DNA of 64,000 nt from the human T2T-CHM13v2.0 reference genome, Homo sapiens. Positions 1 to 64,000 of the stretch are shown in pieces. Within the stretch, counting starts at the first letter, position 1. Every line of letters starts with the position of its first letter. The notes beneath the pieces were generated by a model, which did not search any database, had not been told where the DNA came from, and saw only the letters and a list, made by a program, of their open reading frames with translations. The stretch is from assembly GCF_009914755.1 (NCBI RefSeq), contig NC_060932.1. One strand, written 5' to 3'. The position numbers and the translations under genes were made by a program.

Positions 1-1400
1 TCTTTCATCCAACTCAATAGTCTTCTAACTGAGGTACTTAAAAGCCCTGGTGGTTGGTTTCTAGATCCTCAAAATGATTTGCAGGATAATATATCCATGT
101 TCAAAATAATACTACAGGAGAAAGAGGAGAGGAGGGAGGACGAGAAAGAGGTATATCTTTCATCTATTTCAAATCATGCTATGTTGCAATGCCTCTAGGG
201 TGAAAAGAAAAAGCAAACTAGGAGCACGACTTTAAAGATTAATCAAGGTAACGCATAAATCCATGTGGCTTCAAACTCTTTATAACAAAATGAGATACAG
301 TGTGCATTTAATATTTGGTAAGGATAGTCTTATCTTTTCTTGTTTAAATTTTTTCTAGATATTTCCACAGACTTACAATTTCCATTTGAACCTGAAAACT
401 GGTTCAGTTTAAAAAAATTCCCGTCCAATTTTTTACAATCAATGAACCTACATTGAAATATCATTATATGTACATATACATATAAATTACATTTCTATAA
501 ATTTGTCCTAAGGAATGAAGTAGAATTGGATAGAAAGATATGCAAATAACACTAACATTTACAGCATGCTTACAATGTGCCAGCATTCTAATACATCTTA
601 ATGTCTCAGTTAATCATCACAACTACGCTCAAGTTGGTAACACTGCGATCTTCACTTTATGAAGAAAACTGAGGCTCAGAACAGGAAGTTGTTCCAAGTC
701 ACAGATCTATGAAGATTATAGATCAAACCACATTCTGTGTGATGCCAAGACCCTATATCCAGCTTTTTCTAAATAGCAGTCTTTTGGGTTTCACTTATGT
801 GTGTGTGTGTCTTTGTGTCTGTTTCAAAGTAGTTGAACAACAATATCAGGGAAATCATGGTTTTAACGTTTTAGGTATATTTCTTATATTTCCCAAAAAA
901 CCAATTTGAAAATATTCTACCTACGAGCCTCTCAGAGAGGCTGTCTCTTTTATATCCAGGAACCAGCACTTTGCTTCAAAGGCTAACACAACAATGGCCT
1001 GAAGGCAGGACCAGTGTTGTGTTAGTAAAGTTGTGTAGAGTAAAACATGTTTCAGGATCTGTCAGGGACTTCAGATACTTTACTGATGGCATTGAATTCC
1101 TGGGCTTGACCTATTACTGCACCTCCAGCATCCAAGAGCACTGTCTTACAACTTACTCCTTATGACTCACCTATAACAAACATCACTGATTACATCAAAG
1201 AAAATTATTGTTAATGCCACTTAGACTAATTAACACAACCTTTGGTGTAGATACCAATAAGAATAGTTTAAGTACCAAGTAATCTACTCTTAAAATGTTG
1301 ATTCTTCTTAGGATATTTCAGTGCTAATTAATTGTCCAGAGGATGTGGATTAGGGATAATGTGCATTATGCTATCAAGGGCAAGCTCACATGCGTGTAGG

Positions 1401-1428
1401 CACACACACACACACACACACACACACA
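1401..1428. repeat. (CA)n microsatellite
   Basis: cacacaca... run read directly. Confidence 0.95.
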
Positions 1429-1609
1429 TCACCCCCCAAAATGTTTATATTGAAGCAATTTAAAGTAAATTATCACACAGACTACAGAATAGTCTCAGCA
1501 AACAGTAACTACCAGAATTATCTTTCCAGTGTTACTTATAATAATAACAAAATTTATTGAAATGTCTAAGACGACTGGCTTGATTTAGAAAATATCTTCA
1601 TACATTCTT

Positions 1610-1820
1610 GAGTTTCTCAACTTCACTATTTTTGATATTTTGGGCTGGAGAATTCTTTGTCTTGGGAGAGATTGTCCTGTGCATTGCAAGAAGTTTAGAA
1701 CCCTTGGTGTCTCCCAAGTACATGCCAGTAGTAGCTCCCTTTTCTCAGTAGTGCCAATACAAAATGTCTTTAGACATCGTCAAATGTCCCCTGGGGGCAA
1801 AATTGCACCTAGTTGAGACC
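1610..1820. mobile_element. MER20-like hAT-Charlie relic
   Basis: tttctcaac...tgtcctgtgcattgc...aaaatgtctttagacat...caaatgtcccctgggggcaaaattgcacctagttgag resembles the MER20 consensus. Confidence 0.7.
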
Positions 1821-2261
1821 TATAAAATGGACTACAACCCATGTAGCTATTAAGAGTATGTTAAAAAAATATTTACTTATCTACGCAAATGTTCATAGTA
1901 TATTTAATGGAAGAATCAGGACAAAACAACAGATAAGTTAGACCTTGATTTATAAAATAAAAATGGATACATGCATTGAAATACAAAGACAGCTAGCCTT
2001 TTTTGTGTGCTTACTCTGTACTGCACACTAACCTTTCACATGTGTTATCTGTTTAATTTCCATAATAACCCTCAGAGGTTGGTAATTAACCCCATTTGAT
2101 AAATAAGGAAACAGAATCTCAGACAGGTTAAGCAGCTGAATGATAATTTTATAATATTAACCGCAGTCATGTCTGGGTAGTGAAATTGGGTGTAATTATT
2201 TATCTCTGTATTTTCCAAGATTTCAACAATAAGCATCTATTATTTTTAATCAGAAAACTTA

Positions 2262-2507
<246 letters not shown>

Positions 2508-3296
2508 TCATAAACCTTTCTTTTAGAGAATAAAATGTATGTATTGAGTGCTTGCCTTTTGCTTTCTTTCAGATAACAAAATATAGTTAATGAATGCTAT
2601 CTGGTTGTTTTAATGAAATACTTATATTCTTAGCCTCTTTTCCTATGCCCCAACTTCTTTTTTGGTAACATTTTCTTCCCAGTTATTCAATTACTGAAAC
2701 CTGTAATAGAGAATCTTTCCCATTATTCCAGCTCAGGTGTATATTTGGTACTTCAACTTAAATCACTGAACTACAATCTTGACAAACTCTTTCTAGATAA
2801 ATAAAGCATTTATTGAAAATTTGTTCCCTTATTTCTCTAGAAAGAGTCCAAATTTCTTGAAATAATTTTTTAAAATTAACTTAGAACTCACTAGAAAACT
2901 CTCAAAAATCCTGCTGAAGATCATTCGAAAATATATCAGCTAACGTTCCCCTCCTTGGTGAACTATGTTAACAGGCATAGCAAGTTAAAACAGTGTTCCT
3001 ATTCCTTGAGGCTAAATAAAGCTTCTTGGAGATTCTGGAGGTTCCCTTCACTGGTCCGTGATTAGGACGTGATACTGACATTGAGGAAAGTAAGCCCTTT
3101 CTCACACCGGGAATTATTTTTATGTTGCTTCTTGCTTGCTTGAAGGTTATTCAAAGGGGCAAACTAAATTGGTTTATGATTCATTAGCTAAGGCATTTTC
3201 TGTATACTGCTTATTTAATACGTGATTTTCCTGGTGTGGCCAGAAAAAGGAGTCCTAATAATCATGGTCAACCTCTGCTTACTCTTCTGGTCATGA

Positions 3297-4244
<948 letters not shown>

Positions 4245-4438
4245 TCATGACTTTTCTTGGCAATTCCTCTGAGTTCCTGACCCTCATTCAGTCTGCTTTG
4301 TTGCCCTTTCCCCTTGTATCTTCTGAGAGCCCCGCAAGCCACAAAGAGATTTATCACAGTGTCATTTGTGAAAACTCATCACACTTTGCAAGCTGCCTCT
4401 GTGGGGAAGTAGATGGTGTTTTATTGATGCTTAGGTAT

Positions 4439-5111
4439 TGTTGCGGGATCCTGAGGACCAGAGAGAGACCTTGGGGTGTAAACAGGAGGATACATTTATT
4501 ATTGAATGCACTCAGACCTAGCAGACTCAATGTCCAAAGACTGGGCCCAGAACAAAGACAGCACTTGACTTTTATACACACTTCACAAAAGAGGTGGGCT
4601 AGTTTGAAGCAGGCTTATGGTTACGGTCACGTGAAAGCAAGGATACAGAGGCAGAACAATTAATTAAATTGTGACAGGTTTATAACTCAGGATTACACAT
4701 GACCATTGCCAAGCAACCCAGATGTCCATTATCTAGGTTTTGCTCTGAAGAGCCTTGCACTGGTTCATCTCATAACGTTTACTATGGTGCCCAGGCAGCG
4801 GTAGTTCAGGCCTGCTCAGGCTTCTGATGACCTTCATTGTACTTCTTAGATAAAACAGAATACTTGAAGTTACTAGTTACAGAGAACAAGAATCTATAAA
4901 CTCATTCCATAAAACAAAGGAAAATTTGTTTTTTCTTCTCCCTGTGTTGAGGGAGTGCTGGGAGAGTCTCCAGAGCGCATTAGATAATATTATCAGGACT
5001 TTTCCTGGGTCTGGGCTGTGCCTGTTGCTATCTCTGGGACAAGTCAGCCTAATACAGGAAAGCTTATTTTTCTTTCTTTTTAATTTTATTTTTCTTTAAT
5101 TTCCCACCTCA
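4439..5111 (-). mobile_element. ERV1-class solo LTR (possibly LTR15)
   Basis: TG...CA termini; 4-bp TSD GTAT at 4435-4438 and 5112-5115; minus-strand TATAAAAG ~4569-4576 and AATAAA ~4496-4501; subfamily is a guess. Confidence 0.75.
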
Positions 5112-5438
5112 GTATCACTACTAAAGTTTACATCATTTTGTGTGTTTTTTAGATAAATTAATTACTATACGGTATTTGACTCTAGGCTTCAAAGTCAGGT
5201 TTCGAATTATGAAACATTCAGTTCTACTTTCCAGTCTTCATTCCCACAACATACTTGCCAGGAAGATATTTCTCAAAATAAACACCTGTCTAGCACACTG
5301 AGGTTTCACAAGTATATTGGGTCCTTGCCCAATTCTCTCTGTATTTAATATCTCTTTCTTTGGAGTAAGTAAGTCTATAAGAAAGCAAAAGTCAGGTATA
5401 CAATTTTATCCGAGGGCTCTTTAAAATAGATAACCAGA

Positions 5439-5848
<410 letters not shown>

Positions 5849-7049
5849 TCAGTGAAGTTTTCTCTGGCTGGGTTCTGCCTCTGAAACAAACACTTTGCAG
5901 CCAGGAAAGTTATGCAACGTCTATAATCTAGGAGGCTCAGACCATCTTTGCCCACCATGCGTTACCTTTTTTTCTTGCCTACCCCCTACCCTTTTCTGGC
6001 CAGATATGAGAAATTTCAAGCTATTATGTATGTGGTGGGGAGGGAAGATAATTTGGGGAGTGTGGAAAGAGAATTAGCTCAGCATATTCAAGTATATTGG
6101 AATATATCTTCTATACAAATAAAAATAAAAATGTTATTCAAATGTTATACCATTCATTTGTTTGAAATTATCTACTTTACATAGTAAAGTGCACAATTGT
6201 TCATCTATATTCAACCAGCACACATTTACTGCTGCATTTTGCTGGTAAAATACTGCAATAATTAAAAAAATCAGTTATTAACGTCATTTGCATTTGCTCT
6301 TACAAAGTTTATCTAACAGTTATTGTTTATGCTTATATCTTAGGCTTCACAAAATAGCGCATTGCTGGTGCAAGTTAGGTAGTCAAAAATTATAGGTATT
6401 ATTATTTTGAGGTTTTTGTGGAAGAGAGAGTTAAGAGTATGGTACTCTGTAATTTTTAAAACCTCACATTCATTATCTGTACAATGACTTTGGTTCGGGG
6501 GGAGGCTTTCAAATATCCAGTATCCAATTAGGCTAGGTGATAAGTGTTATTCAACATTACAAAACTGAAAAGTAACTCTGTAGGGATTTAAATCTGCCTG
6601 CTTCCAAAACCAACTCTTACCTATTATGCCAGTGCTAAGAGAGTTAGAGTGAATGAAGAATACCAGGGCTGGAGTGGCGTTGTCAGTGTTTGACAAGGGT
6701 AGCAGAGCAGGCTGAGTGAGACTCATGGACTCACCACAACATAGGGGTGAAGGAGAGATGAGATCAGACAATGCTGTTGGCTTGAAACATGGCCTTAGGG
6801 TTTTAAAGGTCAAAGTCTGCGAGTTCAGAAAGAGTAGGGAGCTCCAATATTAGGTACCCAGTTAACAAAATTAATAAAACCTTAATGGTGAAATATCAGA
6901 TTTTAGTTGAATGAGAGAGGCAGAAGGTGAGGAGTGTAGCTATGACTCTGATTGTAGTTCAGGTGTGATACAATGAGAAGCTGAATTGCAGTAGGAGCTG
7001 GCCTCGCAAGGAGGACATGGGCTGGGCTTGAAAAAACAGTGTGTGGGAA

Positions 7050-7290
7050 GGAAGCAAGTGGTTAAGGCTTCTGCAGCTGAATTCTTGATTCAAGTCCCAG
7101 CTTTGGTCCCTGCCATATATATAACCTCAGGCAAGTTAATTAACCATCCGAAACCTCAGCCGTCCTCTCACTGAAATGAGCAGCATAGCCTGACTTATAG
7201 GGCTATTGAGAGATTAAATGATATGTAATGCATGTGAAGAGCTTAGCTCAGAGCCTGGCACATAGCCCAAGTTCAAGAAACAATAGCAAC
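7050..7290. mobile_element. MIR relic
   Basis: MIR core-like text: ggcaagttaattaacc...gagattaaatgatatgtaatgcatgtgaagagcttagctcagagcctggcacatag. Confidence 0.7.
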
Positions 7291-8074
7291 ACTGCTGAAA
7301 AAATGAGTAGGGGCGGGAAGAATGGGGGTGGGGGTGTTGATCCAGGGTGATTTGGATCATGGCGGTACCATTAAGAAAAGTTAAAAACCCAGAAAGAGGA
7401 CGTGGTTGATTCAGAAGGAGGATAGTAAGAACAGCTGATATTGATGCTCTGGTGTATGAAATGGTAAGTTTTAAAGATTGCATGTTAAGTGTCCAGCGCT
7501 GCCTTATTAGCCTGGGGAGAGGCTGCAGTGTCTTTTGTTTTTCTGGACAGCAGGGGGCTCCCAGGTACTGGAAAGCAGCAAGTGAGGGTCTCCTACTGTT
7601 TTCTGTACTTTGCTCACTAATGCTTGCAAAAGTGAGCTAGCATCATCTGATGCTATGGTTAAAAAGAAGTTGTGTATTCCTGGACTTATAAATGCATAAT
7701 TTTCTCTATGAGGTACTTGAAATCCATTGAATCTTATAGAGCTGGAGTGTAGCTTAATATCCAGCAAAAATGGAACAGATCAGACCAAAAAAAGAGAAGG
7801 TGTGTGTGTCACAAACTCACAGATTAAAAGGAATAATGGGGACTAGAATGTAGCATAAAAATCAGGAACTAGAGTTGTGGATGCAGTGGTAGGAACACAC
7901 AAAGGAGAGAGAGTCTTTTCTTGCCTTGGGAATCTGGGGAAGACTCATTAGAAGAGCTGGGTAAGGCAGGAAGGGCATTCCACGTGAAGGAACAGCACAC
8001 GTGCAAAGACACGGAGAAGTGAAATTGCCTGAGAAATTTTCTGAGCACAGCAAATGTAGTTTGTAGAAAAGTAA

Positions 8075-8468
8075 TGATAAACCTTAGACAAATTAAAATT
8101 AATAGAGTTTAATTGAGCAAAGAATAATTCATGAATGGGGCAGTCCCTGCCCAGAACAGGTTCAGGGAGGCTCTGGTGCAGCTACATGGTCAAAGAAGAT
8201 TTCTGGACATAAAAAGAAAAATGATGTACAGAAAACAGAAGTGAGGTACAGAAACAACCAGATTGGTTACAGCTGAGCATTTGCCTTATTTGAACACGGT
8301 TTGAATAGTTGGCCGCCTTTGATTAGCTGAAACTCAGTGATTGGCATAAGAGTAGGTTACTGTCTGTTTACACATCCAGTTAAATTACAGTTCACTATGT
8401 ACACAGACACGCTTAGGCCAAACTTAAAATATGTAAGGAGACAGCTTTAGGCTAAACTTGATTTAACA
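8075..8468 (-). mobile_element. MER57-family ERV1 solo LTR
   Basis: Reverse complement starts TGTTAAATCAAGTTTAGCCTAAAGCTG; TG...CA ends; TSD GTAA at 8071-8074 and 8469-8472. Confidence 0.8.
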
Positions 8469-8742
8469 GTAACAAATGAGAAAAAAGAGAAGCCCGGAGA
8501 GAGAGCGTTTCGCACGGAGTCAAAATCTGAATAAGTAAGGAGCCCACATTTGTAGATTTCTAGTACCCTTTTCCTTGCACTTTGCTGGTCTAATTCCTTC
8601 TACACAGTTAAGAGCTCTGAGTAACTGAGTTACTGAGTTTGCAATTTCCAGACATAATGTTTCTACCAGTATATTAATTATTCTCTTCCCCTTTCAAAGA
8701 ATCACTTCTCAGGAGTCACTTTTCTCTTTCTAATTTTGATTT

Positions 8743-9734
<992 letters not shown>

Positions 9735-10250
9735 ATTTGTTATTTTCATCTAGGATTTTTCTGTAATTAAAAAAAGTTTTTTGAAAAACAGGTGTCTATA
9801 TTGTTTTACACTAAACTAAAACTGAAGTAACTAACAAGTACAATTCACTGCAGGTACTCTCTTCATCTTGTAGTTCACGCTTAAGCACTGAACCTGTGCT
9901 AAGAAATGTGAGTATTCCTGTAGTCAAAGAGAGTCATCACTCAACCAACAAGCTACGTCCCTGTGAAAATTTTAGCATCTAATCATTAAATTGATTTAAA
10001 GCAAGAGAGATAGTATTGCTATTGTCTTATTAATGGAATGGTTTCAGTCATGTATGCTAATTTTCAATATTAGTACTTTTCAAGACTGGGAAACTCATTT
10101 GTTTTTCACTGAATGTGAATTTGAAAGGGTGAAATGAAATAAACTAAGAAAGGACAATCAAATTAATGTAAAAAAGGCAACAGTAATAAAAACAGTGTTC
10201 ATACCAGTATTTAGCATAGTGCCTGGCAGATGATAGGTACTCCAAAATAC

Positions 10251-10420
10251 TTTTTTTTTTAAAAAGATGGGGTCTTACTAGGTTGTCCAGGTTGGAATGC
10301 AGTGGCTATTCACAGGTGTGATCATTGTGCACTACTGCCTCAAACTCCTGAGCTCAAGCAATTCTCCTGTCTCAGCCTCCTGAGTAGCTGGGACTACAGG
10401 TGCAGCCACTGCACCTGGCT
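10251..10420 (-). mobile_element. Alu monomer (FAM/FRAM-like)
   Basis: Monomeric Alu with ctattcacagg motif. Confidence 0.75.
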
Positions 10421-11903
10421 TCCCAAAATTCTTCTTGAATGAATGAATATTGAATGAATGAATGTTCCTTAATTCTAGGTACATCAAAAGCAGTGTGAAT
10501 TGGTGCACATGATTTTAGATGTTAGGCTGTTTCAATATTACACAGAAACTAAGTCTCCACATGATAACCCTAGTGTTTTCCCTAAAACAACAAACCATTA
10601 AGTTGAAGTACCAACTGTTTCTTCTCATCTTCATGATCATTTAAAATATCTGGCTCTTTTCCTCTCTTTTATGCATCATAATTTTTCAAATGTTTTTCTA
10701 TTCTGTGTCTACTGGAGGTTGTTAATGTTGTTATGACTGTTAATTCTTCTTTATAGAGTTATAGAAGGATCTCATAAAAAGTAATATTGGTGTGTAAATA
10801 AGATGCAAGAAGCAATGACCTTCATTTTTCTATTCAATAGAAAGGAGATAAAATAATGAGTAATAAAATCCTTCTAGAAATTCTGATTCTTTTTTGATCA
10901 ACTTGATACAGGTCAGGTAGAAGTGGTCTCCTGACAGAAGTAATAGTCTTTTTCAATCCAGTGGAGAAAGCCTATGTGCTCCCAATAACCCCACTTAGTT
11001 TTGTTGATATTTGAGCATTAGTGGGTAAGTTGTGGTTAAATATCACCTTGTTTTTTCTTACTAGAAACTTAATGTTACATTTTTAACATTTAATGTTAAT
11101 TTTATTTAATTTCAATTTAATTTTAATGTTATGTTGATAGAAGAGATAACACTTTATGGTTAAAATCTTGTTTAGGATCTGTATAATTTGATTTCACTTC
11201 TCAATCAGATGGATTCTATGAAGAGTTCAATCAAAAAGATAGGAGGTATGTTTCCATTTCTATTCAGAGTTTTAAGGAGAGAATCTTATCTTTTGGGGTT
11301 CCTCAACCCTTTTTGATAAATGGTAAAGGAACATTTTGAAAATGTTGTTGTACAGATATATTTGCAGATATATGGTGCAGATATAGTTGGTATTTCCTAA
11401 AAAATCAACTCATATAAATATTTGAGAGTCTGTTGTTTTGGTGAAACAATGGAACCATTATGTGATTGGTATTATGTAACTGAAGGTTTCAAATGGCTTC
11501 CTGCATTTACCAATAATTCACAAGGGATGCATTTAGGTATATTTTCTACCAAGCCCACAGCATTTTGGCTGAGATTTCCAAGTCAGGTGAATCTCTTCTA
11601 TTGTTCACATTGGTGTCTATGCCAAAGAGGAGTGATTCAACAGAAAGGCAGTCTTGCAGCACATAGCTGCCAGGTTTCTGGATCATACCTATTTAAAAGA
11701 TGTAAATTTGGGACCCAGTCAAGACACAAGAAAAAAAATGCAGGTTAATGAATGGCATAAATATTTATATTTTACCTATGTATGTAATACCTAAAACTAA
11801 AGCCCAAAGAGAAATGAAAATCAATAGAAAGTGAAAACAAATGAATCTGAACTTTCAGATTGTATTTTAATTCACTGCCTGATATGTTTAGACGACTGCA
11901 TAG

Positions 11904-12477
<574 letters not shown>

Positions 12478-12849
12478 ACTGCATAGCATTCTTTACAAGT
12501 TGCCCCATGTGCCAATGAAGCAGAACCCTGTCCAAAGAAATCCCAAGTAGTTAGGGTAGAATGGGTTCTACCGACTTCTCTTTTTCTTCACACCCATTAT
12601 TTTTATAACGCAAGTAATGCAGCATGTATTTGTTGTTAAACATTGAAATAATAAAGAGATACACATATTAAAGAATAAAAGACTCCTACATTCATTGCTG
12701 CCCAGCTCCCAAAGATAACCACTGCTAACAAGTTTGCACTCATTTTTCTAAACCCTTTTAAATACACATGCAAACACATTTATCTATAGTGTGTAAAAAA
12801 TTCTACCATATGTTACATATTATTTCACAGTTTACTGTTCTCTCTTATT

Positions 12850-13016
12850 TTTTTAAAGAGATGGGGGTCTCACTATGTTGCCCAGGTTGGAGTGCAGGGG
12901 GCTAGTCACAAGCATGATCATAGTATACTACAGCCTCAAATTTCGAGGCTCAAGTGATCCTCCAGCCTCAGCCTCCCTAGTAGCTGGGGCTACAGGCATG
13001 TGCAACCATGCCTGGT
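12850..13016 (-). mobile_element. Alu monomer (FAM-like)
   Basis: Monomeric Alu-like sequence. Confidence 0.7.
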
Positions 13017-15359
13017 TACTTTTTTCTCTTGACGGTATGTTATGGACATTTTCCCATGCTAGTACATGGATCCACCTTTTTAAAGATTGAGCCTATGGAA
13101 TTCTAAATTATGGGTATACCATAATTTATTAAATATTTCTTCTCATTGTGTTAGGAATTAGTTTTGGCACTAGTAACAGAGACTAAAAAATTTGGCAAAA
13201 AATTAAAAGTTTTATCTTTCTCATGTAACAAAAGTTGTATAGTCCTGGGCATATGTGATAATTCTGTGGCGTTTTCAGAGATAGACTGATTTTGGTGTTC
13301 TAATACTGAGTGTAGCTCCCATCCTCAAGGTAATATTATGGTCCCAAAGTGACTGTTGGAGCTCTAGCAATCAAATCTTCATTCCAGTCAGGAAGAAGTG
13401 AAAGGTAAGGAACACACTGGTGTTCCAGTAAAGTCAGTCCACCTTTAAAACACTTTTGTACAAGTCCTACCTAACAATTCCTGCTTATATCTCATTGGTC
13501 ATATCTTAACACATAGCCATCCCTTTCTGTCAGGAATTAAGGGAAATTTAATACTTTAGTCAGATATATTGATACCACCAACAATCAGGTTCTTTTAGTA
13601 AGGAGGAAGGGGAGAATGGAGATTGACTGGGTATCAAGCAATCTTACCACATGTATTGGTATATATTTTGGTTGTTTACAGTTTTCACTATAACAAATAG
13701 TGCTGCAATGAATATACACGAATGAGTTTCTTTTCATTATATTTGTTTCATATTTTTCTGTAGCCCGTTTTTTACTTTGGTTGATTTATTAATTATCTTC
13801 TATATGTTACGCCTTTTCATTATTTATAACTTCACCCATTTTTCATCTGTTCTTGGCTCAAAGGAGGAAGCATCCTGCTCTCTTCTAAGTGTTCTCTCTT
13901 GTTCCCCCTTTGATCTTGGTGGTGAAAACAGAATAATAGGTTAAGATGTTGATGTTTGGAGGTAAAAGAAATATAAACTGAGGGTGTCTCCACCTGATCA
14001 TCTTTATGAAAAGGCAAGGTACCAGGAGCAGACAGCACAGAATGGGGCTAACTTCTCACTCCATGACTTTCTAAGGGTTGCGACCTTCAAGGAATTACTT
14101 AATGTCTTTGTGCCTTAGTTTTTCCATCTGTAAAATGTTGTTAGTTTTGGCATTTACCTCATAGGGTTGGTGTGAGAAGGGAATGTAAAGCAAATGGAAA
14201 TAGTAGCTGGCATATACTAAGTGCTATGTGAGTTAACAGTTGTCAATTCTCACCTCAGTGAAGTAAAAAATGGTTTCTGTGCAGTATAATGGGAATGGAG
14301 ACACAATGAGAGGGTAGGTGGTGGTCAGAGTCCACATGGTCTTTGTGAGAGATTTGAGGTGGTCAGGGAGGTATGAATCAAGGGATGGTTGTGTAATGTT
14401 GAGAGGACATCTGAAGTCGGGCATCACATTGACTGCTTAAACACAGGAGTAAAGACATTGAATAAATAGGATTGAAATTAACTGGGTAGGGTTGGCAGAA
14501 GGCCAAGTGGATAGAGCACTAGAAGGTGCTGATATGAGTTAGCTGAAATAATTTACCACAAGATTCTGGGTGGGAAAAGAGAAACAGAAGAGTACTTCAG
14601 AAAGTCATTTCTCTTGAATTGAGGGGTCAGAGTGAATTGTGGATAGAAAAAAGGATGTGGACTGAGAATAGATTTTCAGAATTCAGGCTTTTAAAGATAT
14701 CATTCTGGGTGATAGCATACTTTCAGGTGTGGCTCATGTGACTGGATTACTGCAGTGAAACAAATGCCAGAGATGAAGATCAGGGAAATAGAGGGAATCA
14801 AATATTTTGTTCAGTTTAATTAACTAGGCAATTGATCACCTAGTATGTGCTAAATGGGTTTTGTGTTGTTGTGAACAAGATATAGGTATTTCCTAACCAT
14901 TAAGTTAAAAAATGTATATAACAATATATATATTTGTTTTTTAAAAACATATATATAAAACCATATGTTTATTAATTAAGAGGAATCAAAGTCACTTACG
15001 TATACCTAGATACTTACCATTTCTTATGTTACTCATTTCTTCCTGAAGATCTGTGTTTCCCTGTACTATTATTTTACTTCAGCTGAGGAATTTCCTTTAG
15101 TACTTCTTATAGTGTAAGCCTGCTTGTGACAAATTTTCCTAATTTTCCTTTTTTAAAAACATGCTTTTTGAGATTGGTTTTTGGGAGGATATTTTTGCTG
15201 AACATAGAATTCTGTGTTAATTTAGTTCTCTCTGCGTTTAAAAATATCTCAATGTTTTCTGGACTCCTTTTTTTTTCTGCAGGAAGTCAGAAGTCATTTG
15301 TATCATTGTTTACTTAAGTGTAATGTACATATGTTTCTCCCATGGTAGTTTAAAAATAT

Positions 15360-15908
15360 ATTTGGAAATTTTTGATACTCCCTACTTCAAAAGGTGGAGC
15401 TGAGGTTCCTCCCCTTGAATATAGCTCCAACTTAGAGACTTGATACTGATCAGCAGAATGGTAATAACTGACTTCCAAAGCCAGGTCATAAAAATGTAGT
15501 TCAGAGCACATGTAAAGAGCTTCTCTCTGGCTCTCTGTATTTCTCTCTTCTTGTTTTGAGGGAAGTCTACCCACTATATCATGAAGACGCTTACACAATA
15601 GTAGGGAAGAGTCCACATGGAGAGGAACTGAGGCCTCCCACCAAGTGCTGGCTCCAATTGCCTGGCATTTGAGTGATTCATCTAAGTGATTCACCTTGCC
15701 AGCAGATCCTCCAGCGCCAATCACATCCAGCTTCAGAGGATGGAGACCTTGCCTGACATTTGGTTACAACAGCATAAAAGCTAAGGACCATAACCTAAGC
15801 TGTTCCCAAATTCTTTCCCACAGAAGCTGTCAGAGAAAATAAATGTTTATTTTTTTAAACCATTGAATTTTGGAGTAATTTGTTATGCAGCAATAAATAA
15901 TTAATACA
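15360..15908 (+). mobile_element. MLT1 (MaLR) LTR relic
   Basis: 3' end aaataaatgtttattttttt...ttttggagtaatttgttatgcagcaataaataattaataca is typical of MLT1 LTRs. Confidence 0.7.
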
Positions 15909-17293
15909 TTTTCTAATTCAAATGTCTGTGGATGTTATATTCAGTGCTCCAATTCTTCAATTTGCTTTGCCTGTGTAAGAGAAAGAAAAAAAATTGTAAA
16001 ATTCAAGGTGTACCACAACTGAAAAATTAACCTATAGAGGAAAATTATTAATTTGTGGTAAACCAGTTTATTTTAAAAAAACATTTTGTCTCCTTGGTTT
16101 GCCATTGTAGCTTGAGCACCTTGTGTAATGCTTGGTACATAATAAGACATTAAATAAATATTGTTAAATGAATGAATCAATAAATTTGCTTCCTCAGGTT
16201 TTAAGCTTCTGGGGGACAAAAACTATGCCTTATTCATCTTTGTATCTCCCTCATATGGCACAATTCTTAACACTGAACATGCGCCATTCACTGTTGAGTT
16301 AAATTGAACTTAACTGAAATTCTTGTTGAAGTAAATGATCTGGAAATGGAAGTGAAAAATCATAGCAAAAAATTCATTTTAAACGTTTATATTGTACATT
16401 GACTAGTGGTGGTTTTCAAGCCCCATCAACCTATCACCAACCAACAAACAAAAAACCCTAAATTCACACTCCATTGCTGCATGGCAGACCACATGGATTT
16501 TTATAATTTCTACCAAGACAACACATCTTCAGATGTTTCTAGGGAATCTTTATGAAGCAATATACAATGGTAGGAATTTTACTGTGCTTGGGTTGTAAAC
16601 TATTGCAAGCTGTTCAATTTAGTAGATTATCTGCACAGGCTGAGTAACCTGTATTGTTCCTTATCCAGTTGAGCCTTAAGCCATTTCAATAGAGCCGAAT
16701 TTTATGAACATAGTGAATTTAAACACTTATTCACTCTTACTCACTCACTCATGCAACATATAAACTGAGCAATTCTCTTCCTCTTTGGGAGATAAAGCGT
16801 ATCCAGGGTGTATCCCAGTGGTTTGGAGCACAAGCCAGACTTCCTAGGTGCAAATTTCCAGTGGATCCCTTACCAGCTTTGAGATCTTTGGTGTACGTCT
16901 TAATCTCTTGCCTTAGTTTCCTCAATTGTAAAATGCAGAAACTAATAGTACTTACCTCACAAGGTTGCTGTGAAGATTAATACATAAAAATTGCCTGGCA
17001 CATACTAAGCATGAATAAAAATCAGTTGTTATTGCCTTCAATGCCTACCATGGACCCTGGAACATTGCAAGTGACTTGTAACTTTTGAATGAATGAATGA
17101 ATGAATGATGAATAAGATGAGAGTTGTGTCTAAACTATGTTTTGTTTTTTTTTGTAATTGCATTCTTTGATCATACAAAAGTTTTGATTGTTCACTCCTT
17201 TTTAGAAATTCCCTATTAGATCAAAAAGAGGCAGAATATGTTCTTTGATAAAGGATATACAGGTAATATTGGCACATGATTACCTGGAGTTGG

Positions 17294-17701
17294 TGTATTA
17301 GTCTGTCCTCTCACTGCTATAAAGAAATACCGGAGACTGGGTAATTTGGAAAGAAAAGAGGTTTAATTGGCTCATGGTTCTGTATGCTATACAGAAAGCA
17401 TGGCAGCATCTGCTTCTGGGGAGGCCTCAGGGAGCTTTTACTCATAGTGGAAGGCAAAGCGAGAGCAAGTGTCTTACATGGCAGAGCAGGAGTGAGAGAG
17501 AGAGAGGAGGTGCCACACACTTTAAACAACCAGATCTGGTAAGAACTCATTCACTATAAAGTACCAGGCGGGAATGGGGCTAAACCCATTCATGAGAACT
17601 CTACCTCCATGATCCAATCACCTCCCACCAGGCCTCATCTCCAACACTGGGGATTACAATTCCACTGGAATTTGGTGATGACACAGAACCAAACCTTATT
17701 A
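17294..17701 (-). mobile_element. MST (MaLR) solo LTR ~0.7 kb upstream of AARD
   Basis: tgtattagtc...gctataaagaaatacc...gattacaatt...aaaccttatta; 5-bp TSD gttgg at 17289-17293 and 17702-17706. Confidence 0.85.
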
Positions 17702-18414
17702 GTTGGGAATTAAACACACACACTTTGGGCTAAGGGGAATTTTGATTTTTCATTTTAACCCCTTCATAAACGTGGACATGGCAGACAGGAGTCAAAATAG
17801 AAAGGAGCATGGAGACTCAGACTTCCAGGTATGCCTTACTGAACCTGTAGAAGGTACATTCTAACTAGCAAGCAGGGCCAAGGCTCTCCCCCTTGACTGC
17901 GGGCAATACCTGGGGAAAGGTGAGGGGTCTAATTAAGCCTTTGCATTCCCCAAACTTGGCAAAGTGCCTGGCAGAGTAGGAAGAAAAAAAATTGTTTTTA
18001 AGGAATGACGTATTAGACGATCAAGGCAACCAGGAAGGCTTTGGGTTGAAATATTCTAACCTTTGGTCATAAACCTTCCACCTGTACCTCAACTTCCACT
18101 TACATAGGCTGACTGCTCAGTTACCAAGCCTTCTCCTTAGAAAGACTTCCTTTCAATGCAAGCAGCAGAAAAAAGCGACTCAGCTTAAACTTCTCCTGGA
18201 GTTATGGGAACCGCCTCCTTCCTCTGTCGCTAATGGAGGACTAAGATGGGACTGGGAGCAAAGGAGCGTCTCTGAATGGCGGGGCAGTTGCAGCATCCCA
18301 CTTGGCAAGGGTCCTTGAATTACCTCCGCCCCCGCCCTGACCCCGCCCTAAACATCAAACTTAGAAACTCATCTTTCAGCAGCAGCGGTAGAGCAGTGAC
18401 CAGGCGTCTCCGCG

Positions 18415-18738
18415 ATGGGCCCCGGGGACTTCCGCCGCTGCAGAGAGAGAATTTCCCAGGGGCTCCAGGGACTCCCAGGTAGAGCGGAGCTTTGGTTCCC
18501 ACCTCGTCCCGCGTGCGACTTCTTCGGGGACGGCAGGAGCACGGACATCCAGGAGGAGGCCCTCGCCGCCAGCCCGCTGCTGGAGGACCTCAGACGACGG
18601 CTGACGCGCGCCTTCCAGTGGGCGGTGCAGCGCGCGATCTCGAGGCGCGTGCAGGAGGCGGCGGCGGCGGCGGCGGCGCGGGAGGAGCAGAGCTGGACGG
18701 GCGTTGAGGCCACCCTGGCCAGGCTGCGGGCGGAGCTG
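18415..18738 (+). CDS. AARD: AARD coding exon 1 (aa 1-108), alanine and arginine rich domain containing protein
   Basis: Kozak gcgATGg; MGPGDFRRCRERISQGLQGLPGRAELWFPPRPACDFFGDG...EAAAAAAAREEQ...RLRAEL; phase-0 donor CTG|GTGAGA; protein recognised as human AARD. Confidence 0.93.
18658..18678 (+). repeat. AARD: (GCG)7 encoding the poly-alanine tract
   Basis: Seven uninterrupted in-frame GCG codons. Confidence 0.95.
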
Positions 18739-19489
18739 GTGAGAGAGCGGGCTAGGCGGACGGCTCCCAGGGCTCCCTCTCCCGGGTCCTCTCCTCCAGC
18801 TGCAGAGCCGCTGGCCGCGTAGCCCACCCGACGCCTTGGGGGGCCCCTCAGGTCTGGACACGGCGTTGACGCCCCCGCCTCCCCAGCATCGTTGGGAAGG
18901 AAAAGGGCCCTGCAGGACCCATGGTGGGGGGTGGGGGCGGGGGTGCCTGGTCTACCAGTGACATACCCAAGATGTCTCCTCCCCAACCCGTTTCTATAGT
19001 TTTCTGCCCTGTAGGGAACTGTGACTATGTGTATGTATGGCTCGCGGAGGAGGAAATTTCCATGAAATAAACTCTCTCTTGCGATTGATGGAGTGTGTCC
19101 ATCAGTAACTCTTTCTTTATGCCCCGCAAGTTTTATTCTTATCTTTCCCGTGGGTAATAATTTAGAAAACTGGAAGTGATAAGGTATTTTGTAAAATTGC
19201 ACCATTTCGAACATTACACAGGTTACATCCGAATATTAAACAGGAGGGTGTATAGGTAAATATTTTAGCTGACTGATTTTTTTTAATTCAAAAAACTGGA
19301 AATTAGTCACAACTTGAAAAGGACACAATGAATAGGAGCAATCAGACTTTAAAATGGTGCTGCCTAGGAAAGTGTGCAGTGGAGACTTGACTTGGAAAAT
19401 TCTTCTCTTTTGCACTGATTACTAATACAATTAACCACTACTTTAGAACTGAGCCAACCATTAGTAAATTGTCTTATTTAAGAATGTTA

Positions 19490-19815
<326 letters not shown>

Positions 19816-20230
19816 AGGACAATATCCTAAATTCCGTGTCAGATTCAGATTGTTAACATGGGTTACATTAGATTTACTACCAGATTTACTATCTTATCCA
19901 ACAATGTCAAAGAAACACCTGGTTTTCACCCTGAGTCTAAGCAGTGAGTCTGAGCTGCAGGGTAGCCGGAGCCACCTCATTCGGCCACTGGAGGCCTGTG
20001 CTATGGGCCAGGATGCTAAACTGGAAGGCTGAAACCTGGCGCAGCCATCTCTGCATTGTAGTCTTGGGATCTGCCGGTACTCCTTCCTGAGCCTCAGGGG
20101 ACTCATATTTAAATCAGATGAGGAGATTACACTGAATAAGCTCAGAGACAGCTTTCAATCATAACATTTTAATAAGTTGCTTGTTAGGAGCTTTAGACAA
20201 GCAATATGTTGGGGGTGGCAATAAAATCTC

Positions 20231-20268
20231 ACGAGATCGGGTGCGTTCAGGGTGGTATGGCTGTAGAC
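20231..20268 (-). pseudogene. 5S rRNA 5' fragment (nt 1-38), tailless retropseudogene
   Basis: Reverse complement GTCTACaGCCATACCACCCTGAACGCaCCCGATCTCGT matches the 5S rRNA 5' end with two CpG transitions; 16-bp TSD ggtggcaataaaatct at 20214-20229 and 20273-20288. Confidence 0.92.
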
Positions 20269-22728
20269 CGCTGGTGGCAATAAAATCTAAACAGATGAGG
20301 GCTCAAATACCAACATTACCATTTACAGGTTCTGCTAACACTTGTTGGCCTTACAACTTTGGGATCGTTACTTAGCCAGTTTGAGTTTGTTTACCCATCT
20401 GTAAAATGGAATTTATAATCTCATAGGATTCCAGAGCTTATGTGAGATAATATTCCATGAAATGCTTAGACCATGGGTATTGTTTAGTGGCTCTTATTAT
20501 TATAATGATTACTATAGACCTTGGACTCTGACTGTACCAAAAAAGAACTGATACATTCCTATAAAAAAATCAGGAGTTTTTCTGGAAAGGAACCAGAGAA
20601 GTTTACACATACACAAATAATGTGTCCTTGGGTTACAGACGATGGTCAACATCTTGGTCAATCATTTTATCCTGGTCATAAAGAAGAGGCAAAGGAGTGT
20701 GGATACTGTACCTTAATATCATTACCACTAGAAGACTTAGTTTTCAATTTTCGGCTATTAACTGGATTTTTACAGGAACTGACATATATTCCTATACAAG
20801 TGTACATGTATCATATATTAGGATGATATTCGTAAGGAACGATGAACAAATTTAATTAATTTAGAGTTGTGTTGCAATTTATACTATTTTCTATTGTTTG
20901 ACTGGGTTTTCTTAGTAAGAATCATTCACTTCTAGGGTCTGTGAGTGCATCTCAGGGGTTCTATATACCTAAAATTGTATGCAGAATTTTTGATGTGCAT
21001 ATAGTTTTTCCTCAGAGAGGGTTCATAACTTTCATCAGATTCTCAGAGGGATCCTTGATGAAAGAAAAGTTAAAGAACCATTGATGTTTGAATTTCCTAA
21101 GTAAGTGTGAATTATACATACTTATTTTACTTAGATGGTAAATCATTACCAATAATTTTTCTCCTTGATTCTTGCATGAAAGTACAGGACGGATATTCAT
21201 CAGTTAATTAATTAATTAATTAATTCACTCACTCTTATAACAAACACACAGAGAACCTACTAGGTTGTGTGCCCAGGCAGTGCACTCTTAGTTGGGGATA
21301 CAATTATGAATAATATACAGCCTCTACCCTCAAAATCATCAGTCTCGTCTGGTCAGCGTGTTATGAGGCACTTGTACAGAGTGCTGTGGATGCACAGATG
21401 AGAGGCAATTATGTCTGCCCATGCAATCAGGGAGGGCTTCTCAGAAGAGCTGGCATTTGACTGGGTTCAGCAGAGAGAGGTGGCAAAGGGCATCTTAAAC
21501 AGAAATGGGGACAGAAAGAGGTGAGCTTCAGCTCAGCATTTATTTAGGGACTGGCAAGGTTTCTGACCAGCTGCAATGGGAGCTGGCATGGGAAAGAGGG
21601 CCAGGAAAGGAAGCTCAAAGTAGGGCAGGATTATAGAGCATCTGGGCCACCCTAGAGAGCTGAAGCTTCCTGCAGGCAAGGTGCAAGGGTTTTTTGTTGT
21701 GGTGGTTGTGTGGTTACTGTTAGTGCTTGTTTGCTGGATATTCATTTACTTTATTCTTTGCTAATTCTTGCTGTCAGAAAAATGATTCTAGGTGCTTCAG
21801 AATGGAGAGGAATGTCTCAGAGAAAAACTGAAAGATAATTTTATCCAGTAGCTTTATTTTGCAAATCAGATGACCATGAATATTTGCTTTTTACCAACAC
21901 ACTGTCCTGGTTCATCCTGGGGTGGTTTCTATTGACAAGCTGATGAAGCTTTTTTAGCAGAGAGAACAAATTCCTCGTGAACTGCATTAAACAAGCCCTA
22001 GCTGAAGAAATTTGCAAGTAGTTGATCATTAGTTTTCAGTTATAATACAAAGATTATGTTGGACTAAGCTTTCTTGGACTGCCCCCGGGTAACATGCCCT
22101 AGAGATCTTTTTTTAAACGCACGAGGACCTTCATAAACTCCCATTGAAGGATGGTATAAATCAGCCTTGATATGAAACAGATTTCACTCCAGAGTGAAAA
22201 ATGTTAGATTATATAAGTACACATAACTATACATGTGTCTCTAAGGTGTCATTAAATGTTTTTGCTCAGCAGGTAGACCATTTAAAATCCTGAAAACTTG
22301 AAATGATAAGTAATCAAGTAAATAGCACAGATTCTGAATACTCAGGTGGCTGTAGGCAGTTATCCTGTGGCTCAGAAGGCGCATAAAGATAAATGATTTC
22401 ATTGTGGATCACATGCTATTCCTTGAAAACAGCCTTCGGTGCATAGGTATTTTTCATATGGACAGCTTTGTGCATCAGCTACTTTTGTTTTCATTTCAAG
22501 CCATTTCAAAAACTATTTATATATCTGGATTTTACCTTGTCATATAGAAAGTCAGTTTTATAGCCAGACCAAACAGTTAAAACTGGAGAATAAGATGAGA
22601 AATACATCTTCCTTGATATCTTATTTTCTTTTCCTACAAACTTCTTATTTCTTCTGTGTAGTCAGAGAGTGGTTTCATTTGATCTGCATCTCAGGCTAAT
22701 AAAATTTTTATTTTTTTCTAACTTTTAG

Positions 22729-22872
22729 GTGGAAATGCATTTCCAAAACCACCAGCTGGCTAGAACTTTACTGGACCTAAACATGAAAGTGCAGCAATTG
22801 AAAAAGGAGTATGAACTGGAAATTACATCAGACTCCCAAAGCCCAAAAGATGATGCTGCGAATCCGGAATAA
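22729..22872 (+). CDS. AARD: AARD coding exon 2 (aa 109-155 plus stop)
   Basis: Polypyrimidine tract and ttttAG|GTG acceptor; in frame VEMHFQNHQLARTLLDLNMKVQQLKKEYELEITSDSQSPKDDAANPE*; spliced total 155 aa. Confidence 0.93.
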   Translation: MEMHFQNHQLARTLLDLNMKVQQLKKEYELEITSDSQSPKDDAANPE

Positions 22873-22889
22873 AGAAATGCACACGCAAG

Positions 22890-23192
22890 GGCTGGGCGCG
22901 GTGGCTCACGCCTGTAATCCCAGCACTTTGGGAGGCCGAGGCGGGCGGATCAAGACGTCAGGAGATTGAGACCATCCTGGCTAACACTGTGAAACCCTGC
23001 CTCTACTAAAAATACAAAAAATTAGCCAGACGTGGTGGCAGGCACCTGTAGTCCCTGCTACTCAGGAGTCTGAGGCAGGAGAATGGCGTGAACCCAGGAG
23101 ACAGAGCTTGCAGTGAGCCGAAATCCTGCCACTGCACTCCAGCCTGGGTGACAGAGCAAGACTCCATCTCAAAAAAAAAAAAAAAAAAAAAA
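22890..23192 (+). mobile_element. AluY-like element 17 nt after the AARD stop codon
   Basis: Full Alu with A tail; TSD core gcacacgc on both sides. Confidence 0.92.
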
Positions 23193-24147
23193 GCACACGC
23201 GAAGCTCTGGATCCTAAAACTAACGCATACAACCCTGAAACAATTCTGATGAACACATTATGCTTTGCATAAGTTTTGAGGGGCAATTTATAGACCCAAA
23301 ACAAATGACAGGGGAAGGTGACAGAAAAACATCTAAGAGAGGGGAGAGAAAAATGATGTATTACCAAGTTTTAAAGTTATTTATTTGTTATTTTTACTGG
23401 GACATAGAAGTAAAATATAACTATAGATAAATCTCTCTCTGTCTCTCTCACTCAAAGAATGCTTTAATGCCAACTTTCGGTATTCAACCTTGTGTCACCT
23501 GACCTTTCTGGCATTGCCTGAGCTTTCAGAGTTTGTGCTTGTTTTGTTTTACTTGATTATTCTCAGTTTGTCTGTCCAGCAGCCTGCCCTGCTTCTTGTG
23601 GAGAATTGTTTCTACTTGGATTCTAACCATGCCCTTTAGGTGGTCTGTGACTAAGGGTATTCCATCTTCCTGGATATAGTCATGCAGCTCAAGGCAGGCA
23701 GATGGGTTTGTCCTTAGGATTTTTGAATGGGCACTAAAAGAGTAGATGACTATTTCTGCCAGTAGAAGCTGTGGATCAGGGGCTTGGAAGCTGCTGGTGG
23801 TCACCATGTGAGAAAGCCCACACCCTAATGGAGGTGACTGAAACGGAACCACTAAAAGCACAAAAGGGGAGGGAGGGAGGGAGGGTGCTTCGCTTCCTTG
23901 TTCCTGGGGTCAAGCTGTATAAGACTCCAGGCCTTGCTCTTGTTTATGTACATGAAATATTCTGATATCCTTCTCATAAAATCTCTTTTTGCCTAAGTAA
24001 ATTCAAGCTGGAGTTTCATGACTTGTATCTAGTGTTCATAACTAATACAGTTGTTCAGTTTTAGGAGTTAAAATGGTTCTTACTGTTGAATTGGACTATC
24101 TAACTGTACCCGAAAAGTGCTGTCTTTTTAATGCAAACAGTAAAGTT

Positions 24148-24248
24148 AATAAAAAATAGTTGCAGATCTAAGTGATATTTATAATGGTTATTGTCTGCAA
24201 AATACAAATTAATTTATAACAAGCTATGTAATTTTAATATTTAATAAA
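24148..24248 (+). terminator. AARD: Candidate AARD polyadenylation signals
   Basis: AATAAA at 24148-24153 and 24243-24248; more AATAAA in the Alu tail ~24609-24636 followed by a GT-rich tract; which is used cannot be seen. Confidence 0.45.
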
Positions 24249-24321
24249 CTATAAAAATCAGTTCTTGAAGACAAAGGAGAACAGAAGAGACACAGTCTTT
24301 CTCTTGTTAAAAGAAATACAA

Positions 24322-24647
<326 letters not shown>

Positions 24648-27600
24648 TTATGTGTGTGAGGATCTGAGAATTATCTGGACTAAGTTTAGTTTGTCCTTAA
24701 CTTTTTTGTCCACAATAAGTAAATTATTCTAGCCCTTTGGTACTTAATTTCCCTCTGTATAAATGAGGAATTACCAAATTCAGCATTGGCAGATGAGCAG
24801 TTGCCAGCATCTCAATATCTGACCATTGTGTTCCTTCACACATTTTACGTATGAGCTCTTGGCCTATAAATATACGACTACTATATTAAATTTCATTTGT
24901 AAACTAGATTTCCTGTTTATTTCTTCCTTTGAATTTTATAGAAATTTTTAGGAAAGGGTTGGCATAGTTCCTTGTGATCTGTTTTTTGAAAAAGCTTCCA
25001 CTTAACCTTTGGGACAATCATTCTCAAGTGCATTTTAAAGATTAACATTTATAAATTGTTGTAATTTTGTGTTTAAAAAATACTCGAGGTGATTCATTGT
25101 ATGAGCTCAATTCCTTACAGAATACAGACTGCTGATGTTGGTTAATACTAATGTCATTTGATTATACTGATAATATATTGGGGATCAAAAGAAAGAAAAT
25201 TTAAAAGAGAAAGTATGAAAATTGATGCATTGATTTTCACATTTTTAGATTTAAAAAGGTCCATTATTGTATTGCAAAGTTTTGATCACCACTTTTTCCC
25301 CACATCTTTTAGTGATGAACTTTGGATCACTGTATTTTTTAGAGGCGACAGATACAGAAACAGAACGAGAAACTCCTTTGTGTCCAAAGTGTCTTGTTTA
25401 TGGAAGTCTGAGTCAGTGGAGGTGGCCTCTGATATTAACTGTGCAATGTGGAAATACAATGGGAGATTGATACATGGGACACTATCATTATTAAAAGTTT
25501 TTATTTTGTTTTCTCTCCAGTATGCTATCTCTTGCCTTTTGTTTGTAAAGTAGCAGAAGCCAGATGATTGTCTTTATATCGTTCTTTGCCATGGCGCTCA
25601 GCTGTTGGTCATTAGCTTGCTGGCCTGGCATCCTGTCAGCTGGGACACATGAGAAAGCAGAGAAACTTTTCTGAGGGCTGAGGCTGCCCTGCAATCTCCA
25701 CTTCCCCTCTTTCCAGGATTTCTAAATAAGCTGGAGCAACAGTGTGACATTGTAAAGATCTATGAAATGGGAGCGATCAAACTGGTGCCAGCTGGAGGGG
25801 AAAATGAGAAAATAATTATAACCTAAATTATGCATCGGGGAAGCAGTAGCTGGATAAAATGAAGAAAGTAAGATGTTCATAACAATAGTGGGAGAGAGAG
25901 GGCCAAAAGAAGAGACACTAAAAACAGTTTTGTGAGGAAAATATTGTGCTTGGGTTTTTCAAATGACACAATTTCTCACAGCTTTAATTATGTGGGGGAT
26001 TAAACCACGTTAGCAGGAAATGGGCTTTCACCATATGGTACTTGTTTAGCACCTACCAGTGAATAGATGCCAAATTAATTATGACAATTAGAAGCTTTGC
26101 ATAGGTTGTTAGGCATTAAATTCCTTTACAGGTGGCCTGGATGAATCCGCATTTTGTTTGGCTTGCCAAATGACTTCTGCTGTAACAGGTGCTTCTGCAA
26201 CTCCCAGCCTGGGGACAGATCAGAGTCCTCTGTGGGTAACCCCATGATGGCTGAGTCTAAACGAGTGTAATTATAAGAATCTCATCTCCCCTGCTCCCTT
26301 CCTGGCAGGGCCTAGGGTCCCGGCACAACCATCAGCTCTATTTACCGCTGTAATCACTGCCAGAATCCCTCTGTGCCTGGAACCTGGCACGATGCCCTCC
26401 AGTGCCAGCTGCCTTCTCTCTTGGTTGCTTTCACTGTTGCTGCTGCTGCCATTGCCGCAGCCTCTGTTTCCTTTTTGACCATGTCAGTAACGAAGGTTAT
26501 GGTAGGGTGAGAAATACAGTTAGGGTGACAGTTGAGTCTGTGCCACCTTGCCTACCTCTCGTCTGGCAGCCTCTTGTTCCATCTGAGCTGAGTGCTGGGC
26601 AGTAGGATTCAGATGGGTGGACACCTATTACAGTAGCCTGTGTCAAGCACTGCTTCTCAGGGGGCTGTGTACCTCTCATCTGCTTCCTGATTCTGACATT
26701 GATGCATATTGGGGGTGAGAGGGCTTCACCTCTTCCTGAGGAGCAATAATGTCATAGTCTTTCTCTTCTGGGACCAGTACAAGAGGGATCTGTTGAAAAG
26801 TAATAATGATGAAACTAACAAAGGAATCAGCCACCACTCCCGTACCAGCCATTGTGCCAAGAACTGTGCATGTATCAGCTTATTTAATCCTCACAGTGAC
26901 TTGTAGGTGTATAGGACCTGTTTTTGGAGCTATTTGAACTTGGTGTTTAGTCCTGGCTCTGCCACTTACCAACTATATGACCTAAAGCAAATTGCTTTAA
27001 ATTCTTTAGGTCTCTCTAAGGAAGCCAGTGAAAATGGGACCTGTCTTATTTAAATCTTAAGTAACTCAAATCAGGTTTGGGAGAATGAGTTAATGGCGAA
27101 TGAACTTCTACGTCATGTGTTTATTCCATATCTTTAGTTTCATATGATCTTACTACCTTTTTGGACTGATACTTTCCCTGCGCCCTTCTCTTCCTCACAT
27201 CTTTATGTCTTGGTGACCCTCTGCCACCTGCTCGCTGTTAGGATGTTGTCTCAGAGTTCCCTCTGTTGATTCAAAAATTGACTTAGCAAACATGGGAATA
27301 GGCAGCAGGAAGATAAAAAGTGAATAGTCGCTGCTACTTGCCAACCCCTGAATCTGCCTGGCATGCAGCGCTATGTATGTTTACAACGTAATTGTCCCAA
27401 CAAAACTGTGAGGTTGGAACTATCGCACTTCCCATTTTACAGAAGAAGAGAGTGAGTACTGGAGAGATGATGTAATTTATGACGATCCACTCAGCTAGCA
27501 CGTAGAGATGTCAAGATTCACATCTGATGTTTGGAGTGGTCTGGCTATTGGGCCCCTCCCAAACTAATGAGAGAGACCTGGAACTAGTGAGTAAATTCAA

Positions 27601-27956
27601 TATTATAATAGAAGAATGTATGAATTGCTAGGAGGGATGCTTTTTGCAGGAGTCAGACAATGAAGGTCTCATTGAAGACATGCCTCCAAGTTATTACTTG
27701 GTGTCCACCTGAAAAAAAGCCCTCACATCCTGTCTAAACTAGTTGAGTGATCTTGGATAAATTACTCCACCCTATTTAGCCTCATTTTTTTTTCATTTGA
27801 AAATGAGAGAGATAGTGGAAATGCCCCCTAAAACATTCCTCTAACTTAGAGCCTCTATTTTATTCTAATCCTGCCGGCTTGTAACTGGACCCTTCAATCA
27901 CTTGCTCCTGACTTGCCAAGACTTTCTGATTCCCGTTACAGCATGATGGACAGCTG

Positions 27957-27981
27957 ACCATTTGTCCCTGGCCCCTGGCAA
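27957..27981 (+). repeat. 25-bp exact dispersed direct repeat, copy 1 (copy 2 at 31567-31591)
   Basis: accatttgtccctggcccctggcaa identical at both positions. Confidence 0.95.
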
Positions 27982-29115
27982 TGAAGTAGACTCTCCTGGT
28001 CTCAAACCTTACCTGACCACAGCGTGAGCTGACGCAGCCTTGATGATGACAGAAAGCAATTCTTGTCACTCTTGGATGCCCCTCTGCTCTTTTCACCCAC
28101 ACCATGACTGCAGCCAGGGGCAAATGTCACATTTGCACTTCTGAGACAGACAAACATCACTTAGAACTTTTACGTGTTATGATTTTAGAGGCAGCCTGCT
28201 GTGGCAGACGCTGCTGGCTGAGAACCGCGCCTTGTGCAGCCTCTGCGGCCGGATGGTGGAGTTGGAATCTTGGCTCCTTCACTTCCTCACTATGTTAACA
28301 CTTCTGCAGTTCAGTTTGCTTATCTGTAAATGATTATGAATCATACTTACCCCAAGAGTTTGTTATGAGGATCTAGTGGACTAATACACATAAAGTGTTT
28401 AGAAGCATGAAAATAGTGGCTTATTTTTACAACAGCCAACCCAACAAGTGTTTTGCTCATCCTTCTTGCCTGTTGGAAGTGCCCAATTCCAAGATAGGGA
28501 CAGAGATGATAGCTTCACTTTTCCCAGTCCCTCTTGCAGTTCAAGATGGCTTTTGAATCCAGTTGTGTCTGATAAAACATAAAGGGAAGTTTACTGGGGG
28601 GTTTCTGAGAAACAATTTTTTCCCCTTACATGAAGAGAGAAAATAAGGTGTCTTCCTCCCTATCTCTTTTTTTCTTTCTTCCAGGTATTTTCACATGCAA
28701 TTGTAAAGCTTGCCTATGCTGCAGCCACCCTGTGACCTAGGTGGGAAATATAGCGGCACTTTGAAGATGACAGGACAGAAAGATGAAAAGCAGTGTCTTC
28801 AATGACATCAATGAGCTTCTGACCCCACCCTGCAACTGCCTACCTATGGCTAGTCTTGTTCTGTGAGACAATAACAATAATAAAATCCAATTGTTTGAGG
28901 CACTTTTATTGGGGTATTCAGTTTCTTGCACCTGAAAGCACCCTAACTGATAACTTAATCCCCCAAAACCTCCTGCCACAAAGGTTTGTGATAGTGCATC
29001 TCTGATGGCAACTGTACATATCATTGGAAACTATCGGCACAGGACTTCAGAGACATCATTACGTTGCTTAAATGTTTCACATATGCCTTTGGCGAGGATG
29101 AATTCTATGCAATAG

Positions 29116-30470
29116 TGTGTCCAGAATTTGGTGGGTTCTTGGTCTCACTGACTAAGAATGAAGCCACGGACCCTCACAGTGAGTGTTACATTTCTTGAAG
29201 ACGGTGCGTCCAGAGTTTGTTCCTTCTGATGTTCGGACACGTTCAGAGTTTCTTCCTTCTGATGGGTTCGTAGTCTTGCTGGCCTCAGGAGTGAAGCTGC
29301 AGACCTTTGCAGTGAGTGTTACAGCTCATAAAGGCAATGCAAACCCAAAGAGTGAGCAGCAGCAAGATTTATTGTAAAGGACAAAAGAACAAAACTTCCA
29401 CACAATTGAAAGAGAGCAGAGCCGGTAGCCACTGCTGGCTCTGGCAGCCTGCTTTTATTCCCTTATCTGGCCCCACCCTCATCCTGCTGATTGGTCCATT
29501 TTGCAGAGAGCTGATTGGTCCGTTTTGACAGGGTGCTGATTGGTGCGTTTACAATCCCTGGGCTACACACAAAAGTTCTCTAAGTCCCTACTAGATTAGC
29601 TAGACACAGAGCACTGATTGGTGCGTTTACAAACCTTGATCTAGACTCACGGTGCTGATTGGTGTGTTTACAATCCTTTAGCTAGACATAAAGGTTCTCC
29701 AAGTCCCCACCAGATTACCAAGATACAGAGTGCTGACTGGTGTGTTTTACAAACCTTGAGTTAGACACAAAGTGCTGATTGGTGTATTTACAATCCCTTA
29801 GCTAGACATAAAGGTTCGCCAAGTCCCCACTAGACTAAGGAGCCCAGCTGGCTTCACCTAGTGGATCCTGCACTGGCAGCAGGCGGAGCTGCCCGCCAGT
29901 CTCGCGCGCCCTGCGCCGGCAATCCTCAGCCCTTGGGCGGTGGACGGAACCGGGCGCCGCGGAGCAGGGGGCGGCGCTCGTCGGGGAGGCTCTGGCGTCG
30001 CAGGAGCCCACCGCGGGGGTTGGGAGGAGGCTCGGGCATGGCGGGCTGCAGTTCCCCAGCCCTGCGCCGCGGGGAGGCAGCTGAGGCCTGGCGAGAATTC
30101 GAGCGCAGTGCCGGCACTGCTGGGGAACCCGGCGCACCCTCCGCAGCTGCTAGCCCGGGTGCTAAGCCCCTCACTGCCCGGGCCGGCCGGCGGCTCCGAG
30201 TGCGGGGCCCGCGGGGCCCACGCCCACCCGGAACTCGCGCTGGCCCGCGAGCGCCGCGCGCAGCCCAGGTTCCCGCCCGCGCCACTCCCTCCACACCTCC
30301 CCACAAGCAGAGGGAGCTGGCTCCCGCATTGGCCAGCCCAGAGAGGGGCCCCCAGAGCGCAGTGTCGGGCTGAAGGGCTTCTCGAGCATGCCCAGAGCGG
30401 ACGCCGAGGCCGAGGAGGCGCTGAGAGCGAGCAAGGGCTGCGAGGGCTGCCAGCATGCTGTCACCTCTCA
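29116..30470 (-). mobile_element. Solo LTR12 (ERV9/HERV9 LTR, 12C/D/E-type), 1355 bp
   Basis: Minus strand starts TGAGAGGTGACAGC and ends ...GGACACA; TSD ATAG at 29112-29115 and 30471-30474; CpG-rich U3 ~29860-30450; tandem CCAAT repeats ~29485-29785; GATA site 29461-29468; AATAAAA TATA-like box 29453-29459; polyA signal 29368-29373. Confidence 0.93.
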
Positions 30471-30556
30471 ATAGGAGATCAGTTAATGCATACTGAAGGA
30501 AGGCTTGTTGGAGAAGAATCCTCTCCTGAACCCTGTGGAGACTCTAGAATCCTGCG
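30440..30556 (+). other. SLC30A8: Probable distal non-coding first exon of SLC30A8 (start approximate)
   Basis: Donor GCG|GTAAAT at 30556/30557 beside the CpG-rich LTR12 end; recalled annotation has long SLC30A8 isoforms starting just downstream of AARD; TSS not visible from sequence. Confidence 0.5.
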
Positions 30557-31119
30557 GTAAATGTTCTAATTATTGAAAACATTTCCCAATGCTCACCCTC
30601 ATTAAGGATGTTCTAATGCCTAGGAGACCTACTACCTATCTGATTCTGTCAGAGAAGCCATTTTGTTTTTTGGCAACTGGAAGCAGTGGGGATGAAATAT
30701 TTTCCTAAGGCGTCTCAGGACTGAACTGGCAGCAAAATAGTAAACTGTTTATCAGCTCTTAAATTTTTATACCAGGGAGGTTTAGCAAACTGTCAGAAAA
30801 CAGCCTGAATTGAATTTCTATAATTACTGCTTCCAAATTGGTACTGAGGGTACTAGTTGCTCTAAACTTCTGCAGGATTCAGTCTGGGACTTTTCATGCT
30901 AAGAAATATCTCAAGATTTTAAGGTGGGATTGTCAGGGTCAGAGGACAATGTCCTCTGAAATCCACCAGTATTTTACTGGACTTTACGGTTTACAGTTTA
31001 CCAGGTACCTTACAGTTTACCAACTGCTTTCCAGTTTATAATTTACCAGGTGCTGCCATAGCTGATAGCTCGTTAATCTTACAGTAACCAGCTGAAGTAG
31101 GTGTGCCGTGAGGCTATTG

Positions 31120-31290
31120 AATTTTAAGAAGCATCAAGAAAGCCTGCCTGTCTAACTTTGGAAATATCACCCTCATGCTGTCTTCCCAGGATGTCTCTCT
31201 CCCTAAGTAAGAGATGTTACTTCCTGGAGGGAATGCAGTGTTGGGAATCTGAAGACCCAGCTTTGAGCTGAATTTGCTTTGTGATACCTG
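31120..31290 (+). other. SLC30A8: Probable second distal non-coding 5' exon of SLC30A8 (start approximate)
   Basis: Strong donor CTG|GTGAGT at 31290/31291, inside a MIR-like relic; gene assignment from recalled annotation. Confidence 0.5.
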
Positions 31291-31590
31291 GTGAGTCATT
31301 GATGTCTCTGGGCTTCAATTTTCTCATTTGTAGAAACTTGTAGAGTAAGGCATCGAACTCATAATCATCTTTAAGATTCTTTGGGTTAAGCATGGGCATC
31401 TCCTGCTAATGGTTTTAATTTGAAACAATGTTGTTACCAACTCATTAGTGTGAATTAACCTAGGTGGTGATACCAAAAGGTTGAGCTTTATTTAAAGTGT
31501 GCTTAGTGAGCAATTAAACAAGGGAAGCTTGTTTAAAAAGAAGAGTAGAAAAATACTGAAATTAACACCATTTGTCCCTGGCCCCTGGCA

Positions 31591-32257
31591 AGGATTGCTA
31601 TCTGCTCCTCCTCCCAACCTTCTCTTGGCTATGCTCCAAAACGCCTTCTCTCTTGTAGCACATCCGATGTAAGTTTGCTTCCTATTTACTCCCTTAGCAC
31701 TCAAGTTTCCCCTATGACAGCATCTACCACATGTATCGTAATACCTTATTGAATTATCTGTTCCCCACCCCGCCGTCTAGACTACAAGCAACATGAGAGC
31801 CCAAATCCCATCTTCCAATTTTTTGGTGATTCCTTGTATTTTTATAATTTTGCCTTGGGTTAACTTTATTGAACAGCATGAATCTAACAGTGCAAATTTG
31901 CTCTCTCTTCCTGTCATTCATTCAACATTTTTGTTGTGTCTACGGGGTGCCAGCCACTGTTCTAGGTATGTGTTGAGCATCAGTTTTAAAATAAGCATCT
32001 TTCTGGATGCTGAGCGTAGGACAATAAACCTGAAAAGATGGGATTGGGCTCTCATGTTGCTTGTAGTCTAGATGGCAGGGTGGGGAACAGATAATTCAAT
32101 AAGATATTATGATACATGTGGTAGATGCTGTCTTAGGGGAAAGTTGAGTGCTAAGGGAGTGAATAGGAAGCAAACTTACCTTGGATGTGGTACAAGAGAG
32201 AAGGCGTTTTGGAGCATAGCCAAGAGAAGGTTGGGAGGAGGAGCAGGTAGCAATCCT
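31591..32257. repeat. Long inverted repeat: arms 31591-31814 and 32035-32257, 220-bp spacer
   Basis: Manual alignment gives 11 mismatches plus 1 indel over ~224 bp; also visible as near-identical peptides in ORFs 31492..31704(-) and 32072..32317(+). Confidence 0.97.
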
Positions 32258-32490
32258 AGAGAGAAACAACAGCTCATAGAAGGTGCTAGAGGTGAGCAAA
32301 GTCATCATCTGTATTAGGGAGTAAAGAAAGCTCAATATAGTTGGTGCTTAGAAGAAAGAATGAAGGTGTTAAGAAGTGTGGCTGAAGTGGTTGACAGAGG
32401 TGGACATATCATGACAGGCCTCACAAGCCATGCTTTGGGGTTCAGACTGTATCCTAAGAGCCTGGGTAAACCATTGAAAAATATTTTAAA
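31915..32490 (-). mobile_element. L2 3' relic containing the right arm of the inverted repeat
   Basis: cattcattcaacattt...gtgccagccactgttctagg is the antisense L2 3' end; purine-rich L2-like body continues past the arm. Confidence 0.7.
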
Positions 32491-32549
32491 ATTTAACTTT
32501 TATTATAGCAATACTTGCACATAATATACAAATAATTAAATAATTCTAA

Positions 32550-32952
<403 letters not shown>

Positions 32953-33024
32953 TAATGTGAGTAAGCATCTTTGTTTTATAGATTTTAGACATTATGTCTT
33001 CCTATTATGACAAAGAAGAATTTT

Positions 33025-33471
33025 ATTTATTTATTTATTTATAATGTCAATTTTTATTTTAGATTCAGGGGGTATATGTGCAGATTCTTTTTACCTGGGT
33101 ATATTGCGTGAGGCTGAGGTTAGGGGCATGGTTAATCTCAGCACCGAGATACTGAGCATAGTGCCCGGTAGTTTTTCAATGCTTGCCTCCCTCCCTTTCT
33201 CTCCCCTTTTAGTAGACCCCCATGTCTATTTTGCCATTTTTGTGTCCATGAGTACCTAAAGTTTAGCTCCCACTTATAAGTGAGAACATGTGGTATTTGG
33301 TTTTCTGTTCCTATGTCAATTTGCTTAGGATAACAGCCTCCAGCTGCATCCATGTTGCTGCAAGGACATGATTTTGTTCTTTTTTATGGCTACATAGTAT
33401 TCCATGGTGAATACGTACCACATTTTTTTTCAATCTAATCCATCGTTGATGGGCATCAAGGTTGATTCCAT
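33025..33471 (-). mobile_element. L1 3' end fragment (L1PB/L1MA-like)
   Basis: agctcccacttataagtgagaacatgtggtatttggttttctgttcct is antisense L1 3' sequence. Confidence 0.85.
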
Positions 33472-34039
33472 TTGACAAAGGAGAATTTTATATCTCTTAT
33501 GCTTTCTCTTCCTAATCCCTTTATTCTTTCTAATACGACTATTTTGTATTTTTCTTACATTTCTATTTATAATTTTAATTATTGTTCCATGCTGAGTCAA
33601 GTAGTGGACTGTGATTATATTTTCTTCTTGTATAAATTTTCATTTCCTTTGATGTTGATAATTACATTGCTTGTTCTGCTTAGCTTTCTTTGAATCTTTG
33701 GCCGAATCTTCTCATATCATTCCACAGCTCTGTAAAAACACTTCTACTATCATCTCATCTCTACTTCCTGTATTACCTGGAACTTGCAGCTTTCTAGGGT
33801 TCTATGTGGGCAATTTTGCTTGCTTCTTATGAAATTCTTAATTTGCAGGCACTCATGTCTGACTTTCCCTGCTCTGCTGGGTTTTGTAGCATTTTTCTAT
33901 CAACTTTTTTTCTTCATCTCGTTTTCTGTTTTCCCCCATTTCAAGTTCTATTTATTTCTGATTTAATCAAAGATGAAATCTGAATTCCTGTTTCTTTCTG
34001 GAATAGAGTTCCAGAAGATCTCTACTCCATCTTAAAACT

Positions 34040-35280
34040 GGAATTCATTCATGAGATTTAAGTAGAGGATTCTCATATTTGCTTTGAATAAGCATCTCTC
34101 TGGCAGCAGTGTGGAAAGAATGAATCTGAGGGGAGTTGGATTAGGTTTAGGGCCAGCAAATAGGTCAGACGATAAGAGACTGGAGTAGGGTGGTGTTAGT
34201 GAGGATGCAGAGAGTAGTCCTAACTTAGAAATAATTAGGAGAAGAATAATCAATAATTTTTGGTAAGTAATTGGATGTGGGAGTGAGGGAGAAGTTGGAG
34301 ATAAGATAATGAAGATAATGCCCTCATTTTTAGCATGGAAAGATGAGTAGATGGTAATATCATTTATGACAGTAGAGGGCACCAGAAGAGGATGGGACTT
34401 TGGAATGGGGAGACATGAGAGTTCAGTTTTGGACTATTGAGTTTGAGGTGTCTTTGATACATTTAAGTAGAGACATCAAATAGGCAATATTAAATGGCAT
34501 TTGAAACCCATGGCAGTGGAAGAAATTAACTAAAACCAAGAGGAGAGAAAAGAGGAATTGGATAGAATCATCATAAATGTCAACATCTGATGGCTGGGCA
34601 GAAAAAGAGGACCCTACAAAGACGTCTGAAAAGCTATTAAAGAGAGAGAGAGTATGGTGTCAAAGAAAACTAGTAATGAGGGCTTGTCTAGTGGTCAAGT
34701 ATGATAGACTAAAAATATCTTTTAAATTTAGTGACATAAAGGCCATTGAAGACCTTGGAAAGAACAATTTCTGTGGAATGGTAGGTGTAGAATCTGAGTA
34801 ATAATGGGTTAAGGAGTAAGCAGGAGATGCGAAAATGAAAACAGTGAATGTATAACATTCTTTCAAATAGTTTGGTTTTTAAGAGGAAAGGAGGAGATAG
34901 CTCAGTAGCTAGGCAAAAATGTGATGTCAAGTTTCTTTTTAGTTATTTTTTCTAAGTGAGATATTTGAGTGTGCTTAAATGTTAATGGATAGCCAAATAA
35001 GAGTAGAGATCAATGATGTAAATAAGAGTAGAAGTCAGTGATAGAGTGAGGGCCTTGAGAAAGTGAGAGGGAAGGGTCTACAAAGTACAGGTATAAAGCT
35101 TAAGATTGGAAGAGGAACGCCACATCCATTGTTATAAGTGGGCATGGTAGAGGGCCAGGTAAATGTATCAGTTGATGAAAAGTTGAGAGAATTCTTGATG
35201 GCTTCCGTTGTCTGTGAAGTAGTAAAATTCAAGGATTCAAGGTTGTGTGCCTACAGTGAAGAAGAAATAAATGATGGGAT
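34040..35280 (-). mobile_element. Degraded L2 body
   Basis: Purine-rich L2-like motifs such as gagttcagttttggac...tgagtttgaggtgtct; boundaries approximate. Confidence 0.6.
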
Positions 35281-35320
35281 CTGAGATCTGAGGAAAGTGG
35301 GAACAATTTGAAATAGCTGG

Positions 35321-36138
35321 TGTATTGGGTTGAATAGTATCCTTCCAAAATAGATGTCCACCTAGAACTTCAGAATGAGACCTTATTTGGAAATAGGGTC
35401 TTTGCAGATGCAATTAATTAAGATAAGGTCATTTTGGGCTAGTGTGGGCCCTAAATCTGATGACTAGTGTCCTTCTAAGAAGAGAGAAACAGTGACACGG
35501 ATGCAAACAGTGGGAAGATGGCCATGTGAAGACACAAAAAGATACACAGAGAGAACACCATGTGAAGACAAGAAGAGAGTGGAATGCTGCACCTACAAGC
35601 CAGGGAATGCTGAGGTTTGGCCGGGTGCGGTGGCTCACACCTGTAAACCCAGCACTTTGGGAGGCTGAGGTGGGTGGATCACTTGAGGCCAGGAGTTTGA
35701 GACCAGTCTGACCAATGGGGTGAAACCTTGTCTCTACTAAAAATATAAAAATTAGCCAGACGTGATGGTGCATGCCTATAGTTGCAGCTACTTGGGAGGC
35801 TGAAGCACGAGAATCGCTTGAACCTAGGAGGCAAAAGTTGCTGAGATCACGCCACTGCACTCCAGCCTGGGTGACAGAGCGAGACTCTGTCTCAAAAAAA
35901 AAAAAATAAAAAAAAAGAAAACAAAAAGACAGAGATGCTGAGGTTTGTTGGCAACCATCAGAAACTAGAGGAGAATTGTGGGACAGACAGATTCTCCCTC
36001 AGAGTGCTCAGAGGACTAACCCTGCTGACTCCTTGATTTTGGACTTCAGGCCTCCAGAACTGTGAGAGAAAAAATTTCTCTCGTTTTGAGCCATCCAGTT
36101 TGTGGCAATTTGTTATGGCATCCGTAGGAAACAAACAG
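35321..36138 (+). mobile_element. MLT1B/C LTR split by an Alu (~35619-35930)
   Basis: tgtattgggttgaatagt...gaccttatttggaaatagggtctttgcagatg; Alu TSD atgctgaggttt. Confidence 0.85.
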
Positions 36139-37381
36139 GAAAAAATGGAAAATGAGAGTGCATTACCAAAACTCAGAAAGATTATAAGCACTGTTGAGAA
36201 CTTAGTTGAGGTTGGTGATCATGAATTTATGTTGGCAATAAATGTACAGCAGCCCAGGATTAACTGTGAAAGGTGAATAGATACATTAAAGCAGGATTCA
36301 TATTCTGTCATGCATAAGCAGACTATGGACAAGGTGGCAATAAAACTGAAAATATTTCAACAGAATGGATGCAAAGATGATGAAATAAAGTGTGCTTTGA
36401 GTAAAGATTAAAGACTTAAGGTGACTGGAGGCAGGCAGCAGAGGGGTTCAAGGGACAGGCTGAAAATAGCTATAGTAAGAGAAATTGAGTAACAGTCAAA
36501 ATAAGGGGTTAAGGTGAGAGAGTAAGATGAAGCTGAAGCATTTCTAGGCCATGACAAATTCCAGGATGTAACTGAAGTGTGGTAGAGATGACATTTCGAT
36601 TTCATCGAAAATGAAAATTTCAGGGCCAGAAATTTAGATGGGTCGTCTATACTATAGTAAAAACTTCACTTTCTAGTGATTCTTATCTTTTAGTAAAAAT
36701 CATGCTTACAACGAAAATACAATTCATTGGATTTAAAAGCATGTTAAAAAAACAGTGTATATCTATATAATAGAAATTCATATCTACTAAGGGGATGCCA
36801 TAAAAAAATCAATTGGATAGTCTCTCTCTTATTTAATCCCATGGAGAATTACAGAAAGTGGACTTCATGTTTTAAATCAATGAAATGCCAACTTAAATGA
36901 AGTTGAGTTCTATTTTGAAACTTGAATTAAGTAATCCTGAAATGTTTCAAAATTAAATTCATCATCAAGGCACCGAAGTAAAAATGTTAAAATATAATAA
37001 ATCTGTATCTTTCTGTCAGAATTACAAATGACTGGTACCAATTACAAAGTAGTCAACATCTTATTCATAGGCCTTAAAGCATACCAAAAATGACTATCAT
37101 TGGCTATGTGATCACATTTTCATTTAATAAGTGACATGTAGAATAATTTTGACTCAAATAGTTTCAATACTCATGATATGAGTGCAAAACAAATATACAA
37201 ATACTACAGATTATCATCTGTACAGCATAATTAAGAAAGACCCTGTCAGGGTACAGATGGTCTTACACATAAAAAAGTGGCATTTTTTATATTTCTTTAC
37301 TTATAAAATCATCCTTCAACTCATGGGAGTAGTTAAAGAAACTGAGATAGCTATTTTGTAGGTGAGAAGACATAGGGCTAA

Positions 37382-37744
<363 letters not shown>

Positions 37745-38419
37745 ACAGCACCCATTGTTAAACTCAGGCAGTCAGCCCCTTCCCCCTGCAATGGGTCAAC
37801 ATGATGCCCCGAGAAACTCTGAGACTCAAAACTAGGGGACTGTCTTGAGACTCTGGCCCTAGGACAGTGACTTGGTGAGAGGATCATTCTTGCTGAATGG
37901 TGAGGTATTTCTATTGTGGGATTGTATGATATTGGCCAACTAGACTGGTGCTGACATGCTGATTTTGGGTGATATTTATTCCCATCAGAAAACAGGAAGT
38001 ATCTGGGGCACTGGGCAACCAAAAATCAATAGCCATGCACCAGCTTTTTCCCTTCATGGTCTTTTTCTTACCATGGTGAACATCCAGTCTACAGCACCTG
38101 AGGGCAGCCCTGTGTCCTCCCACCACTGTCACCCATCTTCCCCACAGGATCTATGCCTCGTGTCAGGGAATCATCCAGATTTGACTGTGCCTATCTCCTT
38201 TGAGTGCTTTCAAGGCTTCTATTCCATGATTCTAATGTGCCTTTGTTAGCAATATCACTTATTTTCTTCAACTGATGTTGAACACATTGTGCTCTCCCAA
38301 GCAGGTCTTAAGTCATGCCACGTCAGGGCTGGACCGCTCTTCTTATTCTGCACATGGGCCCTCACTTAGGCAGGGGTGCGGTCAACATTGAAAGAGGTTC
38401 CATTCTAGGAATGTAGTGG

Positions 38420-40340
<1,921 letters not shown>

Positions 40341-41160
40341 TTTCAGGTGGGAAAATGTATGTAGCCCTAGCTGAAGCTGCCTATCTCATCATATTTTAGG
40401 AGCTGTTAGTTTGTAAGGACCAATGAAGTAATGTATCATAGAATGCTACGTCATTTGATAGAATAGAGGATGACATTTGACCTTCACTTTTTTTGAAAGG
40501 ATGCTCTTTATTAATATTAACAGAAGAAGATAGAAAGTTCAAAAGGTCTTGTTTGCTTAAACTGATGTTAATCATGAAATTTTTAATCTAAGAAAAGATA
40601 ATTACTGGGACATTGTGGTAAGAAGTTGAAAAAGCATGTAACTTGTCTCACTTCTTTCATTACTCTCATTGCCTTTACAAAGGGAAATACCGTAAGTATT
40701 CGTAATCAGAGACATGATCTCATCACCCCAGTCCATAGACTTGTCTCCACATACAACGTCGCAGTAAGAGGTAGAAATAGTAGAATTTATTTATACATCC
40801 AGTTATTTTGAGAACAACTCTACAAATTCATTCAACTAATTGACTAAATATATTTGGAATATGTATGTGTATGTGTGTGTTCCTATTTCTTTCTACTTGT
40901 GTAGGGTAGAATGGGCAGAATCTAGAGTAACTAGAATAATTGAAGCAATCACATCTGAGAAACTGTGGGAAATGCAGGTCTTGACATCTTTAACAAGACT
41001 GTAATATGAGGAAAATCTCCTCTTTAATTTTCATCTTAAAGAATGTGAAAGACCCTAATGTTTGCATGCTATTGTGACTTGCTTTTATACCTCTGCTCTT
41101 TATGACTCTCCTATTTTAAGCAATGAGTATCCTTAAGATCTCTGTAATATTATTAGTACA

Positions 41161-41230
41161 GAAGGAAGGAAGGAAGGAAAGAAGGAAGGGAGGTGGGGAG
41201 GAAGGGAGAAAAGAAGGGAAGAAGGAAAAT
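41161..41230. repeat. GGAA/GA-rich simple repeat
   Basis: gaaggaagga... purine tract. Confidence 0.85.
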
Positions 41231-41258
41231 GAAATAAAACTGTTTATTCACTTGCTAA

Positions 41259-41636
<378 letters not shown>

Positions 41637-41741
41637 CTACAAGTATATATGCAATGTAAAAACAGAATAAAAGACATGAATGAGATGGTTGGACAAAGAG
41701 AAATAAAACTGCAGAATGGTTGACAGTGGAGCAAGTTTAGG

Positions 41742-42181
41742 GTCTCATTCTGTTTGTGCTGCTATAACAGAATACCACAGAATGGGTAATTTATAAAAAA
41801 CAGAAATTTATTTCCCATATTTCTGGAGACTGGGAAGTCCAAGATTAAGGCCCTGGCCTCTGGGGAGGGCCTTGCTGCATACTATGGAGGGGAAGAATGC
41901 TATGTCCTGACTTGCTAAAAGGGAGAAGGGTAAGAGAGAGAGAGCACCTACTTCCATGAGCCCTTTTTTTGTGTCGCTCAGACTAGAGTGTAGTGGTACA
42001 ATCATAGCTCACTGTAGCCTCAAACTCCTGTATGAGCCTTTTTCAGAATGGTATTAATCCATGCATGAGGTCAGAGCCCTCATGACCTAAACGCCTTCTA
42101 GGCCCCACATCCCAACACCGTTGCATTAGGGATTAAGTTTCTAACACTTGAATTTCTGGGGAACACATTCAAATCACAGCA
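41742..42181 (-). mobile_element. MLT1A/MST-like MaLR LTR containing a ~60-bp Alu fragment (41971-42030)
   Basis: gctgctataacagaataccacaga...gggaacacattcaaatcacagca. Confidence 0.75.
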
Positions 42182-43469
42182 GTCAGTACTTGAAATATCT
42201 AGTCTTGGATACTTGCAAACAATAAGTTGAATGTTGAGCTCTAAGCTTTCTAGCAGCTAATAGCAACAACAAAAAAGATAATTTAATCTATTTCTGGTGT
42301 TCCATTGAAGACAAATTGTTTGCCATATACGTGGCTAGAAACTAGATAAGTTAACTCATTTTATTGGCTCATTAACTGTAAGGCAATTAGGTTCAGTGAT
42401 GGCTGCCGGCAGTGATGACTTTTGGCTTTAGGACAGTTGAACAATAGACCTTATAGAGCAGTAACTAACAATAAGCACCAGTTTTCTGTGTAGGCCGATC
42501 CTAAGTTATGCCAAGAAAAGCCATGCCACCTGCATATAAAAAATGATTATGTTAATGCTCTTAAGTAATTCCTCCCTTTTTCCTGTCTTCATTTTAACCT
42601 TCTCCTTTTACGTTAGTGTCAACACATTATCCCATCATAGCTTTTATTCTCCTCAATCCGTCCCCAAACTGTTCTTACTGATGCTCACTCTAGTCATGGC
42701 ATTAAGGTCACAGGATTTTATGAGCATCAGTAGCCTGGGAATAGTTTGAGTTTGTTCAGTTTAGTCACTAGTTGATTCGTTTTCACAGAATTAGAAATTA
42801 AAGAGCAAACAGTAAAAGTCCCAAAAATTGCATGTTGCTCTCAATACATTTATTCACGAGGTAATATTGTATAACCAGAGTCATGTCTAAAGGTGCTGCT
42901 TTTCATGTCTGACACTGCCCTGCAAAGCCCTGGTTTCAGTTTATTGGAAGAAAAACTGATATACCCTTTATTAGAAGGATTACTTCGTGAATTAACAGGT
43001 TAATAATTTGGGAGCAGCGTATGGTTATCATTTTAACATATAAGATAGAGTAATTTTTGGAAACTTTCCCATGTGCCAAAGCAGGGTACAAGGCAGAGTA
43101 CAAGGAAAAGTTGCAGGCCTCAAGGAACCCGGAGTCTGGCGGGGAAGGGGACAAGTCAGCAAAGTTATGATGTGACCTGGTAGTTTGGTGAAATTAAAGA
43201 GAGAGAAACACGCAGCTCAGTTGGCCTGGGAGTGGAAGAGGTCAGGAAAGACTTTAAGAATGTAGGAAATCTTCAGGCTTGAAGGAAAAATCTCACATCA
43301 TGGAATTGTGGAAATTACTTAAATTGGGCTTTATTTATTTCTCTAGAACCCAAGGCCCGTGAGAACCCTGCAGCTGTCAATAGCCCTCTTAGATTTTGAG
43401 CAGGACTATGGTTAAGCCCTTCCAGAAACCTGATAATTGAACTAACTTGAAAGTTAAAAATAAAAGCTG

Positions 43470-44040
43470 TGGTAGAATACACATAACATATAATTGACCA
43501 TTAGTGACACTTAGCACTTTATAGTGTGATGCGACCACCATGACTACCTAGTTCCAGAACATTTTCATCACCCCCAAATGAAACGCTGTATCCATTAAAC
43601 CATACCTCATCTCTTCCTCCCCAGATCCTGACAACTGCTAATATACTTTATGGATTTGTCAATTCTGAATTTTTCATATAAATGGAACAATACAATTTTT
43701 GTATCTGGCTTTTCACTTAGCATAGTATTTTTTAGGTTTCGTCCATATTGCATTAGTGCATCCTTTCTTTTTATGGCTGAATAATACTTTATTGTATGGA
43801 TATCCCACATTTTATTTATTCATTTTTCAGTTGATGGGCATCTGGGTTGTTTCTACTTTTTGGCTATCGTGAATAGTGCTGCTATGAGCAACTGTGTGCA
43901 AGTTTTCATTTGAACACCTGTTTTCATTGCTTTGGAGTGTATATCCAGGAGTGGAATTACTAGGTCACACAGTAATTTTTTATTTAGCTTATTAAGGCAC
44001 TACCAAATTGCTTTGCACAGCAGCTGTACCATTTTACTGA
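43470..44040 (-). mobile_element. L1MB-like 3' fragment
   Basis: ttttatggctgaataatac...gttgatgggcatctgggttgtttc...gaatagtgctgctatga. Confidence 0.75.
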
Positions 44041-45106
44041 ACTTACCTTTAATGAGAAAGTATTTCCTTCAAGGTTACTGTGCACCTTGGTAAATTATTC
44101 TCCCTACCAACTTCAAAAGATTGTTCTGAGGATTAATAACCTTTGTGAAACGTTAAAGGCCTTCTGAAAGCAGCCTTTATATAAATTAAAGGTATTATGT
44201 ACTCAGGCATTCATTCCAGTGTAGTTCACAAGGAGTTTGATAGTTCAATAAATTTACATAAAATTCGATCTGGATAGGTGTGGGCTTTTACAATCTTATA
44301 AGACCTGAAGCTGAAAAGAGACAAATTGAGCTGAATTAGTTTGTCTTAATTTGACCTGTTTTTCCTAATAAGATATTGGAGGCATTAAAAAAGAGTACTA
44401 TCCTTTTGAAGTATGAGCACGCTGATGCTGGTTGTTGGATCCATTAATTAATTTATCTCTATTCAGAATATTCTAATGAACTAAAACCCAAGATTGCTGT
44501 TAATTTAAAGCAGAAGCAAAAGCGTGGCTGAACAGATGATGTTTGCCACGTTTTAACAGACTTCCACAATGGTTCCTGAGAGATAACCAAGTGAAAAACA
44601 AATTTGAACTATTTTGTGGCTCTAAACTGTGTTTTAAAACTCTAATTAAGGGGGGCAGCCAGCTCCTATTACATATCTGGTGCACGTGGAGCTTTTAGGG
44701 GAGCTCATCATCCTAGCAAAGTGTTTATGCAGCACCTGCATCCTGGATGGGAAGCTTTCTGAGAATAACCCATTTCCTAGGTTTGAATCAATCCATGACT
44801 TGCCTAATGGATCAAGGTGCCAAAATGAGCTCACACAGCAGGCACAGAAGCCACATAAGATACCCAGAGCTCTGTTTTTGTTTTTCTCTAATTTAACATT
44901 TCTAAATGGCCTGAGGTTACTCATCATCTCTTATTAACCTACTAAAGCCCCACATTGGCTAAGGTAGATCCTTCACATACCCTGACTCAGTAAACACTTG
45001 GGAAAGAGTTTTAAAAGTAGTAAATCTTTAAGTATCTACTATGTGTTAATGAATTTCAAATTTGTTATTTCAGATCCTTACAACAACCATGTAAAGTAGG
45101 TAGTGC

Positions 45107-45409
<303 letters not shown>

Positions 45410-46039
45410 GGTAGTACTTTTATATTCATTTTGGAAGCGAAGAAAGTGGGTCTCCAAAGGCTAAGTAATCAGCAAAGCTAAAATACAAACTGAAGGATAG
45501 TTGATTCTAAAGCCTGAGATCTTGCTAATATACCAGTTACCTTCTCAAACAAAATAAGAGGGAAATGTAAAAGTAACAAGAAACATTAAAAATTAAAAAA
45601 TATGTTCCTCCAAGTCAAGACATAAGATACATTGGACTATTTTAAAAATGTCTTACATTTACCTGCCCACTAGCTAGGTGTCTGCTGAGGTTGTTCTGTT
45701 CTTTGAGATCCAGATGAATTTGACTGGAACCCTCAATCTCCTGTGTGGTGTGAATTCCACATCTTTGCAGGATTTTGAGGGGCTTCCCATCGCCTATTCA
45801 GTCTGGCTCCAAGCTCCAGCATCTTCTGAATTAGTTTAGTTTATTGAGCATTCTCTTTCCCCTCCTGACCCCTAGAAGTGAAATAACAAAAAATTGACTG
45901 GTTTAAATCAATTTTGGCTTAAATAACTATTCTTTCTTTATGTGAACCCTGGGCATTAAAATCCCTGGATAATTCTTGACATTAACCTGTTTTTTTGCTA
46001 CTCTAAAATCTTCTTGCTAGAGGCTCTTCCCTAACAATA

Positions 46040-46341
<302 letters not shown>

Positions 46342-48440
46342 TAACAAGACAAAGCAAACTAAGAGTGTAGCTGAAGCATGGTATAAAGATGGCGAGTGCA
46401 GGAGATGGAAGAGACTTGAGTGATTTGTGCCTTCAACACCTTTATATTATAGTTGAGAACACAGTGGATCAGTGTGGGTTCTGGTTTGCTCAAGTTCAAT
46501 GGCTAGTTACTTGGCATATGCGACCCGTAGATATCTTGCTACTCCCTTTTCAGTTGTGTCTGCCTTTTTCAGACCCTTTAACTGAGAATTGGAGTTTCTG
46601 GCATTCCTAAGTTCACCCAGCCCTATGAGACAGAAGCAGGGAATGAGGCCATAATCCTATAAACATGTTTTGCCTTAAAAAAAAAATCCTACAAGTCGGT
46701 AATACCTCTAGGTAACTTTAAGTAATGTTTTCTTCTTCTCTGACTTTCACAATCACAAGCAGCCTCGCACACTGTCACAGCTTAGGTTCTCCAGGACTGA
46801 TGAATTATAAGGGGATAAGATTCTAATGAATTTGCCCACAGAAAACCTATTTTAGAAAAGAGTAATAAGAATCTCAGTTCTCCTAGCTGACATCAGATTC
46901 TTGAAGAAATATTTTCCCAATAATAGAAGAAAATTACCAGGGAAATAAGAGAGGAGGATGTTGTTACTCAGGTATAAAACAAAAACAGAAAGCCCATCAG
47001 TGGCATGATGGCAATGGAATTGAATCTCACAAAACACTTTATTGCTAATTTTCCATTTTCTAAACATGCATCTAAATATAATGGCCAAGGATTTGAATAA
47101 AAATCATTCTCTGATTCTTTCACCAAAGGGAGATTCAGAACAATTTGCAGTGATCTATTCTCATTTCTTGAGCATTTCTGACTTTTCAGCTGCTTCTTTT
47201 AAATCTTGAAAAGTAGTAAACAGCTATAGCTTGTCATTGTCAAAAGTGAAATGTAAGGGTATGCATTCTATAAAGGACCAAGATAATATCATGACTCAAA
47301 TAAAAATTCCCCAGGGTAGAGGAATGGACTTTTAGCAATGTAGAATGAATATATTTTCAAGATTTCTCTGTCTTAAACGGTAGCCTAAATTTAAAAACAC
47401 AAACAAAACCCACAAAAGCTGATTTAGCTTATATTAAAAGTAGATGGAAGAGAAGAGAGGAGATAATAAAAGAGTAAAAAAAAATTGAGGAACAACCAAA
47501 TATCTTTTCCTTATGATTTTTAGATTGCCTGGAGAATTAATTTAATTTGAGCTAGTGTCTATCTGATGAAAATTGTCCAATAATGTATTTTTTTCCACGT
47601 TGCCCTGAAGATTGTCTGCTCAGGACATTGGTAGTTGACAAGAGTGTGATGCTGCCTGATTTCTATACTGATTATGCTACATTTTACCTCCATAGCTCTG
47701 AACCCTCAAGTCGAACTGTATTTTCCAATCTGCAACATGTAATACTGTGTCTTTCAGAATTCATAGGGGGTAATAAATGGGTACCTGAATGAACCAAGTC
47801 CTTAAATAAAAATCAAGTATTGATAAAATATACAGTAGGTTTCTTACGGTGGCGTGTAAGTTTGGAGAGCATAATCAGCCACAGTTAGAAGTGGCAATTC
47901 TTTCTAAACAATATGATATGATTTTTTAGATTAATACATGAAACAAAATACTGTGACACATCCAGCAATTTAGGGGTACATCTAGCTCAAGTTGGTTGAA
48001 GGTTGGAGATTCTGTTTCAAGCTGTAATGTCACAAACTCTCTGTAGGCAATATGAATCGTCCCGGTTTTCTCTCCTTCTGGAAGAAGATGCAATGCAGTA
48101 TCATAAAAAAGACCTGTGGCTTGGGGCTGCACAAACAGATGAGGGTTGGGCTGGCTTTGCAATACTAATTCTGTGATCTTGGCCCAGTTACTTAAAATCT
48201 GAGATTACCTGCAGATAATGATATTTTCCTGATAAACGTGAAGATTCTTGACGTACTCAGATTTACACAAGTTACCTTTGTGGATTAGGAAGAACAAAGT
48301 ATTGTACTTGGCAAAATTTGATAATTTGTTTCAACTCACTTGGCCTCAGGAGATGGTAACCACACTAATCAGCTGTCCTGCAGCAACAAATAATCCCCAG
48401 ATTTTATTAGATTTATTAGATTACAACAAAAAGATTTATT

Positions 48441-48601
48441 CTCAATAGCTTATTATATAGCTATAGTATAGCTTATAGCTATACTATAATAATATATAGT
48501 ATAGCTATATTATATAGCTTAGTATATATAAATAAGCTATAGTATATTATATAGTATACTATATTAATAAGCTATAGTATAGCTTATTGTACTCAATAGC
48601 T
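48441..48601. repeat. AT-rich quasi-palindromic insertion bounded by a 10-bp direct repeat
   Basis: ctcaatagct at 48441-48450 and 48592-48601; interior built from tatagct/atagtat units. Confidence 0.85.
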
Positions 48602-48905
48602 GTGAGTCAGATGGAGCAGCATCTATGTGGGGACTGTTTTATTCATGGCAGAGACAGAGAGATTGAGAATTTGAGGAAACTGATGCCTCTTCAAACTTCT
48701 GCAGGAACTTGGAAGATTGACATTCCATTGGCTAAAGTAAATCACATGACCAAGCCTGCCATTAGAGGGAAAGGAAGTATAGAAGTGCCACCAAAGGCAC
48801 TGCAGGTCTCATGACAATGAATATATATATATATATATATTCCATTCTCTTATAGGAAAGAGGAGTGAATAGTTGGGAACTACCTTCTGCCACAATGACT
48901 ATTTC

Positions 48906-49626
<721 letters not shown>

Positions 49627-49685
49627 CTACTTCATCTCATAGGGTTAAAAAATGAAGTAACTTCGTATGTATTTATCTATATGTA

Positions 49686-50877
49686 CAGGCATGCATCACT
49701 TAATGACAGGAACACATTCTGAGAAATGCGCTGTCAGGTTTTTGTCATTGCGCAGACCTCATAGGGTGTACTTACACAAACCTAGATGGCATAGCCTACC
49801 ACACACCTAGGTTGTATGGTATAGACTATCGCTCCTAGGCTGCAAATCTGTACTGCCTGTTACTGTACTGAATCCTATAGGTAATTGTAATACAGTGATA
49901 TTTGTGTATCTAAACATATTAAAACAAAAATATGGTAAAAATATGGCATAAAAGATAAAAAATGATATACCTGTATATCAGTTACCATGAATGGAGCTTG
50001 CAGGACTGAAAGTTGTTCTGGGTGAGTCAGTGAGTGAGTGGTGAGTGAATGTGAAGGCCTAGGTCATTACTGTATACTCCCATAGACTTTTTAAACACTG
50101 TATGCTTAGGCTACACTAAATATAGAAAAAAATTTCTTTCTTTGATACTAAATTAACCTTAGCTTACTTTAACATTTTTACTTTATAAATTTTTAAATTT
50201 TTTATACTTTTAGTCTTTTGTAATAATGCTTCACTTAAAACACACGTTACTCCAATGTACAAAAATATTTTCTTTATATTCTTATTCTATAATTTTTTTT
50301 CTATCTTTAAATTTAAAAAATTTTTAGAACTTTTAAATGATTTCTGTTAAAAAACCAAGACACAAACACATACATTAGCTCAGGGTCACGATCATCAATA
50401 TCATTGTCTTCCACTCCCACATCTTGTCCCACTGGAAGGACTTTAGGGGCAATAACACACATGGAACTGTCATTGCCTATGAAAACAATACTGTCTTCTG
50501 GAATACGCCCTGAAGGACCTGCCTGGGGCTGTTTTACAGTTCACATTTTTTTAATAAGTAGAAGGAGTACACTTAAGTGACAATAAAAGTATGGTATAGT
50601 AAGTACATAAACCAATAACATAGTCCTTTATTATCATTATCAAGAATTATGGACTGTACATAATTGTATGTGCTATACTTTTATACGACTGGCAGCACAG
50701 TAGGTTTGCCTACACCAGCATCACCAGAAACACATGAGCAATGTGTTGGACTATAACTTTATAATGGCTATGATGTCAGTAAGCTATAGGGATTTTTTCA
50801 GCTTCATTTTAATTGTATGGGACCACCATCATATATGCTGTCTGTTGACCAAAACGTCATTATGTGGCTCATATCTG
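49686..50877. mobile_element. Tigger3b/Golem-like TcMar DNA transposon (~1.2 kb, non-autonomous)
   Basis: TA|CAG...CTG|TA termini; cttacacaaacctagatggcatagcctaccacacacctagg matches the recalled Tigger3 consensus. Confidence 0.82.
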
Positions 50878-50986
50878 TATTCATACCTACACACACAAAT
50901 ATATAAAATCACTTAGAACAAAGGCTGACATACATAGCCTCAGATGTTAGCTATTTTTTTTATTACTGATTATATTATGAAAATAA

Positions 50987-51300
50987 GGCCGGGGGTGGTG
51001 GCTCACACCAATAATCCTAGCACTTTGGGAGGCCGAGACAGGTGGATCACCTGAGGTCAGGGGTTTGAGACCAGCCTGGCCAACATGGCGAAACCCCGTC
51101 TCTACTAAAAACACAAAAGTTAGCCAGTTGTAGTGGTGCATGCCTGTAATCCCAGCTACTTGGGAGGCTAAGGCAGTAGAATAGCATGGACCCAGCAGGC
51201 GGAGGTTGCAGTGATCTGGGATCACGCCACTGTATTCTAGCCTGGGCGAAGAGTGAGACTCTGTCTCACAATAACAACAACAACAACAACACACACACAA
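50987..51300 (+). mobile_element. AluS-like element with (CAA)/(CA) tail
   Basis: Dimeric Alu. Confidence 0.88.
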
Positions 51301-51324
51301 AAAAGAAAAGAAAAGAAAATAGTT

Positions 51325-51448
51325 AATGCATGTTGAGCTGAATACCTAGGTGATGGGTTGATAGGTGCAGCAAACCACCATGGCACGTGTTTACCTATGT
51401 AGCAAACCTACATATCCTGCACATGCATCCCAGAACTTAAAATAAAAT
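51325..51448 (+). mobile_element. Short L1 3' terminal fragment
   Basis: aatacctaggtgatgggttgataggtgcagcaaaccaccatggcac...cagaacttaaaataaaa. Confidence 0.85.
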
Positions 51449-53088
51449 AGTAATGTTATAGAGGCATTCCCTGTAGGAAAAAAAAAAACAAAAACACATC
51501 AACTAAATTAAAGTAGCTGTGGTGGGGAAATGGTGTACGTATTTCCTCTTAAGTGACTTCTACACAATTCGATTGCTCCATGACATTGATTCTTTACTAC
51601 TTTCTTCCTCTGTCTTATAGTCACCCATCTTTAGAGATGAACTGGCAGAAAATGTAAGCAGTAAGAATTCATGCCTAATATTATGGTATAAACCACTAAC
51701 TTTGTTTCCTATCTTTGAGACTTTTTGATGATATTCCTATTTTCAACAGCTTTTAGAGGAAACATTTTTTTTTTTTCCAGAATCTTTTCCTCTGTGTTTT
51801 CAAAGAATCAAATTCAGAAAGATGTTGGGTTCTGGGAATGAACAATTAATTTTTCATTCTGCCCTAGGCTTGTCTCTGTAGACAATGAATATTGGACCCT
51901 TCCACTATTTTAATACTCTATTTTGAGGAATAATCAAATAGGCAATTTCCTAAATAGCACTGCAACTGTAATAATGCAAATGCCTCACCGTCATAATGAT
52001 AGAGGTTCTATAATGCAAATTGAGTATGGCTTATTTCCTTTCTCTATATCACAGATTCTGCTGGAAAATTTAGTGTTAATTTCCTTTGAATAGCATCTCT
52101 GAAATTTAGTAGGTGAGGAGAAATATCTATAAACTGAGATATATATACTAATAAATGTTTAAACTAGAACAATGATAATTTTTCCTATCATAAAGAAACC
52201 TAGTGAAAAACTAGCTCAAGTCTTGTAACTGCTTATTTCAAATACTATAAAAGCCCTACCAAGTGGAAAAGAACCAGTTATGTAATACCTTTGTTCAAAA
52301 ATTTTTATTTTCTTCTTCTTCCCAAGAAACATGTCTAATTATAAATTTACACCTCACCCTCTAACCATTAGAAATATCATGCAACATTCTTCATGCTCCT
52401 GATGGCACAAAGATCAGTCATCTGGGGAGCAATTTATACTTTTGCTGAAAAGGCTGTCTGGGCACCAGGTTTGAATCAGAGATCTGGTAACAATTCTGTA
52501 GGCATCTCCATCAAAACAAAGGCAGCAGAGCTGTGAACTCTTATTAAATCGATGCAGAGAAGTGAGTCAACGGGCAAGTGACTAACCGTGGAGGAATAAG
52601 CGACTGCTGTTTTTGACTTGGGTTAAGATGGTTAGGACCATGGGAAGAGACGTAGAAAAGAAACCAACTCCATGCTTGTTTCCGATGTAGGTTTTTCACC
52701 TTCAGCAGACCTAAGCTCACAAGGAGGAGAAGCTTTAACTTTCAATGGATGTTTGAGTTTTAATTATTATACTGGACTAAACATACGAATTAGTGAACTG
52801 AGACTATTTTGGGGGACCATAGTGACCAGTAGACTTTTTACAATTTGAGAGTAATCAGAAAATCATAAGGCTGACTCTAGATTTTACTCAAGTGGTCAGA
52901 GAACTGCTTTCTAGAGCCAATATGCAGGAACTGACGTGATAAATTATATCTTCTTTTCTACTTAGGCTTGCGGAGGGACCACGAATTGTTCACAATTTCA
53001 AGTCCATTTGTTTTCCTTATTAGTAAAAAAGCCCTCTAATTTTTAACTAGGGATGTGAATTTCCACTAGTGACTACATTCTAGGATTC

Positions 53089-55366
<2,278 letters not shown>

Positions 55367-56291
55367 AAAGATAAGCTCTTTTCCTTATGGATAGGGAATA
55401 GTAATAATGGAGCAATCTGGGCCACAAATTGAAGCTAGCAGAGCTACACTGCCAGCTTTAGACTGCTTAGCTCTGGGATAGTATAAAAGAAAAATAAACT
55501 GTGTTTATTTAGGACTTTGCATATTCTATATCTTTGTTATAAAGCTTAATACATACCCTAGTTAATATAGAAATTAGTGCCTAAATTTATGTTGCTGTTG
55601 TCACAGAAAATCTTTAAAATATGTGGTCTGTCTTAGTTGTCAAGTAGAAGGTAACCAAGGAACATATTAAGGCTAGAAGGCTGGAAGGGTCATGAGCATT
55701 TTTTAAGGCCTTGGCAATATGTTTGGTAAAGTGTCACCTGCAATGACGTAGAGGACAGACCACTTTAGAGAAGTGGTCAGAAAAAGGTAGACTATCATGT
55801 GTGTTAACTGTTTCCTTCTGCATTTAGCAAGATTTCAGAAGGAAGAAATGAGCTTGCGCAAGAATTGGCCAGTTTTAAGCAGAGATGGAAAGAATTGAAG
55901 CTGTGCTAAAGGAGGCTTTTTCTGCCTTTGATTTTTAATCTAAATTGAAGGTCCAGAGATTTGAGGCCAGCAAGGTTGGAAAAGCCAGCTCTATCTTTAC
56001 CTGGAATAGCAGGAGATAGACTTATTCATAACTTTTTTCAGAGGTGTCCTATTAAGACTCTCAGCTCGTGGGAGGTAGCCCTCAGACAACGATCATTTGA
56101 AAATTATGGCCTTCTGATTCAAGCCTTAACAAGACAGCTCCTGTTCAAATATGGGAGAGGAGAATGGGTTGAACTAGAAGCCAATAAGGAAGGGGAGAGC
56201 CAGCAGGCTTAGGAAGCTTGTCCAGAAGAGATCTTGGGAATAATGATTACTTTCATATAGAATCAGTGAAGCTGGTAAATGTTTTTTTACC

Positions 56292-56385
56292 AGACCATCT
56301 TGGCCAATATGGTGAAATCCCATCTCTACTTAAAATACAAAAATTAGCCAGGTGTGGTGACGCACGCCTGTAGTCCCAGCTACTC
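56292..56385 (+). mobile_element. Internal Alu fragment (no head, no tail) between 15-bp direct repeats
   Basis: agaccatcttggccaa...aaaatacaaaaattagcc...cccagctactc; cagtgaagctggtaa at 56264-56278 and 56392-56406. Confidence 0.88.
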
Positions 56386-56871
56386 ACTTACCAGTGAAGC
56401 TGGTAAGTTCTCTCTCTTTTTTTTTTTTTTTTACTTCCAAGGTATAAATGCTCCCACCCATGACCTATTTCATGATACCTACAGGGTGTGTCACTGATTG
56501 TGTGGAGTTGGAAAAAGATGTGCACAATAGGCTCCTACAAGCCGATGTAAGCCAGACCCAAAACACCACTGCATGGAACTGATTGGAAGAAAATAGGCTG
56601 TCTACTAAATTTTGCAAGTAGTTGTATTCCCCAAGAAACTAAAACCCTAGCTGACAAAAGCCTGTGAATGTTCTGATCCCTAAGGAATCCATCAAACTCT
56701 CAAGCACGCAAGAGCAGGAAATCAGGAAATCTGTTGCCTAGAAGGGCATACTCTCCAACGTCTTCAGCTGGGGCTACAGAGACTAACTGATAAAGAGGGC
56801 TCTTCCAGAGGGCAAAGCCAGGAGCGCAGAGGGCAATTGACAGGGAATCATTCCCAGACATCACAATGTAG

Positions 56872-57979
<1,108 letters not shown>

Positions 57980-59139
57980 GCTCTACCACTTTCTATTGGA
58001 TGTGGGGGAAGGGAAAGCCTGTTTTGCCTGGCAATGAATAAGCTCAGCTTAGTTTTCTCAGCTCTGATGGTTATATTTTTACATGAATTTCTTAAAGATA
58101 AGCTGTTTCCCATGAACGTTCCTTTTCTTCCCTTCTGCTTGCTGGGAAATGGCTAGTACCCGAAGAGCATGTTAAAGATGGCAGAGCTATCTTGCCAACT
58201 TTGGTCAGTTCCCCTCTAGGTTGTCCTGAAAAAGAAAAGCACCCTTCCCATTTAACCTTCCTGTAACCTTCCTGTATTTTGGTCACTTTTTCAAACCAGT
58301 ATAGCCTAGTCTCTAACTAGTACTCAACATAAAAGTCCTGGTCTATCAACATACTGGTTACATACATAAAGTCTTAGCCTGGTACCTTGCATATTGTATT
58401 TTTTTTAGTCAGTGTTTGATATTATTATTAATAATGAATATGCTTGTTGACTGACTGAATGAGGAATAGGTATGTAAAATCTATGTTACTGTTAAAAGAC
58501 TTTGGGAAGGATGGGGTAAGAATTTTGGATACCATTTGCATCATTGAATAGAAATGAAGAAACACATAAAACCACTGGCTATGATGCTCTAACAGTTATT
58601 TTGAGCATACATGATGCTTGATGCTTTATAAAAATGTCATAAAACTATAGTCTTTTCTTGGCACGCTTCTAATCTAAATGAGGTGATTAGTAATATTGCA
58701 AACTGAGGATAAAAATGCACGTTAAGTCTGACAGGTGGTGATTATTGCTTGCTCTTTTTTTCCCTTTGTCTCTTTTCTCTCTTATTACAGTATGTGCAAG
58801 AGCTTAAATAAAATATCTCACAAAAATGTTATGAAAGAAAGCCACATGCTGTGTATTTACTACAAATATGTCTTAAGTGTTCAGACATAATCTGATGCTG
58901 CCCCTTGGAGATATTCTGCATAGATAATTATTTTCTGGAAATTTTCTGAGACCAGTCCAGTGGCCTTAAAAATGCATCAGTCTCCAGCAGCCTTAAGAAT
59001 GCTTCATATATATATGCATATGCTCACCTATATGTGCATTTCTGTTTTAGAAACACCTGTGAGTCACTGTCATCCTACCTGTGAAGGGCTGTATCTTTTT
59101 TTTTTCTTTCTTTTTTTCTTTTTTTTTTAAATCATAAGG

Positions 59140-59449
59140 AGGCCGGGCACAGTAGCTCATGCCTGTAATCCCAGCACTTTGGAAGGCCGAGGAGGGTGGA
59201 TCACTTGAGGTCAGGTGTTTGAGACCAGCCTGGGCAACATGATGAAACCCCGTCTCTACTAAAAATACAAAAATTAGCTGGGTGTGGTGACACACGCTTG
59301 TAGTATCCCAGCTACTCGGGAGGCTGAGGCATGAGAATGGCTCGAACCTGGGAAGCGGAGGTTAAAGTAAGCAGTGATTTTGCCATTGCACTCCAGCCTG
59401 GGCAATAGCGTGAGACCCTGTCTCAAAAAAAAAAAAAAAAAAAAAAAAA
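59140..59449 (+). mobile_element. Alu
   Basis: Dimeric Alu with long A tail; TSD core aaatcataa. Confidence 0.9.
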
Positions 59450-61594
59450 GAAAACAAATCATAAAGATAATTGTGTCTCTTTTAAGCACTCATTCTAGGT
59501 GTGACTGGGTTACAATTTACTCCAACGTTATCCTCCTCGAAGAAAACATAAATGCATAAAGCAGAGAAGGGATAGAGACTAAATGTCTTGGGGAATCCAG
59601 AAATGGAGCAGGACATCTTTCTTTCCCTGTCGTTGGCTTCCATTCTGCCAAGGTTAGATAGGACCGGAGATTAGTGGTCCTCTGATGAGACTTTAACGAA
59701 TCTTTGGGTACTGGTGGTCTCAGACCCATTTCTGAACGGCATTTGTCCAAGTCTTGAAAATTTCTGGACCAAGTTTCCTTACAGTGTCCTCAGGGGACTG
59801 TCTGAAGAAAAATGGCAGAACCTATGCCAAAGGCCATGGAGGCACAGAGCAGAAGTGTGAGGCCAACGCAAGTGAATTCTTCATGTACTCACTTGTCCCG
59901 GGAGAGGTGAGCTTCCCCTAAGAGGGCCCCTGAAATAAGGCATTTGCAAGATGTCGCTACCCATGAAAGCAGTCTGTTATCTTCTGCCCTGGACCTTTTT
60001 ACCCAGGAGCTTGATTGCTGGGACCATGCCAACAAATAGCATTCTCTTGCAGCAGAAATAAAATGAGAAGGAAAATTAAAAACTTTTATGAGGTAAGGAT
60101 AGGATCATTTCCAAAGAAACAGAAGCTTAGAGGAAGGAAGAAAAGAAAGTGAAGACAGCATAACATCAGGTTTGACTTTTCTGAAAATCACAATGACCAA
60201 TACCCTAAATGATGTTATTAAAACAAAGGGAACGACTATGGATGTGATTCCTTGATCCCTGCTCCTTCTGAGGCTTGAGAAACTTTATATAACCTTAGTA
60301 GAGATTTTATAATCTGGGCTGCTGAAATTTCAAATAAGTACATATTGCCTTAATTTTATCTTAACCCCTGCCATGTGATTGATGCATCACTTTTTTTGGT
60401 AGTTTTGGGCTGTTTAGTTATTGTGATTTATTTGTAAAAATAATACATATTTGTCTTAGAATGGATTCTACAGAGGCTGGGCCTGAAATGGGGAGTCTTG
60501 TCCAGGTGATCTGTAGGGAGAGTCTTCTTGGGAGGAGGGGACTGAGGTAGCAGGAAAGGGCAGGGGGAGAATTTAAGCAGTATGTAGTCTCAGCTGGAGA
60601 CCAGCTTTAATCTCATCCCACAGGAAGTTCTGGAGCAGAAATCACACCACACAGTTGGTCCTCCCTTGAAGTGAGGAGGCTGGCTCTGATTTCCTTGTGT
60701 CAGTCAGTCATTGGCTGAGGTCTGGGGATATAAAGTGTCATCTTGGCAAAAAGACTTTCATTTGGCCAAGAGCAATTCTCCAGAAAAAAGGACAACTGTG
60801 AGTTATTTATCAGCCAACACACACAGCAACTGGAAGATGAGTCTACAACTGGAAAGGGGAATAGAAAACTCTATGCTGCAGCAGAACAAGGTAAAGAATG
60901 AAGGAACACTCTCAAAACACACCCCCATCCAAAGGCAACTACCATCACCTTTAGGTGATTATCCTTCCAGACATGTCTGTTACCTCTCAACCAATGCACA
61001 TATGAATATTTCTGCTAATGTGATTTTCACATATTAATTATTATAAAGACACTATCATTTCTGATGGTGCCATAGGATTTCACTATGATTTGGTTAACAA
61101 ATTTATTTAATGAATGGGTGTTCTAATTACTATTGCTGCATAACAAGTCACCCTAAACTTAGTGGCATAAAACAACAACCATTTTATAAATGCTCACCAA
61201 CACCGAGGGTCACAAATTCAGGCAGGGCCCATGGGATGGCTCTTCTGCTTAGTGATGTCTTGGCCATCGGCTGGTACTGGAGGTGTTAAATGGTTGGACT
61301 GAAGGATGTACTGCCACAATAATTTCACTTCCATGTGTAGCAATTTGCGGTGATGTGTTGGCTGGAAGGCTGTGCTAAGCTGGGACTCTCACTCTAGTAT
61401 GGTGACTTTGTGGTAGCTGCACTTTTTGCTTGACAGCTTGGTGCTCTAGAGAACCAGGTGGAAGCTACATGACTTTTCTTGACCAAGGCTCAGAACTCAC
61501 AAAGCATCCCTTCCACAGTCCTCTCTTGGTTCACACACTCATGTGAAGTCACAAGTAGGCCCTGATACAAGAGGAGGAGAAGTCAGTCCTACTT

Positions 61595-62385
61595 ATTTTT
61601 TTTAAAGTTATATTTTAGATTCAAGAGTACGTGTGTAGGTTTGTTATACAGGTAAATTGCATGTCACAGGAGTTTAGCATACAGATTATTTCACCACCCA
61701 GGTAATAAGCATAGCACCTGTTAGGTAGTTTTTCGATCCTCCCATTCCTCCCTCTCACTACCCTCAAGCAGGTCCTAGTATCTGTTGTTCCCTACTTTGT
61801 ATGCATATGTACTAAATGTTCAGCTCCCACTTGTGGGTGAGAACATGTGGTATTTGACTTTCTGTTTCTATATTAGCTCACTTAGGATAATGGCCTCCCA
61901 CTCCATCCATGTTGCTGCAAAAGACATGATCTTGTTCTTTTTTATGGCTGTGTAGTATTCCATGGTGTGTATGTACTACATATTTTAAATCCAGTCTATG
62001 ATTGATGGGCATTTAGGTTGATTCTGTGTCTTTGCTATTGTGAATAGTGCTGTGATGAACATATGTGTGCATGTGTCTTTATGATAGAATCATTTACATT
62101 CCTTTGTGTATATACTCAGTAATAGGATTGCTGGGTTGAATGGTAATTCTGCTTTGAGTTCTTTGAGAAATTGTTACACTGCTTTCCACAATGGCTAAAC
62201 TAATTTATATTCCCACCAGCAGTGTATAAACATTCCCTTTTCTCTGCAACCTTGCCAGAATCTGTTATTTTTTCATTTTTAGTAATAGCCATTCTGACTG
62301 ATGTCATAGATGGTATCTCATTGTGGTTTTGATTTGTATTTCTCTAATGGTTAGTGATGTTGGCCATTCTTTCATATGCTTAATG
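61595..62385 (-). mobile_element. L1MA-like 3' fragment
   Basis: Antisense L1 3' UTR and ORF2 end (tttccacaatggctaaactaattta...ttcccaccagcagtgtat). Confidence 0.85.
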
Positions 62386-62496
62386 TCAAAGAATTTGAGG
62401 TGACTGAAAAAAATCTTCACTGTAAACATTTAGGTTGTTTCCAGTTTTTTTTTTTCATATCTTGTTGCTAACAATGCCACTATGAATATTCATACA

Positions 62497-62900
62497 CAGT
62501 AAGTTTTCACTTAACATTATTGTCCATAGATTCTTGGAGACTGCAACTTTAAGCAAAACAATATGTAGGGAAACCAGTTTTACCATAGGCTGATTGATGG
62601 AAACAACAGTGATATTCCTACAGCATATTTGTAGTCACAAAACATCACCAGACTTCTAAAGAGAGATAAAATACTTCTAATATTTTACATTACAATAAAT
62701 GTGAGCTACACACACAAGAAAGATTAATAAAAGCAAATAAGATAGTTATTTACTTAATTAGTCCAGTTCAGCATGGTGGGTGGCTGGAACCTGTCCACTG
62801 ATCAATCAATCCCATTTATTCCAGTCAGAATCAATTTTTTTCCCTATCAGTCCAGAACAAAATGACATTGAACCAGATTACATTGTTCCAGAATCTGCTG
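62497..62900. mobile_element. MER47/Tigger5-like TcMar DNA transposon relic
   Basis: cagtaagttttcacttaac...ttcttggagactgcaactttaagcaaaac start and ...ctgctg end resemble MER47. Confidence 0.65.
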
Positions 62901-64000
62901 CACAAATAATCTCTCACACGTGAAACATTATCACCTCAGGGGAAATTCCTTTAGTGGAACTCCTAGGTAAAGGGGCACATATATTTTTTTAAAAAAATTA
63001 ATTCATGCTCCCTGGAGAACCTGCATCAATTTATACTTCCATCAAAAGTGTAAGAGAGTACCTTTGTGTGCTTGTGTATTTGTGTGTGTGCATGTGCTGA
63101 ATTTGTCACTATCAGGGCCACACATTAGTAAAATGAATGAGAACTTTTTCACTTTTTAAATATAATCTCTATACTCTGTCGTATATCATTATTTTTATAT
63201 TTGCTTTGATAAATTGAAAGAATCTACCTTTCAAACCATTTTGACCAAGTGCATTTTTTGGGAAGTCATTGTTACATTGTTCTGAAATTATTGGTAAGTT
63301 AGTGTTTATAACTTCTATTTTAGTAGTGTGTACTTTTTTATAAAACCATGTATTGAGATTGTCAAATTAATCTTGAGTAATAAAAATTAAGATGCATTCT
63401 CTCATTTAAAAAATTTATGTCTACAGATATAGTCCCTTTCTGAGATATAATTTTGCATATTTCACCTTTTATTTTTAATTGTAATTCCTGGTGAGTCTTT
63501 TAGGGCAAAATGATCAGAGGCTGTGAGCTCTGGAATTTCTACTTTTTGAAATTTTTGAGGTTATTTTGTAGCTAATATGATACACTTTAGGAAATAATCC
63601 AAGGTACATGAAAAGAATATTTAGTCTCCATTTGTAGAGTGCAAGGGTCAATATACTTCTCAAAAAGTGTTACTGGTGTGTTAAATTTTCCCACTACAGT
63701 TGTATTTTGTGGCATATGTCTCATGTACTTTTTTCATAGACTTTCATGCTTTGTCATTTGGCTTTGTAACTTTTATCAACACGAAATGTCCCTGTTTAAT
63801 AATATGATTGGAATTTCACTTTTTCTATGTTACTTGCTTTCTTTTTTATGTGTTTCTTAATATATTTTTGGTCTTCCTTTTTTCCCCTCTACTATTTTAA
63901 ATGCTTTTTCATTTGATTCCATGTATCATTCACCTAGTTTGTTTTAATGGTAACATCTTGCTTAACTACAGTACAATATCAAAACCAGGAAATTGACATT

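What the first reader, a model, noticed from the sequence alone, without database searches (positions are those of the whole stretch)
31567..31591. Exact 25-bp copy of sequence 3.6 kb upstream fused to the inverted-repeat breakpoint
Seen: accatttgtccctggcccctggcaa occurs at 27957-27981 and 31567-31591 with unrelated flanks. Its last base is the first base of the left inverted arm. A chance 25-mer match within 64 kb is on the order of 1e-6. Inference: one multi-step template-switching event (FoSTeS/MMBIR or polymerase theta templated insertion) copied 25 nt from upstream, then ~224 nt from the opposite strand downstream. This implies the two sites, now on either side of LTR12, were physically close during repair.
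Basis: partly seen in the sequence, partly recalled or inferred. Interest (0 to 1): 0.75.

Follow-up and report, generated by a model that had tools for sequence, protein, structure and literature searches.

The report
Two-template repair scar in SLC30A8 intron
A 248-base patch in a non-coding part of the human SLC30A8 locus was stitched together long ago from two nearby templates, which makes it a tidy but ordinary fossil of error-prone DNA copying.

Summary
The 25-mer is exact at 27957-27981 and 31567-31591 (0 of 100 shuffles). At up to 2 mismatches these are its only two copies in the 3.1-Gb genome, and its flanks are unrelated. Its last base, 31591, is the first base of a 224-nt inverted copy (31591-31814) of 32035-32257. 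The two arms match at 212 of 224 columns.

The right arm appears to sit inside an old high-copy repeat that runs through both of its borders. That makes it the template, and the left arm plus the 25-mer the inserted patch.

Best reading, about 0.7: one template-switching repair or replication event wrote 25 nt from 3.6 kb upstream and 224 nt from the opposite strand 220-443 nt downstream. The one readable junction overlaps by 1 nt.

Not settled:
- Which enzyme did it (MMBIR/FoSTeS or polymerase theta).
- Whether it was one step or two.
- Its order relative to the LTR between the two copies.
- Its age, roughly ape to Old World monkey depth from 11 substitutions.

No primate outgroup genome could be reached, so the decisive test was not run. 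The mechanism is a known kind of mutation, no function is indicated, and interest is low.

The parts
27957..27981 (+). Upstream copy of the 25-mer and the inferred template. It contains an internal tandem CCCTGGC x2. It lies in an intron of lncRNA LOC105375715, 31 nt from exon 28013-28095.
   Evidence: Exact match. One of only 2 genome hits at up to 2 mismatches. It sits in single-copy context. That it is the source is inferred from the fact that the other copy lies on a rearrangement junction.
31567..31591 (+). Downstream copy of the 25-mer, the inferred templated filler at the outer junction of the inverted arm. Its last base, A31591, is shared with the arm as a 1-nt overlap.
31591..31814 (+). 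Left arm: the derived, reverse-complement copy of 32035-32257.
   Evidence: 212 of 224 columns identical. Only two copies exist in the genome. It is out of context with respect to the old repeat that carries the right arm.
31815..32034 (.). Spacer of 220 nt. From about 31905 rightwards it is the terminal part of an old high-copy interspersed repeat in minus orientation. The origin of 31815-31904 is unknown; it is presumed to be original flank.
   Evidence: The 20-mer 31947-31966 has 1993 near matches in the genome against 0 for the control. Profile and blastn alignments begin at 31896-31947. No other template for 31815-31916 was found in the window.
32035..32257 (+). Right arm: the parental template. 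It is embedded in the old repeat, which continues on both sides of it.
   Evidence: 5 of 10 profiles give one envelope from about 31902-31914 across 32034/32035 to 32073-32305. There is a high-posterior block at 32047-32075. The real arm adds 5-15 bits over the anchor alone, and shuffled-arm controls reach the real score in 0, 0, 2, 0 and 1 of 100. Against: the arm alone is not detected by any of 5 profiles.
29116..30470 (+). Context only: a solo LTR of a high-copy family (LTR12-type by recall) lying between the two 25-mer copies. It is flanked by a 4-5 nt direct repeat (A)ATAG. SLC30A8 alternative first exon 30388-30556 starts inside it.
   Evidence: Sequence read. 4549 first-look candidates in the genome, with the best full-length copies 75-83% identical. 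Pairwise distances. Exon coordinates come from the hub's gene table.

Best explanation
Positions 31567-31814 are a 248-nt patch written in one error-prone repair or replication event that used two nearby templates.

Proposed course of events (inferred):
1. A break or stalled fork arose at the site that is now the 31566 / 31815 junction.
2. The free 3' end copied 224 nt from the strand of opposite sense, 220-443 nt to the right (32035-32257). This could have been snap-back on its own resected strand, or a switch to the other strand at a fork. It gave the inverted left arm.
3. The end then switched, on a single shared A:T pair, to a template 3.6 kb to the left (about 2.25 kb if the LTR was not yet there). 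It copied 25 nt there (27957-27981).
4. It rejoined the original duplex.

The same product follows if synthesis ran the other way, with the 25-mer copied first. In the four-point notation for template switches this is a 1-4-3-2 event with an extra direct-orientation template.

The product is a 224-nt inverted repeat with a 220-nt spacer in a non-coding part of the SLC30A8 upstream region. It is probably neutral.

Shown: the structure, the uniqueness, the junction overlap and, moderately, the polarity of the arms.
Inferred: that it was one event, the direction A to B, the order of steps and the pathway.

The processive 224-nt tract and the kilobase-distant template fit MMBIR/FoSTeS-type synthesis better than typical polymerase theta inserts. 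The 25-nt piece and the 1-nt priming are also typical of polymerase theta.
For: - Exact 25-mer at two sites only, in both window and genome, with unrelated flanks.
- The end of the 25-mer coincides with the arm boundary, overlapping it by 1 nt. By own arithmetic, a chance coincidence within +/-1 nt of one of the four arm edges is about 4e-4 in a 64-kb window.
- The arms are a unique pair in the genome, with 212 of 224 columns identical. The inverted repeat is therefore a local duplication, not two repeat insertions or a transposon family.
- The right arm is collinear with an old repeat that continues into the spacer and, in one profile, 48 nt past its outer edge. The left arm is therefore the copy.
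- No filler is left unexplained. The 25-mer and the arm together account for every base between 31566 and 31815, and no third template was found.
- The perfect 25-mer is compatible with the age of the arms. With 12 differences in 224 columns, the chance of 25 unchanged bases is about 0.25 (own arithmetic).
- Literature, passages read:
  - Inverted single-repeat outcomes of class 1-4-3-2 are a majority pattern of template switches in great apes (PMC7954356).
  - Germline multi-part templated insertions copied from several templates are described (PMC8421209).
  - Single-nucleotide priming, reiterated priming and reverse-complement snap-back inserts are described for POLQ (PMC5068794).
Against: - No outgroup sequence was available, so co-appearance of the two pieces on one branch is untested.
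- The 25-mer shows 0 differences while the arms show about 5%. This mildly favours a younger 25-mer, with a likelihood ratio of at most about 4.
- Microhomology can be read at only one of three junctions, and there it is a single base, which is uninformative.
- The polarity evidence is moderate:
  - 5 of 10 profiles stop at 31968.
  - No pairwise blastn alignment crosses 32035, 0 of 20.
  - Only 1 of 20 single-sequence nhmmer alignments crosses it.
  - The arm alone scores nothing with 5 of 5 profiles.
- Sizes and distances lie outside the typical ranges reported:
  - POLQ inserts are mostly under 25 bp, with about 85% primed within 10 bp of the break.
  - The MMB-TI search criterion is a template within 100 bp.
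Confidence: 0.7

Rival explanations
1. Two separate events. An inverted duplication created the left arm first. Later a break at its outer edge was repaired with a 25-nt templated insert from upstream. The reverse order is also possible.
For: The 25-mer is perfect (25 of 25) while the arms differ at 12 of 224 columns. Bases of hairpins or cruciforms can be break-prone (general knowledge), and the strand folds at -273.5 kcal/mol, z -30.
Against: It needs a second rare event landing exactly on the junction base. A 220-nt spacer makes cruciform extrusion unlikely (general knowledge). The chance of 25 unchanged bases at the arms' divergence is about 0.25, so the perfect match is not unusual. Multi-part inserts made in one event are documented (PMC8421209).
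Confidence: 0.13
2. The direction is reversed. The 25-mer at 31567 is original flank of the arm insertion, and the copy at 27957 is a 25-nt templated insert made from it.
For: Nothing in the sequence marks 27957-27981 as native beyond single-copy context. A weak inverted near-copy of part of the 25-mer lies close by (28113-28126, 13 of 14 bases). It can be read either way.
Against: The copied segment would have to end by chance exactly at the arm boundary. The upstream site shows no other sign of a junction. The downstream copy sits where filler is expected, at a rearrangement junction.
Confidence: 0.07
3. The two 25-mers are a target-site-like duplication flanking a 3.6-kb inserted segment (27982-31566).
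For: They are direct repeats of equal length and orientation, 3610 nt apart.
Against: The interior is a composite of unrelated things: a lncRNA exon, a solo LTR with its own 4-5 nt duplication, and SLC30A8 alternative exons (hub gene table). There is no poly(A) or poly(T) at either inner end. 25 nt is long for known target-site duplications (general knowledge). This reading does not explain the coincidence with the arm edge.
Confidence: 0.02
4. The 25-mer is a chance match or a fragment of a diverged repeat family.
For: The 19-nt core has 121 genome hits at up to 2 mismatches against 11 for a reversed control. These include a recurrent variant that belongs to some repeat family.
Against: Only 2 genome hits for the 25-mer at up to 2 mismatches, and 4 at up to 3. 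In 8 of 8 fetched members of that family, and in the 2 loci with 3 mismatches, similarity to either site stops at about 20-42 nt with no flank homology. The reversed control contains a CpG and is therefore biased low (own reading). 0 of 100 shuffles matched.
Confidence: 0.02

Closest known systems
Short-range template-switch mutations (four-point model; Loytynoja and Goldman; Walker et al., PMC7954356, passages read)
   Same: A stretch of the descendant sequence is the reverse complement of nearby sequence and creates a single inverted repeat. The point order is 1-4-3-2: the insertion site lies to the left, and the template is read backwards from 32257 to 32035.
   Different: The copied tract is 224 nt, against the tens to hundreds of nucleotides of vicinity described there. 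A second template, in direct orientation and 3.6 kb away, contributes 25 nt. The ancestral state is not available here.
MMBIR/FoSTeS templated insertions (MMB-TI; Osia et al., PMC8421209, passages read)
   Same: An inverted copy of a nearby template is inserted. Germline events whose insert is assembled from two or three templates are described. Microhomology at the switch points is expected.
   Different: Their search criterion is a template within 100 bp. Here the templates lie 220-443 nt and 3.6 kb away. Only 1 nt of overlap can be read, and at one junction only.
Polymerase theta-mediated end joining with templated inserts (van Schendel et al., PMC5068794, passages read; Kent et al., PMC4912351, search listing only)
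   Same: Single-nucleotide priming, reiterated priming and dissociation, and in-cis snap-back that gives reverse-complement inserts alongside in-trans direct inserts. The 25-nt piece is of typical size.
   Different: Inserts are reported as mostly under 25 bp, with about 85% primed within 10 bp of the break. A 224-nt tract and a 3.6-kb distant template are atypical.
Inverted duplications at inversion breakpoints from staggered breaks (recalled, no paper read)
   Same: Inverted duplicate copies flank a middle segment.
   Different: That model inverts the middle segment. Here the spacer, the right arm and the right flank stay collinear with one old repeat copy, so nothing on that side was inverted.

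Membership tests
Template-switch mutation (four-point model) | A segment that is the reverse complement of nearby sequence on the same chromosome | tested here: met
   31591-31814 against the reverse complement of 32035-32257: 212 of 224 columns identical. It is the only such pair in the genome.
Template-switch mutation (four-point model) | An ancestral (outgroup) sequence lacks the segment, and the change appears as one cluster on one branch | not testable with these tools
   No primate genome is held. The own-genome search has no relatives (note).
MMBIR/FoSTeS templated insertion | The insert is copied from one or more nearby templates, often inverted, and can be multi-part | tested here: met
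   Two templates account for all 248 nt. Multi-part germline events are described in PMC8421209.
MMBIR/FoSTeS templated insertion | Microhomology at each switch junction | tested here: inconclusive
   There is a 1-nt overlap (A31591) at the 25-mer/arm junction. The other two junctions need the ancestral sequence.
MMBIR/FoSTeS templated insertion | Template within 100 bp of the insertion (operational criterion of MMBSearch) | tested here: not met
   The templates start 220 nt and 3.6 kb from the insertion point. The criterion is quoted.
Polymerase theta templated insert | Short insert (mostly under 25 bp) primed within about 10 bp of the break | tested here: not met
   The 25-nt piece fits by size, but its template is 3.6 kb away. 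The 224-nt piece fits neither criterion.
Interspersed repeat family containing the 25-mer | Many genomic copies whose homology extends into the flanks | tested here: not met
   2 genome hits at up to 2 mismatches. There is no flank homology to any of the 10 fetched near-match loci. The upstream context is single-copy.
DNA transposon with long terminal inverted repeats (for the arm pair) | Other copies of the element in the genome | tested here: not met
   The genome search with 31880-32300 returns only itself and the left arm. That search is not sensitive to old, diverged copies.
Target-site duplication | Direct repeats that bound one mobile element with defined termini | tested here: not met
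   The interior 27982-31566 is a composite with no poly(A) or terminal repeats of its own.

The most novel reading that the evidence does not exclude
The event created, in one step, a 224-bp near-perfect hairpin inside the first intron of the LTR-driven SLC30A8 transcripts. The long double-stranded RNA transcribed from it would be a lineage-specific substrate for ADAR editing or small-RNA production. That would make it a dated example of template switching giving birth to a structured RNA. The structure exists on paper. No known RNA family matches it. No expression or editing data were examined.
Probability: 0.04. Interest if true: 0.5.

Novelty: new member of a known kind. Interest (0 to 1): 0.2.

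Why it matters
It is a clean, fully resolvable fossil of a two-template insertion. One piece is direct and comes from kilobases away. The other is inverted and comes from a few hundred bases away. Such cases show that germline template switching in primates can combine short-range and kilobase-range templates in one scar. They are also useful test cases for aligners and for template-switch detectors that only look within about 100 bp. Beyond that it is ordinary: the site is non-coding, no functional consequence is indicated, and the mechanism class is well described. The practical value of the finding is mostly as a worked example and as a phylogenetic marker for the SLC30A8 upstream region.

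Tried and rejected
- Degenerate homology in the flanks of the two 25-mers: none found.
- A third template for the left part of the spacer (31815-31916) or for the left flank (31400-31566): only chance-level hits. The 13-mer at 31812-31824 / 32614-32626 is at the level expected by chance.
- Repeat-family origin of the 25-mer. A recurrent near-variant of the 19-nt core does belong to a repeat family, but neither site aligns to it beyond the word itself.
- Own-genome DNA search for old copies of the arm repeat: too insensitive, it returned only self hits.
- In-window blastn for the same purpose: nothing.
- Pairwise blastn of 20 genomic copies of the old repeat against the window: 0 of 20 cross the arm border.
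- Arm-only profile search: no hit in 5 of 5 profiles. The polarity argument therefore rests on the gain in score of the continuous alignment.
- Dating the LTR against the arms by non-CpG pairwise distances. The LTR copies are 0.086-0.128 apart and the arms 0.034 apart. Pairwise LTR distance also includes differences between source elements, so the order is not resolved.
- Inversion with staggered breaks, and target-site duplication, were considered and rejected (see rivals and closest known).
- No structure, protein or complex tool was relevant.

Full report
**1. The observation**

- The 25-mer ACCATTTGTCCCTGGCCCCTGGCAA is present exactly at 27957-27981 and 31567-31591 on the + strand. No other window match exists at up to 3 mismatches, and none of 100 dinucleotide shuffles gave two matches.
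- Local alignment of 625 nt around each copy recovers only 28 columns, 27 identical. The reverse-strand comparison gives nothing meaningful.
- An exact-word scan of 31300-32400 against the whole window finds the arm pair and this 25-mer, and otherwise only 13-mers at chance level.
- In the whole 3.1-Gb assembly the 25-mer has 2 hits at up to 2 mismatches, both here. At up to 3 mismatches it has 4, the other two on other chromosomes.

**2. Is the 25-mer part of a repeat family?**

- The 19-nt core gives 121 genome hits at up to 2 mismatches, against 11 for the reversed control.
- The control contains a CpG and is therefore biased low. The core is a GC-rich, common kind of word.
- One variant recurs. 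I fetched eight of its places and the two 3-mismatch places.
- The eight align to one another over 100-400 nt, so they do belong to some repeat family. Neither 25-mer site aligns to any of the ten loci beyond 19-42 nt around the word.
- The upstream context (27830-28110) is single-copy for the genome DNA search. That search only sees fairly close copies.

**3. The inverted repeat**

- Gapped alignment gives 31591-31814 against the reverse complement of 32035-32257: 224 columns, 11 substitutions and one 1-nt indel.
- The ungapped tool reported 237 nt at 91%, because it runs on past the indel.
- The genome holds only these two copies, at 95%. The pair is therefore a local duplication, not two members of a family and not a transposon with long terminal repeats.
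- The spacer is 31815-32034, 220 nt.
- As single-stranded DNA the region folds at -273.5 kcal/mol, against -77.9 +/- 6.5 for shuffles. This simply restates the repeat.
- No Rfam family matches 31567-32257.

**4. Which arm is the original?**

- A 20-mer of the spacer (31947-31966) has 1993 near matches in the genome and 0 in the control. The spacer therefore carries a high-copy interspersed repeat. By recall it looks like the 3' end of LINE-2 in minus orientation. That name comes from no call.
- I fetched 60 of the 100 listed places. They were taken from the top of the list, so this is not a random sample of the 1993.
- Pairwise blastn: all 20 copies tested match around the anchor, starting at 31896-31947, and 0 of 20 reach 32035.
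- Single-sequence nhmmer: 1 of 20 crosses the border, reaching 32146.
- Profiles from 20 copies: 2 of 5 seeds cross it.
- Profiles from 60 copies: 5 of 10 seeds give a single envelope from 31902-31914 to 32073, 32153, 32158, 32200 or 32305. The other 5 stop at 31968, where the window copy has about 30 extra bases.
- The alignment shows a high-posterior block at 32047-32075, inside the right arm. In one profile there is further homology up to 32305, which is 48 nt past the arm's outer edge.
- Against: neither arm alone is detected by any of 5 profiles.
- Quantified: the real arm raises the score over the anchor alone by 5-15 bits (51.9 vs 39.7, 45.9 vs 30.7, 45.9 vs 32.5, 43.2 vs 33.0, 38.2 vs 33.1). 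With the arm shuffled, the real score is reached in 0, 0, 2, 0 and 1 of 100 trials.
- I take this as moderate support that spacer, right arm and right flank are one collinear old repeat copy. The right arm is then the template and the left arm the copy.
- The position of the 25-mer filler at the left arm's outer edge points the same way independently.

**5. Junctions**

- Outer junction. The left product reads ...CTGGCA-A-GGATTGCTA. The upstream source continues with T after that A. The arm template, in reverse complement, is preceded by T. The single A at 31591 therefore belongs to both pieces.
- No base between 31566 and 31815 is left unexplained.
- The other two junctions (31566/31567 and 31814/31815) cannot be scored without the ancestral sequence. 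No microhomology is visible from the templates alone.

**6. Mechanism (inferred)**

- One event with two template switches explains everything.
- One concrete version starts with a break between what are now 31566 and 31815. The right-hand 3' tail (minus strand) snaps back on itself 220 nt behind its end and copies 32035 to 32257.
- Its new terminal T then pairs with A27981 on the resected plus strand of the left side. It copies 25 nt to 27957, and then rejoins at 31566.
- A fork-based version, with the nascent plus strand running left to right, gives the same product.
- In four-point notation the inverted part is a 1-4-3-2 event. That is one of the two majority classes that give single inverted repeats in great apes (PMC7954356, passages).
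- Multi-part germline templated insertions are described (PMC8421209, passages).
- Single-nucleotide priming, reiterated priming and reverse-complement snap-back inserts are described for polymerase theta. There, however, inserts are mostly under 25 bp, and about 85% are primed within 10 bp of the break (PMC5068794, passages).
- The 224-nt tract and the kilobase-distant template therefore lean towards MMBIR/FoSTeS-type synthesis. The sequence cannot decide the pathway.

**7. One event or two, and the direction**

- At the arms' divergence (12 differences in 224 columns), 25 bases stay unchanged with probability about 0.25. The perfect 25-mer is compatible with equal age and only mildly favours a later addition.
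- A later, independent insertion would have to land on the exact junction base.
- A reversed direction, with the downstream copy original, would require a copied segment that ends by chance at the arm edge.
- I put one event with direction upstream to downstream at about 0.7, two events at 0.13 and reversed direction at 0.07.

**8. Age and the LTR**

- All-site divergence of the arms is 11 of 223. Non-CpG divergence is 7 of 213, a JC distance of 0.034.
- Four of the 11 substitutions are CpG in the left arm against TpG or CpA in the right arm.
- Using recalled primate divergences (human-orangutan about 3%, human-macaque about 6%), this suggests an origin around the ape stem. The Poisson range on 7 substitutions is wide, running from great-ape depth to beyond the Old World monkey split. 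Gene conversion between the arms would make it look younger.
- The element at 29116-30470 is a solo LTR of a high-copy family: 4549 first-look candidates, 40 scored, best full-length copies 75-83% identical. It carries a 4-5 nt flanking repeat.
- Its non-CpG distance to six copies is 0.089-0.121. The distances among those six copies are 0.086-0.128. Pairwise distance also contains differences between source elements, so it does not date the insertion.
- A paper reports an LTR12C at the human SLC30A8 promoter that macaque lacks (PMC6324829, passages only; the figure is not held and no coordinates are given). That it is this LTR is my inference, from its position at the alternative first exon.
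- The order of LTR insertion and template switch stays open. The template distance was either 3.6 kb or about 2.25 kb.

**9. Function and novelty**

- The patch lies about 280 nt downstream of the alternative exon 31146-31290 and overlaps no annotated exon (hub gene table).
- I saw nothing pointing to function.
- The mechanism class is well known. This instance does not appear in the two papers that mention SLC30A8 together with LTR12. I ran no other search for it.
- It is a neat worked example, not a surprise.

**10. What is missing**

- The decisive comparison with ape and monkey orthologues could not be run, because no primate genome is reachable with these tools.
- A Dfam annotation would firm up point 4.

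Noticed in passing
window 29116-30470: A solo LTR of a high-copy family (LTR12-type by recall), flanked by the direct repeat (A)ATAG at 29111-29115 and 30470-30474. It holds internal repeats of about 119-120 nt at 29529-29867. The SLC30A8 alternative first exon 30388-30556 starts inside its 3' end, so this transcript looks LTR-driven. A paper reports an LTR12C at the human SLC30A8 promoter that macaque lacks (PMC6324829). Identity with this LTR is not verified.
   Followed up: partly
window 31591-31814 vs 32035-32257: All four CpG-site differences between the arms keep CpG in the left (derived) arm and show TpG or CpA in the right arm. With four sites this is not significant, about 1 in 8 for either direction. 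It could hint at different methylation of the two arms.
   Followed up: no
window 28100-28136: About 130 nt downstream of the upstream 25-mer lies an inverted near-copy of its first part (28113-28126, 13 of 14 bases; 19 of 25 over 28102-26). A small palindrome sits at 28120-28136. This is weak at window level (E 3-9) but locally unexpected. It may be a trace of an older short template switch.
   Followed up: no
window 27966-27979 (and 31576-31589): The 25-mer itself contains a perfect tandem duplication of the 7-mer CCCTGGC.
   Followed up: no
window 32632-32926, minus strand: Two sub-threshold Rfam matches to metazoan SRP RNA (60.6 and 49.2 bits, gathering score 70), with overlapping mir-1268 and mir-3135 matches below threshold. 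This is the usual signature of an Alu element (name recalled), about 375 nt right of the right arm.
   Followed up: no
window 30982-31054: Three to four degenerate direct repeats of a unit of about 19-25 nt (TTACAGTTTACCAGGT-like), just upstream of the SLC30A8 alternative exon 31146-31290 (families D6 and D10).
   Followed up: no
L003-L010 (own genome, several chromosomes): The word CACTTGTCCCTGGCTCCTG marks an interspersed repeat family whose members align to one another over 100-400 nt. The family was not identified and is unrelated to the finding.
   Followed up: partly
window 31968-32034: Compared with profiles of its family, the old repeat copy carries about 30 extra bases here. They include a short hairpin-like GCATC...GATGC. 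This is the reason half of the profiles stop at 31968.
   Followed up: no

What the first reader, a model, noticed from the sequence alone, without database searches (positions are those of the whole stretch)
31591..32257. Young ~224-bp inverted duplication of an ancient L2 segment, able to form a long hairpin or cruciform
Seen: arms 31591-31814 and 32035-32257 are reverse complements with 11 mismatches and 1 indel (~95%), separated by 220 bp. The right arm sits inside a continuous L2 relic; the left arm ends abruptly. Known: independent L2 copies are far more diverged than this, and tail-to-tail L2 hairpins gave rise to miRNAs such as miR-28 and miR-151. Inference: this is a local inverted duplication or gene conversion. 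On a + strand transcript 5 of the 11 mismatches become G-U pairs, giving a non-Alu dsRNA stem 300 nt past the donor at 31290. It is a candidate ADAR or Dicer substrate, splicing modulator, or substrate for spacer inversion.
Basis: partly seen in the sequence, partly recalled or inferred. Interest (0 to 1): 0.8.

Follow-up and report, generated by a model that had tools for sequence, protein, structure and literature searches.

The report
Old inverted duplication in SLC30A8 intron
A 224-base stretch upstream of the main SLC30A8 gene body is present twice in opposite orientation, most likely a tens-of-millions-of-years-old DNA copying accident that left a tell-tale 25-base patch, and nothing yet shows that it does anything.

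Summary
Arms 31591-31814 and 32035-32257 are reverse complements: 212 matches, 11 mismatches, 1 indel, 220-nt spacer. The predicted RNA hairpin is -479.5 kcal/mol, z = -39.

The arm has no other near copy in the 3.1-Gb genome. Its inner 131 nt belong to a dispersed repeat that I recall as the L2 3' end. Independent copies of that family are rarely alignable pairwise (5 collinear of 435 pairs). So 95% identity means one local duplication, not two insertions.

New here: a 25-nt exact direct copy of 27957-27981 sits at 31567-31591, overlapping the outer edge of the left arm by 1 nt. These are the only two exact copies in the genome. That points to a multi-template switch or fold-back repair event.

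Which arm is the copy is likely but not proven: left arm about 75%.

Divergence of 5.1% (95% CI 2.8-8.6%) suggests roughly 15-35 Myr.

A role as dsRNA, ADAR or Dicer substrate is untestable here. It matches no miRNA family at threshold, and its 220-nt spacer argues against cruciform extrusion. It is a new member of a known kind, of modest interest.

The parts
31591..31814 (+). Left arm, 224 nt. Probably the copy. Its inner 131 nt (31684-31814) are L2-like in sense orientation.
   Evidence: alignment to the right arm. (collinear with family copies from about 90 nt upstream to 40 nt downstream of the family motif start). No family tail follows it.
32035..32257 (-). Right arm, 223 nt. Probably the source. 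It lies next to the L2-like tail in the same orientation.
   Evidence: Profile m5 aligns 32128-31907 (minus) to model 257-434, E 1.1e-7 in the whole window.
31815..32034 (.). 220-nt spacer, which is the loop of the hairpin. The left ~96 nt are unidentified. The right ~125 nt are the 3' end of the L2-like relic on the minus strand.
   Evidence: no internal palindromy. (tail hits).
31911..31975 (-). Conserved 3' tail block of the dispersed (L2-like) family.
   Evidence: Independent profile k7: E 4.8e-7 in the window, 1e-8 in the region. The tail pattern taken from the window has 58 genome hits against 0 for the reversed control.
31567..31591 (+). 25-nt patch, an exact direct duplicate of 27957-27981. 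It overlaps the first base of the left arm.
   Evidence: the only match of 14 nt or more between 31200-32500 and the rest of the window, apart from the arms. (2 exact copies in 3.1 Gb, both here; 2 more at 3 mismatches; 0 in the control).
27957..27981 (+). The other copy of the 25-mer, 3,610 bp upstream. Probably the template.
32343..32424 (-). Weak further piece of the L2-like relic (model 180-265). It is collinear with the right arm's inner part.
   Evidence: E 0.087 (k7) and 0.18 (m5) in searches of about 1.5-2.6 kb. Not significant window-wide.
31146..31290 (+). Annotated upstream SLC30A8 exon whose donor (GT at 31291) lies 301 nt before the left arm. This places the repeat in an intron of those transcripts.
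   Evidence: Hub annotation; sequence.

Best explanation
This is the fossil of one DNA-level copying accident. I infer a date from divergence in the catarrhine or early ape lineage.

Proposed event (inferred): a broken or stalled DNA end near 31566/31815 primed synthesis on the wrong templates. It copied about 223 nt of nearby sequence (today 32035-32257) in reverse-complement orientation, by fold-back or strand switch. It then copied 25 nt from 3.6 kb upstream (27957-27981) in direct orientation, and then rejoined. The result was a 248-bp insertion (31567-31814) that forms an inverted repeat with its source across a 220-bp spacer.

The copied piece included part of an ancient L2-like relic. 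Since then the arms have drifted apart by 5%.

Shown: the repeat, its sharp ends, its uniqueness in the genome, the 25-nt patch, and the L2-like nature of the inner arm and of the tail. Inferred: the single event, its direction (left arm is the copy, about 75%), the date, and neutrality.

In transcripts that start at the upstream SLC30A8 exons, the repeat would fold into a 224-bp intronic RNA stem. There is no evidence that this matters, and I take it to be a neutral relic.
For: - Exact inverted repeat with abrupt ends.
- No other copy of the arm in the own genome at BLAST sensitivity, and none in the window with nhmmer or sensitive blastn.
- Independent copies of the same family are almost never alignable pairwise: 5 collinear hits among 435 pairs of upstream regions.
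- The window's copy gives only E 1e-4 to 1e-7 tail hits to other copies.
- The 25-nt patch sits at the left arm's outer edge and is unique to these two places in 3.1 Gb.
- The left arm is not followed by the family's conserved tail under any profile or test.
- The right arm's inner part lies in order and orientation with the tail and with a weak upstream piece that ends at model 265 where the arm part begins at 257.
- Mismatches are spread along the arm; the longest identical run is 56 nt.
- Multi-template insertions of this kind are described in the human germline (PMC8421209, passages read). Template switches that create hairpins in one step are described in primates (PMC10710096, passages read).
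Against: - Junction microhomology is minimal: 0, 1 and 0 nt.
- Direction is not settled. With the right arm computationally removed, profile k7 joins 32424-32258 and 32034-31905 into one collinear hit (27.6 bits, E 1.6e-10, against 21.7 bits intact). That is what an insertion of the right arm into the relic would give.
- In the right-hand relic there are about 56-65 nt too many between the arm's family motif and the tail block.
- The two profiles disagree by only 3-6 bits, and the finer mappings are not significant against shuffles.
- No outgroup genome could be examined, so absence of the block in other primates is not shown.
- A fold-back copy of 224 nt is longer than the 5-34 bp (PMC11724301, abstract only) or 28-83 nt (PMC10710096) reported for such events.
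Confidence: 0.7

Rival explanations
1. Same kind of event, opposite direction. The left arm is the original and lies in its own old L2-like fragment. The right arm is the inverted copy, made by the nascent strand snapping back on itself and inserted into a second, oppositely oriented L2-like relic. The 25-mer at 27957 would then be a later short templated copy that stopped at the base of the hairpin.
For: - Removing the right arm lets profile k7 align the flanks as one collinear relic (model 180-432, 27.6 against 21.7 bits).
- The 20 nt just inside the right arm resemble the family sequence upstream of its motif (posterior 7-8; stacked-diagonal z 6.9).
- Total length of the relic fits the model better without the arm.
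Against: - It needs two events that share a boundary, instead of one.
- The larger profile m5 does not reproduce the joined hit and instead extends through the arm.
- The mapping of the first 62 nt inside the arm is not significant against shuffles: 9 observed, mean 5.1, max 39.
- The left arm has no detectable tail after it.
Confidence: 0.2
2. Two ancient L2 insertions in opposite orientation whose 224-bp overlap has been kept alike by gene conversion, or by selection for a pairing stem. The reader cites such hairpins for L2-derived miRNAs.
For: Many L2-derived miRNAs come from two nearby L2 elements in opposite orientation (PMC6433296, passage read). The inner arm is L2-like.
Against: - The outer ~93 nt of the arm are not L2-like by any test, yet are duplicated equally well.
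- The left copy lacks the family tail.
- Identity falls from 95% to background at both ends with no graded zone.
- The 25-nt patch marks a rearrangement junction.
- There is no Rfam miRNA hit at threshold.
Confidence: 0.04
3. Whatever its origin, the hairpin now works as an intronic double-stranded RNA: a hyper-editing (ADAR) target, a source of small RNAs, or a modulator of splicing of the upstream SLC30A8 exons.
For: - A very stable predicted stem.
- It lies 301 nt downstream of an annotated donor, in sense-transcribed intron (hub table).
- There are more G-U than A-C mismatches on the + strand: 5 against 2.
Against: - No expression, editing or small-RNA data can be examined here.
- The 11 mismatches show ordinary drift.
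- The 5 against 2 split is not significant.
- A 224-bp stem with a 220-nt loop is unlike a pri-miRNA (PMC10710096 states a preference for a ~35-bp stem).
- The only miRNA-family overlap in Rfam is a plant family at 25 bits against a threshold of 100.
- No paper links SLC30A8 to such an element.
Confidence: 0.08
4. Assembly artefact or chimeric read.
For: None found.
Against: - The arms differ at 12 positions and are separated by 220 nt of unique sequence that contains an old repeat tail. Fold-back artefacts give identical, abutting arms.
- The patch and the arms are embedded in normal flanks.
Confidence: 0.01

Closest known systems
Template-switch mutations (TSMs) that create hairpins in one step (Monttinen, Loytynoja and co-workers; PMC10710096, passages read; bioRxiv 10.1101/2021.04.15.439925, search-listing abstract snippet only)
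   Same: A reverse-complement copy of nearby sequence is inserted close to its source. This gives instant near-perfect pairing, often in introns. The paper mentions cases with more than two switches.
   Different: The events described there are 28-83 nt, with stems of 30-55 nt and short loops. Here the copy is 224 nt with a 220-nt loop, plus a second template 3.6 kb away. The ancestral state is not shown here.
MMBIR-type templated insertions in the human germline (PMC8421209, passages read)
   Same: An insertion assembled from more than one nearby template (up to five reported there), inverted or direct, fixed as a harmless variant.
   Different: That study finds microhomology at most junctions. 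Here it is 0-1 nt after about 5% later drift.
Fold-back (snap-back) synthesis at double-strand breaks, SD-MMEJ / polymerase theta (PMC11724301 abstract; PMC2943611 and PMC5728401, search listing only)
   Same: The 3' end folds onto its own strand and copies it, giving an inverted duplication next to the break. It can then switch to the other end.
   Different: Reported tracts are mostly 5-34 bp. This one is about seven times longer.
L2-derived miRNA hairpins (miR-28, miR-151 and others; PMC6433296, passage read)
   Same: Two L2-like pieces in opposite orientation pair with each other. The arm contains the same family motif region.
   Different: Those are short hairpins processed by the miRNA pathway. 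Here the stem is 224 bp with a 220-nt loop, with no Rfam match at threshold and no small-RNA evidence.
Inverted Alu pairs, the usual long dsRNA and ADAR substrates and fragile inverted repeats (PMC10164571 introduction read; PMC3215922 search listing only)
   Same: A long intronic inverted repeat able to form dsRNA, and a fold-back in single-stranded DNA.
   Different: - It is not Alu.
- It is a single-locus duplication rather than two insertions.
- At 95% it exceeds 19 of the other 20 pairs in this window, which are 78-87%; the 95-nt pair I17 is 96%.
- The 220-nt spacer is far above the 12-20 bp at which cruciform-driven instability drops about 40-fold.

Membership tests
L2 (LINE-2) 3' end relic (name recalled; no repeat library available) | Conserved 3' tail block of the family. 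| tested here: met
   31911-31975 on the minus strand. Profile k7, built from other genomic copies: E 4.8e-7. Profile m5: E 1.1e-7. The tail pattern has 58 genome hits against 0 in the control.
L2 (LINE-2) 3' end relic | The arm sequence is homologous and collinear with the family upstream of the tail. | tested here: met
   Met for the inner 131 nt only. 30 of 83 best local alignments fall on the collinear diagonal; shuffles give mean 8.4 and max 23 of 30. Mean score z is 3.6 in sense against 0.2 in antisense.
L2 (LINE-2) 3' end relic | The whole arm, outer ~93 nt included, belongs to the family. | tested here: inconclusive
   No diagonal clustering for arm positions 1-75 or 40-130. No profile hit for the arm alone.
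L2 (LINE-2) 3' end relic | Classification by a curated repeat library (Dfam / RepeatMasker). | not testable with these tools
   No such library is on hand. The family name rests on my recall of its 3' end.
Template-switch / MMBIR templated insertion | The inserted sequence is a copy of nearby sequence, inverted or direct. | tested here: met
   224 nt inverted from 221-666 bp downstream. 25 nt direct from 3,610 bp upstream.
Template-switch / MMBIR templated insertion | Microhomology at the switch points. | tested here: inconclusive
   0 nt, 1 nt (plus 2 of the next 3) and 0 nt. Later substitutions may have erased it.
Template-switch / MMBIR templated insertion | The derived state is absent from outgroup species. 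| not testable with these tools
   No primate or other mammalian genome is searchable here.
miRNA precursor | Match to a known miRNA family, or a stem of about 35 bp with a short apical loop. | tested here: not met
   Rfam at E up to 10 gives only a plant MIR824 overlap, at 25.4 bits against a gathering score of 100. The stem is 224 bp and the loop 220 nt.
Long dsRNA substrate of ADAR | A long near-perfect intramolecular duplex in a transcribed region. | tested here: met
   The predicted duplex is met. The position in an annotated intron comes from the hub table.
Long dsRNA substrate of ADAR | Observed A-to-G clusters in RNA. | not testable with these tools
   No RNA data. No paper found.
Cruciform-prone palindrome / fragile inverted repeat | A spacer of a few to about 20 bp. 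| tested here: not met
   The spacer is 220 nt. Criterion from the introduction of PMC10164571.
DNA transposon or MITE with long terminal inverted repeats | Multiple copies in the genome and target-site duplication. | tested here: not met
   Only the self matches appear in the own genome. No flanking duplication is seen in the junction sequences. The spacer holds an unrelated old repeat tail.

The most novel reading that the evidence does not exclude
The locus preserves, almost intact, a three-template germline repair event: a 224-nt fold-back copy plus a 25-nt patch fetched from 3.6 kb away on the opposite side of the break. Fold-back synthesis in the primate germline could then run an order of magnitude longer than the tracts seen in experimental systems, and could create in one step a long intronic dsRNA hairpin beside the upstream promoter of a diabetes-relevant gene. 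The boldest extension is that the hairpin is edited or diced in the tissues that use the upstream SLC30A8 exons and affects their splicing.
Probability: 0.08. Interest if true: 0.55.

Novelty: new member of a known kind. Interest (0 to 1): 0.3.

Why it matters
As a structure it is ordinary. The human genome holds millions of inverted duplicates (4.3 million by the criteria of PMC5398296, section read), and template switching is an accepted way of making them.

Two things give it some value:
- The 25-nt patch makes the mechanism readable from a single genome, which is uncommon for an event this old.
- It is a clean non-Alu example of a long (224-bp, 95%) intronic stem. It could serve as a test case for how far ADAR editing, or innate dsRNA sensing, depends on repeat class rather than on structure.

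It has no demonstrated bearing on SLC30A8 function.

Tried and rejected
- **Palindromy of the spacer and homology of the outer flanks.** Neither was found.
- **Other templated patches.** Scanning 31200-32500 for exact matches of 13 nt or more elsewhere in the window found only the 25-mer above chance. A 13-nt match at the inner junction (31812-31824 = 32614-32626) is T-rich and within chance expectation.
- **Repeat profiles built from genomic copies.**
  - The first L2-like profile was seeded with the window's own copy and is biased.
  - A motif-anchored MAFFT alignment was spoiled by Alu insertions.
  - Independent profiles k7 and m5 agree only on the tail. They disagree on whether the right arm belongs in the relic.
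  - Stacked-diagonal counts were confounded by T-rich composition, so I replaced them with shuffle-controlled counts.
- **The 25-mer plus arm start as a contiguous piece of a second large family** (pattern with 1,349 genome hits against 3 controls; I recall it as an old L1 3' region). The family profile matches only the 25-mer itself in both places and stops at its end. The family had been picked through its likeness to the 25-mer, so this carries no weight.
- **The sequence right of the right arm as a MIR-like element crossing the arm boundary.** A MIR-like profile of 68 copies finds nothing in 32036-32500 at E up to 100.
- **Literature on upstream SLC30A8 transcripts.** Nothing usable.

Full report
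**1. The observation.**

- The repeat finder finds one inverted pair in 31000-33000.
- A gapped alignment gives 31591-31814 against the reverse complement of 32035-32257: 212 matches, 11 mismatches (7 transitions, 4 transversions) and one 1-nt indel. The spacer is 220 nt.
- Folded as RNA, 31560-32290 gives one long stem: -479.5 kcal/mol against -202.3 +/- 7.1 for 20 shuffles. As DNA it gives -274.8 against -82.0 +/- 3.8.
- Similarity ends abruptly at all four arm ends. The spacer is not palindromic (172 of 300 shuffles reach its score). The outer flanks are at most marginally alike (15 of 300).
- Five of the mismatches are G-U on a + strand RNA and two on a - strand RNA.

**2. It is a single local duplication.**
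- A BLAST-level search of the window's own 3.1-Gb genome with 31560-32290 returns only the region itself and the two arms hitting each other. That tool's first look is coarse, so old diverged relatives would be missed.
- Within the 64-kb window, nhmmer and a sensitive blastn find no other relative of 31300-32620.
- Among 21 inverted pairs of 80 nt or more within 3 kb in the window, this one has the shortest spacer. Apart from one 95-nt pair, it also has the highest identity. The rest are 78-87% alike and lie in the ~300-bp masked stretches listed by the hub.

**3. What the arms are made of.**

No repeat library is available, so I built profiles from genomic copies.
- A pattern taken from the window's spacer (tail block) hits 58 places in the genome against 0 for the reversed control.
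- A 17-nt motif taken from one of those copies hits 483 against 5.
- I recall this dispersed family as the 3' end of L2. The name comes from no call.
- A profile seeded with an unrelated copy (k7; 61 hits) finds the window's tail at 31975-31912 on the minus strand, E 4.8e-7.
- A larger profile (m5; 124 hits in 115 copies) finds 32128-31907, model 257-434, E 1.1e-7.
- The inner 131 nt of the arm are collinear with family copies. 30 of 83 best local alignments fall on the expected diagonal; the mean over 30 shuffles is 8.4 and the maximum 23.
- The outer ~93 nt of the arm could not be assigned to the L2-like profile, to a MIR-like profile of 68 copies, or to a third large family.
- Independent copies of the L2-like family are so diverged that only 5 collinear matches appear among 435 pairs of their upstream regions. 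Two independent insertions therefore cannot be 95% alike over 224 nt.

**4. The new clue.**

The only other exact match of 14 nt or more between 31200-32500 and the rest of the window is a 25-mer at 31567-31591 that equals 27957-27981, in the same orientation.
- In the whole genome this 25-mer occurs exactly twice, both times here. Two further places differ at 3 positions, and the reversed control finds none.
- Its last base is the first base of the left arm.
- The flanks of the two copies are otherwise unrelated.

So the left arm's outer end is a junction where two foreign pieces meet: 25 nt copied directly from 3.6 kb upstream, and 224 nt copied in reverse complement from 221-666 bp downstream. 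That is the signature of serial template switching.

**5. A mechanism consistent with all the templates (inferred).**
- A break between 31566 and 31815 is resected.
- The 3' end on the right side folds back on its own strand at about 32035 and copies to 32257.
- It then anneals to the single-stranded overhang of the left side at 27981. The junction shares 1 base, and 2 of the next 3.
- It copies 25 nt and finally joins the left end.
- A replication-fork version (MMBIR) gives the same product.

Multi-template insertions of up to five pieces are reported as human germline variants (PMC8421209, passages read). Template switches that create complete hairpins, including multi-switch cases, are reported for primate introns, with tracts of 28-83 nt (PMC10710096, passages read). 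Fold-back copies at breaks in yeast are mostly 5-34 bp (PMC11724301, abstract only). The present tract is much longer than any of these.

**6. Which arm is the copy.**

For the left arm being the copy:
- the patch at its outer edge;
- the absence of the family tail after it in every test;
- the right arm's inner part lying in the right order and orientation with the tail, and with a weak further piece at 32424-32343 that ends at model 265 where the arm part starts at 257.

Against:
- Between the arm's family motif and the tail block there are about 56-65 nt too many.
- With the right arm computationally taken out, profile k7 aligns the two flanks as one relic: model 180-432, 27.6 bits against 21.7. 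This is as expected if the right arm had been inserted there.
- Profile m5 does not reproduce that.
- The finer mappings are not significant against shuffles.

I put the left arm as the copy at about 75%. Only outgroup genomes, which are not searchable here, can settle it.

**7. Age.**
- Divergence is 11 of 223 aligned bases (4.9%, Wilson 95% interval 2.8-8.6%), or 5.1% after Jukes-Cantor or Kimura correction.
- Two arms diverge like two lineages. From general knowledge of primate divergences (human-orangutan about 3%, human-macaque about 6%; recalled), this places the event roughly 15-35 million years ago, if no gene conversion has occurred since.
- Mismatches are spread evenly.
- Four of the 11 are CpG in the left arm against TpG or CpA in the right. 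The left arm has 5 CpG and the right 1 (Fisher p = 0.048). This is unexplained and possibly chance.

**8. Function.**
- The repeat lies 301 nt downstream of the donor of an annotated upstream SLC30A8 exon (hub table; GT at 31291). It lies about 1.1 kb downstream of a CpG-rich stretch (30000-30499: GC 0.72, 47 CpG). In those transcripts it would therefore be intronic and would form a 224-bp stem.
- It matches no Rfam family at threshold. The only overlap is a plant miRNA family at 25 bits against a gathering score of 100.
- Its geometry is unlike a pri-miRNA.
- A 220-nt spacer makes cruciform extrusion in duplex DNA unlikely. Going from a 12-bp to a 20-bp spacer already lowers Alu-repeat recombination about 40-fold (PMC10164571, introduction read). 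The same paper shows that such repeats can interact in long single-stranded DNA.
- Editing, small RNAs, splicing effects and spacer inversion cannot be tested with the tools here.
- Two literature searches found nothing on this element. Six papers hold both 'SLC30A8' and 'inverted repeat', none about this locus by title and abstract snippet. None of the 8 papers listed for 'SLC30A8 / A-to-I / dsRNA' contains SLC30A8.

**9. Verdict.**

The finding is real and its core inference (a local inverted duplication) holds. The added patch makes template switching the best-supported mechanism. It is a new member of a known kind, probably neutral, and of modest interest. The main open points are the direction of copying, the identity of the outer arm, and any RNA-level activity.

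Noticed in passing
window 31250-31332 (+): A MIR-like profile built here hits this stretch (model 61-144, E 8.5e-6). It spans the 3' end of the annotated upstream SLC30A8 exon and its donor at 31290/31291, so the exon end and splice site appear to be repeat-derived.
   Followed up: no
window 30000-30499: A CpG-rich stretch (GC 0.72, 47 CpG in 500 nt) at the first annotated upstream SLC30A8 exon. It looks like a CpG-island promoter.
   Followed up: no
window 31591-31814 vs 32035-32257: CpG asymmetry. The left arm keeps 5 CpG and the right arm 1. All four CpG-type differences are CpG on the left (Fisher p = 0.048). Possibly chance, possibly different germline methylation.
   Followed up: partly
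window 56292-56386 and 57805-57899: A second high-identity inverted pair: 95 nt, 96%, 1,418 nt apart.
   Followed up: no
window 31976-32016: A small local hairpin (7-bp stem, 4-nt loop) is predicted inside the spacer, in the stretch where the L2-like relic has about 56-65 extra nt relative to the family profile. It might be a separate small template-switch or duplication.
   Followed up: no
window 31812-31824 and 32614-32626: A 13-nt exact T-rich match spans the inner junction of the left arm. It is within chance expectation for this scan.
   Followed up: partly
window 27957-27981 / 31567-31591; loci L006, L007: The 25-mer resembles 24 positions of a very large dispersed family (pattern with 1,349 genome hits against 3 controls; I recall it as an old L1 3' region). 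The family profile stops at the end of the 25-mer in both places. Selection of the family was circular, so the meaning is unclear.
   Followed up: yes
window 43510-43788, 61844-61962, 33275-33404 (+): Copies of that same large family (E 1.3e-19, 4.2e-8, 1.1e-5).
   Followed up: no
window 27614-27683 (-), 21223-21332 (-), 16094-16183 (+), 17038-17107 (+), 10196-10252 (+): Other fragments of the L2-like family in the window.
   Followed up: no
window 32632-32926 (-): Two sub-threshold Rfam SRP-RNA matches (60.6 and 49.2 bits against 70), and mir-1268 / mir-3135 matches below threshold. This is the pattern expected of an Alu element just right of the repeat.
   Followed up: no
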